Assembly: GCA_013824485.1 (NCBI GenBank)
Contig: PNNY01000001.1
Location: forward strand, 12,017-76,016
Reading direction: 5' to 3'
Length of the DNA stretch: 64,000 nt
Source: Sideroxydans sp.
GTDB lineage: Bacteria > Pseudomonadota > Gammaproteobacteria > Burkholderiales > Gallionellaceae
A model generated the notes under the pieces. That model worked only from the letters and a program-made list of their open reading frames with translations, made no database searches and was not told the origin of the DNA. Shown here piece by piece: positions 1-64,000 of the stretch (within the stretch, counting starts at the first letter, position 1; the number at the start of each line of letters is the position of its first letter). Position numbers and translations under genes: made by a program.

Positions 1-105
1 TTGTATGCGAAACCGATGAATTTGCGTGACCTTGTCGATTATTGCAGAGCAACTGATTCGCAGTCTGTAAACGTGATTCGCCTTCACAATAGGCTTGGCG
101 ATTAG
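1..105 (+). CDS. possible 3' end of an upstream CDS (partial, unknown product)
   Basis: Frame 1 is open from base 1 to TAG at 103-105 (LYAKPMNLRDLVDYCR...LGD*); no recognisable motif. Confidence 0.3.
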   Translation: MYAKPMNLRDLVDYCRATDSQSVNVIRLHNRLGD

Positions 106-147
106 CAATTAATACAACTTCTTCAACAACGTTGGATTGAGAATGAA

Positions 148-1065
148 TTGCGAGTACTGAACATTGGATCCATCAATATTGACCATGTTTATGGGGTCGA
201 TTATTTTGTTCGTCCCGGAGAGACTCTGGCCGCCTCCAGCTACAGTACCTTCGCAGGAGGTAAGGGGTTCAATCAGTCCGTAGCATTGGCCCGTGCCGGT
301 GCTGCCACGTGCCATTCGGGGAGAGTCGGGCCGAATGCGGAATGGCTCGTGCGGCGCCTTGGACAGGAATCGGTTGACACGACGTTCGTGCTTGCGGACG
401 AGGTGGCGACAGGACATGCCATAATTCAGGTTGTGCCATCCGGCGAGAACTCTATTGTGCTGTTTGGTGGTGCGAATCGCACCATCACCGAAGCCGACGT
501 CACCACTGCGCTTTCATCATGCTCGTCGGGAGACTACGTTCTACTCCAGAACGAGATAAGCTCGGTGCCATACGCCATTCAATGCGCACACGAAAAGGGA
601 TTGCGGATTGTGTTCAATCCCGCTCCGATGAGCGGCGATGTCCGTCACTACCCGCTGGCCTTGGTGGACATATTCATCCTGAACGAAACGGAGGCGGAAC
701 AACTCACGGGAAGAACCAATCCGGAGGATATCCGCGCCATCATGCGCGAACAGTACCCTCGTTCTGCGACTGTCCTGACGCGTGGAAGCAAAGGCACCGT
801 CTATTTTGACTGTGAATCCGAGCTGAAACAACCTGCTTTGGTCGTAGATGCCGTCGATACGACCGCAGCGGGAGACACCTTCGTGGGCTTCTTCCTAGCT
901 GAACTGATGCATACAGGGGATCCGGCCAAGGCCTTGGCTCTGGGATGTCGTGCTGCGGCAATTTGCGTTACGAGAGTCGGCGCAGCAGATTCCATCCCCC
1001 TGCGGAAAGAAATGGAGACAATCCAACCAGACAAATCCAGGGTACGCGGTAAACCGCGCCGCTGA
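148..1065 (+). CDS. rbsK: ribokinase / PfkB-family sugar kinase, carried as an integron gene cassette
   Basis: GSINID, GGKGFNQ, NETE and DTTAAGDTF PfkB motifs; TTG start; stop lies inside the attC. Confidence 0.85.
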   Translation: MRVLNIGSINIDHVYGVDYFVRPGETLAASSYSTFAGGKGFNQSVALARAGAATCHSGRVGPNAEWLVRRLGQESVDTTFVLADEVATGHAIIQVVPSGENSIVLFGGANRTITEADVTTALSSCSSGDYVLLQNEISSVPYAIQCAHEKGLRIVFNPAPMSGDVRHYPLALVDIFILNETEAEQLTGRTNPEDIRAIMREQYPRSATVLTRGSKGTVYFDCESELKQPALVVDAVDTTAAGDTFVGFFLAELMHTGDPAKALALGCRAAAICVTRVGAADSIPLRKEMETIQPDKSRVRGKPRR

Positions 1066-1080
1066 TTTGCGACGTTGATG
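1021..1080 (+). mobile_element. integron attC site (59-be) of the ribokinase cassette
   Basis: R'' ATCCAAC, 5 nt, L'' AAATCCAG, central hairpin CGCGG-TAAA-CCGCG, L' CTGATTT, 5 nt, R' GTTGATG. L'' has the extra unpaired C. R'' is the exact complement of GTTGGAT at 131-137 where the cassette starts. Confidence 0.88.
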
Positions 1081-1106
1081 TCTGCTCTGCATCAGACAAC
1101 GGGCTT
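1078..1106. repeat. 29-bp imperfect-palindrome site, copy A
   Basis: ATGTCTGC-N12-AACGGGCTT; aligns without gaps to 2678-2706 and to the reverse complement of 2516-2544. Confidence 0.55.
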
Positions 1107-1123
1107 TTTAACGGAATCACATC

Positions 1124-2425
1124 ATGACAAACAACAAGCAAAGCCCCCAAAAACAGGAGATAAAGCAGGAGTACTACCTGAAAGCAGTCACCGAACTGGG
1201 GGACACACGCCCCATCGTGACCGCCTGCGACATCTATTCTCAAACTGGGATCAAGTTGGTCGCTGAGGGCATTCACATCTCCAGTAAGCTACATGATCAC
1301 TTGGTCCACCACAAATTGATGCCGCCGCTCGATCATGCGTTGAAGATGGATGGGATGTTGGATTTCGCACAAATCCAAGCAGATGTACTCGAATTGATAG
1401 CGAACAACGACAAGCTATCCAAAGTGGCGTCGGTACTTCACCAGACAGCACTGTATCAACAACTCGCTATTGATTTCCCGCTCCCTCGTCCGCTCGCCTT
1501 CAAGCTGACTGTGGCTAAAGAGAAGTTCACACGTATCTACAAGCACAGCCTGTTGCTGATGATCTTGAGCGTCTATCTGGGGCGATGTGACAGCCTATCC
1601 ATGAGCGAAGAGGAACACATAGCCATTGCCGCCCTATTCCATGACATTGGACTCTTACACATCGATCCCCAATTACTCGAACCGTCGCACATCATGTCCA
1701 GCGCGGAGAGGCGGCATCTGTATACTCATCCGCTCATTGCCTATTTGCTGTTGGATGAATTCCCCGAGTTACCGAGATCGGTAGCCGATGCGGTGCTGGA
1801 GCATCACGAACGCATGGATGGCAGCGGCTACCCACGTGGTCTGCATTCCGAGAACCTCAGTAGGCTAGGTCAGATACTGGCGGTGGCCGAGTTGGCTGCG
1901 AAGGCGTTTGATTCCGCCGACAACAAGCTACCTTGGAAAAAGCTGGATGTGATGCTCAAACTGAATTCCAGAAAATATGGGAGCGGATTGATCGGACATC
2001 TCAACATCTTCCGCGACAACGCATCAGATACGAACCTGAACGGGCAAGAAACAGCGCAGTTGGTCGAGCAGGTGAACCTAGTCGCCAAGTTGTTCGACGA
2101 TTTCAATCGTCATTCAGGCCCCGCGAATCGCGATTCCGTCTTTCACTTTGCACAAACACGCTTGGCCGAGTTACAGCTCAGCCTGTTCGAGGCCGGATTC
2201 GACCCGCGCAACCCCAATGCGCTGATCAAAATAATCATGGATGATCCAAGCTGCACGGCAGAATATGCCCCGCTCTTGGGGGAGGCTATCTGGCAATTCA
2301 ATTCATTAATCCTAGAGATCTCGCGACAATGGCCTGAACCGGTCGATAAGTCAGAACATGAGAATGCCAAATCAGAACACCCTTGGCTGGGAGAGATGAA
2401 GATGGTTTTGTTCGCAGCAGTCTAG
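1124..2425 (+). CDS. HD-GYP domain protein (c-di-GMP phosphodiesterase family, possibly degenerate)
   Basis: FHDIG and HHERMDGSGYPRGL motifs. Confidence 0.85.
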   Translation: MTNNKQSPQKQEIKQEYYLKAVTELGDTRPIVTACDIYSQTGIKLVAEGIHISSKLHDHLVHHKLMPPLDHALKMDGMLDFAQIQADVLELIANNDKLSKVASVLHQTALYQQLAIDFPLPRPLAFKLTVAKEKFTRIYKHSLLLMILSVYLGRCDSLSMSEEEHIAIAALFHDIGLLHIDPQLLEPSHIMSSAERRHLYTHPLIAYLLLDEFPELPRSVADAVLEHHERMDGSGYPRGLHSENLSRLGQILAVAELAAKAFDSADNKLPWKKLDVMLKLNSRKYGSGLIGHLNIFRDNASDTNLNGQETAQLVEQVNLVAKLFDDFNRHSGPANRDSVFHFAQTRLAELQLSLFEAGFDPRNPNALIKIIMDDPSCTAEYAPLLGEAIWQFNSLILEISRQWPEPVDKSEHENAKSEHPWLGEMKMVLFAAV

Positions 2426-2473
2426 CAACCACACACGCTGTGCGCTTTTGCGAACTTACAGAGAAGGTTGCAA

Positions 2474-2706
2474 CAGGCTGCGAAGGTCTTGCAAGCGAAG
2501 ATATGCTTCCTAGCGACGACCGCTTCAGTACTGCATGCGGACATCCCTCCACCCAACGCAGTCATCCTTTTGAAAATATTCCCACTGTCTCTTCTGGCCG
2601 AGGAAGCGACAGACGGCAATTCGCCTTTTAGAGACATTGGTGATTTGCGGATATACGAATCAGCTCTGATCGTAGCTATGTCTGCCTCGAATCCAGAAAC
2701 GGTCGT
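2474..2706. repeat. cluster of 29-bp imperfect-palindrome sites
   Basis: 2516-2544 ACGACCGCT-N12-GCGGACAT and 2678-2706 ATGTCTGC-N12-AACGGTCGT; degenerate copies at 2474-2502, ~2585-2613 and ~2612-2637. Confidence 0.6.
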
Positions 2707-2808
2707 TCATAGGCTGTTATTTTGGAGACGCTTATAGCCTTTGTGGCTAGCTGATGATGCTCTCACACACCTAGCCTTGTTGTGTCATATCCGAGGTGAG
2801 CACGCGCC

Positions 2809-3231
2809 CTACAGCGAGAATATTTTCTCTTCGGTTAATGACTTGTTCTCTGGAGGCACTGCCATTTCGATTCGGCTGTTGCCATCTTCAAGTATGAACA
2901 CATGCTCGTATTGATCTGTGTACTTCGCATTTACACGTAACCATATTTCTTTCAGCGGCTCCATTTTCCAACGATCCGTTTTATTAATGTGGCCAGGGCT
3001 AACGATATCGACAAACTGTATTTCAACTTCTTCGCGGCATGCCATTTCGATTAGTTGCCGCACATCAGACAGCATGATGCTTTGAGTGATGGAGTAGCCT
3101 TCATCACTATTAATTGAGTACGAAACCAATATCCAAGGGTTGTTTAGTGCGATGCCAACATAGTCCCAGTGGTACTCGTTCGGTAATGAAAAGTAGGTTT
3201 TTCTTCTACCATTTTCGTGAGTTTCAAACAT
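2809..3231 (-). CDS. hypothetical protein
   Basis: ORF 2809..3321; ATG at 3231 preferred because AAGGA lies just upstream; no recognised domain. Confidence 0.6.
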   Translation of the reverse strand: MFETHENGRRKTYFSLPNEYHWDYVGIALNNPWILVSYSINSDEGYSITQSIMLSDVRQLIEMACREEVEIQFVDIVSPGHINKTDRWKMEPLKEIWLRVNAKYTDQYEHVFILEDGNSRIEMAVPPENKSLTEEKIFSL

Positions 3232-3248
3232 TGCCATTCCTTCTTTAT

Positions 3249-3279
3249 GAACACTATAGATTGTAGTCCTATAGTGTTC
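3249..3279. promoter_or_regulatory. putative XRE operator between divergent genes
   Basis: Perfect 11-bp inverted repeat GAACACTATAG-N9-CTATAGTGTTC, 40 bp upstream of the XRE gene. Confidence 0.55.
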
Positions 3280-3319
3280 GTCATGGCTAGATGGAATCTT
3301 CTTCATATGGGAGATATCC

Positions 3320-3622
3320 ATGGATATCAGGCAGGCGTTTGGACATTCACTGAAGGTGGCTAGAAAGTCTAAAAGACTTAGTCAGGAGGACTTCTCGATC
3401 GCGTCCAGTCGCACGTATTTGAGCAGCCTAGAACGAGGCCTAAAGAGTCCAACACTGGACAAGATCAATGCATTGGCGGAACGGATGGAGATTCATCCTT
3501 TGACGCTGCTTACGCTAACTTATTTGTGCCAGCAAAATGAGACGGATCCAACCAGACTTCACAAGCAAATTACAACTGAAATCAATTCAATTTTATCTGG
3601 CATCGTCAGCATATCTGAATAA
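3320..3622 (+). CDS. XRE-family helix-turn-helix transcriptional regulator
   Basis: LSQEDF...SRTYLSSLERGLKSPTLDKI HTH_3 pattern. Confidence 0.88.
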   Translation: MDIRQAFGHSLKVARKSKRLSQEDFSIASSRTYLSSLERGLKSPTLDKINALAERMEIHPLTLLTLTYLCQQNETDPTRLHKQITTEINSILSGIVSISE

Positions 3623-3957
3623 TCGATCAACAATCAGTTCAAAAACTCTAGCCGGCAATCACTTCAAAAAAATGGGGACCGTAGTTTGCGCATCCGCATG
3701 TCATCCAGCATGCGTTGACGTAACGTGGAAACGGACGAGGTCGATGCAGTCATAATTCTGCTCCTCTTGGTGAATGAGGCGGATTGCCTCGCTTACCAAG
3801 ACTGGGAAACAGAAACGCTGTTTCAATCCCTTCAAGAAAACACTGCTATATGTTCGGAGTGCCAATTACCGCGAAGCGGTTTAGTCCTCAGCCGGCAAGA
3901 AGAAGTGGGTATCCGGATTTTCCGGTGGGTGTAGTAATAGACCATACTGATGCATCA

Positions 3958-3986
3958 TTGACGAACTCCCCTATTAGGGGAATAAT
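3958..3986 (+). promoter_or_regulatory. mqsRA promoter with palindromic operator
   Basis: TTGACG-N17-AATAAT enclosing TCCCCTA-T-TAGGGGA (3967-3981), analogous to MqsA operators. Confidence 0.6.
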
Positions 3987-3993
3987 ATCCATC

Positions 3994-4293
3994 ATGGAAA
4001 AGAACAAACCGCATTACTTGCTTAAAGCGATTCAGGCGCAAATGACCACGCCGGAGGCAATGAACCTGACGATTACGGCGCTTACGGGAATTCGTGCTGC
4101 GGGCATGGCTCAGGCGGATGCGTTGGCTGTAGTACAAGGCTTAACAGCGGTGGATTTTTATAAAAGCATGACGACCAGTGCAGATCATCGTGTATGGCAG
4201 GATGTGTATCACGCCGAATGGCAGAGCGTTACGCTGTACATCAAGTTTCAACAGGCTGGCGAATATTTTGTAATTTCATTCAAGGAGCGATGA
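3994..4293 (+). CDS. mqsR: MqsR-family mRNA interferase toxin
   Basis: MEKNKPHY...DFYKSMTT.ADHRVWQDVY...LYIK...VISFKER. Confidence 0.92.
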   Translation: MEKNKPHYLLKAIQAQMTTPEAMNLTITALTGIRAAGMAQADALAVVQGLTAVDFYKSMTTSADHRVWQDVYHAEWQSVTLYIKFQQAGEYFVISFKER

Positions 4294-4294
4294 G

Positions 4295-4699
4295 ATGAAG
4301 AAGAGTAAATGGAACGGCCAAGTGTGCCCAGTCTGCGCGGAAGGTGTGTTGCATGATGGCATCAAGACATTGGCGCAGGAATACAAGGGACACGCCTATG
4401 AATTGAAGATGCGAGGTGCGTTTTGCGACAAATGCGATGAGGCAGTGCTAGTTTATGACGCAGCCGAAGAAGCCGCGTGGCTTGCGTTCCGCGACCAGGT
4501 GGATCGACTGGCAGCGAGTGAGTTGGAGTCCATCCGCAAACGCTTAAAACTCACTCAGGCGCAAGCCGCCAAACTAGCGGGTGGGGGGAAGAATGCCTTC
4601 TCTCGCTATGAGCGCGGACAGGCCAAGCCGGTGGCGGCGGTTATCAATCTGTTCAAATTGCTGGATAAACACCCTGACCTGATCAAGGAACTAACATGA
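4295..4699 (+). CDS. mqsA: MqsA-family antitoxin (zinc finger plus HTH)
   Basis: CPVC...CDKC and LTQAQAAKLAGGGKNAFSRYERG. Confidence 0.92.
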   Translation: MKKSKWNGQVCPVCAEGVLHDGIKTLAQEYKGHAYELKMRGAFCDKCDEAVLVYDAAEEAAWLAFRDQVDRLAASELESIRKRLKLTQAQAAKLAGGGKNAFSRYERGQAKPVAAVINLFKLLDKHPDLIKELT

Positions 4700-4887
4700 G
4701 AGACACGACAACCTATTACGATGTGGCAGAACACCTGAGAACACCGGAAGAAGGTAAATTGTATTTGGAGGCTTGCCAAGAGGAGTCCCGTGGAGATGCC
4801 GATTTCATGGATAAGGCTCGAAACGACGTTGCTAGGGCAGCACGCAGGTTTAGCTATAGCAATCCATCAAACCAAGATCAAATTTAG
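4696..4887 (+). pseudogene. truncated addiction-module antidote protein (N-terminal half, no HTH)
   Basis: YDVAEHLRTPEE...YLEAC...GDA...DVARA matches the antidote N-terminus; ends at the right TIR. Confidence 0.6.
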
Positions 4888-4992
4888 CTATCACCCACCG
4901 GAAAATCCGGATACCCGAAGAAGTTTGTAGTGACAAATCACAAGGTAGCCGGAAGGACTAATTCACTGAAGGCTATTGGACGTAGACAAGGC

Positions 4993-5553
4993 TTACTCCG
5001 CTCCCTCTGCCCACTTGATCGAGCAACCCATGCTCGCTACTTGTTCACGCGGGCCTTGGCCGGTCGCGGCGACTTGTTTCATAGCGACTAATAGGTCGCG
5101 ACGGACACCCTCAGGGGCTGTTTCCTTGCGGGATTCGTCGATTCGGCCACGGTATTGCAGTTCGAGTTTGCTGTTAAAACCAAAAAAATCCGGGGTGCAG
5201 ACCGCCCCATAAGCGCGTGCCACTGATTGATCCTCATCTACCAAATAAGGAAATGTAAAGCCGTATTTCGCGGCAAAAACCTTCATGTCTGCGGGCGAAT
5301 CAGTTGTGTAAGTGCTGTAGTCGTTCGACATGACGGCCAACACATTGATGCCTTCTGACTGAAGCTCACGGGCATCAACGACAAAGCGTTCGGCAATTGC
5401 TTGGACATACGGACAGTGGTTGCAGATGAAAGCAATTAACACTCCCCTGTCCCCGACACATTGAGACATGGTGAACGCCCTGCCATCTGGGTCTTTGAGG
5501 GTGAATTCAGGAGCTTTCCAGCCAAAATCGCAGATAGGTGTGTTAACAGCCAT
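4993..5553 (-). CDS. thioredoxin-fold AhpC/TSA (Prx-like) protein, intact copy
   Basis: FICNHCPYV, YGAVCTPDFFGF, YRGRID, SMGCSIKW. Confidence 0.9.
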   Translation of the reverse strand: MAVNTPICDFGWKAPEFTLKDPDGRAFTMSQCVGDRGVLIAFICNHCPYVQAIAERFVVDARELQSEGINVLAVMSNDYSTYTTDSPADMKVFAAKYGFTFPYLVDEDQSVARAYGAVCTPDFFGFNSKLELQYRGRIDESRKETAPEGVRRDLLVAMKQVAATGQGPREQVASMGCSIKWAEGAE

Positions 5554-5897
5554 TCTTTATCCTTTGCCACGCAGGGCGCTTACACTCGCCATTTTACGAA
5601 GTGATGTATTATTCCGCTACTTGTACGGCTTAGGCTAGCGGCAAACCACCAGCGTTACAATAGCAGAGTGGGCCACTCTGTAACCTAACGATGCATGTAT
5701 ACGTCAACTTCAATCTCAAGTGAATGGTGAATTATCCTCCAATGCAAACATCCCAGATGTTTTGTAACGAAAAATGGACTGGAAGGGCAAATCCCGTCCA
5801 TTTTGACCCACAAACGAATGGACACATCGAAACTACTCAACCAATTGAATTTGCAGGGAATGTGTGCAGTCCATTATGGGCAAACTTGCGTGTGCAT

Positions 5898-6320
5898 CAC
5901 CACTGCCCTTACGTCAAATCTATCCGCGACCGCATCATCCGCGACGTGCGCGAATTACAACAGCACGGCATCAACAGCATCGCCATCATGTCGAACGACC
6001 CTGCGGATTACGCGGAAGACAGCTTCGACAACATGAAGCTCATCGCCCAGCAATACGACTATCCTTTCCCTTACGTGTGGGACGAGACCCAGCAGATCGC
6101 CAAGGATTACGGCGCGGTGTGTACACCGGATTTCTTTGGTTTCAATGCGAATATGGAATTGCAATATCGCGGCCGGCTGGATGCCTCGCGTAAAGAAGCG
6201 GCTCCAGATGCACAACGCGACCTATTCAATGCCATGTTGCAAGTCGCCAAAACTGGACAAGGCCCACGCGAGCAACTCGCCAGCATGGGTTGCTCGATCA
6301 AATGGAAGGATGAAGCGTGA
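5898..6320 (+). pseudogene. 5'-truncated Prx-like thioredoxin-family gene; probable island junction
   Basis: Similarity to 4993..5553 starts only at HCPYV. The first ~58 codons of ORF 5724..6320 are unrelated and the first Cys of CNHC is lost. Overlaps the trkA start. Confidence 0.7.
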
Positions 6321-7690
6321 GAATACTGATTCTAGGAGCCGGTCAAGTCGGCTCGACTGTTGCTGAAAGTCTGGTGAATGAGGCGAACGACATCACGATC
6401 GTTGATGCAGATGCTGAAAAGCTTCGATTGTTGCAAGACCGCCTCGATCTGCGCACCGTCGTCGGCAATGCCGCCCATCCATCCATCTTGGAACAAGCAG
6501 GTATCGCCGATGCGGACATGTTGTTGGCGGTGACACAAAGCGACGAAGTGAATCTGGTCGCATGCAAGATGGCTGCCTCGCTTTACAACACACCGACCCG
6601 CATCGCACGTATCCGCTCCACCGAATATCTCAACCGCGAAGAAGTCTTCAGTACGGATAACTTTTGCGTGAACTTCTCTATCTGCCCCGAGCAGATCCTC
6701 ACCGATTACATCACCAAGCTGATCGAGTTCCCCGAGGCTTTGCAGGTTTTGGAATTCGCCGAGGGCAAAGTGTCGCTGGTTGCGGTGCGCGCCTTTGAGG
6801 GCGGTCCACTGGTGGGTAAACCCTTGAGCTTCTTGCGCACCCACATGCCGCAAGTCGAAACACGCGTCGCCGCCATTTTCCGTAAGGATAGAGCGATCAG
6901 CCCTGAGGGTACGACGGTCATCGAAGACGGTGACGAGATCTTCTTCATCGCCGCCAAAGAGAACATCCGCCGTGTCCTGAAAGAGATGCGCCGCATGGAC
7001 AAACCGACCAAGCGCGTGATGATCGTGGGGGGCGGAAACATCGGGATGCGCCTGGCCAAAGCGCTTGAGAATGATTACCAAGTCAAACTGGTCGAGTTCA
7101 ATAAGAAATCCTGTGAGCGCCTTGCCAGCAAGTTGACCAAGACACTGGTATTACATGGCGATTGCACCGACGAGAATCTGTTGCAGCAGGAACATGTCGA
7201 GGATGTCGACGTGTTCTGCGCACTGACCAATGATGACGAAAACAACATCATGTCAGCCTTGCTGGCAAAGCAGATCGGTGCTCGCAAGGTGATCTCACTG
7301 ATCAATCGTAGCGCCTATGTCGGCTTGGTTCAGGGCGGCAAGATCGACATCGCACTGTCCCCCGCCCACGTCACCATCGGCTCGTTGCTCGCCTATGTGC
7401 GTCAAGGTGATGTGGCAGCCGTGCACTCTTTGCGCCGTGGCGCCGCTGAAGCACTAGAACTGATTGCGCATGGCGATCGTGAGTCCTCACAAGTGGTCGG
7501 GCGTCGTATCGATGAGATCCAATCACCCCGCGGGGCAACCATCGGCGCCATCGTGCGCAATGGTCAAGTCGTCATCGCGCACCACGATACGGTGATCGAA
7601 TCGGAAGACCATGTCATCGTGTTCGTCATCGATAAGAAGATGATCCGCAAGGTCGAGCAGTTGTTCCAAGTGAAAATCGGGTTCTTCTGA
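6317..7690 (+). CDS. trkA: Trk potassium uptake NAD-binding subunit
   Basis: Two Rossmann motifs (GAGQVG, GGGNIG) and HSLRRGAAEALE. Confidence 0.95.
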   Translation: MRILILGAGQVGSTVAESLVNEANDITIVDADAEKLRLLQDRLDLRTVVGNAAHPSILEQAGIADADMLLAVTQSDEVNLVACKMAASLYNTPTRIARIRSTEYLNREEVFSTDNFCVNFSICPEQILTDYITKLIEFPEALQVLEFAEGKVSLVAVRAFEGGPLVGKPLSFLRTHMPQVETRVAAIFRKDRAISPEGTTVIEDGDEIFFIAAKENIRRVLKEMRRMDKPTKRVMIVGGGNIGMRLAKALENDYQVKLVEFNKKSCERLASKLTKTLVLHGDCTDENLLQQEHVEDVDVFCALTNDDENNIMSALLAKQIGARKVISLINRSAYVGLVQGGKIDIALSPAHVTIGSLLAYVRQGDVAAVHSLRRGAAEALELIAHGDRESSQVVGRRIDEIQSPRGATIGAIVRNGQVVIAHHDTVIESEDHVIVFVIDKKMIRKVEQLFQVKIGFF

Positions 7691-9150
7691 TGAAAAGGGC
7701 GTTAACAGTTATCCATGCTTTGGGTCTATTGTTGGTGGTGTTCAGCATCGCTTACCTTATGCCCATCGTCACCTCGCTGATCTACGGTGACTACACCATG
7801 CTTTACGACTTCTTCATGGCGATGCTGTGGACAGCGTCTGCCGGTGTGTTGATGTGGATGCTGACGCGCAGACACAAAGGCGAGCTCTCTATTCGCCACG
7901 GCTACTTACTGGTCGTCGCGATGTGGACGGCGATGCCTGCCTTCAGCACCATCCCTTTGCTGATGATGATTCCTAATCTGTCTTTCACGGATGCTTACTT
8001 CGAAACGATGTCGGGCATGACGACCACGGGCGCGACCGTGCTGGTTGGCTTGGACAATCTACCCCCCGCACTCAACCTATGGCGGCATGAACTGAATTGG
8101 TTGGGTGGCTTGGGCATCATCGTGTTGGCCGTTGCGGTGTTGCCACTGCTTGGCATCGGTGGCCGACAATTGTTCAAGGCCGAGACTCCAGGGCCAATGA
8201 AAGATTCAGCCTTGACCCCTCGCATCGCAGACACCGCACGCAATCTTTGGATCGTCTATGTCGCCATCACCTTGGCTTGTATCGGCAGCTTGAAATGGGC
8301 GGGCATGTCTTGGCTGGATGCCGTCTGCCATTCCTTCGCCACCATGGGGCTAGGCGGATTCTCCACTCACGATGCTAGCGTCGGTTACTTCAATTCTCCG
8401 CTGATCGAATTCATCATGATCGTGTTCATGTTGATCGCCGTGCTGAACTTCGCCACCCATTTCATCGCTTTGCGCAACCGCAGTTTCAGGGTGTATCGCG
8501 TCGACCCGGAAGCGATCCCATCTTTGACCATCATCCTTGGTAGCTGCATCGGCATCGCCACTTTCTTATGGTGGCAGGATGTCTACCCAAGCTACTGGAC
8601 TGCACTGCGCCATGCCAGCTTCAACTTGGTCTCAATCGCCACCAGTTCGGGCTTTGCTAGCGTGGATTACGCTCAGTGGCCCATCTTCGCTCCGCTATGG
8701 ATGATGCTTCTCACTGCGACTGTGGCTAGCGCTGGCTCGACGGGTGGCGGCATCAAAATGATCCGCACCTTGGTGTTGGTGAAGCAGGCAGGACGTGAAT
8801 TCCTAAAGTTGCTCCACCCGAATGCAGTCGATCCAATGAAGATCGCTGGTCAGGTCATCGCCAACAACATCGTATTCTCGGTCTTGGGTTTCATCTTCTT
8901 GTATTTCATGACGCTGACAATTTTGACCTTCGCATTGCTCATCAGTGGACTCGATTTCATCTCAGCCTTCACTGCTGTACTCGCCTCAGTCAACAACTGC
9001 GGCCCGGGATTGGGCGTGGTCGGTCCTGCTAGCAACTATCAAGGTCTGACTGACTTCCAAACTTGGGTGTGTACCTTCGGCATGCTGATTGGACGACTTG
9101 AGATCTTCACTGTGCTGATCCTCTTCACACCTCAATTCTGGCGGAAGTAG
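7690..9150 (+). CDS. trkH: Trk potassium uptake membrane protein
   Basis: SGMTTTGAT, GSTGGGIK, GRLE pore motifs. Confidence 0.95.
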   Translation: MKRALTVIHALGLLLVVFSIAYLMPIVTSLIYGDYTMLYDFFMAMLWTASAGVLMWMLTRRHKGELSIRHGYLLVVAMWTAMPAFSTIPLLMMIPNLSFTDAYFETMSGMTTTGATVLVGLDNLPPALNLWRHELNWLGGLGIIVLAVAVLPLLGIGGRQLFKAETPGPMKDSALTPRIADTARNLWIVYVAITLACIGSLKWAGMSWLDAVCHSFATMGLGGFSTHDASVGYFNSPLIEFIMIVFMLIAVLNFATHFIALRNRSFRVYRVDPEAIPSLTIILGSCIGIATFLWWQDVYPSYWTALRHASFNLVSIATSSGFASVDYAQWPIFAPLWMMLLTATVASAGSTGGGIKMIRTLVLVKQAGREFLKLLHPNAVDPMKIAGQVIANNIVFSVLGFIFLYFMTLTILTFALLISGLDFISAFTAVLASVNNCGPGLGVVGPASNYQGLTDFQTWVCTFGMLIGRLEIFTVLILFTPQFWRK

Positions 9151-9261
9151 GCACTTCGAGCATATCGGCTCATTGAGTACATAGTGGAAATTGCGGTATC
9201 CTGCGCGAATATGAAGAAGTTCCGTTGCAGTTAATTTGGTAATAAAGATAATAACTTCAGG

Positions 9262-9678
9262 GTGGTCAACGTGAGCGATAGTCTGTCTGGAATACGCATC
9301 GTACTGATCGATGACAGCAATACCATACGCCGTAGCGGTGAGATATTCCTCTCACAGGCAGGCGCTAAGGTGGTGCTAGCGGAGGATGGCTTCGATGGCT
9401 TATCTAAGGTGGTAGACAACAAACCCGACGTCATCTTCGTCGACGTCATGATGCCGCGATTGGATGGCTATCAGACCTGCGCACTCATCAAGAACCATCG
9501 TGATTTCAAAAACACCCCTGTCGTCATGCTCACCAGCAAGGACACCTTGTTTGATCGAGCGCGCGGCAAACTGGTCGGTTCTGATCAATATCTGACCAAG
9601 CCCTTCAGCAAGAAGAGTTTGATCGAAGCAGTCATCGCACATACAAAACGTTACGAGGAAGCAGAATATGGCAATTAA
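9262..9678 (+). CDS. pilG: twitching motility response regulator
   Basis: IDDSNTIRRS...DGYQTCALIK...LFDRARG. Confidence 0.92.
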   Translation: MVNVSDSLSGIRIVLIDDSNTIRRSGEIFLSQAGAKVVLAEDGFDGLSKVVDNKPDVIFVDVMMPRLDGYQTCALIKNHRDFKNTPVVMLTSKDTLFDRARGKLVGSDQYLTKPFSKKSLIEAVIAHTKRYEEAEYGN

Positions 9679-10033
9679 GAAAGTGTTGGTCGTGGATGAC
9701 TCTGCGACGGAGCGTCACGTATTAGGCGAGATGTTAGGCAAAAAGGGTTTTCAAGTCGTCTTCGCCGAGAGCGGTGAAAAAGGGGTAGCCAACTCTAAGA
9801 CCGAGATGCCAGACCTGATTCTGATGGATGTGGTGATGCCGGGCTTGAACGGTTTCCAAGCGACCCGCGCTATCTCGCAAGACGAAGCGACCAAACATAT
9901 CCCTATCATCATCTGCACAACCAAAGGGCAAGAGACCGACAAGATATGGGGCATGCGCCAAGGCGCCAAGGATTACGTCACCAAACCCATCAATGCCGAA
10001 GAGTTGTTAGGCAAGATCAACGCGCTCGGCTGA
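9668..10033 (+). CDS. pilH: twitching motility response regulator
   Basis: [14 protein letters not shown]...[13 protein letters not shown]. Confidence 0.92.
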
Positions 10034-10042
10034 TCCATCTCC

Positions 10043-10537
10043 ATGTCCAAACGTTTCAACCTACGCGAATTCCAACAGCAAGTACTGGATAGACTACAAG
10101 CACAAGCGGCTGGCGATGCTCAAGTGTCTACGCTCGGGGTTCGTGTCGGCGAGACGTTCTGGCTAGTAGATATGCCCGACATCAGCGAAGTATTGCCCTT
10201 GCCTCAACTCACGCACGTTCCTTTGACCAAACCTTGGTATTGCGGGGTAGCGAACGTGCGCGGAAGTTTATATAGCATCGTCGATCTAGGTGCCTACATA
10301 GACAACGAGACGACCCAACGCGAAGCGCATAACCGCGTACTGCTACTTGGTCAACGCTTCGCTTTCAATACTGGTCTATTGGTCTCAAGGGTGTTGGGGT
10401 TGCGTAACACGCAAGATTGGCAGCAACAAGAAGTCAACGGCGAATTGCGTTTGCAGGATGCGAATGGACAGGTCTGGCGCAAGCTAGACATCACACACAT
10501 GTTGTCACAACCGGAGTTCTTGCAGATCGGGGCTTAG
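10043..10537 (+). CDS. pilI: CheW-like pilus chemosensory protein
   Basis: VPLTKPWYCGVANVRGSLYSIVD; operon position. Confidence 0.88.
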   Translation: MSKRFNLREFQQQVLDRLQAQAAGDAQVSTLGVRVGETFWLVDMPDISEVLPLPQLTHVPLTKPWYCGVANVRGSLYSIVDLGAYIDNETTQREAHNRVLLLGQRFAFNTGLLVSRVLGLRNTQDWQQQEVNGELRLQDANGQVWRKLDITHMLSQPEFLQIGA

Positions 10538-10562
10538 TCCGTTACTGCACAGGGAGAAATAT

Positions 10563-12557
10563 ATGGCTTTCAAATCGTCCTCAAAAAAATCCGCTTCAAC
10601 GAACCCAGATGAGATTCGCAGCATCAACATCCCTTGGTTCAGCAAACAGTCATTTGATCGCCAGCTACGCATATTGGGCGGATTGCTCTTGGTATTCCTG
10701 CTCATCGCGGGCGTCTTCACCTACCTCGACACGCGTGCATCAGGTTCTGGCTCTCGTTACGTTGCTCAAGCCTCCAAACTGCAACTGCTGTCGCAACGGC
10801 TAGCAAAGAACGCCGAGGTTGCCAGTATCTCAGGTGACAGTGCGGCGTTCGACGCGCTGACCGATGCGCGCGCGCAGTTCACGACGACACTGGAGATTCT
10901 AGACAAAGGTGATGGTGTCTTACCACCCACAGAAGGTGTGGCACGCACGCCTTTGGATCAACTGACCTTGCAATGGACTCGCATCACCAGATTGTTGGAT
11001 GAGTTGGAACAGGGGCGCGGCGTGTTGGTCACCCTAGAGCGCGGCGCCTCATTGCAACGCGATATGTTGAAGATGGCAGAAAAAGTGGTCAGCGAGACCT
11101 CGCCTGCATTACGTCCCAAAGCTAACCAGTTCCAATTGTTGTTGGAACAGACCGTGGGCGAAGTGCAGACCGTGCAAACTTCTACTTCCACTGAAAGTCT
11201 GGCTGCCTTGCCTGAAAAGATGCGCGCCGCACAGGCGCTGTTAGCAGAACTCCCCCAGGCCGATCCGAACGTCATCGCGCTAAAAGACGAATTTGAAGGC
11301 TATCAAAACGTGGTGGGTTTCATCGCCGCGAACTCAGACAAGGTATTGGCTTCTCGTAAAGCTGCCCAAAAACTGCTAGCGGAAGATGACCAAATGCTCT
11401 CGGTGACACAAAAGTTGGTGTCAAGCTACGAAGATGCCAGCTCAGGCCGCGCATCTAGTTTCGTTGTCGGCTTCTCAGGCGGCATGTTGCTGTTACTGTT
11501 ACTGTTGCTATCAAAGATCTACCTCGATGAGGCGCAACGCCGCGAGCGCGAAGCAGCACGTATCAACCGTCAGAACCAACAAGCGATCTTACGTTTGATG
11601 AACGAACTGTCTGATCTGGCGGACGGCGACTTGACCACCAAGGCGACAGTGACAGAGGACATCACGGGCGCGATCGCTGATTCGATCAACTACACCACCG
11701 ACGAACTTCGCAAACTGGTATCGCGCGTCATTTCTGCATCGCAACAAGTCACCAAGGCGACGAGCGATGCGGGTACGGTCACCAAAGGACTTCTTGCTGC
11801 GACTGAGAAACAAGCGACCGAGATCCGCGATGCGGGTGGCGCGGTTGAATTGATGACCAAGTCGATCCAAGAGGTCGACAGTAGTGCGGCTCAGTCTTCC
11901 GAGGTGGCGCGACGTACGCTAGAAGTGACCGAGCAAGGTGCACGCGCTGTGCAGAACTCAGTAGCCGGCATGGATGGCATCCGCGAACAGATCCAAGAGA
12001 CTTCCAAGCGTATCAAACGTCTGGGTGAGAGCTCACAGGAGATCGGTGAGATCGTTGACCTCATCTCCGACATCACCGAACAAACCAACGTGCTCGCGCT
12101 GAACGCAGCGATCCAAGCGGCGTCAGCGGGTGAAGCAGGACGCGGCTTCGCGGTGGTTGCAGAAGAAGTCCAGCGCCTCGCGGAACGTTCTGGCGAGGCG
12201 ACCAAGCAGATCGGCTTGCTGGTCAAGACGATTCAAGGCGATACGCAAGATGCCGTGGCGGCGATGGAAAAGAGCACACAGGGTGTGGTCGAAGGTGCGA
12301 AGCTTTCCGACGAAGCGGGTAAGTCGCTTCAGGAAATTGAGCGCTCCACGCGAGAACTGACCGACCTTGTGAACAGTATCTCGGTATCCACACAAGTACA
12401 AACCGACATGGCACAAGAAGTAGCGAACGTGATGGCAGACATCTTGAAGATCACGGAGCAAACTTCAAAGGGTACGCAATTGACCAGCGCATCGGTAGCT
12501 CAGCTGGAAGGCTTGGCTAAAGAATTGAGTGGCTCGGTATCCGGCTTCAAGCTCTAA
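10563..12557 (+). CDS. pilJ: methyl-accepting chemotaxis protein
   Basis: Two TM segments; QTNVLALNAAIQAASAGEAGRGFAVVAEEV signalling domain. Confidence 0.92.
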   Translation: MAFKSSSKKSASTNPDEIRSINIPWFSKQSFDRQLRILGGLLLVFLLIAGVFTYLDTRASGSGSRYVAQASKLQLLSQRLAKNAEVASISGDSAAFDALTDARAQFTTTLEILDKGDGVLPPTEGVARTPLDQLTLQWTRITRLLDELEQGRGVLVTLERGASLQRDMLKMAEKVVSETSPALRPKANQFQLLLEQTVGEVQTVQTSTSTESLAALPEKMRAAQALLAELPQADPNVIALKDEFEGYQNVVGFIAANSDKVLASRKAAQKLLAEDDQMLSVTQKLVSSYEDASSGRASSFVVGFSGGMLLLLLLLLSKIYLDEAQRREREAARINRQNQQAILRLMNELSDLADGDLTTKATVTEDITGAIADSINYTTDELRKLVSRVISASQQVTKATSDAGTVTKGLLAATEKQATEIRDAGGAVELMTKSIQEVDSSAAQSSEVARRTLEVTEQGARAVQNSVAGMDGIREQIQETSKRIKRLGESSQEIGEIVDLISDITEQTNVLALNAAIQAASAGEAGRGFAVVAEEVQRLAERSGEATKQIGLLVKTIQGDTQDAVAAMEKSTQGVVEGAKLSDEAGKSLQEIERSTRELTDLVNSISVSTQVQTDMAQEVANVMADILKITEQTSKGTQLTSASVAQLEGLAKELSGSVSGFKL

Positions 12558-12565
12558 GGACAAGC

Positions 12566-15500
12566 GTGACAGCCTCTTTCAACTCAATGCAACTGCTGTC
12601 AGTCAAGTCAGAGCTTGATAGCTCATTGGCGAAGATCAGCCTTGCGCTGGAAAGCTTCTTTGCGACAGGTAGCGACATCCAATCTTTGGAAGAAGCACTG
12701 TCAGAGCTACACCGATTCACGGGCGTGTTGCAGATGTTGCCGATGCGCGGACTGGTGGTTTTCTGCACCGAGTTCGAGACGCTGCTAAAAGAACTTTCCT
12801 CGCGCCCTCAAGATGCCAGCCCGATGCGTCAGGACGCCATACGTCGAGGGCTGTTCGGATTGACCCATTATTTGGATGCCCTCGCCGCTGGCGCGCCTAA
12901 CGCCACCTTACGATTATTCAACGAATATCAGGAATTGCACCAAGCGCGTGGCCTTGACATGGCATTCGAGGTGGATCTGTTCTTCCCCGACTCACAAGTC
13001 GAACTACCCGCTTCAGTATTAAGAGAGCCGCAGCTCGATGATCCGAGCGCTCGCATCAAGAGCGCTCGCATGCAGTATCAACAGGGGCTCCTCAAATGGC
13101 TACGACAAGACAATACGTTCGAAGCCTTGAGCAATATGATGGCCGCCGTTCGAATCGTGCTGACCTGTGTGCCACAAGACAACCAACGCGCGTTCTGGTG
13201 GGTAGCAGATGGGTTCCTGAATTGTGTCTCACACGATGGTGTGCCGCCTGAACTGAATATCAAAAAGTCACTCAGCCGCATCGACCAACGTATGCGCTCG
13301 CTGATAGACGATAGTGCCTTCGATGAAGAAGCCGCGTTGAGTGAACTGTTGTATCTGGTGGCGCGTAGTCACACGGTCAGCGAATCCGTTGAGGACATCA
13401 AGACTGCCTTTGCTCTAGAAGATTTCTTACCTGATGCACCGCCTCTCCCCCCGAGTGAGACTGCCGCCGTGCTTGGCAATATGCGCGCGCAGTTGGCCGT
13501 CGCTGATGAGACTTGGGAGCGCTGTGTCGCCGATGATGTCTCTGCTTGCGCCCGCTTCGCGATCCAAACAGAACAACTTTACTTGTTGTCTGAGCAGCTA
13601 GATCGCAACACTTTGCAGTTCCTGTGCAAACAGATCAGCACCACCGCCGCTCATGCGGATGACCCTGACCGTGCTCAGCGCATCGCCATGGATATGGCGA
13701 TGGCGTTACTGTTGTTGAACAGCGGCATTGAACACTACCAACATCTAGGTAGTGGCTTCAATGAACAGGCACGCATCTTAAGCATGCGCATGCAAGCCGG
13801 CATGATGCGTATGCCGGAAGACCCAAGCAAACTAGCCAGCCTAGTCTCGCTGTATTGCGAGATGGAACAGCGTGAAGTGATGTCTCCGCTCGCGACTGAG
13901 ATGCAGAGTAATCTGCAACACATCGAACAGAGCCTCAATGCGTTCTTCGGCAACGCAGCCAAACGGGCAGAGCTACTGCAGGTCAATCGCTTATTGAGTC
14001 AGGTTCAAGGCGGCTTGCACATCCTGTCACTAGATGTGGCTGAACAACTCCTAGTGACATTGCGTCAGATCACAGAACGCTACCAACAAGGTGACACTCC
14101 TTCAGCGAAGGAGATGCGCACAGTCGCTTCCGCCGTCAGCTTGATGGATGGCTATGTTCACGGACTGACGCTCGGGCAAAAGGCAGATCCGGTCGCACTT
14201 GTCTCTGCCTTGAAAGACTTAAGTGAGATCAACATCAATCCTGCCCCTGCCGAGGTTGAGCAGACTGAAGAACCTATCACTCCAGCCGGCGTCTCTATCC
14301 GCTCTGGCGACGAAGATGCCGAACTACTAGAAGTGTTCTTGGAAGAAGCGCGCGAAGTCATGGAGACATTGCGCGCCAATCTTGATATCTCGCGTTTGCA
14401 TTTGGATAGCCGCGAACCTTGGGTGACCATGCGTCGCTCTTTCCACACCCTCAAGGGAAGTGGTCGCATGGTGGGGTTGACCGAATTGGGAGAAGTCGCT
14501 TGGGCGGTCGAGCGTGCCATGAACAAATGGTTGGCTGAGAACGTTCCTGCCACACCTGCCTTGTTGGATATGGTGGGTGATGCCGAGGTCTTGTTCCAAC
14601 ACTGGGTAGACATGCTGCAAAGCGGTGCGACGACCGCACATATCGATACCTCGCATCTCCTCACGGTTGCTGACTGCATAGAGAACGGCAAAGAACTGCC
14701 GCAAGTAGCGCAACCCGAAGCGCCTGTTCCTGAGATCGTGGAAGAGACGCCACAAGAGGAAGCGCAAGTCCAGATAGGCTCTGTTGTCATGTCGCCCGTG
14801 CTGTTCCGTATCGCCTCAGAAGAAGCGGCAGAGCACGTTGCTTCCTTGCAATCCCATCTGTCTGGCTTACACGAGAACAACGAACATATCGTGTCCTATG
14901 ACTTCATGCGCGCCGCCCATACTTTGGCAGGCGTCAATCGCACCATGGGTTTCACCACCATCGCCGAACTCGCCTATGCCTTGGAGCAATGGCTTGAGGT
15001 GCGCATCGATAAACCGAATGTGGTGAACGACGTCCAGCTTTCACTGCTGAACGAGGTCATCTCTCGTCTGGACGAATTGTGTGCGGCTGTCAGAGCGCAC
15101 ACCGAACCGCTTCAACAGAGCGACCTGATCGCCCGTTTGCAGGCAGACAAAGAGATCGTGATCGCTCAACAAGAGCTGCCGATAGAGCCAGTGTTTGCCT
15201 TCACTGAAACCGTCATCGAAGCTCCAATCGTCGATGAGCCGACACTTGAAGTCGAAGCACAAGATGAGGCACCTGTCGTTGAAGAATCTTTGGCCGAGAT
15301 CCAACATGACGGCAAAAAAGAACGCGGCGTTCACGACGAGGTCGACGAGCAGTTGTTGCCAATCTTCTTGGAAGAAGCTCACGAGCTTTATCCTCAGATC
15401 GGCAGCACCTTACGTGCATGGCGCGAGACACCTGAAGACTCGCAACTTGGACGCAACCTACAACGCAGCCTGCATACGCTCAAAGGTAGTGCCCGTATGG

Positions 15501-17563
15501 CTGGCGCGATGCGTCTGGGTGAATTGACCCACCGCGTTGAAGATCGTGTGAGCAAAGCGATCTCAAAGAACACCTTGGATGATGCGTTATGGAACGAGAT
15601 GGACAACTATCTCGATCGCATCGCTCATGCCATCGACGAGTTGCAGAATCCTCAAGCAGCCGTTGCTGCTGACGAAGCGCCTACAACGATCACAGAAGCC
15701 ACTCCAGCCCCCATCGCCGCACCCGTTCTGGAAGTGGGTGCCGAGCGTGCCATGCAAGCTGCGTTGTTGCGTGTGCGTTCCGATACCGTGGACCGCTTGG
15801 TCAACGAGGCGGGCGAAGTCAGCGTGGCACGTTCACGCGTGGAAGCCGAGTTGCGCGAGTTCAAGAACGGCGTGTTGGAACTAACAGACAGCGTGAACCG
15901 ACTACGCAAACAATTGCGCGAGATCGAGATCCAAGCTGAAGGTCAGATGCAGGCGCGCGTCTCGGTCAGCCCAGAAAGCACACAAGAGTTCGACCCGCTG
16001 GAGTTCGACCGCTTCACCCGCTTCCAAGAGTTGACCCGCTTCATGAACGAAAGCGTGCACGACGTTCAGACCGTACAACAAGCGCTGTTGAAGAACTTGG
16101 ACGAGACCTCCGCTGCCTTGAACGCACAAGCGCAGCTCAACCGCGATCTGCAGCAAGGCCTGATGAGCATCCGCATGGTGCCCTTCGCGAGCATCAGTGA
16201 ACGCCTCTATCGCATCGTACGCCAAACCGGTAAAGAGTTAGGCAAGCGCGCTAACTTGGAGCTTTCAGGCACCGAGATCGAGCTTGACCGCAGCGTGCTG
16301 GAGAAGATGACCGCACCGTTCGAGCACTTGTTGCGCAACGCCATCGCACACGGTCTAGAGACCTCAGAGCAACGTGCGCTGACCAGCAAAGCACCGATCG
16401 GCGAGATCCGCCTTTCCTTGCGTCAGGAAAGTAACGAGGTCGTATTCGACTTTAGCGATGACGGCGCAGGTTTAGATATCCCGCGCATCCGCCAAAAATC
16501 TCTCGATACAGGACTCATCACTGCAGATGAAGTGATCAGCGACGAACAAGTGATGCAACTGATCTTCACTGCCGGGCTTTCTACTGCGAAAGAAGTCACC
16601 GAGATATCCGGTCGTGGTGTCGGTTTGGACGTGGTGCGTAGCGAGATATCTGCTCTAGGTGGCCGTGTCGACATCACCTCCGAACCGGGACAAGGTGTGC
16701 GCTTCAGCATCCACTTGCCACTGACTTTGGCCGTGACCAAGACCTTGCTGGTACGCGCAGGTCAATCCATCTACGCTCTACCTTCGACCATGGTCGAACA
16801 CGTACAGCAATTGAAACCAGCAGAATTGAACGCGACCTACAAACAGCAGTTTGTCGACTGGCAAGCTCGCCGTTATACGTTGCACTACCTGCCACGCTTG
16901 CTAGGCGATGACCAAACCGAACTCATCAGCCAGCCGCACAATCCTGTGTTGTTGCTACGTAGCGGAGAGCATCGCATCGCGCTGCATGTGGATGAGTTGT
17001 TAGGCAATCAGGAAGTCGTGGTGAAGAACATCGGACCACAACTGGCTCGCCTGCCTGGTATCGCAGGCGCGACCGTGTCTGCCAGCGGAACGGTCATCCT
17101 CATCATCAATCCGGTCGCCTTCACGCAGCGTATCGCGGTTGTGCGTAAGATCGCCAAGGCGGTCGCCGTCGAGGCAGTTCATGTCAAACCGTTGGTGATG
17201 GTGGTGGACGATTCGCTCACCGTACGCAAGATCACGACTCGTTTGCTAGAGCGCTCTGGCTACTTGGTCGTGACTGCGAAGGATGGCGTGGATGCACTGG
17301 AACAGCTGACCGAGATCTCACCACAGGTGATGTTGCTGGACATCGAGATGCCACGCATGGACGGTTTCGAGCTGGCTAAACGTCTGCGTCAAGACAGCAA
17401 GACCAAGGGCCTGCCGATCATCATGATCACCTCACGTACCGCCGACAAACATCGCAACTACGCGAAGGAACTTGGCGTGAACGAGTACTTAGGTAAGCCT
17501 TACCAAGAAGACGAATTGTTACAACACATCGCGCGCTTCGTCTCCGTTCCGGAGATGGGTTAA
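12566..17563 (+). CDS. chpA: multi-Hpt CheA-like kinase / response regulator
   Basis: Hpt motifs (FHTLKGS, LHTLKGS), HATPase EHLLRNAIAHG / SGRGVGLD, CheW and C-terminal receiver. Confidence 0.92.
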   Translation: MTASFNSMQLLSVKSELDSSLAKISLALESFFATGSDIQSLEEALSELHRFTGVLQMLPMRGLVVFCTEFETLLKELSSRPQDASPMRQDAIRRGLFGLTHYLDALAAGAPNATLRLFNEYQELHQARGLDMAFEVDLFFPDSQVELPASVLREPQLDDPSARIKSARMQYQQGLLKWLRQDNTFEALSNMMAAVRIVLTCVPQDNQRAFWWVADGFLNCVSHDGVPPELNIKKSLSRIDQRMRSLIDDSAFDEEAALSELLYLVARSHTVSESVEDIKTAFALEDFLPDAPPLPPSETAAVLGNMRAQLAVADETWERCVADDVSACARFAIQTEQLYLLSEQLDRNTLQFLCKQISTTAAHADDPDRAQRIAMDMAMALLLLNSGIEHYQHLGSGFNEQARILSMRMQAGMMRMPEDPSKLASLVSLYCEMEQREVMSPLATEMQSNLQHIEQSLNAFFGNAAKRAELLQVNRLLSQVQGGLHILSLDVAEQLLVTLRQITERYQQGDTPSAKEMRTVASAVSLMDGYVHGLTLGQKADPVALVSALKDLSEININPAPAEVEQTEEPITPAGVSIRSGDEDAELLEVFLEEAREVMETLRANLDISRLHLDSREPWVTMRRSFHTLKGSGRMVGLTELGEVAWAVERAMNKWLAENVPATPALLDMVGDAEVLFQHWVDMLQSGATTAHIDTSHLLTVADCIENGKELPQVAQPEAPVPEIVEETPQEEAQVQIGSVVMSPVLFRIASEEAAEHVASLQSHLSGLHENNEHIVSYDFMRAAHTLAGVNRTMGFTTIAELAYALEQWLEVRIDKPNVVNDVQLSLLNEVISRLDELCAAVRAHTEPLQQSDLIARLQADKEIVIAQQELPIEPVFAFTETVIEAPIVDEPTLEVEAQDEAPVVEESLAEIQHDGKKERGVHDEVDEQLLPIFLEEAHELYPQIGSTLRAWRETPEDSQLGRNLQRSLHTLKGSARMAGAMRLGELTHRVEDRVSKAISKNTLDDALWNEMDNYLDRIAHAIDELQNPQAAVAADEAPTTITEATPAPIAAPVLEVGAERAMQAALLRVRSDTVDRLVNEAGEVSVARSRVEAELREFKNGVLELTDSVNRLRKQLREIEIQAEGQMQARVSVSPESTQEFDPLEFDRFTRFQELTRFMNESVHDVQTVQQALLKNLDETSAALNAQAQLNRDLQQGLMSIRMVPFASISERLYRIVRQTGKELGKRANLELSGTEIELDRSVLEKMTAPFEHLLRNAIAHGLETSEQRALTSKAPIGEIRLSLRQESNEVVFDFSDDGAGLDIPRIRQKSLDTGLITADEVISDEQVMQLIFTAGLSTAKEVTEISGRGVGLDVVRSEISALGGRVDITSEPGQGVRFSIHLPLTLAVTKTLLVRAGQSIYALPSTMVEHVQQLKPAELNATYKQQFVDWQARRYTLHYLPRLLGDDQTELISQPHNPVLLLRSGEHRIALHVDELLGNQEVVVKNIGPQLARLPGIAGATVSASGTVILIINPVAFTQRIAVVRKIAKAVAVEAVHVKPLVMVVDDSLTVRKITTRLLERSGYLVVTAKDGVDALEQLTEISPQVMLLDIEMPRMDGFELAKRLRQDSKTKGLPIIMITSRTADKHRNYAKELGVNEYLGKPYQEDELLQHIARFVSVPEMG

Positions 17564-18987
17564 GCAGTTGCTTGCTTGAACATCTCCAGCGTCTTTACTC
17601 GCGCCAAGGCGTGATCGACGATAGGCGCTGCATAATCTCTCCCGACCACCACGCCGACTCTTTCTTGCTCACTGCTCGCTAACGTCCACGGCGCATGGAT
17701 GAATTTGTCGGGACAGTTTGCTAACTCAGGAACATAGCGGCGAATGAATTTACCTGCAGGGTCGAAGCGTTCTGATTGCGTGACCGGATTGAAGATACGG
17801 AACCAAGGCTGCGCATCACACCCCGTCGAGGCTGACCATTGCCAGCCACCGTTGTTCGCCGATAGGTCGTAGTCCAGCAGATGCTCGGCAAAATAGCGTT
17901 CGCCCCAGCGCCAATCGATCTGTAGGTCTTTGGTCAAAAACGAAGCTGTCACCATACGCAAACGGTTGTGCATGAAGCCAGTCTGATTGAGCTGGCGCAT
18001 ACCTGCGTCCACCAGTGGATAACCTGTGCGGCCTTCGCACCATGCGGTGAACTTATCTTTGTCGTTAAGCCATGCCAGCGTGTCGAACTGCGGTTTGTAG
18101 GCATGGTTCACGATTTGCGGATGGTGATGCAACAGCATTTGGTAGAACTCGCGCCAGATGAGTTCGGACAACCACGTTTGCGCGCCCTGCCCACCCACGT
18201 GATGCGCATAGCTCGCCAACGCTCGGATGGAGATGGTGCCGAAGCGCAGATGCGTGGAAAGATAGGACACGCCTTTCACCGCAGGAAAATCGCGCCGTGC
18301 GTGATATTCACCGATGCGCTGTTGAAAATCCTCGAACAACTTACTTGCCCCCGACATGCCACAGGGCAACGCCATCTCTCCTAGATTGGTCAACTTGAAA
18401 CCTAACGATTCCAGACTAGGCAATGGGGTTCGCTCACAATTTGCCAACGCCTCAAGATACGTCTCCACCGGATAAGCACGCAGATAAAAATCGTCCAACT
18501 TCTTCAGCCATGCGTTCTTGTAAGGCGTGAACACGGCGAACGGCTTACCTGATCCATTCAATATCTCGTCACGCTCGAAGATGACTTGGTCTTTGAAGTC
18601 GTGCAACTCGATGTCGTTCTTGCCAAGTTCGGCTGCAACGAACGCATCGCGCTGAATGGCATCGGGCTCGTAGTCGTGATTGCAAAAAACCGCCGATGCG
18701 TTGAGTTGTTTCGCCAACTGCGGGATGAGCTTGCGTGCGCTGCCATGCAATACATGCAAAGTGCTGCCCTGCTTCTCCAGCTCAGCCTTCAACTCCTGCA
18801 CGCTGCGCCAGATGAACTCCACTCGACGGTCAGCCTTGTTGGGCAAAGCATCCAAGTTGTCGGTGTCGAACACGAACACGCAATGCACCGCTACGCTCTC
18901 CTTCAGCGCGTGGTAAAGCGCGGCATGGTCATGCAAGCGCAGATCGCGGCGAAACCAACAGAGTGAGACAGGGTATGTTTTAGTCAT
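17560..18987 (-). CDS. phrB: deoxyribodipyrimidine photolyase
   Basis: [39 protein letters not shown]. Confidence 0.93.
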
Positions 18988-19030
18988 AGCGCGAATTGTG
19001 AGGGGAGACTCAAAAAGCTACAATGGCGAC

Positions 19031-19591
19031 ATGTCAAACATGAACCTCACCAACCACTTCCTGATCGCCATGCCGGCGATGACCGATCCCTTCTTCGCCA
19101 AGTCGCTCACTTATGTGTGCGAGCACAATGACGAGGGGGCGATGGGTATCGTGGTGAATCGCCCCATCAGCCTCAATCTGAGCGAGCTGTTCGCGCAGAT
19201 CAACATGCCACTCACCCAGCCAGAGTTGGAAGACATGCCTGTGCATTTCGGCGGTCCGGTTCAGACTGACCGTGGCTTCGTGTTGCATAACGCGGGCGGT
19301 AAATGGCAATCGACTCTGCAAGTGAACGACAAGATAGAACTCACCACTTCCAAAGACATCTTGCAGGCGGTAGGTGAAGGCACGGGGCCCAGCAACCTGC
19401 TCATCACCCTTGGTTATGCGGGTTGGTCTGAAGGGCAATTGGAACAAGAGCTGGCAGCCAATGCTTGGTTGAGCGTGCCTGCCACCGAACACATTCTGTT
19501 CGATCTGCCCGCAGAAGAAAAACTAGCGGCGGCAATGGCCTTGCTCGGTGTTGATTTCGCGTCCCTTTCCGAAGAGGCTGGACATGCCTGA
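19031..19591 (+). CDS. yqgE: YqgE/AlgH family protein
   Basis: [30 protein letters not shown]. Confidence 0.92.
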
Positions 19592-20042
19592 CGGGCAGTC
19601 TTCCTCCACCCTGTCAGGCACTTTCCTCGCATTCGATTTCGGCACCAAACGCATCGGCATCGCCGTAGGCAACAATATCTCCGGCACCGCCCGCCCTCTC
19701 TCTACCATCAACGATGAGAAGACCGAGGTGCGCTTCACCTCCATCGCGGCTCTTCTCAAAGAATGGCAGCCCGTAGCCCTTGTGGTGGGGCTACCATGTA
19801 ACGATGACGGCACACCGCATGAGATGACTGCCCTGTGCCGCCGCTTCGCCAACCGTCTCAAAGGGCGCTTCGATTTGCCCACGATTTTGGTCGATGAGCG
19901 GTATACTTCCGCCGCTGCAAGCAGTGCGTTAGACGATGAAGGAATCCATGGCCGCAAGCAAAAGTCTCTTATCGACCAATACGCCGCGCAGCAGATACTG
20001 CAAGCGTATTTTGATGAACCCAGCGCAGGAATCTACGCATGA
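19584..20042 (+). CDS. yqgF: pre-16S rRNA nuclease YqgF (RuvX)
   Basis: [23 protein letters not shown]. Confidence 0.92.
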
Positions 20043-20995
20043 ATAATCCTCAGTTGAACAAGCACGGTGAACTTCAACATCTGTTGAGCACCGAAGGTCT
20101 TCCCGCGCGCATCCTGCGCGACATCCTCGACACGGCCGCCGGCTTCGTGAACATCGTCGAAGGCAGCGAGATCAAAAAGGTCCCGTTGCTACACGGCAAG
20201 TCTGTGTTCAACATCTTCTTCGAAAACAGCACCCGCACCCGCACCACCTTCGAGATCGCAGCGAAGAAACTCTCCGCCGACGTGGTCAATCTCAACATCG
20301 GCTCCTCCAGCACCAGCAAGGGCGAAACACTGCTGGATACGGTGGACAACCTGTGCGCGATGCACGCCGACATGTTCGTAGTGCGTCATTCCTCCAGTGG
20401 TGCAGCTCACCTCATCGCACAGCATGTCGCACCTGACATCCACGTCATCAACGCCGGCGATGGACGCCACGCGCATCCCACGCAAGCGCTGTTGGACATG
20501 TTCACCATCCGCCACTACAAGAAAGAGTTCCACAACCTGAAGGTCGCCATCGTGGGCGATGTGTTGCACTCTCGTGTAGCACGTTCGCAGATCCATGCGC
20601 TGACCACACTGGGCGTACCTGAAGTGCGCGTCGTCGCCCCCAAGACGCTGTTGCCGACCCACGTCGAGAAGCTCGGCGTGCAGGTCTATCACGACATGGA
20701 ACAAGGCTTGAAAGATGTGGACGTGGTGATGATGCTGCGCCTGCAGAACGAACGCATGCAGGGGGCGCTACTACCCTCGGCTCAGGAATATTTCAAATAC
20801 TACGGACTCACACAAGAGCGTCTGGCTGCTGCCAAGGGCGACGCCATCGTAATGCACCCCGGTCCGATGAATCGCGGCGTAGAGATCGACTCCAGCGTGG
20901 CGGATGGTTCGCAATCGGTCATCCTGCCGCAGGTCACTTTCGGTATCGCGGTGCGCATGGCGGTGATGAGCACGCTAGCAGGAGCAAAACAATGA
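20039..20995 (+). CDS. pyrB: aspartate carbamoyltransferase catalytic subunit
   Basis: [24 protein letters not shown]. Confidence 0.96.
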
Positions 20996-22266
20996 ATATC
21001 CTGATCAAGAACGGTCGTGTGATCGATCCCAAAAACAAACTCGATGCACAGCAGGACGTGTTCATCTCGGCGCGTCGTATCGCCGCCATTGGCAAAGCTC
21101 CAGATGGTTTCGTCGCTGACCAAGTGATCGATGCCAGCGGCCTCATTGTGATGCCCGGCCTGACGGATGTCGCCGCGCGTCTGCGCGAACCCGGATACGA
21201 ATATCGTGCCACCTTGGAATCGGAGATGAGCGCCGCAGTGGCTGGGGGCGTGACCTCTCTCTCCTGTCCGCCCGACACCGATCCACCATTGGATGAACCG
21301 GGTCTGGTGGAGATGCTCAAGCATCGTGCGCGCAATCTCAACCAGTGCCGCGTGTTCCCTCAGGGGGCGCTGACCTACGGATTGAAAGGTGCGGAACTCA
21401 CCGAAATGATCGAGCTGACTGAAGCGGGATGTAAGGCCTTCAGCCAAGCCGACGTGCCACTCACCGACACCCGCGTATTGATGCGTGCCATGCAGTACGC
21501 CGCTACCTTTGGCTACCGCGTGTGGTTGCGTCCGCAAGACAGCTTCCTCGCCAAGAACGGTGTAGCGCATGACGGAGAAGTCGCCACTCGCTTAGGTTTG
21601 CCGCCCATCCCCGTCGCGGCGGAGACCGTCGCACTATCCACCGCACTGCAACTCGCACGCGAGACCGGTGTGACGCTACATATTTGCCGCGTCTCTAGCG
21701 GCGCCGGTGTCGAGATGATCCGCGCTGCGAAACGTGAAGGGTTGAAAGTCACCTGCGACGTGTCGATGAACCACGTGCACCTCACCGAGATGGATATCGG
21801 CTACTTCGATTCCAACTGCCACCTCGTGCCACCTCTGCGCAGCCTGCGTGACCGCGATGCACTACGTGCCGGACTGCGCGATGGCACCATCGACGCCATT
21901 TGCTCCAACCATTCACCCGTGGATGAAGATGCCAAACAGATGCCTTTCGCCGAAGCAGAAGATGGCGCGACAGGCTTGGAACTGCTGCTACCGCTGGTGC
22001 TGAAATGGGCCGAGCAAGACAAGATCCCGTTGCTGGATGCACTCGCTCGCATCACCATCAACCCAGCTCAATTGTTGGGCGTGAAGATGGGCCACCTCAG
22101 CATTGGCGCCCATGCCGACCTCTGCGTGTTCGATCCCAAAGCCGCTTGGAAGGTAGAGCCTGCCGCCCTCAAGAGCCAAGGTAAGAACACGCCGTTCAAT
22201 GGCTACGAGATGCAAGGCCGCGTGCGTTATACCTTGCTCGACGGGCAGTTAGTCTTTCAACAATAA
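20992..22266 (+). CDS. pyrC: dihydroorotase-like protein (probably the inactive PyrC' ATCase scaffold)
   Basis: Amidohydrolase fold with SQGKNTPF; metal motif HxH replaced ([10 protein letters not shown]). Confidence 0.88.
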
Positions 22267-22285
22267 GCAATTCGGATTTACCTTA

Positions 22286-22310
22286 AGGTGGTCGCAAATT
22301 GTGACCACCT
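22286..22310. promoter_or_regulatory. 25-bp palindrome upstream of the ORF6N gene (putative operator)
   Basis: AGGTGGTCGCAA-A-TTGTGACCACCT; same core recurs at 22556-22570 inside the gene. Confidence 0.55.
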
Positions 22311-22346
22311 GTTGGGCTACACAAGGTGACAACTAGGGGGTTAGTG

Positions 22347-22880
22347 ATGACCGACAAGCAACCACTCATTACGATGGCGAACATCGAAAGCAAAATTCTG
22401 CTTATCCGTGGGCAGAAAGTCATGTTGGATGCGGACTTGGCGGAGCTTTATGAGGTGGAGACCAGACGGCTAAATGAGCAGATGAGCCGTAACAAAGAGC
22501 GATTTCCCGAAGACTTCATGTTCCAACTGACTGCTGAAGAGTTCGCCAACTTGAAGTCGCAAATTGCGACATCAAGTTGGGGCGGTAGACGCAAACTGCC
22601 CTATGCCTTCACCGAACACGGCGCACTCATGCTGGGTAACGTGCTCAAATCTGATCGAGCCGTCGATGTCAGCATCATGATTGTTCGCACCTTCGTACAC
22701 CTGCGTGAACTGGTCTCCAGCAACAACGAACTTTCACAAAAGTTGGATAAACTCGAACGAAAATTCGCAGGCCATGACCGAGCAATTTCGGAATTGATTA
22801 ACGCCATCCGCCAACTCATGTCACCCTCTGAGTCAGATAAGAAACGCCCCATCGGCTTTGCGCCGTGGGATAAAAAATGA
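22347..22880 (+). CDS. ORF6N-domain DNA-binding protein
   Basis: IRGQKVMLDADLAELY, RFPEDFMFQL, GGRRKLPYAFTEHG, C-terminal RPIGF. Confidence 0.9.
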   Translation: MTDKQPLITMANIESKILLIRGQKVMLDADLAELYEVETRRLNEQMSRNKERFPEDFMFQLTAEEFANLKSQIATSSWGGRRKLPYAFTEHGALMLGNVLKSDRAVDVSIMIVRTFVHLRELVSSNNELSQKLDKLERKFAGHDRAISELINAIRQLMSPSESDKKRPIGFAPWDKK

Positions 22881-22898
22881 AACGAAGCAAACCCACAA

Positions 22899-24950
22899 AT
22901 GACTACACACACCAAACTAGCTAATCCCCTATTGAATTTCTCCGGTCTCCCCCGTTTCGCAGAGATCAAACCCGAACATGTCGCACCGGCCATCGAACAA
23001 TTGCTCGATGAGAACCGTACGCTCATCACTCGTTTGCTAGCTGATGACTCATTACCAACATGGGATGCGTTCGTGCGTCCGATGGAGGATGCGAACGAAC
23101 GCCTAGGTCGCGCATGGGGCCCCGTTGGTCATTTGAACGCGGTGATGAACTCGCCTGAGTTGCGCGATGCTTACAACTCGACCTTGCCTAAGATCACGGC
23201 CTACTACGCCGAGCTAGGACAGAACCTCGCGCTGTTCAAAAAATTCAAGGCACTGCGCAACAGTGCCGAGTTCGCCGGGCTGAGCGCGGCGCGCAAGAAG
23301 ATCATCGAGAACGAGCTGCGCGATTTCCGTTTGGGCGGTGCTGAGTTGCCGGATGACAAGAAGACGCGCTACCTCGCGGTGCAGGAACGTCAATCCGAGT
23401 TGTCCGCACGCTTCTCCGACAACATCCTCGATGCGACCAACGAATACACCTTGCTCATCGAGAACCGCGGCGAGCTGAACGGACTGCCGGAAGATGTGTT
23501 GCAGACCGCACGCGAAGCGGCGCAGGCGGCTGAAAAGACGGGCTGGTTGTTCACACTGAAAGCGCCGTCTTATCTGCCTGTGATGCAGTTCGCTGACAAC
23601 CGTGACCTGCGCGAGAAGATGTACCGCGCTTATGCCACACGCGCTTCCGAGTTCGGCAAGCCTGAGTTGGACAACACACCCTTGATGGATGAGATCGTCG
23701 CGCTGCGTGCCGAGGAAGCGCAATTGCTCGGCTTTGCCAATTTCGGCGAACTCTCTCTCGCCGCCAAGATGGCGGAGACCCCGCAGCAGGTGGTGGACTT
23801 CATGCGCGAGCTGGCGCAACGTGCGCGACCTTTTGCGGAAAAAGACTTGGTCGAACTGCGTGAGTTCGCCAAGACGAAACTCGACATCAACGACATGCGC
23901 TCGTGGGATGTGGCCTACGCCAGCGAGAAACTGCGCGAGCAGCGCTATGCCTTCTCTGAACAGGAAGTGAAGCAATACTTCCCCGAAGATGCGGTGATGG
24001 CGGGTTTGTTCAAGCTAGTAGAGACTTTGTTCGGCTTGCAGATCAAATCTGCACAAGCACCGAAGTGGCACGAGACCGTGCGCTTCTTCGACATCCGCGA
24101 TGCGCAGGACAAACTGGTGGGTCATTTCTATCTCGACCTGTACGCACGCAACAGCAAACGCGGTGGGGCATGGATGGACGATGTCATCACGCGCCGTCGT
24201 TTGGAAAAAGGTATTCAAACTCCCGTCGCCTACCTCAACTGTAATTTCTCAGCGCCCGTCGGCGGTAAGCCAGCGGTGTTCACCCACGACGAAGTACAGA
24301 CCTTGTTCCACGAGTTCGGTCATGGTTTGCATCATCTGCTCACCGAGGTGGAAGACCTTGGCGTATCAGGCATCAACGGTGTGGAATGGGATGCGGTCGA
24401 ATTGCCCAGCCAGTTCATGGAGAACTTCTGCTGGGAGTGGGACGTGCTGCAAGGCATGACGCGCCACGCAGACACCAACGAGAAATTGCCACGTGCGCTG
24501 TTCGACAAGATGTTGGCCGCGAAGAACTTCCAGAGCGGGCTAGCCACGCTGCGCCAGATCGAATTCGCTCTGTTCGACATGCTGATGCACAGCAACTTCA
24601 ACGTCGGCCAAGGCAAGACGATATTGCAGTTGCTAGACGAAGTACGCGCCGAAGTGGCGGTGCTCATCCCGCCCGAGTTCAACCGCTTCCCGCAAAGTTT
24701 CTCGCACATCTTCTCCGGTGGATATTCCGCTGGCTATTACAGCTACAAGTGGGCGGAGGTATTGTCGGCGGATGCGTACAGCTTGTTCGAAGAGCATGGC
24801 GTACTCAATCCAGAGATCGGCGCGCGCTTCCGTGCCGAGGTGCTGGCGATGGGCGGTGCGCGCCCCGCGATGGAATCGTTCACCGCCTTCCGTGGCCGCG
24901 CCCCTTCCATCGACGCGCTGTTGCGGCATAATGGGCTCATCGAAGCCTAA
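22899..24950 (+). CDS. prlC: oligopeptidase A (M3 family)
   Basis: KRGGAWM, FHEFGH, WDAVELPSQ, YYSYKWAEV. Confidence 0.95.
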   Translation: MTTHTKLANPLLNFSGLPRFAEIKPEHVAPAIEQLLDENRTLITRLLADDSLPTWDAFVRPMEDANERLGRAWGPVGHLNAVMNSPELRDAYNSTLPKITAYYAELGQNLALFKKFKALRNSAEFAGLSAARKKIIENELRDFRLGGAELPDDKKTRYLAVQERQSELSARFSDNILDATNEYTLLIENRGELNGLPEDVLQTAREAAQAAEKTGWLFTLKAPSYLPVMQFADNRDLREKMYRAYATRASEFGKPELDNTPLMDEIVALRAEEAQLLGFANFGELSLAAKMAETPQQVVDFMRELAQRARPFAEKDLVELREFAKTKLDINDMRSWDVAYASEKLREQRYAFSEQEVKQYFPEDAVMAGLFKLVETLFGLQIKSAQAPKWHETVRFFDIRDAQDKLVGHFYLDLYARNSKRGGAWMDDVITRRRLEKGIQTPVAYLNCNFSAPVGGKPAVFTHDEVQTLFHEFGHGLHHLLTEVEDLGVSGINGVEWDAVELPSQFMENFCWEWDVLQGMTRHADTNEKLPRALFDKMLAAKNFQSGLATLRQIEFALFDMLMHSNFNVGQGKTILQLLDEVRAEVAVLIPPEFNRFPQSFSHIFSGGYSAGYYSYKWAEVLSADAYSLFEEHGVLNPEIGARFRAEVLAMGGARPAMESFTAFRGRAPSIDALLRHNGLIEA

Positions 24951-24960
24951 GGAGTTAGCT

Positions 24961-25440
24961 ATGAGACCGCTGCTGATCGTATGCGCAATGGTGTTCTTTT
25001 CTACCGCTCACGCGGGTGAACTCTTCCGTTACATCGACAACAACGGTCGGGTGCAATACAGCGACAAATATGACGCGGATGCCGAGCAGCTCAAGCTAGG
25101 CAATGAGCCTACGGTAGAAGAAGCCCTCCCCTACGAGACACAAAAGGCGAAACAGTTCTTTCCGGTGACGCTCTATGTGTTCGACAAATGCGGCGCGCCA
25201 TGCACCGAAGCAAAAGCATTGCTGACGACGCGCGGCGTCCCTTTCACTGAAAAGAATCTGGTCACCACAGAAGACTTAGACGAATACCGCAAAGCCTCTG
25301 GCACCGACCAAGCGCCAGCGATGTTGCTAGGCAAGACTTGGGTCAAAGGTTTCCTCGCCGAGCAGTGGCACAAGGAACTCGACTTCGCGGGCTATCCCAA
25401 GAGTGCGCCCTATCGCGCCAAACCCGCTACTGCAAAATGA
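24961..25440 (+). CDS. exported DUF4124 / glutaredoxin-like protein
   Basis: Signal peptide, FRYIDNNGRVQYSD, CGAPC; GGAG Shine-Dalgarno upstream. Confidence 0.75.
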   Translation: MRPLLIVCAMVFFSTAHAGELFRYIDNNGRVQYSDKYDADAEQLKLGNEPTVEEALPYETQKAKQFFPVTLYVFDKCGAPCTEAKALLTTRGVPFTEKNLVTTEDLDEYRKASGTDQAPAMLLGKTWVKGFLAEQWHKELDFAGYPKSAPYRAKPATAK

Positions 25441-26195
25441 AGATAGCCACTTGGAACGTGAACTCCCTCAAGGTGCGCTTGCCGCATCTGTTGGATTGGT
25501 TGGTGACGAATCCTATCGACGTGGTGTGCCTGCAAGAGACCAAGACCGAAGATAAGAACTTCCCGCTGGTAGAGATCGAAGCGGCGGGATATCAGGTCGC
25601 GTTCATTGGACAGAAGACCTACAACGGCGTCGCTATCTTGAGCCGCCATGCCATCAGCGATGTGCAGTTCGGCATCCCAAATCTTGACGATGAACAAAAA
25701 CGCGTCATCGCCGCCACCATTAACGGCGTGCGCATCGTGTGTGTGTATATCCCCAACGGGCAGAGCCTCGATTCGGACAAATACCAATACAAACTCAAAT
25801 GGCTGGCCGCGTTGAAGTTGTGGCTGAAAGACGAGTTGGCGAAGTACCCCAAGCTGGCACTGCTGGGCGATTACAACATCGCCCCCGAAGACCGCGACTG
25901 CCACGACCCCGTGGCATGGCAAGGCAATGTGCTGGTGAGCGAACCGGAACGCGATGCCTTCAAAGGCTTGGTCGCACTTGGACTGCGCGACTCATTCCGC
26001 CTGTTCGAACAAGCCGAAAAGAGTTACTCGTGGTGGGATTACCGCATGATGGGCTTCCGCCGCAACCTAGGCATGCGCATCGACCACATCCTCATCAGCG
26101 ATGGGTTGCAATGCAGCGGATGCGTCATCGACAAAGCACCGCGTAAGTTGGAACGGCCTTCTGATCACACGCCGGTGATTGCGGAGGTGAGTTGA
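25437..26195 (+). CDS. xth: exodeoxyribonuclease III
   Basis: ATWNVNS, LQETK, GDYNIAP, SDHTPV. Confidence 0.95.
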   Translation: MKIATWNVNSLKVRLPHLLDWLVTNPIDVVCLQETKTEDKNFPLVEIEAAGYQVAFIGQKTYNGVAILSRHAISDVQFGIPNLDDEQKRVIAATINGVRIVCVYIPNGQSLDSDKYQYKLKWLAALKLWLKDELAKYPKLALLGDYNIAPEDRDCHDPVAWQGNVLVSEPERDAFKGLVALGLRDSFRLFEQAEKSYSWWDYRMMGFRRNLGMRIDHILISDGLQCSGCVIDKAPRKLERPSDHTPVIAEVS

Positions 26196-26220
26196 TGTGG
26201 ATTTTGAATAATTGGTTTTC

Positions 26221-26259
26221 AGGATATACACCAATTTCGGTGTATACCTCACGTTAGAT
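26221..26259 (+). mobile_element. cassette-array entry site (attI-like or truncated attC)
   Basis: Inverted repeat AGG(A)TATACACC / GGTGTATACCT followed by core GTTAGAT (26253-26259), which complements R'' at 27048. Confidence 0.55.
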
Positions 26260-26271
26260 CGGTACTTACCA

Positions 26272-27084
26272 ATGACACTTTGCGAAATTTCACAGAAGAA
26301 GTCGGGTTGGATTTGGAATGCACTCAGAAGTGCTCGCTTGCATGACTCAAAGATTGGTGAAGAGTCCATCACCGACTTCTTCGTGCTCGAACTCAAGAAG
26401 GCATCTAAAGGCACTTACTTCATTGACTCCTTTACCCGCCCGAAGGAAAAGGTAACCGGAGCCGACTGGGAACTTTGGTTCACTGGGCCATCCAAAAAAT
26501 GGATCGGCCTTCGAGTACAGGCGAAAGTCATCTCTATCGACGGCAAGCGATATGCCCAGCTTCACTACAAACGGAAAGACGGTACATTCCAAATAGATCA
26601 ATTGATCACAGATGCCAAGAAACACAAAGCCACTCCGCTGTACTGTCTCTATTCATATTGGCGCAGTGCGGAGGCAGGGAAAATCCATTGGCCTTGTGGA
26701 ACAATAAAGCGGAATTCGAGACTCTTTGGCGCAAGCATCATGTCTGTCACAAGCGTGCAAACACTGAAGGCTGCGAAAGATGACTCACTGAAAAGCGTTG
26801 CAAAACATCTAAATCCATTGCACTGCATATTTTGTTGCCAAGGCTACGCTCAAGGAGATCTTCCCGCTCGAGCACATGGATTTTTGCGGGCGAGAGGGTA
26901 TCTAGACCAAGACTCACAATTGTTGCTTGACGAACCACCTTACTATGTCAGTCAGATGCTTCGCGGCACACAAGAAGGCGACCTGATTGACGTCCACGAT
27001 GAGAATCTTTCTAGAGTAACCGTTATCCGTGAGGTGGACGAAGAACGATCTAACATGGCAGTCCACACGGACGCTGCGCGATAA
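26272..27084 (+). CDS. integron cassette protein, PD-(D/E)XK-like nuclease fold (resembles DUF6615)
   Basis: EESITD...E.VTGADWELW...LRVQAK...PLYCLY; ATG 13 nt after the core site; stop inside the attC. Confidence 0.7.
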   Translation: MTLCEISQKKSGWIWNALRSARLHDSKIGEESITDFFVLELKKASKGTYFIDSFTRPKEKVTGADWELWFTGPSKKWIGLRVQAKVISIDGKRYAQLHYKRKDGTFQIDQLITDAKKHKATPLYCLYSYWRSAEAGKIHWPCGTIKRNSRLFGASIMSVTSVQTLKAAKDDSLKSVAKHLNPLHCIFCCQGYAQGDLPARAHGFLRARGYLDQDSQLLLDEPPYYVSQMLRGTQEGDLIDVHDENLSRVTVIREVDEERSNMAVHTDAAR

Positions 27085-27117
27085 AGCTGCGCAGCGCCGG
27101 TGACTTTTACGTTGGGC
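27048..27117 (+). mobile_element. integron attC site
   Basis: R'' ATCTAAC, L'' AGTCCAC, stem CGCTGCGC/GCGCAGCG, L' GTGACT, R' GTTGGGC. Confidence 0.92.
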
Positions 27118-27134
27118 AGACATGGAGGCTTAGC

Positions 27135-27407
27135 ATGCAAACCGATATGCATAACACAGACAATCCTAAACGTCTCTTTAGGCTTCAAAAACTTTGGATG
27201 CGCCTTTTTGCTATTGCACAGGGGCAATCAATTGGTATGAATGAGGCGCTTGATATTCTCGTGACCCGAGCAACTACACTTTCTAATGATGATGTTTCAG
27301 ACTTGAGACAAATGATTAATCAATCAGCGCAGCCCGCCTCAGAGTCTATTCACTGGAAACAAATTGTTTCTGGTGGAGGTGGCCCCGGAACGGGAAAGAG
27401 AAAATAG
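27135..27407 (+). CDS. integron cassette hypothetical protein
   Basis: GGAGG Shine-Dalgarno right after GTTGGGC; stop followed by R''-like GCCTAAC (27415-27421). Confidence 0.7.
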   Translation: MQTDMHNTDNPKRLFRLQKLWMRLFAIAQGQSIGMNEALDILVTRATTLSNDDVSDLRQMINQSAQPASESIHWKQIVSGGGGPGTGKRK

Positions 27408-27414
27408 TGTTGCA

Positions 27415-27498
27415 GCCTAACTGTACGGCCGCGAGTATCACACCGTGCCTCTCACGAGCCTACATTAAATGAGCAAATTGCCTAACTTTACGTTAGTC
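27415..27498 (+). mobile_element. degenerate attC remnant
   Basis: GCCTAAC at 27415 and TTTAC-GTTAGTC at 27487-27498; L boxes do not pair. Confidence 0.45.
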
Positions 27499-27526
27499 CC
27501 CAAAGTCTTTTCCACCACAATCTGTA

Positions 27527-28207
27527 ATGCCCGACGACATCCTTTTCCAAGACGCGCACTTACTCATCGTCCATAAACCCGCTGGCCTGCTGTCCGTGCC
27601 GGGGCGCGGTGAGGATAAGCAGGATTGTCTGTCTGCCCGCATTCAACAAGTATTCCCCGATGCCCTAGTCGTTCATCGCCTCGATATGGCGACTTCAGGT
27701 TTGATGGTGTTCGCGCGGAGTGAGGCGATGCAGCGCGAGTTGTCGCGCATGTTTCGGGAGCGGGAGGTGACCAAACGATACGTGGCGTTGGTGGCGGGCG
27801 TGCTTGAGAATGAGGTTGGTGAGATCGATCTACCGCTCATTGTGGATTGGCCGAACCGTCCGAGGAGCAAGGTTGACCACGAGCTAGGTAAGCCCTCGCT
27901 CACGCGCTATCGTTTGCTGGGTGTGGAGTCACTAAGTTCGCGCGCCAAAATCGGCGCATCCTTCGATACGGCTTTGCCTACTCAGGACGAACGGAATTTA
28001 GCAGTTTCGCGTGTCGAGTTGGAACCCATCACCGGGCGCACGCATCAGCTACGCCTTCACCTCGCCAGCATCGGCCATCCCATCATCGGGGATACTTTGT
28101 ACGGGGGGCGCAGTGCGGAGCGCTTGATGTTGCATGCGACGCGTTTGGCATTCAATCACCCTATCAATGCGATGCCCTTGTACTTCGAGAGTGACGCCCC
28201 ATATTGA
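27527..28207 (+). CDS. rluA: RluA-family pseudouridine synthase
   Basis: KPAGLLSVPG, HRLDMATSG, TGRTHQLRLH. Confidence 0.9.
   Translation: MPDDILFQDAHLLIVHKPAGLLSVPGRGEDKQDCLSARIQQVFPDALVVHRLDMATSGLMVFARSEAMQRELSRMFREREVTKRYVALVAGVLENEVGEIDLPLIVDWPNRPRSKVDHELGKPSLTRYRLLGVESLSSRAKIGASFDTALPTQDERNLAVSRVELEPITGRTHQLRLHLASIGHPIIGDTLYGGRSAERLMLHATRLAFNHPINAMPLYFESDAPY
27932..28001. repeat. REP-like palindromic insertion, in-frame within rluA
   Basis: Core CCTTCGATACGGCTTTGCCTACTCAGGACGAACGG (27960-27994) bounded by CTAAGTTC / GAATTTAG. Confidence 0.5.
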
Positions 28208-28264
28208 GTGGTGCGTCCGTTATAATCCGCACCGTTATCTACCGCTCATTTCAAGGATGTTTTG

Positions 28265-28645
28265 ATGGCTTTGCCTAAACCTGCTCTTACCATTCCGCTC
28301 GCGCTCGTTACCATCGTTGCGGCGGTGTTCGCAGCGTACACATGGGTGGCGTTGACGTGGAACTACTCGGAGGGGGAGCGTGCAGGTTTCATGCAGAAGC
28401 TGTCGAAAAAGGGCTGGCTGTGCAAAACTTGGGAAGGTGAGCTTTCTTTGGTGGCATTGCCCGGTGCGGCGCCCGAGAAGTTCTTGTTCACCGTGCGTGA
28501 CGATGCGGTAGCAGACAAGATCAACAAGCTCGTTGGCCAGCGCGTGGCGTTGGTGTATGCAGAACACAAAGGGGTGCCCACCAGTTGTTTTGGTGACACC
28601 GCGTATTTCGTGTCAGATGTAAAAGTTGTACAACCTAATCTTTAA
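28265..28645 (+). CDS. conserved membrane-anchored hypothetical protein
   Basis: N-terminal TM; YSEGERAG..QKLSKKGWLCKTWEGEL...CFGDT. Confidence 0.75.
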   Translation: MALPKPALTIPLALVTIVAAVFAAYTWVALTWNYSEGERAGFMQKLSKKGWLCKTWEGELSLVALPGAAPEKFLFTVRDDAVADKINKLVGQRVALVYAEHKGVPTSCFGDTAYFVSDVKVVQPNL

Positions 28646-28660
28646 ACCTAGAGGAATCAG

Positions 28661-29509
28661 ATGAAACGTTTCGCCATTTTCTTGACCATCGTTCTGACCA
28701 GTCTTTCTTTGCTCGCCGCTAACGCGGAAGCCAAGCGCTTCGGTGGCGGCGGTAGCATCGGCAAGCAACGCAGCATGAGCGCGCCACCACAAAAGGCGGA
28801 TGCTGCGCCTGCGCAACAAGCGGCTCCTGCAACAGCGGGTGCGGCGGCAGCGAAGCAGCCGAACAAATGGCTGGGCCCATTGGCAGGTATCGCTGCCGGT
28901 CTGGGCTTGGCGGCATTGTTCTCGCACTTCGGTTTGGGTGAAGGCATGGGCATGTTGCTGATGATCATCGCAGGTGCGATCGCGGTGTTCTTCCTCATCT
29001 CCATGTTCCGCAAGAAGCAACAACCTGCGATGCAGTATGCGGGTTCAGCCCCTGGTAATACTGGCTATCAAGCGCCCGCTCAGCCTGTGATGAATGGTGG
29101 CAGTGCTGCACCAGCGGCGCCTGTGGCTGCGGCAAACATCCCTGCCGATTTCCCTGTGGATAGCTTCTTGCGCGGCGCGAAGACGACCTTCATCCGCCTG
29201 CAAGCAGCGAACGACCGCAAGGACTTGAACGACATCCGCGAATACACCACGCCTGAGATGTACGCCGAGATCTCGATGCAGATGCAAGAGCGCGGCGATG
29301 CAGCGCAAAAGACCGACGTGGGCTTCGTGAATGCGAGCTTGTTGGAAGTGGTGACTGAGAACGACATCGCAACTGCTAGCGTACGCATGACAGGTCAGAT
29401 CCGAGAGAACAACGGTGCACCTGAGAACTTCGACGAGATCTGGCATGTGCAGAAGGACTTGAAGGACGACAAGGCAGTTTGGCTGTTGTCTGGAATCCAG
29501 CAGGTTTAA
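28661..29509 (+). CDS. Tim44-like domain protein
   Basis: AEAKRFGGGGSIG, FIRLQAA, FDEIWH, WLLSGIQQ. Confidence 0.88.
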   Translation: MKRFAIFLTIVLTSLSLLAANAEAKRFGGGGSIGKQRSMSAPPQKADAAPAQQAAPATAGAAAAKQPNKWLGPLAGIAAGLGLAALFSHFGLGEGMGMLLMIIAGAIAVFFLISMFRKKQQPAMQYAGSAPGNTGYQAPAQPVMNGGSAAPAAPVAAANIPADFPVDSFLRGAKTTFIRLQAANDRKDLNDIREYTTPEMYAEISMQMQERGDAAQKTDVGFVNASLLEVVTENDIATASVRMTGQIRENNGAPENFDEIWHVQKDLKDDKAVWLLSGIQQV

Positions 29510-29530
29510 GCTGAAACTCAAGTAAACTAG

Positions 29531-29560
29531 AGGGCACGGCGACTTCGCTGTGCCCTTTTT
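29531..29560 (+). terminator. rho-independent terminator
   Basis: AGGGCACGGCGA-CT-TCGCTGTGCCCT followed by a T run. Confidence 0.75.
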
Positions 29561-29577
29561 ATTTGAGCCTGCTAGCA

Positions 29578-31101
29578 ATGCGCTTCTTCCGCTTACTCAA
29601 GATCATCTTCATCGTCCTGCGCTTTGGCTTGGACGAATTCTTATTGGCACATGAACGCACGAGTTGGTTGTTGCGCCCGCTCAACTGGCTGCTCTTTTTC
29701 CGCGATGTGTCGCGTCCACGTGCAGAGCGTCTGCGTCTGGCATTGGAAGCGCTGGGCCCCATCTTCGTTAAGTTCGGCCAGTTGCTTTCCACCCGCCGCG
29801 ACCTGATCCCTACCGACATCGCCGATGAGTTGGCGAAGCTGCAAGACCAAGTACCGCCCTTCCCTTCTGCACAAGCAGTGGCTCTACTAGAAACTGCTTA
29901 CGGCAAACGCCTGAGCGAAGTGTTCACTAGCTTCGACGAGACGCCCATCGCCAGCGCATCGGTGGCACAAGTGCATTTCGCGGTGTTGCCGAGTGGACAT
30001 GAAGTGGCGGTAAAGATATTGCGCCCCGGCATCAAACACACTATCGAACACGACATCGCATTGTTGCAGATCTGCGCGGGATTGATCGAGCGTTGGTGGT
30101 CGGATGGCAAGCGCTTGAAGCCGAAGTTGGTCGTCGCCGAATTCGAGAAATATCTGCATGACGAGTTGGATTTGATGCGCGAGGCGTCAAACGCCAGCCA
30201 ACTACGCCGCAACTTCTCCGATGCAAAATTGTTGCTGGTCCCTGAAGTGCATTGGGATTGGTGTTCCGAGCAAGTGATGGTGATGGAGCGTATGCACGGC
30301 ATCCCCATCAGCCAGATCGGTGCGCTGCGCGAAGCGGGGATCAACTTGTCGAAGTTAGCCAGCGACGGTGTGGAGATCTTCTACACGCAGGTGTTCCGCG
30401 ACGGTTTCTTCCATGCCGATATGCACCCCGGCAACATCTTGGTGGCACGTGACGGACGTTATGTGGCGCTCGATTTCGGCATCATGGGGACGCTCACCGA
30501 CAACGACAAGAACTACCTCGCACACAATTTCATCGCCTTCTTCAACCGCGACTACAAGCGTGTGGCCGAGCTACACATCGAGTCGGGTTGGGCGCCGGCG
30601 GATACGCGCGTGGATGAATTTGAAGCAGCGATCCGTTCCGTGTGTGAACCCATCTTTGACAAACCTTTGCGCGATGTCTCTTTCGGCAAAGTGTTGTTGC
30701 GCTTGTTCCAAACCTCGCGCCGATTCGGCATCGAGATCCAACCGCAATTGGTACTCTTGCAAAAGACACTGCTCAACATCGAAGGCTTGGGTTTGCAGCT
30801 CGACCCTGAACTCGATCTGTGGAAAACAGCCAAGCCTTGGTTGGAACGTTGGATGAGCGAGCAAGTAGGCTGGCGCGGCTTCATCAAGACATTGCGCGCG
30901 GAAGCTCCCCGCTACGCATCGCTACTCCCTCAACTCCCTCGTTTGCTGCATCAGCGCTTGAAGGATGATGTCGCCGCACAAGCCGCACCGCTGTTGCTTG
31001 CGATGTTGGCAGAACAAAAAAAGCGCAATGCCTGGTTATCGGTCATTGCGCTCTTGTTGGCGGCGACGTTGGGTCTCGCCGCTTATGTCCATCTGCTTTA
31101 A
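29578..31101 (+). CDS. ubiB: ubiquinone biosynthesis protein kinase-like protein
   Basis: [28 protein letters not shown]. Confidence 0.95.
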
Positions 31102-31862
31102 ATAAATCCACTGTCCATCAGTTCCTTCGCGAGCGCCTTGTAGTCTGCCGCGCCGGGACTATTTGGCGCATATGCAAACACATCCAAACCATGCATCGGG
31201 CTTGTTGCTAACGCCACCGTCTCACCGATACGTGTCTTACATAGTAGGTTGCCGTATCGCTCTCTGAGTTGATCGTAGATGTCGAAGGACAACTTGCGCC
31301 GTGAATCGAAACGGGTGACCACGATGCGACGTTCGAATTTGCGTTGTAGCTTCTTCTCCAACACGTTCAGTGCGCTATCCAGACGATGTACTCCATGTTG
31401 GGAAAGGTAATCAGCAGAGACAGGAATGAGGACCTTGTCGGCGGCCAGTAGCGCGTTGAGTGTCAGCACACCCAGCATCGGGCAGCAGTCGATCAGGATG
31501 GGGGCGCCAGTCAATGACAGTTCTTCACTCAAACCCTGTTTCAACATCTTGGCGGCTTGTGGGTCGCTGCCGTATAGAGCATCTATCTTCGAAAGTTCGA
31601 GCGTAGCGGGAATGAGTTGCCAGCCTGCAGGTGTCTCATAGATCAACTTAGCGAGCGGCGTGTGTTCTTTAAAGAACGACACGATGCTCTTGGCTTGCGA
31701 GGTGCCGTGCTTGAGGCCAGACGCTAGGCTCAGATGTCCCTGCGGATCCATGTCGATGGCGATCGGACTGCGCTGCGCCAAAGACAATGCCGCTGTCAGA
31801 TTAAGACAGGTCGTGGTCTTTCCTACGCCACCTTTTTGATTGAATACGGCGATGACCGCCAT
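31098..31862 (-). CDS. orphan ParA/Soj-family ATPase
   Basis: [21 protein letters not shown]. Confidence 0.88.
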
Positions 31863-31936
31863 GTTGATACGTCTCCACATAAGTGGGGACGGGTGTGCGC
31901 CGTCTGTAAATCGTTACTTTGATCTATCGACAGTTT

Positions 31937-32051
31937 GTGGCTTCGGCCACCCCTGCGGGGTTTAACTTGCTGCGCAAGTGAGCCTTCGCCGCAAGCCCCG
32001 CGCAAAGTCGGTCACTCAACAGTGACCGACTTTGCAAGATTGCGGGGCTTG
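31937..32051. repeat. multi-hairpin element plus inverted copy of the glmS 3' end
   Basis: Hairpins at 31949-31961 and 31965-31979; 31992-32016 pairs with 32021-32051. Confidence 0.7.
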
Positions 32052-33835
32052 TCCACATCCGTTCCCTTTTCCAGTGCTACGTAATATGCCAGCAGCTGTA
32101 AAGGGATGGTGTGCAGAATAGGACTCAAAAAGCCCGCGTGTTCGGGCATTTGCAGGATGTGGACGCCGTCGGACTCTTTGATGTGGGTCTGGGCATCGGC
32201 AAAGACGAACAGTTCGCCGCCGCGTGCTTTGACTTCTTGCAGGTTCGACTTCAGTTTTTCTAACAGAGTGTCGTTCGGTGCTACCGATACCACGGGCATG
32301 TCGGCATCGACCAAGGCCAGAGGGCCGTGCTTCAGCTCACCAGCTGGATAGGCTTCCGCATGGATGTAGGAGATCTCTTTGAGCTTGAGTGCTCCCTCTG
32401 CCGCGATCGGGTAGTGCATGCCGCGTCCCAAGAACAACGCATGGTGTTTATTGGCAAAGTGCTTGGCCATCTCAGCGATCTTTGGTTCCAGCGCCAATAC
32501 TTTTTGCACGGCTGTAGGCAGGTGGCGCAGCTCATGCAAGAACTGTTGTTCGCGGTCAGCATCCAGACGACCGCGTAGTTTCGCCATGACCAAGGTCAGC
32601 AAGAATAAGGCAGCGAGCTGGGTGGTGAACGCTTTGGTCGATGCCACGCCGATCTCAGGACCTGCACGGGTCAGCAGACGCAGTTTTGACTGACGGATGA
32701 TGGCGCTCTCTGGCACGTTGCAGATGGCCAATGTGAAAGCATGGCCGGTCGTCTTTGCATGGATAAGGGCAGCCAGCGTGTCTGCTGTTTCTCCAGATTG
32801 CGAGATGGTGACAACCAAGGTCTTTGGGTTGGGTACACTGACTCGGTAACGATATTCGCTGGCGATCTCGACATTGCAAGGTATGCCCGCGATCTCTTCC
32901 AACCAATATTTAGCGACTTGACCGGAGTGGTTGCTGGTACCGCAGGCGAGGATAAGGATGTTCTCGACCTGAGGGAAGATGGTGTTGGCTTCTGCACCGA
33001 AGATGCCGGGGACCAATGACTGGCTGTTACATACCGATTCCAAGGTGTTCGCCAGTGCCTGTGGTTGTTCGTGAATTTCTTTCTGCATGTAGTGTTGGTA
33101 CTCACCCAGCTCGACGCTGTCGTTGTCCAATTCACTCACATGCACTGCTCGTTGTACGGGATTACCTTGCTGATCGAAGATACGATAGTTAGCCAAGTTC
33201 ACTTCGACCACATCACCTTCTTCCAGATAGACCACGTTCTTGGTGACTTGCAGAAGTGCTGACATATCCGATGCGACGAAGTGCTCACCTACGCCAACGC
33301 CCAGCAACAGAGGGCTACCTTTGCGCGCAGCAATGAGCTGGTGCGGGTTATCCGCCGCTACGACACCAATAGCGTAGGCACCGACTAACTGCGACAACGC
33401 CATCTGCGTAGCAACTAACAGACTGCCTTGAGCGTAGTGGCTATGAATCAGGTGAGCGATCACTTCGGTGTCGGTATCCGAGGTGAATTCGTAACCTTGT
33501 GCAGTCAGTTCTGTACGCAGTTCTTCGTAGTTTTCGATGATGCCGTTGTGAACCACGGCGATAAGATCGCGGCTGATGTGAGGGTGAGCATTACGCTCGC
33601 TTGGCACTCCGTGAGTCGCCCAACGTGTGTGAGCGATCCCTAACTCGCCATAGGTGTTCGCGCTCTTTGTCGCGAGTTCTGCTACACGCCCTGCACTTCG
33701 TACGCGCTCTAGTTTTGCATCGTGCACGACTACCAGACCCGCCGAGTCATATCCACGATATTCCAAACGCAATAATCCATTCACCAGAATGGATACGATA
33801 TTTCTTTTAGCGACAGCGCCTACGATTCCGCACAT
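32012..33835 (-). CDS. glmS: glutamine--fructose-6-phosphate aminotransferase
   Basis: [25 protein letters not shown]. Confidence 0.97.
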
Positions 33836-33836
33836 A

Positions 33837-35201
33837 TTATTTCTTCACTTTCTGCGGGCGCTTCCACCCGTTGATGGTTATCTGTTTGCTGCGCGACAAA
33901 GTCAGTTCGTTATCGGGCGCGTCTTTGGTGATGGTCGATCCTGCGCCGATGGTCGCGCCCTTGCCCACACGTACTGGAGCGACCAATTGGGTATCGGATC
34001 CGATGAACGCATCGTCTTCGATGATGGTGCGGAATTTGTTCGCGCCATCGTAATTGCAGGTGATGGTACCTGCGCCGATATTGACGCGACTACCCACCGT
34101 GCTGTCCCCGATATAACTTAGATGATTGGCTTTGCTTCCTTTACCGATCTCGCTATTTTTTATCTCGACGAAGTTGCCCACGTGCGCATCCTCTGCCAAC
34201 TTTGTTCCAGGACGCAAACGTGCATACGGTCCGATGTGGCAGTTAGCCCCTACTTCGCTGCTATCGATGTGACTGTAAGCGGCGATCTGTGTGCCTTGTT
34301 CGATACTGGCATTACGAATGATGCTGTAAGCCCCCACTCGCACTCGATCACCCAGCTTCACTTCTCCCTCGAAGATGCAGCCGACATCGATCTCGACGTC
34401 GCGTCCACAGGTGAGATTCCCACGTACGTCCAAGCGTTCAGGGTCAGCCAAGGTGACGCCTTGTGCCATCAGTTTGTTCGCTAGCGTTTGCTGCCACACG
34501 CGCTCTAAGGTGGCGAGTTGAGATTTGTTGTTGATTCCCTCAACTTCCCAGCGCTGTGCAGGTTGTGTGGATCTCACTTCAATTCCATCTGCAACGGCCA
34601 TCGCTACGATGTCTGTAAGGTAGTACTCACCTTGCGCGTTGTTGTTACCCAGTTTGCTCAACCATTCACGCAACTTTTTGGTTGGTGCGAGCAGGATGCC
34701 CGTGTTCACTTCGGTGATTTTTCGTTGCTCGTTATTCGCATCTTTTTCTTCGACGATGCACTGGATCGCACCTTGTGCGTTGCGCACGATACGGCCATAA
34801 CCTGTTGGATTGTCTAGATTCACCGTGAGCAATACCAAGCCTTCACCAGCCTGTTGCATCTGCTGCAAAGTTTGCGTTTGGGTCAGGGGCACATCACCGT
34901 ACAACACCAGCGTGCGGCTATTATCTTCAAGGTGTGGCATCGCTTGTTGCACTGCGTGTCCGGTACCGAGCTGCGGTTCTTGAATGACGAAATTCGCGCC
35001 ATAGCTAGACATCGCTTGTGGCACCGCATCACCGCCATGTCCATACACCACGCAGACTTGCTCTGCCTTAAGCTCGACCGCTCTATCCAAGATGTGTTGT
35101 ACCAACGGTTTCCCCGCGAGTGCATGCAACACTTTCGGTTTGTCGGAATACATACGTGTGCCTTTGCCGGCAGCGAGGATGACGATGTTCAAGGCGTTCA
35201 T
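33837..35201 (-). CDS. glmU: bifunctional GlcNAc-1-P uridyltransferase / acetyltransferase
   Basis: LAAGKGTRM, hexapeptide repeats, NYDGANK. Confidence 0.96.
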
Positions 35202-35245
35202 ATCAGTGGCTTTTTGAGGATGGCGAAGTATATCGTCCATACAGC

Positions 35246-35271
35246 AAAAAAGCAGCCGAAGCTGCTTTTTT
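35246..35271 (-). terminator. atp operon terminator (bidirectional type)
   Basis: AAAAAAGCAGC-CGAA-GCTGCTTTTTT. Confidence 0.8.
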
Positions 35272-35294
35272 GTTGATTGCTTTTGATGCGGTGC

Positions 35295-35720
35295 TTAGTG
35301 CGTGTTCTTGCGCATCTGCGAGATGGCACGCAGTTGAGCCAATGCTTCGGCCAGTTCTGCTTGGGCTGCCGCGTAATCGATATCAGAACTACGGTTCTTC
35401 ATCGCTTCTTCAGCCGCTTGCTTCGCTTCCAGTGCACGAGCCTCGTCCAAGTCGGCACCACGGATGGCGGTATCTGCCAGCACAGTGATGACGTTAGGTT
35501 GGATCTCTAGCATGCCGCCGGAGACGTAGACCAACTCTTCTTGCTCTTGATCTGGGCGCTTGATGCGAACCGCACCTGGTTTGATACGCGTCATCAACGC
35601 AGTGTGGCGAGGATAGATCCCCAACTCGCCCATTTCGCCTGGAACTACGACGAACTCGGCCAAGCCGGAGAAGATCTGCTCTTCTGCGCTCACCACGTCT
35701 ACATGTACGGTCATTGCCAT
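35295..35720 (-). CDS. atpC: ATP synthase epsilon subunit
   Basis: [16 protein letters not shown]. Confidence 0.96.
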
Positions 35721-35735
35721 GGTTGCTCCCGATTA

Positions 35736-37172
<1,437 letters not shown>

Positions 37173-37220
37173 CTAAATTAATTCTAAAATTCTTTGCTAA
37201 CTAAAATCACTCTACCTGCT

Positions 37221-37290
37221 GCGCTTGGACGATTTGGTCTCGACTAACATTCGCTTCGCTCATATTAGTCTCGCCCAATCATTCCAACGC
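37221..37290. repeat. REP-like long hairpin overlapping the atpG stop codon
   Basis: Nested arms TTGGA/TCCAA, GATTTGG/CCAATC and GACTAA/TTAGTC around TTCGCTTCGCTC. Confidence 0.55.
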
Positions 37291-38145
37291 TGCCGCGCCG
37301 CCCACGATTTCCGAAATCTCTTTCGTGATCGCTGCCTGACGTGCTTTGTTGTAGACCAATTTGAGTTCGCTGATGACGCTCTTCGCATTGTCAGACGCTG
37401 CCTTCATCGCCACCATGCGTGAGCTTTGCTCGGAAGCGATGTTCTCAACGACCGCTTGGTAGACCAAGGACTCGATGTAGCGAATGAACAACTCGTCGAT
37501 GACTTTTTTAGCATCTGGTTCGTAGATGTAGTCCCAAGTCGCATCGCTCGTACCCAGCTTCTCACCAGTCAGCGGCAACAATTGCTCGACTCGAGGCTCT
37601 TGACGCATGGTGTTGATGAAGTGGTTGTAGCTCAGGTAGATCGCGTCGATCTCGCCCGCAACGTAGGCATCCAACATCGCTTTCACGGTGCCAATCAGCT
37701 TCTCCACGTGTGGTGTATCGCCCAGACCAACCATATGCGATTTCACTTTTGCGCCGATACGGTTCATAAAGCCGAAGCCTTTGTTACCGATAGGGCAAAC
37801 GAGCAATCCCTTACCTTCACCTTCCCATGTCTTCATCTCGTTCACAGCCAGACGCAACAAGTTGGTGTTCAAACCACCACACAAGCCTTTGTCTGAGGTG
37901 ACGACAATGAGACCAACGTTCTTCACGTTCTCGCGCTTGGCCAAGAATGCATGCTTGTATTCTGGGTTGGCACGCGACAAATGCGCAGCGACGTTGCGGA
38001 TCTTTTCGGCGTAGGGACGAGCGGCACGCATGCGTTCCTGCGCTCTGCGCATCTTCGCTGCTGCCACCATCTCCATCGCACGGGTGATCTTGCGCGTATT
38101 CTCTACGCTCTTGATCTTGGTGCGAATCTCTTTACTGCCGGCCAT
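37279..38145 (-). CDS. atpG: ATP synthase gamma subunit
   Basis: [26 protein letters not shown]. Confidence 0.97.
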
Positions 38146-38158
38146 AAATCACCTCGCC

Positions 38159-39700
38159 TTAATAAGCTGCGCTAGCCTTGAACGATTCGATAGCTGCAAC
38201 CAACAACTTTTCGTTGTCAGCAGACAGATCCTTTGTCGATTCGATCGCGTCCATCAATGCCTTGTTCTTGGAACCCAAGTGAGCATGCAGACCAGCTTCG
38301 AAAGCCAATACCTTAGGCACGGCCACGTCGTCGAAGTAACCCTTGTTGACAGCGAACAGTGTCGCAGCCATCTTGGAAACGGACAGAGGAGCGTACTGCA
38401 ATTGCTTCATCAGCTCAGTAACGATCTTGCCGCGCTCGAGTTGCTTGCGGGTCGCTTCGTCCAAGTCGGAAGCGAACTGTGCGAACGCTGCCAATTCACG
38501 ATATTGAGCCAGTGCCAGACGCACACCTCCACCCAATTTCTTGATGACCTTGGTTTGAGCTGCGCCACCAACGCGAGATACGGATACACCCGCGTTGATC
38601 GCTGGACGGATACCTGCGTTGAACAAGTCCGATTCCAAGAAGATCTGACCGTCGGTGATGGAAATCACGTTGGTTGGAACGAATGCGGAAACGTCACCGG
38701 CTTGTGTCTCGATCACTGGCAGAGCGGTCAAAGAACCAGTCTTGCCTTTGACTGCGCCTTTGGTGAAGGCTTCAACATATTCAGCATTCACACGAGCTGC
38801 GCGCTCCAACAGACGAGAGTGCAAATAGAACACGTCGCCTGGGTAAGCTTCACGACCGGGTGGACGGCGCAACAGTAGGGAGATTTGACGATATGCCCAA
38901 GCTTGCTTGGTCAAGTCATCGTAAACGATCAACGCATCTTCGCCACGGTCACGGAAGTATTCGCCCATGGTGCAGCCAGCGTATGGAGCCAAGAATTGCA
39001 TCGCTGCGGAATCAGAAGCGGTCGCAGCAACTACGATGGTGTATTCCATCGCGCCGTGCTCTTCTAACTTGCGCACTACGTTAGCGACTGTAGAAGCCTT
39101 TTGGCCGATCGCAACGTAGATACAGGTCATGTTCTGACCCTTTTGGTTGATGATGGCATCAACAGCAACAGCAGTCTTACCTGTCTGACGGTCGCCGATG
39201 ATCAGTTCGCGCTGACCGCGACCAACTGGAACCATGGAGTCGATGGACTTCAGACCGGTTTGTACTGGTTGGTCGACAGACTTACGAGCGATAACGCCAG
39301 GAGCGACTTTTTCGATCTTGTCGGTCATCTTGGCATTGATTGGGCCTTTGCCGTCGATGGGTTGGCCCAGCGCGTTAACTACACGACCGCGTAATTCTGG
39401 ACCAACTGGCACTTCCAAGATACGACCAGTACATTTAACTGTGTCGCCTTCGGTGATGTGTTCGTATTCACCCAAGATAACCGCACCAACGGAGTCGCGC
39501 TCTAGGTTCAGCGCCAAACCGAAAGTGTTGCCTGGGAATTCCAACATCTCGCCTTGCATCACATCGGACAAGCCGTGTACGCGAACGATACCGTCGGTGA
39601 CGCTGACCACCGTACCTTCGGTGCGCGCTTGGGTCAGTGCTTCGAAGTTCTCGATGCGACTGCGAATCAGATTACTAATTTCGGAAGGGTTGAGCTTCAT
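38159..39700 (-). CDS. atpA: ATP synthase alpha subunit
   Basis: [20 protein letters not shown]. Confidence 0.98.
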
Positions 39701-39750
39701 CTGGATTTCCTCATTCTTGATAATTCTTTATCAGGCCAAGTTGGTAGCAA

Positions 39751-40290
39751 TTAAGCAAGCGCGTTCGCCATTTCGCTAAGGCGTGTGAGCGCAGAGCCGT
39801 CGATCACCTTGTCACCGGCGCGGATCACCACGCCACCCAGCAGATCTTTTTTCACGTTACAAGCCAACTTGATTTCACGGCCCATACGCTTCTTCAGCGA
39901 GCTGACGATCTTGTCTTGTTGTGCAGCAGACAGTTCAAAAGCCGAATCGACCACTACATTGACCGTCTTCTCAGCTTCCGCTTTCAGCACTTCGAACAAT
40001 TCAGCGATCTCTGGCAATACCAGCAGACGCTGGTTATCAGCCAAGACACGCACGAAGTTGCGTTGTTGTGCATTCGCATTCGCACTCGCACCCGCAAAAG
40101 CATCCATCAGGTCAGCTACTTTGGCCTTTGATACCTTTGGGTTGCTGACAACGGCGTGCACATCGGCGTTCTGCACTACATCAGCCAGACCGAGCAACAA
40201 CTCGGACCAAGCTTTAAGTGCGTTCTGCTTTTGCGCTTCTTCGAACGCTGCCTGAGCGTAAGGACGTGCAATAGTAATGGCGTTAGACAT
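39751..40290 (-). CDS. atpH: ATP synthase delta subunit
   Basis: IARPYAQA, LLGGVVI..GDKVIDGS. Confidence 0.95.
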   Translation of the reverse strand: MSNAITIARPYAQAAFEEAQKQNALKAWSELLLGLADVVQNADVHAVVSNPKVSKAKVADLMDAFAGASANANAQQRNFVRVLADNQRLLVLPEIAELFEVLKAEAEKTVNVVVDSAFELSAAQQDKIVSSLKKRMGREIKLACNVKKDLLGGVVIRAGDKVIDGSALTRLSEMANALA

Positions 40291-40295
40291 GACGA

Positions 40296-40766
40296 TCAGA
40301 TTTCCGCAACGAGTTTATCGAGCAGATCGTTGTGCGCCTTCGCATCGATCTCACGGCCCAAGATCTTACCGGCACCTGCCAGCGCGATGGCCGACACTTG
40401 GGTACGCAGTTGTTCTTTGGCACGGAACACTTCTTGATCGATCTCAGCTTTGGCACCAGCGATGATACGGTCGCCTTCTACCTTAGCTTGATTCTTGGCT
40501 TCTTCAACGATCTCACTACCGCGCTTTTCGCTGTTGGCGATGATGTCACTAGCTTTTTCTTTCGCTTCGCGCAGGATCTCTGCTGAACGTTTAGAAGCTA
40601 GCTCCAGATCATGCTTAGCACGTTCAGCATCGGCCAATCCATCGGCGATCTGTTTCTTACGTGCTTCCAGCGCAGCGACGATCGGTGTCCACACGAACTT
40701 CATGCAGAACCACACGAACAACGCGAACATGATGGTCTGAGCGAGAAGAGTTGCATTGATATTCAT
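40296..40766 (-). CDS. atpF: ATP synthase subunit b
   Basis: MNINATL..Q...FVWFCMKFVW. Confidence 0.96.
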   Translation of the reverse strand: MNINATLLAQTIMFALFVWFCMKFVWTPIVAALEARKKQIADGLADAERAKHDLELASKRSAEILREAKEKASDIIANSEKRGSEIVEEAKNQAKVEGDRIIAGAKAEIDQEVFRAKEQLRTQVSAIALAGAGKILGREIDAKAHNDLLDKLVAEI

Positions 40767-40807
40767 GCAAGCTTCCTTTCTTTATTATGCGTTTTGCGTT
40801 GAGCGGA

Positions 40808-41050
<243 letters not shown>

Positions 41051-41090
41051 CTATTTCTCCTGTTGATAAATAATAAAGTTGATAAAAGAA

Positions 41091-42478
<1,388 letters not shown>

Positions 42479-43348
42479 TTAACTGCCCTTTGTGAGCTTG
42501 TTCAGCAAGTCACTCAGCTGATCATTACTCGAATATTCGATGACCAACTTGCCCGCTCCCTTTTTGCTGCTCTTGATCTCGACACGCGTCCCTAGTTGCT
42601 CGCTGACCTCTTCTTGGATGCGTAGCGTATCTCTGTCCTCTGCAGGTTTCTTTGTAGCTGATGGGTTTGTCGGGGATTCTGCTTGACGTTGCACCAAGCG
42701 CTCCGCTTCACGGACGGAGAGTTTTTCCATCACTATCTTGTTGGCAAGCAATATCTGCTGTGCTGGCTCAAGCGTAAGCAATGCCCGCGCATGACCCATA
42801 TCTAGAAGATTACCCATGAGCATCTCTTGTACGTCCGCTGGCAATTTCAGCAAACGCAACAAATTACTTGCAGCGCTACGTGAGCGACCCACCGCTTCTG
42901 CGGCGGCTTGATGCGTCATTTGGAATTCATCGATCAAGCGCTGGATACCAATGGCCTCTTCCAATGGATTCAGATCTTCGCGTTGGATATTCTCGATCAG
43001 CGCCATCGCCAAGGCCGCGTTATCGGGCACCTTGCGTATAAGTACTGGAACTTGTTTTAGCTCTGCCAGTTGAGCAGCGCGCCAGCGGCGCTCGCCTGCG
43101 ATGATCTCGTAGCCACCATTCGGCAATTCGCGCGCCAAGATCGGCTGGATGATGCCTTGCACCCTGATGGAAGAAGCGAGTTCGTTCAATGAAGCCTCAT
43201 CCATCTGGCTGCGTGGCTGATATTTACCCGGCCTGAGTTCTTCCACTTTGAGTTCGCGCAGCGTGTCGTTCGACTTTGTCGAACCACTCCCAGCCAGCAA
43301 CGCATCCAACCCGCGCCCTAATCCCTTATTCGGTTTGACCATGTTCAT
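42479..43348 (-). CDS. parB: chromosome partitioning protein ParB
   Basis: KGLGRGLDALL, GERRWRA, ENIQREDL. Confidence 0.96.
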   Translation of the reverse strand: MNMVKPNKGLGRGLDALLAGSGSTKSNDTLRELKVEELRPGKYQPRSQMDEASLNELASSIRVQGIIQPILARELPNGGYEIIAGERRWRAAQLAELKQVPVLIRKVPDNAALAMALIENIQREDLNPLEEAIGIQRLIDEFQMTHQAAAEAVGRSRSAASNLLRLLKLPADVQEMLMGNLLDMGHARALLTLEPAQQILLANKIVMEKLSVREAERLVQRQAESPTNPSATKKPAEDRDTLRIQEEVSEQLGTRVEIKSSKKGAGKLVIEYSSNDQLSDLLNKLTKGS

Positions 43349-43358
43349 CTTTCCTTTT

Positions 43359-44132
43359 TCAATTCGTTGCCGTGGCGTTGTTCAAAAGTTCGCCTGCCAG
43401 AGCGAGATAGGCCTGCGTCCCTTTGGATTGCGCATCGTGATACAGCACGGGAACACCATAACTGGGCGCCTCCGCCAAGCGCACGTTACGTGGGATCACA
43501 GTGCGGTACACCTTGTCACCGAAATGCTGTTGCAGCTGATCCGAGACCTGTTGCGCTAGAGAGTTACGTGGATCGAACATAGTACGCAACAGACCTTCGA
43601 TCTCCAGTTCCGGGTTTAGACTTTCGCGTACCTTGCGGATGGTGTTGACCAGATCGCTCAACCCTTCCAGTGCGTAATATTCGCATTGCATCGGAATCAT
43701 GACCGAGCGCGCTGCGCATAGACCATTCAGTGTAAGCAGGTTCAGCGCAGGCGGGCAATCGATGAGCACGTAGTCATACTCGTGGGCGACCGCCTGCAAT
43801 TCCAGCTTGAGGCGCATCTCGCGCCCTTCCATACCGACCAATTCGATCTCAGCACCGGCTAGGTCACGATTGGCTGGAAGTACGTCGTATTTACCCTTGT
43901 CTGACGTGATGCGCGCTTGGGCTATGGTCGCTTCGCCAATCAGTACGTCATACACAGACAACTCTAGGTCGCCCTTGTTGATGCCGCTCCCCATGGTGGC
44001 GTTTCCCTGCGGGTCTAGGTCCACCAACAGCACTCGCTTTTTCACCGCACCCAAGCTGGCTGCTAGATTGACCGTGGTCGTAGTTTTACCCACGCCACCT
44101 TTTTGATTTGTTATAGCCATTATCTTCGTCAT
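43359..44132 (-). CDS. parA: chromosome partitioning ATPase ParA
   Basis: [27 protein letters not shown]. Confidence 0.96.
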   Translation of the reverse strand: MTKIMAITNQKGGVGKTTTTVNLAASLGAVKKRVLLVDLDPQGNATMGSGINKGDLELSVYDVLIGEATIAQARITSDKGKYDVLPANRDLAGAEIELVGMEGREMRLKLELQAVAHEYDYVLIDCPPALNLLTLNGLCAARSVMIPMQCEYYALEGLSDLVNTIRKVRESLNPELEIEGLLRTMFDPRNSLAQQVSDQLQQHFGDKVYRTVIPRNVRLAEAPSYGVPVLYHDAQSKGTQAYLALAGELLNNATATN

Positions 44133-44764
44133 GCAGTCTGCTCCCTAGATACCTTTGCGATCACCAAACTACGCGCCGCTTCTATCCTCGGCACTTTCAA
44201 TGAAACGATTTTCTCAATCTCAAAACCTTTTGCCACTCCCGCCAGCTCAGATTCTGGCTGACCTTTCATCGCCGCCCAACGACCATCAGGAGCGATCAAG
44301 TGCTTGCTCACTGCCAAAAAATCCCCGAGCTCGGCAAAAGCTCTCGAGATGATTCCATCAAATTTGTAAGCCGGCTGCCAATCCTCTACACGGCCGGAGT
44401 GCACACTCACATTCTTTAGCCCCAGCTCAATGACCGCCTGCTGTACGAAGCCCGTCTTCTTGGTATTGCTATCCAATAGGGTGAAGCCCCAATCTGGTTT
44501 CACGATTGCCAATACCAATCCCGGCATGCCACCGCCACACCCTACATCCAACCATCGTCCAGACCAAAGATGCGGCACAACAGCAAGGCTATCCAGTAAG
44601 TGGTGACTCACCATCTCACTCTTATCGCGTATCGCCGTCAGGTTGTACACTTTGTTCCACTTGAACAACAGATCAACATAAGCCAGTAACTGGCTTTGCG
44701 TCTTATCGTCCAGATCCAGCCCCATTTCGACCGCACCCGTCCGCAGGATATCAGCCTCAGTCAT
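44129..44764 (-). CDS. rsmG: 16S rRNA m7G527 methyltransferase
   Basis: [24 protein letters not shown]. Confidence 0.95.
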
Positions 44765-46655
44765 GCGTTTGCTCAACTTGAGCGCTCTTGAATCCGCGCT
44801 TCAGATGTACCAACAACAACGAGATGGTGGCAGGTGTGATGCCTGAGATACGACCCGCTTGGCCTACCGTTTGTGGTTTGTGTTGATTGAGTTTCTGCTG
44901 TGCCTCTATGGAAAGTCCGCGTACGCCGCGATAGTCGAAATCCGACGGTAATCCAAGGTTTTCAAAATGCTCCTGCTGCTCGATTTCGCCCTGCTGCTTC
45001 TCGATATAACCCTGATACTTGGCTTGGACTTCGATCTGCAATGCCACTCTCTCTTCGGCTGGCTCACCCGCTGTCGGTAAAGTCATCAACGATGCATAGG
45101 TGACATCTGGCCGACGCAACAATTCATGCAGGGAATATTCACGCTCGATGTTCTTTCCTAGGACGCGCATTGCATCTTCCTCCGCCAACATGCGCGGATT
45201 GACCCACGTGCTGCGCAGTCTTTGCTCTTCACGGACTATCGCCTCGCGCTTCGCTTCGAAATGCTGCCAGCGCGCGTCGTCCACGATACCCAGCTTGCGA
45301 CCGATCTCGGTCAAGCGAAGGTCTGCGTTGTCTTCGCGCAATTGCAAACGATATTCAGCGCGGCTGGTGAACATGCGATAGGGTTCGGAGACTCCGCGCG
45401 TGATCAAGTCATCGACCATCACGCCGAGATATGCCTCATTGCGGCGAGGACACCAAGCTTCGCGCTCCTGCGCGAACAAGGCGGCATTCACGCCCGCCAA
45501 CAAACCTTGCGCTGCGGCTTCTTCGTAACCCGTCGTACCGTTGATCTGCCCGGCAAAGAACAATCCATCGATAGCCTTGGTCTCTAAAGAATTCTTCAGT
45601 CCGCGCGGATCGAAATAGTCATATTCGATGGCATAGCCAGGACGCAATATGTGGACGTTCTCTAAACCCTTGATAGAGTGAATCAGATCCAACTGCACAT
45701 CGAATGGCAGGCTAGTGGAGACCCCATTGGGATAGACCTCGTGCGTGGTCAGCCCTTCCGGCTCCAAGAATATCTGGTGCGAGGCTTTGTCGGCGAAACG
45801 CGTGATCTTGTCTTCAATAGAAGGACAGTAACGCGGCCCTACCCCTTCGATCACCCCTGTGAACAAAGGTGAACGGTCAAGACCTCCACGGATGATGTCA
45901 TGCGTGCGTTGATTGGTTTCTGTGATCCAGCAAGGTAATTGACGCGGATGTTGCTTGGCGTTTCCCATGAATGAGAACACCGGAACAGGGTCGTCACCGT
46001 GTTGTTCTTGCATCACTGAATAGTCGATGGTGCGCCCATCTATCCTTGGCGGCGTCCCTGTTTTTAGCCTACCTACAGGAAGCTTCAACTCGCGCAAACG
46101 ATGCGCCAAACTGACCGCAGGCGGATCCCCTGCTCTGCCCGCTTGATAGTTGGATTGCCCCACATGGATCAGTCCCGCAAGGAAAGTACCCGTGGTCAAC
46201 ACCACGCTGCGCGCAGAGAATCGTAAACCTAGCTGAGTCACGACACCACTTACGCGACCATCTTCGACCGTCAGGTCATCCACCGCCTGCTGAAACAACC
46301 ACAGATTAGGCTGATTTTCCAAACGACCGCGGATGGCTTGCTTGTACAGGATGCGGTCAGCCTGCGCACGCGTCGCGCGTACGGCTGGGCCCTTGCTGGA
46401 ATTCAGGATGCGGAATTGGATACCGCCTTCGTCAGTCGCTGCCGCCATCGCACCACCCAGCGCATCGACTTCTTTGACAAGATGGCCTTTTCCGATGCCG
46501 CCGATGGATGGGTTGCATGACATCTGGCCAAGCGTTTCGATGTTATGGCTGAGCAACAAGGTTTTGCTGCCCGCACGTGCGCTGGCAAGCGCGGCTTCAG
46601 TGCCAGCATGCCCACCACCCACCACGATCACATCGAATTTGCCGGGAAAGTCCAT
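44757..46655 (-). CDS. mnmG: tRNA uridine 5-carboxymethylaminomethyl modification enzyme
   Basis: [27 protein letters not shown]. Confidence 0.97.
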
Positions 46656-46716
46656 TATGCCGCCAGCGAAAAAGGACGCGCATCTTACAACAGGCTGATT
46701 GGATTACAAAACCGAT

Positions 46717-46732
46717 TGTTTCACGTGAAACA
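46717..46732. promoter_or_regulatory. parS centromere site
   Basis: Perfect consensus palindrome TGTTTCACGTGAAACA near parAB. Confidence 0.92.
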
Positions 46733-46736
46733 AAGA

Positions 46737-48098
46737 TTATTTGCCAATACAGAAACGGCTGAATATCTCGCCCAACAGGTCGTCTGCCACAAACTCACCC
46801 GTGATCTCATTCAGTGCGGCTTGTCCGTAACGGAGCTCTTCCGCCAGAAGTTCGTGCATTTCAAGATGCTGGCTAGCCGAGGCGAAATGTTGCTTGGCCT
46901 TGGCGATAGCGACCAAATGGCGCTCACGCGCCATGAACACACCCGCTTCTTGGTGCCAACCAATCGTTTTTAATATGGTGTCTTGTAGCGCGTCGACGCC
47001 CATGCCGGTTTTTGCCGACACATACAGATGGCCGACTTGTTCCTGATGTGCCCTATGTGTCACCACATCCATTTTGTTGTGAACGAACAAGCGTGGGAGC
47101 CCTTGCGGCAAGCGCTCAAGGATGGCTTCGATTTCGCCCGATTCCACAGGATTGGATTCGTCCAACAACACCAATATCAGATCCGCACGGTCGATGTTCT
47201 GCTGGGTTCTAGCAATCCCCATCCGCTCTACGACGTCATCAGTCTCTCTCAAACCTGCCGTGTCGACGATATGCAAGGGCACGCCTCGGAGCTGTAATGA
47301 TTGGCGGATGGCATCGCGTGTCGTTCCTGCGATCTCGCTCACCAAAGCCACCTCTTCCCCTGCCAAACGGTTAAGTAGGCTGGACTTGCCTACATTGGGC
47401 GCGCCCACCAAGACCACCTGCGCACCCTCCCTAAGGATGCTCCCTTGCTTTGCGAGGACTTCGATGTGAGCCAGTTCGGTTTGGATCTGAGTCAATTTTC
47501 CTTCAAGTCGAGCCCGCTCTACGGTAGCGATACCATCTTCTTCCGGAAAGTCTAAGGTCGCTTCCACCAACATACGCAGATCGATGAGTTTGGCCACAAC
47601 GGCGTGTATCGCGTTGGAGAACTCCCCCTGCATGGATCTGACCGCGCTTCTGGCGGCCTGTTGGGTGGTCGCTTCGATCAGGTCAGAAACACTTTCGGCT
47701 TGGGCAAGATCCATCTTGTCATTTAGAAAGGCGCGTTGCGTGAACTCTCCGGGCTGTGCAAGACGAGCACCCAATTCCAAACAGCGCTGCAATAACAATT
47801 GCAACACGGCTGGGCCGCCATGCCCCTGTAACTCCAGCACCTCTTCACCTGTGTAGGAGTGTGGGGCTGGGAAGAACAAGGCGATGCCTTGGTCAATGAC
47901 AGAAAGGTCTGATGCAAGGAATGGGGTGTAAACAGCCGACCGTGGCGGAAGCTGGCGGCCTGTGAGCAAGACGCCCATATCTGCAAGGCCTTGACCAGAG
48001 ATACGCACGACACCGATACCACCACGACCGGGACCAGTCGCGATGGCGGCGATATTGTCAGGCTTTTGTGACACCTTTTTGAGCGGTATCTGCGTCAC
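46737..48098 (-). CDS. mnmE: tRNA modification GTPase
   Basis: [23 protein letters not shown]. Confidence 0.96.
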
Positions 48099-49695
48099 GA
48101 TTGATGTACCACTGCTGGCCGATGGAGAGGATGTTGTTCACCAACGAATACAACACCAAACCAGCTGGGAAGAAGAAGAAGACCACACTGAATGCGATGG
48201 GCATGATCTGCATCACTTTTGCTTGGATCGGGTCGGTCGGCACTGGGTTAAGTTTCGACTGGATGATCATGCTGGCGCCCATGATGAGCGGCAAGATGTA
48301 GTAAGGGTCGGTTGCCGACAAGTCTGTGATCCAGCCAAAGAACGGTGCATGTCGCAGTTCTACGCTTTCCAAGATTGCCCAATACAGACCGATGAAGACT
48401 GGTATCTGTATCAACACGGGCAGACAGCCACCTAAGGGGTTGATCTTCTCGGTCTTGTAAAGATCCATCATGGCTTTGTTCAAGCGCTCGCGGTCATCTC
48501 CGTATTGCTTCTTGATCAGCTCCAGCTTGGGGGCTACCACACGCATCTTCGCCATCGAGCGATAGCTGGCAGCAGAGAGTGGGAAGAAGGCCAATTTGAT
48601 CAGTACCGTCAACAAGACGATTGCTACGCCCCAGTTACCCACCCAGTCATTCAAGAAGGACATCAACCAGAACAATGGAGCTGCAAACACTGTGAATATG
48701 CCGTAATCCACCGTCAAGCCCAATCCGGGAGCGACATCATCCAGTTGGCTTACCGCTGGACCAACATAAAGCGGCGTCGATATGCGGGCGGTCTGGCTGG
48801 GTTCGATGCTTGCGATAGGCAATATCACTCCAACAGAGAAGAGGTTTCCGTCTAGGTGTTTTGTATAGAACTCGCGAACAGTCTTGCCTTGTGGCAACCA
48901 GGCCGATACGAAGTAATGCTGCACCATGCCGATCCAGCCATTGTCTGGTTCTTTAGGCAGAGTAACTTTGTTCTTCTCGATCTCTGAAAATTCGATCTTC
49001 AAAAGCTTCTCTAGGTCCGTATAGACCGCCGCACCTGTATACGTGGGGACAAAAGCTGAAGCACCTTCTGGCAAAGTGGAATCACGAACCAGCTGGAAAT
49101 AAGCTGATGGCGCAATAGCACTGGCACCTTTGTTCTCGATCTCATATGCCACATCGACAAGATAACTTGCGCGATGGAAGGTATAGATCTTGGTTACTCG
49201 CGAGCCCTCGGTATTCAATGCAGAGAGTTTGACCTCGATGCTGTCTTTTCCCTCGGCCAAGGAGTACTCGCTCGCTTCAGATTGGAACTCGGCGTTGTGG
49301 GTAGGCAAGCCCTTACCCAACAAGCCAGATTGCGCCAAATAGGTCTGGTCGCCTTGCCTTTGCATCAAAACTATGGATTTCGTCTGGTCGCTAGCGGTGC
49401 GATGCTTCAAGAGATCTAGCCGCTCGATGTTTCCACCTGCCGAATTGATCTCAACCTTAAGTGTATCGGTAGTAACGGTGATCGTCTTGCCAGTAGGCGC
49501 TTTTGGGGCTTCCACCGCAGCAGCAGTAGCAACCGTTTGGGGCGCAATGGTAGTGGCGACTGGAGGTGCTGAAGGGTCTTTAGATGTTGCGGCTAGGGAT
49601 GCAACAACAGGTTGATTCTGACGCGTCCATTCTCCCCACAAGACAACGAGAGAGAACGAAAAGATCAAGAACAAGAATAACCGTCGCATATCCAT
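48058..49695 (-). CDS. yidC: membrane protein insertase
   Basis: [26 protein letters not shown]. Confidence 0.96.
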
Positions 49696-49714
49696 TTGTG
49701 TCACCTGTAATTTA

Positions 49715-49924
49715 CTAAGGGATGGGATCGTATCCACCCAGATTCCAAGGGTTGCAACGCCCTACCCGCTTGATGCTCAGCCAAACCCCTTTGATGATGC
49801 CGTATTTAGAGATGGCATCGTAAGAATACTGCGAACACGATGGGGTGAAACGACATGATGGCGGGGACATCGGACTGATGAAGCGCTGGTAGCCGCGAAG
49901 CGCTAATAAAAGGATCCGCTTCAT
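49715..49924 (-). CDS. yidD: membrane protein insertion efficiency factor
   Basis: [19 protein letters not shown]. Confidence 0.93.
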
Positions 49925-50283
49925 TGTGTAGCCAGCGCTTTGCTCAACATCTCAGCCAAAACAGTGCGCGCCTGTGTTTTATCTTGCTTACCCAAAGGCT
50001 TGCGCAAACGAACTACAATATCGCGAGCGACTCCCGTGTTCTCTCGTATTCGAAAACTTTCGCGAATCAATCGCTTGATGCTGTTGCGATTTACTGCACT
50101 TGGGACGATTCGCTTGCTGACCGATATACCCAACCTAGCGCAAGATTCTGCGTTCGGTTGTGAATGCAGGGCAAACCAATTGGATGTTTTAGCCCTTTGC
50201 TGCAATATCCGCGAAAAGCCCTCTCGACGCGTCAATCTATAACGTCGAGGAAATAGAAAAGCCTTTTCTGGCTTACACGCCAA
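49921..50283 (-). CDS. rnpA: ribonuclease P protein component
   Basis: [21 protein letters not shown]; nearest in-frame start is TTG at 50283, inside rpmH. Confidence 0.88.
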
Positions 50284-50407
50284 GGCGTACGCGGCCCTTG
50301 GCACGACGGGCAGCAATAACAGCGCGACCACCCTTTGTCTTCATACGAACCAAAAAGCCGTGGGTACGTTTTCTTTTTACAACGGATGGTTGGAAGGTAC
50401 GTTTCAT
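50273..50407 (-). CDS. rpmH: 50S ribosomal protein L34 (absent from the ORF track)
   Basis: Translated by hand: [44 protein letters not shown]. Confidence 0.96.
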
Positions 50408-50486
50408 GATTTATTCCTTTGTTGGCTGAATTGAAAAGCGCGCGATTACAATCGGTTGCGGTCTTTCTGTCAAGCCAAATTTATGT

Positions 50487-50495
50487 TGTGGATAA
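50487..50495. promoter_or_regulatory. DnaA box in the dnaA promoter
   Basis: TGTGGATAA, consensus TTATCCACA on the minus strand. Confidence 0.8.
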
Positions 50496-50550
50496 CTTTT
50501 CTGGGAGCTTGTAGAATGCTTGGGTTAATCGATTTTCACAGTATGCCTTT

Positions 50551-51891
50551 ATGTCAGCTCAGGGTTTATCCGGTAGTTGCCAGCGCTTCTTCAAAGAGCA
50601 GCTGCCGCTTCAACAATACAATTCTTGGATCAAACCCTTGATTTTCGAGGTGGATGGCAATCGTCTTATTCTCACTGCGCCCAATAGTTTTACCTTACGC
50701 ATCATTCAAGACCGGTTCCTTCCTGAAATATCCAAACGAGCAGCCTCTTTCTTTCATACAGCACCCGAGATTGAGCTTCGAATCGAAAAGAGACCTTCTG
50801 GGAAACAAACCACGGAAGCGCCTGCACCTAAGACTGTTGATACACCCATCGTCATCAAAGCACCCAAAACCACCAGCAAATTGAATACGCAGCTGACTTT
50901 TGACACCTTTGTGACAGGTAAGGCCAACCAACTTGCTCATGCCGCAGGGTTACAAGTCGCTGAAAAACCAGGAACTGCATACAACCCTTTATTCATCTAC
51001 GGCGGTGTTGGCCTCGGCAAGACCCACTTACTCCAATCTATCGGCAATCTCGTAGCGAAAGAGAATCCACAAGCCAAGATATGCTACGTTCATGCTACGA
51101 ATTATGTCTCTGGTGTAGTAAAAGCTTTTCAAACCAAAAGCTTCGATGAATTCAAACAATATTACAATTCGCTCGATCTGTTGTTGATAGACGATATCCA
51201 ATTCATTGCTGATAAACCTGGCACCCAACAAGAGTTCTTCTACACATTGAATTCTTTGATCGATACCAATAAACAAGTCGTCATCACCTGCGATACCTTT
51301 CCAAAAGAGATATCGGGTATAGAGCCTCGACTGACCTCTCGCTTCACCTGTGGATTGACGGTCGCTATCGAACCACCAGGCCTAGAGATGCGCGTGGCCA
51401 TCCTTTTGCAGAAATCCACTAATAGTGGTGCGCCCATCAGTGAAGATGTAGCTTTCTTCATTGCAAAACACGTCCGCTCAAATATTCGTGAGCTTGAAGG
51501 TGCTTTGAATCGCATCGAAGCATATGCGCGTTTTCATAAGCGCACGATATCCATCGAATTAGCTAAAGAAGCTTTGCGCGACCTTCTCGCTGCACAGAAC
51601 AAACAAGTCACTATCGAAAACATCCAAAAGACGGTTGCTGACTTCTATCGCTTGAAGATAGTCGATCTTCTATCAAAGAAGCGTACCCGTGTGATAGCGC
51701 GACCACGACAAATCGCGATGAGTTTAGCGCGGGAGTTGACCCAACTTAGCCTTCCTGAAATAGGGAATGCTTTTGGAGGTAGAGACCATACAACGGTTCT
51801 TCATGCTTGTAAGACGATAGATTCATTAAGAAATACAGATAGCTCTATCGAAGCTGACTTCAATCTTTTGCACCAAACGCTTAGAGGATAA
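50551..51891 (+). CDS. dnaA: chromosomal replication initiator
   Basis: YNPLFIYGGVGLGKTHL, LLIDDIQF, GGRDHTTVLHA. Confidence 0.98.
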   Translation: MSAQGLSGSCQRFFKEQLPLQQYNSWIKPLIFEVDGNRLILTAPNSFTLRIIQDRFLPEISKRAASFFHTAPEIELRIEKRPSGKQTTEAPAPKTVDTPIVIKAPKTTSKLNTQLTFDTFVTGKANQLAHAAGLQVAEKPGTAYNPLFIYGGVGLGKTHLLQSIGNLVAKENPQAKICYVHATNYVSGVVKAFQTKSFDEFKQYYNSLDLLLIDDIQFIADKPGTQQEFFYTLNSLIDTNKQVVITCDTFPKEISGIEPRLTSRFTCGLTVAIEPPGLEMRVAILLQKSTNSGAPISEDVAFFIAKHVRSNIRELEGALNRIEAYARFHKRTISIELAKEALRDLLAAQNKQVTIENIQKTVADFYRLKIVDLLSKKRTRVIARPRQIAMSLARELTQLSLPEIGNAFGGRDHTTVLHACKTIDSLRNTDSSIEADFNLLHQTLRG

Positions 51892-52095
51892 GTAACTTAA
51901 GACTGTTGGCGTTTTGTAGATAACTAAGGTTTTAATAGAAGTAGAAAAAGAAGTACACATATTATTCACAAGTAAACAAGGTTTCTTATAACAAGTTAAA
52001 AGTGATTTAGTAAATTGATTAAATAGGTTTTATTGAGTTACCCACAGATTTAGTTGGCCTTATTATTGTTATTAAGTATTTAAGGATAAAAACAT
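51892..52095. other. probable oriC
   Basis: AT-rich dnaA-dnaN spacer with DnaA-box variants TGTAGATAA (51915), TTATTCACA (51962) and TTACCCACA (52038). Confidence 0.75.
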
Positions 52096-55663
<3,568 letters not shown>

Positions 55664-55696
55664 CCAAAAATAGATGCTGTTATTTAGCTAGCACTA

Positions 55697-55729
55697 AATC
55701 CGGCTCCGCAAGGAGCCGGATTCTTTTTT
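55697..55729 (+). terminator. rho-independent terminator after gyrB
   Basis: AATCCGGCTCC-GCAA-GGAGCCGGATT followed by a T run. Confidence 0.85.
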
Positions 55730-55891
55730 AGCCCAAGCATTAGAAAACAGCTGACATCGAAATTCCCATTCGGCAGGCGGGAATCCTGAATCCCAATAGC
55801 CGCGGGGCTTTCAGTACAGGCCGCTCAAAACGCGCCATAAACGGTTTTCGGGATGTCGTTGAGGGGTAACCTAGGACAGAAAATCCTAGGC

Positions 55892-58552
55892 TTATTTCTT
55901 GGACGTGGTTTTCTTTGCTGCAGGCTTAGTGGCGGCCTTTTTAGTGGTTGCTGCTTTCGTCGTAGTCGTTTTCGACTTGGCCGTTTTCTTGACCGCCGGT
56001 TTTTCAGCCGTAGCTTTCTTCACCGTTGTCTTGGCTTCCGCTTTTTTCTTGGTGGTCGTCTTGGCAGTAGTTTTCTTTACCGCCGGCTTGCGTGTTGTCT
56101 TAGCTTTGCCGGTGCCACCCTTCGCTGCTTTGGCGGCGATCAGTTCCAGCGCTTCTTCCAGCGTCACCGCTTCCGGCGTCACGTCCTTGGGCAAGGTCGC
56201 ATTCACCTTGCCGTGGCGGGCATAAGGACCGTAGCGACCACTACAGATCTCCACAGGGGTTTTGTCATCGGGATGTTCGCCCAGCGTGCGCAAGACGGTA
56301 TTGCCGCCTGTCTTGGCTTGCGCCAGCAGCTCCACCGCGCGATCTAGTGCGATGTCGAAGATGCTATCGGTGCGTGGGATGGATTTGAACTTGCCATCAT
56401 GCCCGATGTAGGGGCCGAAGCGTCCGATGTTGACGATGACCTTCTTGCCCGTTTCTGGGTGCAGACCCAGGTCGCGCGGCAAGGAAAGCAGTTTCAATGC
56501 GTGGGCTAGGTCTGCTTGTTCCAGTGGCAATTCTTTGGGCCAAGACACACGTTTTGGCTTGGTTTTCTCGCCCTCTACCACTTCGCCTAACTGCACGTAA
56601 GGGCCGTATGGACCGCGCAACAGCAGCACCAACTGTTCGGTCTCGGGGTGTGCACCCAACTCTTTGCGCGCTTCGCCCGCAGCCTCTTCACCGCCTAGGC
56701 TGCGGGTGAAATCGCACTCGGGATAACCAGTACAGCCAATGAAACTGCCGCGCTTGCCGAGGCGTTTGGACAGGGGTTTGCCGCACTTAGGGCAGGCCTC
56801 TTCCAATATCTCAGTGCCAGGGCGATCGACGTCTTTCTTGTCAACGATGAGCTTGTTGAAACCTTTCCAAAACGCATCAAGGACGGGGATCCAATCACGT
56901 TTACCTTCGGACACTTCATCCAACTCGTCTTCCAGATTCGCGGTGAAGCCATAATCCACATAACGCGTGAAGTGTTCGGTGAGGAACTTGATGACGACCC
57001 TGCCCACGTCGGTGGGCATGAAGCGCTTCTTGTCGAGCGTGGCGTATTCGCGCGCTTGCAAGGTGGAGATGATGGTGGCGTAAGTTGAGGGGCGACCGAT
57101 ACCGAACTCTTCCAAGGCTTTAACCAAGCTGGCTTCCGAGAAGCGAGGCGGCGGCTGGGTGAAGTGTTGTTCACCGTAGAGCTTATCCACTGGCAAGACA
57201 TCTCCCTCTACCAACGGTGGCAACTTGGCGCTGTCTTCCTCTTCGGCATCGTCCACGTCTTCCATATAGACGCTGATGAAGCCGGGGAACACCAAGGTCT
57301 GGCCAGAGGCGCGGAACAAGGTGTCATCACTGCTCAAGCGGATATCGACGCTGACGGTATCGAAGCGCGCGGGAGACATCTGCGACGCGAGCGTGCGCTT
57401 CCAAACCATCTCGTATAGACGCATCTGGTCGATGGTGAGGTGATCGCGCAAGCTCTCAGGTGTACGTAGCACGGAAGTTGGGCGGATCGCCTCATGCGCT
57501 TCCTGTGCATTCTTCGATTTGCTCTTGTAAGTCGGTTGCTTGCTCGGCAAGTAATCGGAAGAGAAATTGTCGCCGATATAGCCGCGGATCTCCGCCACAG
57601 CCTCATTCGCCAGACTAAGCGAGTCGGTACGCATGTAGGTTATGAGACCAATAGTTTGACCGCCGATATCGACACCTTCATACAAGGACTGCGCGGTGCG
57701 CATGGTGCGGTCCGAGGTCATACCCAGTTTACGTACGGCCTCCTGTTGCAAGGTAGAGGTCGTGAACGGCGCAGCGGGGCTGCGCTGCTTGCCCTTTTTT
57801 TCAACACGCACCACCTTGGGTGGCAACTTGGCATCCGCTAGTTTGGCGTGGATGGCATCGTATTCCTTTTGGCTGCCGATGCTCAATTGATCAAGCTTCT
57901 TACCTTGGAACTGGAACAGCTTGGCTTTGAAGGGGATAGTGTTCTTCTGGCTATCCAGATGCACAGACCAATATTCCTGGCTCTTGAACTTCTCGATCTC
58001 CAGTTCGCGCTCGACGATGAGGCGCAGCGCTGGGCTCTGTACACGACCCGCCGACAGACCGGGACGTATCTTGCGCCACAACAGCGGCGACAGATTGAAA
58101 CCGACTAGATAATCCAAGGCGCGTCGTGCTTGTTGGGCATTCACCAGCGGCATAGATATCTCGCGTGGGTGAGCGACCGCTTCTTGCACAGCAGATTGGG
58201 TGATCTCGTAGAAGACCACACGCTTCATGGTCTTCCCCTTGAGTGCGCGCTTACCTTTCAACAGCTCAGAGATGTGCCAAGCGATGGCCTCCCCTTCTCT
58301 GTCCGGGTCGGGTGCCAGCAGGATGGTGTCGGATTCGGCGGCGGCTTTGGCGATGGCATCGACGTGTTTGCTATTACGTGCGATGGTCTCGTAATTCATC
58401 GTATAGCCGTTTTCGGTATCGACCGCGCCATTCTTCGGTATGAGGTCGCGCACGTGACCATACGAGGCTAGGACCTCATAGTCTTTGCCTAGATATTTTT
58501 TTAGTGTCTTAGCCTTGGCGGGAGACTCGACGATCAGAAGGTTCTTTGCCAT
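55892..58552 (-). CDS. topA: DNA topoisomerase I
   Basis: IVESPAKA, DPDREGE, SAGRVQS, ITYMRTD, zinc ribbon, Lys-rich tail. Confidence 0.97.
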   Translation of the reverse strand: MAKNLLIVESPAKAKTLKKYLGKDYEVLASYGHVRDLIPKNGAVDTENGYTMNYETIARNSKHVDAIAKAAAESDTILLAPDPDREGEAIAWHISELLKGKRALKGKTMKRVVFYEITQSAVQEAVAHPREISMPLVNAQQARRALDYLVGFNLSPLLWRKIRPGLSAGRVQSPALRLIVERELEIEKFKSQEYWSVHLDSQKNTIPFKAKLFQFQGKKLDQLSIGSQKEYDAIHAKLADAKLPPKVVRVEKKGKQRSPAAPFTTSTLQQEAVRKLGMTSDRTMRTAQSLYEGVDIGGQTIGLITYMRTDSLSLANEAVAEIRGYIGDNFSSDYLPSKQPTYKSKSKNAQEAHEAIRPTSVLRTPESLRDHLTIDQMRLYEMVWKRTLASQMSPARFDTVSVDIRLSSDDTLFRASGQTLVFPGFISVYMEDVDDAEEEDSAKLPPLVEGDVLPVDKLYGEQHFTQPPPRFSEASLVKALEEFGIGRPSTYATIISTLQAREYATLDKKRFMPTDVGRVVIKFLTEHFTRYVDYGFTANLEDELDEVSEGKRDWIPVLDAFWKGFNKLIVDKKDVDRPGTEILEEACPKCGKPLSKRLGKRGSFIGCTGYPECDFTRSLGGEEAAGEARKELGAHPETEQLVLLLRGPYGPYVQLGEVVEGEKTKPKRVSWPKELPLEQADLAHALKLLSLPRDLGLHPETGKKVIVNIGRFGPYIGHDGKFKSIPRTDSIFDIALDRAVELLAQAKTGGNTVLRTLGEHPDDKTPVEICSGRYGPYARHGKVNATLPKDVTPEAVTLEEALELIAAKAAKGGTGKAKTTRKPAVKKTTAKTTTKKKAEAKTTVKKATAEKPAVKKTAKSKTTTTKAATTKKAATKPAAKKTTSKK

Positions 58553-58558
58553 GTGGGG

Positions 58559-59014
58559 TCAGTGTAGTTGTGCCGCCTCGGTTGGGGTGAGCAGGTCTTC
58601 GATCAACATGGGATCGAGATCTTCGTGCTGGTTCCAGAGCACCATCAATGCGATGAGTTTCACTTTATCGACTGATAATTTATCGCGCCCTAAAGCGACC
58701 ACGCGGTCGATGATCATCTCGCGCTCGATAGGCGTGATGATCTTGTTATGTTCCCAGAAGGCGATGAAACGCAGCCCTTCATCACTCATGCGTTCCGCCT
58801 CGAAATCCGTGTAGCACCGCAAGCCGCTGTGATTGATGCTCTCCGGATAAGTGGCATTCGAAAGTTCGCGCAAGCCAGATAACCAAGTCAGAGCTTGGTT
58901 GATGTCTTCTTCTTCAAAACCCGCCGCGGTGAGTTTCGCTGAGAGGCGATTGGGCTCGGGATAACTCCCTGCATCGAAATAACTTTCAAATAAAAACAAC
59001 AAGATATCAAACAT
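58559..59014 (-). CDS. smg: Smg / DUF494 protein
   Basis: MFDIL.FLFE, AGFE..DI..AL.WL; lies between dprA and topA. Confidence 0.9.
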   Translation of the reverse strand: MFDILLFLFESYFDAGSYPEPNRLSAKLTAAGFEEEDINQALTWLSGLRELSNATYPESINHSGLRCYTDFEAERMSDEGLRFIAFWEHNKIITPIEREMIIDRVVALGRDKLSVDKVKLIALMVLWNQHEDLDPMLIEDLLTPTEAAQLH

Positions 59015-59026
59015 AAAGGGGGTTTT

Positions 59027-60094
59027 CTAAGCGATTCGTTGATAAAGCCCGCCGGGTAGAGTCGCGACTGCGCCATCCAGCTCAAGTTGCAACAGGATGG
59101 CGGATAGCTCAGCTATCGTCAAGCCGCTACGCTGTGTCAATGTCTCGATATCGACTGCATCGAAGCCAAGTTGAGTCAAAAGAGGATGCTCAGCGCTGCC
59201 ACCAATCTTCACCGCCCCAGAGGCAAAACCCAGCTCCTCCAAGATGTCTTGCGCACTCTCAACCAGTTTTGCACCCTGTTTGATGAGCGAGTGGCAACCT
59301 TTAGACTGGGGCGAATGGATCGAGCCTGGGATGGCGAACACTTCCCTGCCCTGCTCCAATGCCATGCGGGCGGTGATGAGTGAGCCGCTTTGTAGTGACG
59401 CCTCAACCACTAAGCAGCCCTCGCTCAAGCCGCTGATGATGCGGTTGCGACGGGGGAAGTTTGTAGCAAGTGGCGGAGTTCCAAGAGGGAATTCGGAGAC
59501 GATCGTTCCGTGCTGTGCAAGCTGGTGGGCAAGTTCGCGATTGGCAGCTGGATAGACTTTATCCAACCCTGTGCCTACGACGGCAATGCTTGAGCCCACC
59601 CCTTGCAAACCGCCTTTGTGCGCCGCCGTGTCGATACCATGTGCCATGCCGCTGACTACACATAATCCAGACTCAGAAGCAGCTTTGGCAAAAGCTTCGG
59701 CATTGCGCGCACCTTGTGCCGTTGAAATACGACTACCGACGACAGCCAGTGAGCGGACGTTCAATAGATCGATACGCCCCTTCACATATAAAACTAAAGG
59801 TGGGTCGGAGATGTTCAGCAGCGCTTGCGGATACTCCGCATCGGCAATAGTAAGGATGTGGTTGAGTGGATCGTTCAGCCAAGTGGCAGCAACATCCAGA
59901 AGGGAGGCAACACAATCTTCCTTGACCGCTTTTGCAACGGTAGGTTTTACATGCTGTGAGAGGGATGAGACAGAAGCGTCGAGAACAGCATCGGGTGAAC
60001 CAAAGGCTTGCAGCAAGCGCCGCAAACCTTCGTTACCTAGCCCTGATATCTGACTGAGTTTGAGCCAGGACGCGAGTGAGGCGTCTAGCAACAT
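59027..60094 (-). CDS. dprA: DNA processing protein
   Basis: VVGSR, SGMAHGID, FPRRNRIISG, SGSLITA. Confidence 0.96.
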   Translation of the reverse strand: MLLDASLASWLKLSQISGLGNEGLRRLLQAFGSPDAVLDASVSSLSQHVKPTVAKAVKEDCVASLLDVAATWLNDPLNHILTIADAEYPQALLNISDPPLVLYVKGRIDLLNVRSLAVVGSRISTAQGARNAEAFAKAASESGLCVVSGMAHGIDTAAHKGGLQGVGSSIAVVGTGLDKVYPAANRELAHQLAQHGTIVSEFPLGTPPLATNFPRRNRIISGLSEGCLVVEASLQSGSLITARMALEQGREVFAIPGSIHSPQSKGCHSLIKQGAKLVESAQDILEELGFASGAVKIGGSAEHPLLTQLGFDAVDIETLTQRSGLTIAELSAILLQLELDGAVATLPGGLYQRIA

Positions 60095-61162
60095 TTATTC
60101 TGGTGTACTTGCGCGATCCAGCAATTGAACGGGCAACTTCGTTTCCATCACCAAGGCATACGATACCTTGTTGAATACGCGGAACACCATTACCAAACCG
60201 TAACGCATGTCAGGCAAAACGACGTTAGGGGTGAACCAGCCTTTGGTCTTGATGACCTCGCCTTTTTGGTAGACACCCAGTACGTGTCCCACTTCTATTC
60301 CGTCACGCTGGCCTTTGTTCAAAGTGATGACAGCACGCTGTCCGGCTTGTTGAACGCCACCATAGATGGAGATAATCTTGGCATTGATGTTGGTGCTAGG
60401 GGCGTGCGGAAGGAAGTTTGCGGAGTAGCCAGACGCGGCCTGAGCAAAATGGTCGCCTTTGTTGATCTCTAATACTGACTTGGTGATGCGCATGGTGCTT
60501 GGGTCGCCGAATTTTTCAGCAGTGGCATCACCTAGATATAGGACTTCTCGTCCTAACTCTTCGTCAGTATCCGGATCGACAAAGGTCACGCTAGGTCGGT
60601 AGATCTGCCACTGCACACCTTTGTCCGTAGGCAAGTCTTTGGCATAAGCAAGGTCGTTAGCCGAAAGCAATGTGCGCTGTTCATAGGTGCCAACCAGTGA
60701 TGGTGCCGACTCCAACTCTTCCTCCTCAACAACCAGAGGTCTGCTTAAGAAAGAGCCGATGATGTTCAATGGGATAGCAGGGATGGCTTCACTGTTCTGG
60801 CCAACCACGCGCACTTTAGGAGAGAATTTCTCTACGCCGTTGGCTGGTGCGCTATCAGTAGTTTGAGGTGCAACCGAAGTTGCATCGCCAGTTGGTGGGG
60901 TCGTCGAAAGCGTGCCAGAGCGACGATCTAGATAGACCACATTGCCCGGATAGATCCAGTGTGGATCTTTGATGTCCTGTTTGTTGAGCGCCCAGATCTC
61001 AGGCCATTTCCATGGATCTTTGAAGAATTTTGCGGAGATGTCCCACAGGGTGTCTCCCTTAACGACGATGTGGCGATCAGGCGCGTCTTCGCGTATCTGC
61101 ACCTCGTCAGCATTAGCAAGGATGGGCAACAGGAGACAAATCAGCGATATAATCTTGCGCAT
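60095..61162 (-). CDS. LysM peptidoglycan-binding protein (TsaP-like)
   Basis: Signal peptide; VVKGDTLWDIS...PWKWPEIW...HWIYPG. Confidence 0.88.
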   Translation of the reverse strand: MRKIISLICLLLPILANADEVQIREDAPDRHIVVKGDTLWDISAKFFKDPWKWPEIWALNKQDIKDPHWIYPGNVVYLDRRSGTLSTTPPTGDATSVAPQTTDSAPANGVEKFSPKVRVVGQNSEAIPAIPLNIIGSFLSRPLVVEEEELESAPSLVGTYEQRTLLSANDLAYAKDLPTDKGVQWQIYRPSVTFVDPDTDEELGREVLYLGDATAEKFGDPSTMRITKSVLEINKGDHFAQAASGYSANFLPHAPSTNINAKIISIYGGVQQAGQRAVITLNKGQRDGIEVGHVLGVYQKGEVIKTKGWFTPNVVLPDMRYGLVMVFRVFNKVSYALVMETKLPVQLLDRASTPE

Positions 61163-61251
61163 GGAAAACCCCAGCAAAGTAAAGAAATGCGGTGCAAAGT
61201 TTGCGCACCTGTTTAAATTCTGCATGTAGTCTCTTCAGTTGGCAAGCATTT

Positions 61252-61755
61252 ATGGCACTTCTCCCAATTCTGCAGTACCCCGACCCTCGCCTACACAAGG
61301 TGGCTAAATCTGTGGTTTCTGTCACTGAGCAGACCCGTAAACTAATAAAAGACATGGCGGAGACGATGTATGCAGCCCCGGGCGTAGGCTTGGCTGCGAC
61401 GCAAATCGATGTGCACGAGCGCATCGTCGTGATCGACGTATCGGAAGAACATGACGACCTCAAGGTGTTGATCAACCCAGTGTTGCTGAACGCTGAAGGC
61501 GAGGAAGAGAGCGAAGAAGGCTGTCTTTCTGTTCCAGGCATCTATGAGAATGTTACGCGTGCTGAGCGCGTCGTCGTTAAAGCGCTGGATGAGAATGGCA
61601 AGGAATTCAAATTAGAAGCGGATGGTTTACTGGCCGTATGCATCCAACACGAGATGGACCACCTTCAAGGCCGAGTGTTCGTTGAACATCTGTCCCACCT
61701 TAAACAGACCCGCATCCGCGCCAAGCTGAAGAAGCAACGACGCGAGACGCTTTAA
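61252..61755 (+). CDS. def: peptide deformylase
   Basis: [20 protein letters not shown]. Confidence 0.97.
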
Positions 61756-61767
61756 CGGTTCAATCTA

Positions 61768-62703
61768 GTGAGAATCATATTTGCAGGCACTCCCCACTTT
61801 GCCGCTCATGCCTTGGCGGCATTGTTGGACAAGCACGAAGTCGTAGCGGTATTGACGCAGCCGGATAGGCCTTCTGGGCGCGGCATGCAACTGACCACCA
61901 GTCCAGTGAAACAACTAGCACTTCAACGCGGCATCCCAGTAATGCAACCGGTGACGCTAAAGAAAGAAGAAGCGCAAAAAGAGATCGCCGTGCTGAATGC
62001 TGACCTGATGGTCGTCGCAGCTTACGGATTGATCCTTCCGCAAGTGGTGCTACAACTACCCAAGCTGGGGTGTTTGAACATACACGCTTCTTTATTGCCC
62101 CGTTGGCGCGGTGCGGCACCGATACAACGCGCTATCTTGGCGGGAGATAAAGAAACAGGTATCACCATCATGCAAATGGATGTCGGCCTAGACACGGGTG
62201 ATATGTTGTTAAAGAAGGTGTGTGAGATAACGGAACTCGATACGGCGGAGACCTTGCATGACAAGCTTGCTGGGTTAGGCGCACAAGCCATAATCGAAAC
62301 ATTGCAACACGTCGAGCAACAACAACTGCGTCCAGAAAAACAAAATGACCAGTTTGCTACCTATGCGGCCAAGTTGAGTAAAAGTGAGGCTTTGCTCGAT
62401 TGGGCTTTGGAGGCAGTTCAATTAGATCGTGCCGTACGTGGCTACTACCCTTTCCCTATTGCGCACACAACGATGGGGGATACGCCAATCAAAGTCATAC
62501 GCGCCCGCCAACGCCAACAGGATCTTGGGGCAAATGTTGCGGGCACCATTCTAGCCATCGACAAAGAATGCATCTGGGTCGCTTGCGGCAAAGATGCGTT
62601 AGGTATCGAAGTCATGCAAAAACCGGGTGGGAAAGCGCTGCCCATCGCACAATTCGTCCAGAGCTTTCCAATCAAGATCGGTGATCGCTTCGGCGCGTAT
62701 TGA
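61768..62703 (+). CDS. fmt: methionyl-tRNA formyltransferase
   Basis: FAGTP.FA, NIHASLLPRWRGAAPI. Confidence 0.97.
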   Translation: MRIIFAGTPHFAAHALAALLDKHEVVAVLTQPDRPSGRGMQLTTSPVKQLALQRGIPVMQPVTLKKEEAQKEIAVLNADLMVVAAYGLILPQVVLQLPKLGCLNIHASLLPRWRGAAPIQRAILAGDKETGITIMQMDVGLDTGDMLLKKVCEITELDTAETLHDKLAGLGAQAIIETLQHVEQQQLRPEKQNDQFATYAAKLSKSEALLDWALEAVQLDRAVRGYYPFPIAHTTMGDTPIKVIRARQRQQDLGANVAGTILAIDKECIWVACGKDALGIEVMQKPGGKALPIAQFVQSFPIKIGDRFGAY

Positions 62704-62705
62704 CA

Positions 62706-63983
62706 ATGCAACTTATCCAACTCGAAGCAGCAAGGATCATCATCAGCGTCTTTGAAGGGCGCAACCTCAATCAAGTGTTGTCGGAGAGCTTGCGTCAACA
62801 TACAGCGTACACCGCGCAAGAACGCGGCGCTTTGCAAGACTTGTGTTACGGCACCTTGCGTCATTACGGCAAACTCGCGTTCATGCGTGATCAGTTGATG
62901 GACCATCCTGCGCGTGACCCGCTGATCCAATATTTGCTATTGATCGCGCTGTATCAACTTGAATTCACCAAGGCGGGACAGTATGTGATCGTGGATCAAG
63001 CCGTGAGTGCAGCGAAACGCCTCAATCCAAGATCGGGTGGTTTGATCAACGCGGTGTTACGCAATTATCTGCGTCAGCGCGAATCGTTGTTGCTTGCGGC
63101 GGATACTGAAGATGCAAGCAAGTACTCTTATCCTCAATGGTGGATAGATGCTCTAAAAAAGCAGTACGGCGAAAAAGCTCAAGCCATCCTCGCTGCGGGG
63201 AATCAACATCCCCCCATGACATTGCGGGTCAACGCTAGGCATACGAGTGCATCTAAATATCTAGCCTTGCTCGAAACGCAGGGTATCGCTGCGCGAATCG
63301 TGGCACCCGATGCGCTCATCGTGAATGACCCAGTCGGAGTAGAACGCTTGCCGAAGTTCGCTGAAGGGTGGGTATCGGTACAGGATGCGGGTGCACAATA
63401 TGCAGCACAGCTATTGCAGGTCAGCGCGGGTATGCGAGTGTTGGATGCTTGCTCAGCGCCCGGCGGTAAAGCGGCGCATCTGTTGGAGATGGCGGATATC
63501 GAATTGCTGGCGTTGGATAAAGAAGAGCAACGCCTCACACGCGTGAGAGAGAATCTACAAAGGCTGGGTTTGCAGGCGCAGGTGGTCTGTGGTGACGCCG
63601 CGACACCGAACGATTGGTGGGATGGCAAGCTGTTCCAGCGTATCTTGGCCGATGTGCCCTGCTCCGCTTCGGGCGTAGTACGGCGTCATCCAGATATAAA
63701 GTGGCTACGTCGCCCAGCGGATATTGATTCATTCGCCAGACAGCAAGCGCAGATATTGGAAGCATTGTGGGCACTGTTGGATAACGGTGGTAGATTGCTC
63801 TACTGTACGTGTTCTGTCTTTGCGAGAGAGAACCAATACGTGATCGATGGCTTTTTAGCAAAGCATCCCGAAGCCTTACAAGAGATGACGCCCCTGATTA
63901 CGGATGTTGCGACTACAGGGCAATTGTTGCCAGACGAACAGCACGATGGATTCTTTTATGCGTTGCTGCACAAACATCATTAA
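62706..63983 (+). CDS. rsmB: 16S rRNA m5C967 methyltransferase
   Basis: NusB-like N-terminus, DACSAPGGK, DVPCSASG, YCTCS, HDGFFYA. Confidence 0.95.
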   Translation: MQLIQLEAARIIISVFEGRNLNQVLSESLRQHTAYTAQERGALQDLCYGTLRHYGKLAFMRDQLMDHPARDPLIQYLLLIALYQLEFTKAGQYVIVDQAVSAAKRLNPRSGGLINAVLRNYLRQRESLLLAADTEDASKYSYPQWWIDALKKQYGEKAQAILAAGNQHPPMTLRVNARHTSASKYLALLETQGIAARIVAPDALIVNDPVGVERLPKFAEGWVSVQDAGAQYAAQLLQVSAGMRVLDACSAPGGKAAHLLEMADIELLALDKEEQRLTRVRENLQRLGLQAQVVCGDAATPNDWWDGKLFQRILADVPCSASGVVRRHPDIKWLRRPADIDSFARQQAQILEALWALLDNGGRLLYCTCSVFARENQYVIDGFLAKHPEALQEMTPLITDVATTGQLLPDEQHDGFFYALLHKHH

Positions 63984-64000
63984 GGAACTCATCAGAGCAG

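Follow-up and report, generated by a model that had tools for sequence, protein, structure and literature searches.

Composite inverted end-units that may bound swappable chromosomal modules in a Gallionella-like genus

Two of three 29-bp sites that an initial annotation singled out in a 64-kb stretch of DNA (the window, meaning the whole stretch that was analysed) probably serve as inner binding sites of end-units of ~95-105 bp. These units would bound swappable chromosomal modules that are exchanged by site-specific recombination in a Gallionella-like genus, a reading to which we assign a probability of about 60%. The annotation listed the 29-mers A (positions 1078-1106, plus strand), B (2678-2706, plus strand) and C (2516-2544, minus strand) as one family, and all three are present exactly as reported. 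Its idea of recombination sites that delimit mobile modules was right in kind and wrong in boundaries, and a mechanism of the tyrosine-recombinase type is the best reading of the data.

Anatomy of the end-units and of the joint in the window

Read from the cargo outwards, each end-unit (~95-105 nt) is composed of an inner site, a linker and a tip site. The inner site has inverted, two-fold-symmetric arms (aACGwCCGCT-N11-AGCGGACAT), the linker spans ~35-45 nt and contains TTTCAGCAAA, and the tip site has the same build as the inner site (GTCTCTT-aTGGCCGAnnn-nNGNC). Among 46 aligned copies, the inner-site arms are conserved and GTCTCTTatGGCCGA forms the most conserved block of the unit; the NGNC outer arm is visible in 30 junctions. 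Both ends of one module often carry a common linker sequence that is lacking in other modules. The spacing of the sites, 7-11-7 (or 11-7-11), is unusual for a core-type site of a tyrosine recombinase. Covariation is absent from the pairing of the inner-site arms, one position of which fails to pair in 27 of 52 copies. This lack of arm covariation, together with the lack of target duplication described below, suggests from sequence comparison that the symmetric sites are protein sites rather than hairpins.

Relatives were searched with a covariance model of the unit (R1), a BLAST-level search being too insensitive. Units are found in 49 of the 69 genomes of the genus, at 1-14 copies per genome, and the same model returned three weak matches in 120 genomes outside it. 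In the source genome, the palindrome ATGTCCGCT-N11-AGCGGACAT has nine matches with at most three mismatches, compared with 0-2 for other spacers, such that enrichment is seen only at spacer 11.

Positions 2512-2710 of the window hold two ends back to back, one of which closes a 10.7-kb module while the other opens the next. The first end-unit (2512-2606, plus strand; R1 80.1 bits, E = 2e-22) is assigned as the right end of the 10.7-kb module by the [-]...[+] pairing rule observed elsewhere, and the left end-unit of that module (G000:C1:3892-3986, where G000 is the source genome) lies outside the window, ~8.1 kb before it. Site C, ACGACCGCT-N11-TGCGGACAT (2516-2544, plus in unit orientation; 19.8 bits), is the inner two-fold-symmetric site of this unit. 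Its tip site, GTCTCTT-cTGGCCGAgga-AGCGAC (2587-2610, plus strand), is recognised by the conserved block and the NGNC outer arm, and encloses the core TGGCCGA (2595-2601, plus strand) to which the exchange point maps. A gap of 9 nt, CGACAGACG (2607-2615, no strand), separates the two model ends, with the outer arms of the two tip sites lying back to back.

The second end-unit (2616-2710, minus strand; R1 81.9 bits, E = 6e-23) is the left end of the next module, which runs from an unknown 170-aa gene and an HTH gene onwards. Direct reading and alignment place its tip site at 2611-2635 (minus strand), with a degenerate core, TTCGCC versus TTCGGCC. Its inner two-fold-symmetric site is site B, on the minus strand ACGACCGTT-N11-GGCAGACAT (2678-2706, minus in unit orientation; 24.6 bits). 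A search with R1, filters off, found no further unit within the 64-kb window that could form the right end of this module. The joint also accounts for most of what had been described as a cluster of degenerate copies and scars of emptied modules at 2474-2706. Two of these copies (~2585-2613 and ~2612-2637) correspond to the abutting units' tip sites, a third (2474-2502) lies outside the units and is unsupported, and the cluster as a whole is the right end of one module followed by the left end of another.

The 10.7-kb module, from G000:C1:3892 to window position 2606, carries seven genes that encode sugar-binding proteins, a porin, GGDEF/EAL proteins, a PfkB kinase and an HD-GYP protein. The PfkB-family sugar kinase (148-1065, plus strand; Pfam PF00294, E = 8e-47) is the sixth cargo gene, and the HD-GYP-type (HD_5) protein (1124-2425, plus strand; Pfam PF13487, E = 1e-20) is the last. 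HD-GYP homologues in other Gallionella (49-67% identity) have different neighbours and no unit nearby.

Arrangement and replacement of modules

Cargo of 1.3 kb to ~17 kb is enclosed by pairs of units in inverted orientation. When neighbouring units lie 0.3-10 kb apart (n=21), 19 pairs are arranged [-][+], one [+][-] and one [+][+], and at distances of 10-40 kb the [-][+] arrangement holds in 8 of 11. Adjacent modules abut tip to tip, and the gap in compact [+][-] joints is 9 nt in all four cases (G000 twice, G066:C21 and G014:C18). Unit orientation is independent of the strand of the cargo genes. Single modules also occur at intergenic spots, where the sequence beside the end only loosely resembles the outer arm. 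No direct repeat indicative of target-site duplication was found in 15 modules (offsets -6 to +9, lengths 2-9). The cargo includes GGDEF/EAL proteins, HD-GYP, binding proteins, LamB porin, PfkB, HipA and haem-copper oxidase subunits, and a Pfam scan of the cargo genes of ~10 modules detected no transposase, and no recombinase besides a small tyrosine recombinase.

That such sites delimit modules which are gained, lost and replaced between strains, as the initial annotation proposed, is borne out by a swap at the window joint and by differing occupancy of a hotspot. Contigs of four metagenome studies and one JGI contig (L228) match the window at 99.8-100% identity from 2587-2595 rightwards, and positions 1-2400 are missing from them. 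These positions are uncovered in four metagenome runs, a result that was counted only jointly with the contigs that bridge into other sequence. In a contig from run X6 and in L228, a different '+' unit occupies the left side up to 2594 and the match to the window starts at T2595. The last difference from the window in both is position 2594, immediately before TGGCCGA, and contigs from X1 and X8 begin at 2595. The exchange point is mapped from these two informative left partners. Its position coincides with the longest run of conserved bases in the unit (15 nt), a place where breaks would also tend to occur if units recombined by homology.

At the hotspot, the space between the same two convergent genes holds a 6.5-kb module in G011, modules of 1.9 and 8.6 kb in G050 and ~15 kb in G066, and only ~20-30 nt in G045, G079 and G000. 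Filled and empty genomes differ in a further ~20 nt outside GGCCGA, so that the ends given for this location are approximate. In a filled-versus-empty comparison of a module in G056, the right flank has no synteny elsewhere.

A possible cassette-exchange mechanism

Taken together, the anatomy and the swaps are consistent with the hypothesis that a site-specific recombinase binds the arms as dimers, with the tip site acting as the crossover site, TGGCCGA as the exchanged core and the inner site as an accessory element. The 29-bp sites had themselves been put forward as the recombination sites. They do lie in module-delimiting structures, but they are inner and probably accessory, and the exchange point is located ~50 nt further out, in the tip-site core. 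A module could not simply be excised because its two ends are inverted, and it would instead be swapped by two crossovers, one per end, between separate DNA molecules. A simple model of circle integration fails to give the observed ends when the cores are inverted and asymmetric.

The recombinase would act in trans, and the best candidate is a tyrosine recombinase of 207-217 aa that is carried by some modules. The replacing module in L228 encodes a 217-aa representative located 173 nt from its end-unit. The alignment of this protein to XerD spans the catalytic domain and takes in the HxxR, LLGH and Y motifs. The genus has 31 copies of the 207-217-aa PF00589 protein, of which 16 have a unit no more than 10 kb away and sit without exception on its cargo side. 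In the complete genome G072 (3.77 Mb), 14 units coexist with two copies of the recombinase. Neither G000 (90% complete) nor at least 12 further unit-bearing genomes encode the 217-aa recombinase. An island recombinase, as had been anticipated, is encoded neither in the source island nor in the source genome, and the candidate is carried by modules of other genomes; the modules of the source genome would then be non-autonomous. Because the small-recombinase family is very large (at least 8,000 candidates, all with E <= 1e-10), and because islands that carry a small recombinase in the other genera sampled have no units and no long inverted repeats around the recombinase, the protein may be frequent island cargo and nothing more.

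The Xer-like recombinases of 322-352 aa that adjoin units in G066 and G065 were set aside, as the DNA between gene and unit is not conserved. A search of G000 for an integron integrase with TIGR02249 stayed below the cut-off of 265 (best score 83.8 bits), and its matches are Xer-like genes. No serine recombinase (PF00239) was detected in G000 or in five unit-rich relatives. The arms resemble the gamma-delta resolvase half-site (TGTCYNNTA), a candidate that was rejected given that no serine recombinase is present.

We offer only tentatively the fuller proposal that these elements constitute an undescribed natural cassette-exchange system. Modules of 1-17 kb or larger, each with two inverted composite sites, could be swapped between genomes by a tyrosine recombinase of ~210 aa, a minimal form with no N-terminal DNA-binding domain of the usual kind, which is carried by some modules and acts on the others in trans. 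Cre and Flp have been put to engineered use in laboratory recombinase-mediated cassette exchange, where inverted lox or FRT sites block excision and permit replacement by two crossovers. The logic proposed here is the same, and the modules would represent a natural system with its own sites.

Pdif and other Xer sites have dimensions of 11-6-11, and adjacent pdif modules share one pdif site. Among natural systems, the modules appear closest in logic, by analogy, to the pdif modules of Acinetobacter. Those modules (also called xrs cassettes) reside on plasmids, depend on XerC/XerD and carry adaptive genes, including toxin-antitoxin pairs, between sites that are mostly inverted; simple excision is impossible, and exchange is thought to proceed via recombination between molecules (PMC11705084). 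Each pdif site is a single short Xer site with two binding arms around a central region and an ATAA-centre-TTAT motif (PMC11705084). In both systems, cargo is framed by inverted sites (here in 19 of 21 pairs) and swapped, and modules neighbour one another in arrays, a likeness of working and not of membership; the proposed two-crossover swap also matches the cointegrate-and-resolve model proposed for pdif modules. In contrast to pdif sites, sites A, B and C and the tip sites on direct reading have neither the 11-6-11 build nor the ATAA-centre-TTAT motif. The Gallionella ends are ~95-105 bp and comprise two symmetric sites plus a linker, each module owns both of its ends, with neighbours abutting back to back, and the modules reside in the chromosomes of an iron-oxidising betaproteobacterial genus.

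The absence of an Xer-site build agrees with the early view that the sites are neither dif nor attC, as does the unit consensus (46 copies), which lacks the GTTRRRY/RYYYAAC boxes of integron attC sites. Like integron cassettes, the modules have promoter-poor cargo, imperfectly palindromic sites and an arrangement in arrays that may lack an integrase. Unlike them, modules may contain seven genes or more, which can lie on either strand, their ends are inverted rather than direct, and the compact joint (~200 nt) is longer than any attC. The res sites of Tn3/gamma-delta and the TnpI site of Tn4430 combine several similar inverted-repeat sites for one recombinase within ~100 bp, one of which is the crossover site; they occur once per transposon, resolve cointegrates and frame no cargo. 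The end-units would share this combination of crossover and accessory sites within ~100 bp and differ in that they frame cargo.

Gallionella matter in the environment as iron oxidisers and are difficult to grow in culture. If the proposal is correct, it would explain how whole operons enter and leave their chromosomes with no involvement of phages, integrons or transposases; the operons concerned encode functions in c-di-GMP signalling and transport, toxin-antitoxin pairs and respiratory oxidases. It would also be the second natural case of exchange between inverted sites, beside pdif modules, for which the mechanism is still debated. In this system the sites are clearly delimited, the exchange point has been mapped and the candidate enzyme is small. 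A recombinase this compact, with a composite site that is long and specific, could find use in laboratory cassette exchange.

Competing explanations and the status of site A

We regard it as unlikely that the units are passive portable homology in the style of REPs, REPINs or neisserial intergenic mosaic repeats, swapped by homologous recombination after DNA uptake without a dedicated enzyme. Breakpoints do fall in the most conserved block of the unit, yet this common block is only ~15 nt, which is short for RecA-dependent exchange. Likewise, G000 has units and no candidate recombinase, whereas across the genus the recombinase lies inside modules far more often than expected by chance. The compact joint is a long imperfect palindrome that resembles a REPIN, but no REP-associated Y1 transposase (RAYT, PF01797) is present in G000, and passive homology needs neither a strict [-]...[+] rule, nor a fixed 9-nt abutment, nor two 7-11-7 sites per end.

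It is quite unlikely that the units represent long terminal inverted repeats belonging to a family of non-autonomous transposons, mobilised by cut-and-paste or replicatively by a DDE transposase encoded elsewhere, with the symmetric sites as its terminal and subterminal binding sites. As in TIR transposons and MITEs, terminal inverted repeats (the 95-nt units) are present at both module ends, and as in mobile insertion cassettes, IMU-type composites and REPINs, there is transposase-free cargo between inverted repeats and a palindromic doublet at the joint. Modules that carry cargo only, linkers often common to both ends of a module and one site whose occupancy varies between genomes would also fit. 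However, TIR transposons, MITE-flanked or Tn3-derived elements and REPINs differ from the modules, for which we find no target duplication (15 modules), no matching transposase in the cargo genes of the ~10 modules scanned with Pfam and no RAYT. Furthermore, abutting ends always leave a 9-nt gap, similar in sequence in the joints that were read, and the exchange point (TGGCCGA) lies inside the end and not at its outer edge. An IS30-family element is found at one unit copy in the source genome (contig C141), and was rejected as the parent of the units given that it has its own unrelated 26-nt inverted repeats.

The boundaries first proposed, in which A, B and C are equivalent sites bracketing an HD-GYP single-gene cassette, with emptied cassettes downstream, are largely refuted and we consider them very unlikely. 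A weight matrix for the inner site, trained on 41 inner sites of which none is from the source genome, scores B at 24.6 bits (minus strand) and C at 19.8 bits, and A at 13.7 bits, a background level reached by ~3-11 matches in shuffled genomes. Sites B and C, each embedded in a 95-nt unit, exceed chance by a wide margin and belong to one repeat family, whereas A gives no R1 match with filters off (E up to 10) and has neither linker nor tip site. Sites A and B agree at 15 of 17 arm positions, A is oriented as the left end of a module to its right, and the 9-mer TGATTTGCG occurs upstream of both, but a local alignment of the surroundings of A to the B unit is unremarkable, as 2.6% of random 125-nt windows score equally well. 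Next to A, the sequence taken for an attC R' box is GTTGATG and departs from GTTRRRY. Site A (1078-1106, plus strand) is not shown to belong to the family, and is a chance look-alike or at most a decayed inner site. Because A is no boundary, the HD-GYP gene does not form a cassette of its own between A and either B or C; the real left end of its seven-gene module is 10.7 kb upstream, and the downstream cluster consists of two complete ends.

Finally, it is highly improbable that the sites are transcription-factor operators or the units structured RNAs, since despite a palindromic motif with T-N11-A spacing, an intergenic location of all copies and predicted folds somewhat more stable than shuffles (z = -1.9 to -4.1), unit orientation tracks the module and not gene strand, sites occur at operon 3' ends as often as 5' ends, no Rfam match (gathering score or E up to 5) or covariation was found, and the units mark where whole modules are present or absent.

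Two resemblances were pursued and dropped. The loop sequence CAGACGGCA resembles a neisserial DNA uptake sequence, and no such word is over-represented in the source genome. The sequence GTCTCTTAT resembles the Tn5 mosaic end and has the wrong polarity for the observed modules. No tRNA genes were found at 20 module loci, and a tRNA 3' fragment was spotted by eye in G050.

A palindromic site within a composite repeat

The initial annotation described three gapless 29-bp sites, A (1078-1106, plus strand), B (2678-2706, plus strand) and C (2516-2544, minus strand), and all three 29-mers are present in the window exactly as reported. The pattern drawn from them occurs at three sites in the window versus 0.46 expected from shuffling, a test that is barely informative because the pattern was derived from these very sites. 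A scan of the whole draft genome (G000; 2.07 Mb in 197 contigs, 90% complete, in which the window is C1:12017-76016) returned a fourth exact match and several one-mismatch matches that fit both strands, thus revealing a true palindrome, ATGTCCGCT-N11-AGCGGACAT. When up to three mismatches are allowed, this palindrome is enriched in G000 at a spacer of 11 only (nine sites), and each of the other spacers from 3 to 24 yields 0-2 sites.

The flanks of the best palindrome sites in G000 align with one another, and iterated nhmmer searches recovered a second full copy at C1:3786-3990, 10.7 kb upstream; further contigs of the genome carry half copies and fragments. The basic repeat unit of alignments A1 and A2 is ~95 nt long. 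We call it the end-unit, and it is composed of an inner site (the 29-bp site), a linker and a tip site. Its covariance model, R1, matches the window at 2512-2606 (plus strand) and 2616-2710 (minus strand), at E = 2e-22. Sites B and C belong to this longer repeat. Site A shows no sign of doing so: R1 gives no match there even with filters off, the surroundings align unremarkably with those of the B unit, and the score of 13.7 bits against a weight matrix of 41 inner sites (G000 sites left out of training) is a level that shuffled genomes reach 3-11 times. Sequences at ~2585-2613 and ~2612-2637, originally taken for degenerate copies of the 29-bp site, turn out to be the tip sites of the window's two end-units.

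The consensus of 46 copies contains four conserved blocks, namely a left arm, aACG(A/T)CCGCT, a right arm, AGCGGACAT, a block in the linker, TTTCAGCAAA(T/C)C.CC, and a block at the tip, GTCTCTTatGGCCGA. The tip is a second site with the same build as the 29-bp site (GTCTCTT, 11 nt, A-G-n-G-A-C), although its outer arm is weak and solitary ends keep just NGNC. Of 69 genomes assigned to the GTDB genus of G000, R1 finds end-units in 49 (1-14 copies each), and outside the genus it gives three weak matches among 120 genomes of the order. These counts are underestimates, because R1 poorly detects a short-linker variant in which the inner and tip sites are ~20 nt apart instead of ~45 (G000:C90:5545-5642, C11:25028-25122 and C83:8253-8326; L149:1490-1570, on contig C43 of genome G050).

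Nine arm pairs examined in 58 copies exhibit no covariation above shuffles, and two arm positions lack pairing in 27 and 33 of 52 copies, respectively, indicating that the arms are conserved as sequence. The whole joint of two end-units folds only moderately better than shuffles. This pattern of conservation suggests that a protein dimer binds the arms as half-sites, on double-stranded DNA.

End-units frame gene modules

Neighbouring end-units on one contig follow a strict orientation rule. Genus-wide, neighbours separated by 0.3-10 kb are arranged minus-plus in 19 cases, plus-minus in one and plus-plus in one, and those 10-40 kb apart are minus-plus in 8 of 11. Plus-minus pairs less than 300 nt apart are exclusively compact joints, in which two end-units stand back to back with a gap that is always 9 nt. 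According to this rule the tip, with its GGCCGA side, faces outwards and the 29-bp site faces the cargo, so that the end-units frame gene modules. Because the rule is unaffected by the strand of the cargo genes, a role as a promoter, terminator or RNA element is argued against.

Pfam scans of cargo genes identified GGDEF and GGDEF-EAL proteins, a CheB-CheR fusion, HipA, binding proteins, haem-copper oxidase subunits, NnrS and efflux parts, and no transposase among the genes scanned. The module that extends into the window spans C1:3892 to C1:14622 (window 2606) and carries seven co-oriented genes. These encode, in order, a periplasmic sugar-binding protein, a dCache-PAS-GGDEF protein, a LamB porin, a second binding protein, a GGDEF-EAL protein, a PfkB kinase (window 148-1065) and an HD-GYP protein (window 1124-2425). 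At window 2512-2710, the right end of this HD-GYP module meets, back to back, the left end of the module that follows.

Modules are gained and lost between genomes. A single intergenic spot, flanked by two convergent genes, holds 6.5 kb in G011, 1.9 + 8.6 kb in G050 and ~15 kb in G066, and the modules of G011 and G050 have no cargo in common. The same spot is empty in G045, G079 and G000, where ~20-30 nt separate the flanking homologies; the flanks in G045 are 91-95% identical to those in G011. The ~20 nt past GGCCGA also differ between filled and empty genomes, and a search of 15 modules revealed no target duplication.

At the window's joint, modules are swapped. Four metagenome studies (of groundwater, landfill and drinking water) yielded contigs that are 99.8-100% identical to the window for 1.2-1.3 kb rightwards from position 2587 or 2595, and leave window 1-2400 without cover. 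The left side of a contig from metagenome run X6 is a different plus-strand end-unit, ...CAGCGTCACTAA|TGGCCGAGG. Likewise, a JGI contig (L228) that is 99.8% identical to the window over 1,326 nt on its right side carries on its left a different plus-strand end-unit, ...CAGCGTCTCTTA|TGGCCGAGG, and ~7 kb of unrelated cargo. In both contigs the final mismatch to the window is at 2594, and the match starts with T2595, where the conserved TGGCCGA begins.

Two further features were noted. Contigs from three of the metagenome studies, and also L228, lack the mqsR/mqsA stretch (window 3899-4916), and its absence marks it as a separate insertion that varies among near-identical strains; the metagenome contigs run directly from 3898 to 4917, a jump of 1018 nt, and 8 nt at the joint fit either side. 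At L149:3425-3470 (G050:C43), a tRNA 3' half (T arm, acceptor strand and CCA) at which ARAGORN calls no tRNA directly adjoins a module tip, and some modules may reside in tRNA-linked islands.

A candidate recombinase and mode of exchange

No Y1 transposase, serine recombinase or integron integrase was found in G000 (90% complete), and five unit-rich relatives likewise lack serine recombinases. When these relatives were searched for tyrosine recombinases, a small protein of 207-217 aa stood out. Its alignment with XerD spans the catalytic domain and takes in the HxxR, LLGH and Y motifs, and just ~50 residues precede this domain. The small recombinase co-locates with modules: 16 of the 31 genus copies lie within 10 kb of an end-unit, all 16 on the cargo side, against a chance expectation of ~2% (a rough estimate; end-units are rare, at ~3 per genome). 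The L228 module that replaces the HD-GYP module also encodes it, with 173 nt between stop codon and end-unit. The protein was not found in G000, nor in 12 or more other genomes with end-units. It belongs to a very large family (at least 8,000 candidates, all with E <= 1e-10), the 120 matches listed are mostly 75-96% identical, and in the other genera sampled it is found in islands without these end-units.

We propose that crossover would take place at the tip site, where TGGCCGA would form the exchanged core, and that the inner 29-bp site would act as an accessory site. Inverted ends would block excision and favour two-crossover exchange between molecules, presumably catalysed by the small tyrosine recombinase, which could serve recombinase-less modules in trans. 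The closest known system in logic is that of the pdif modules (xrs cassettes) of Acinetobacter plasmids, in which Xer sites, mostly in inverted orientation, flank adaptive genes and exchange is believed to proceed via intermolecular recombination (PMC11705084). In contrast, the modules described here are chromosomal, each possesses its own pair of composite ends, and the sites are not Xer sites. Unlike those of integron cassettes, the end-unit sites are not attC sites.

Other mobility genes also neighbour end-units. Two genomes (G066:C21:12259-13224 and G065:C9:915-1880) encode a 322-aa Xer-like tyrosine recombinase 630-770 nt beyond a module end; the DNA separating gene and end-unit is not conserved between them, and C59 of G000 encodes a homologue with 45% identity. 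In both G000 (C60:9577-10770, locus L092) and G072 (C1:2490310-2491518, locus L189), a P4-type integrase gene (~400 aa) directly outside a module end reads towards that end. An IS30-family insertion sequence with an HTH_38 + rve transposase and 26-nt inverted ends (G000:C141:2537-3763, locus L091) abuts an end-unit copy at the expected inner-site position; IS30 relatives favour palindromic targets. Finally, overlapping 14-mers with 12-14 occurrences each in G000 tile a repeat that contains roughly TTCAAAGTTCTAAGCAAGACAAGGCGCGA and may be of the CRISPR or another interspersed type.
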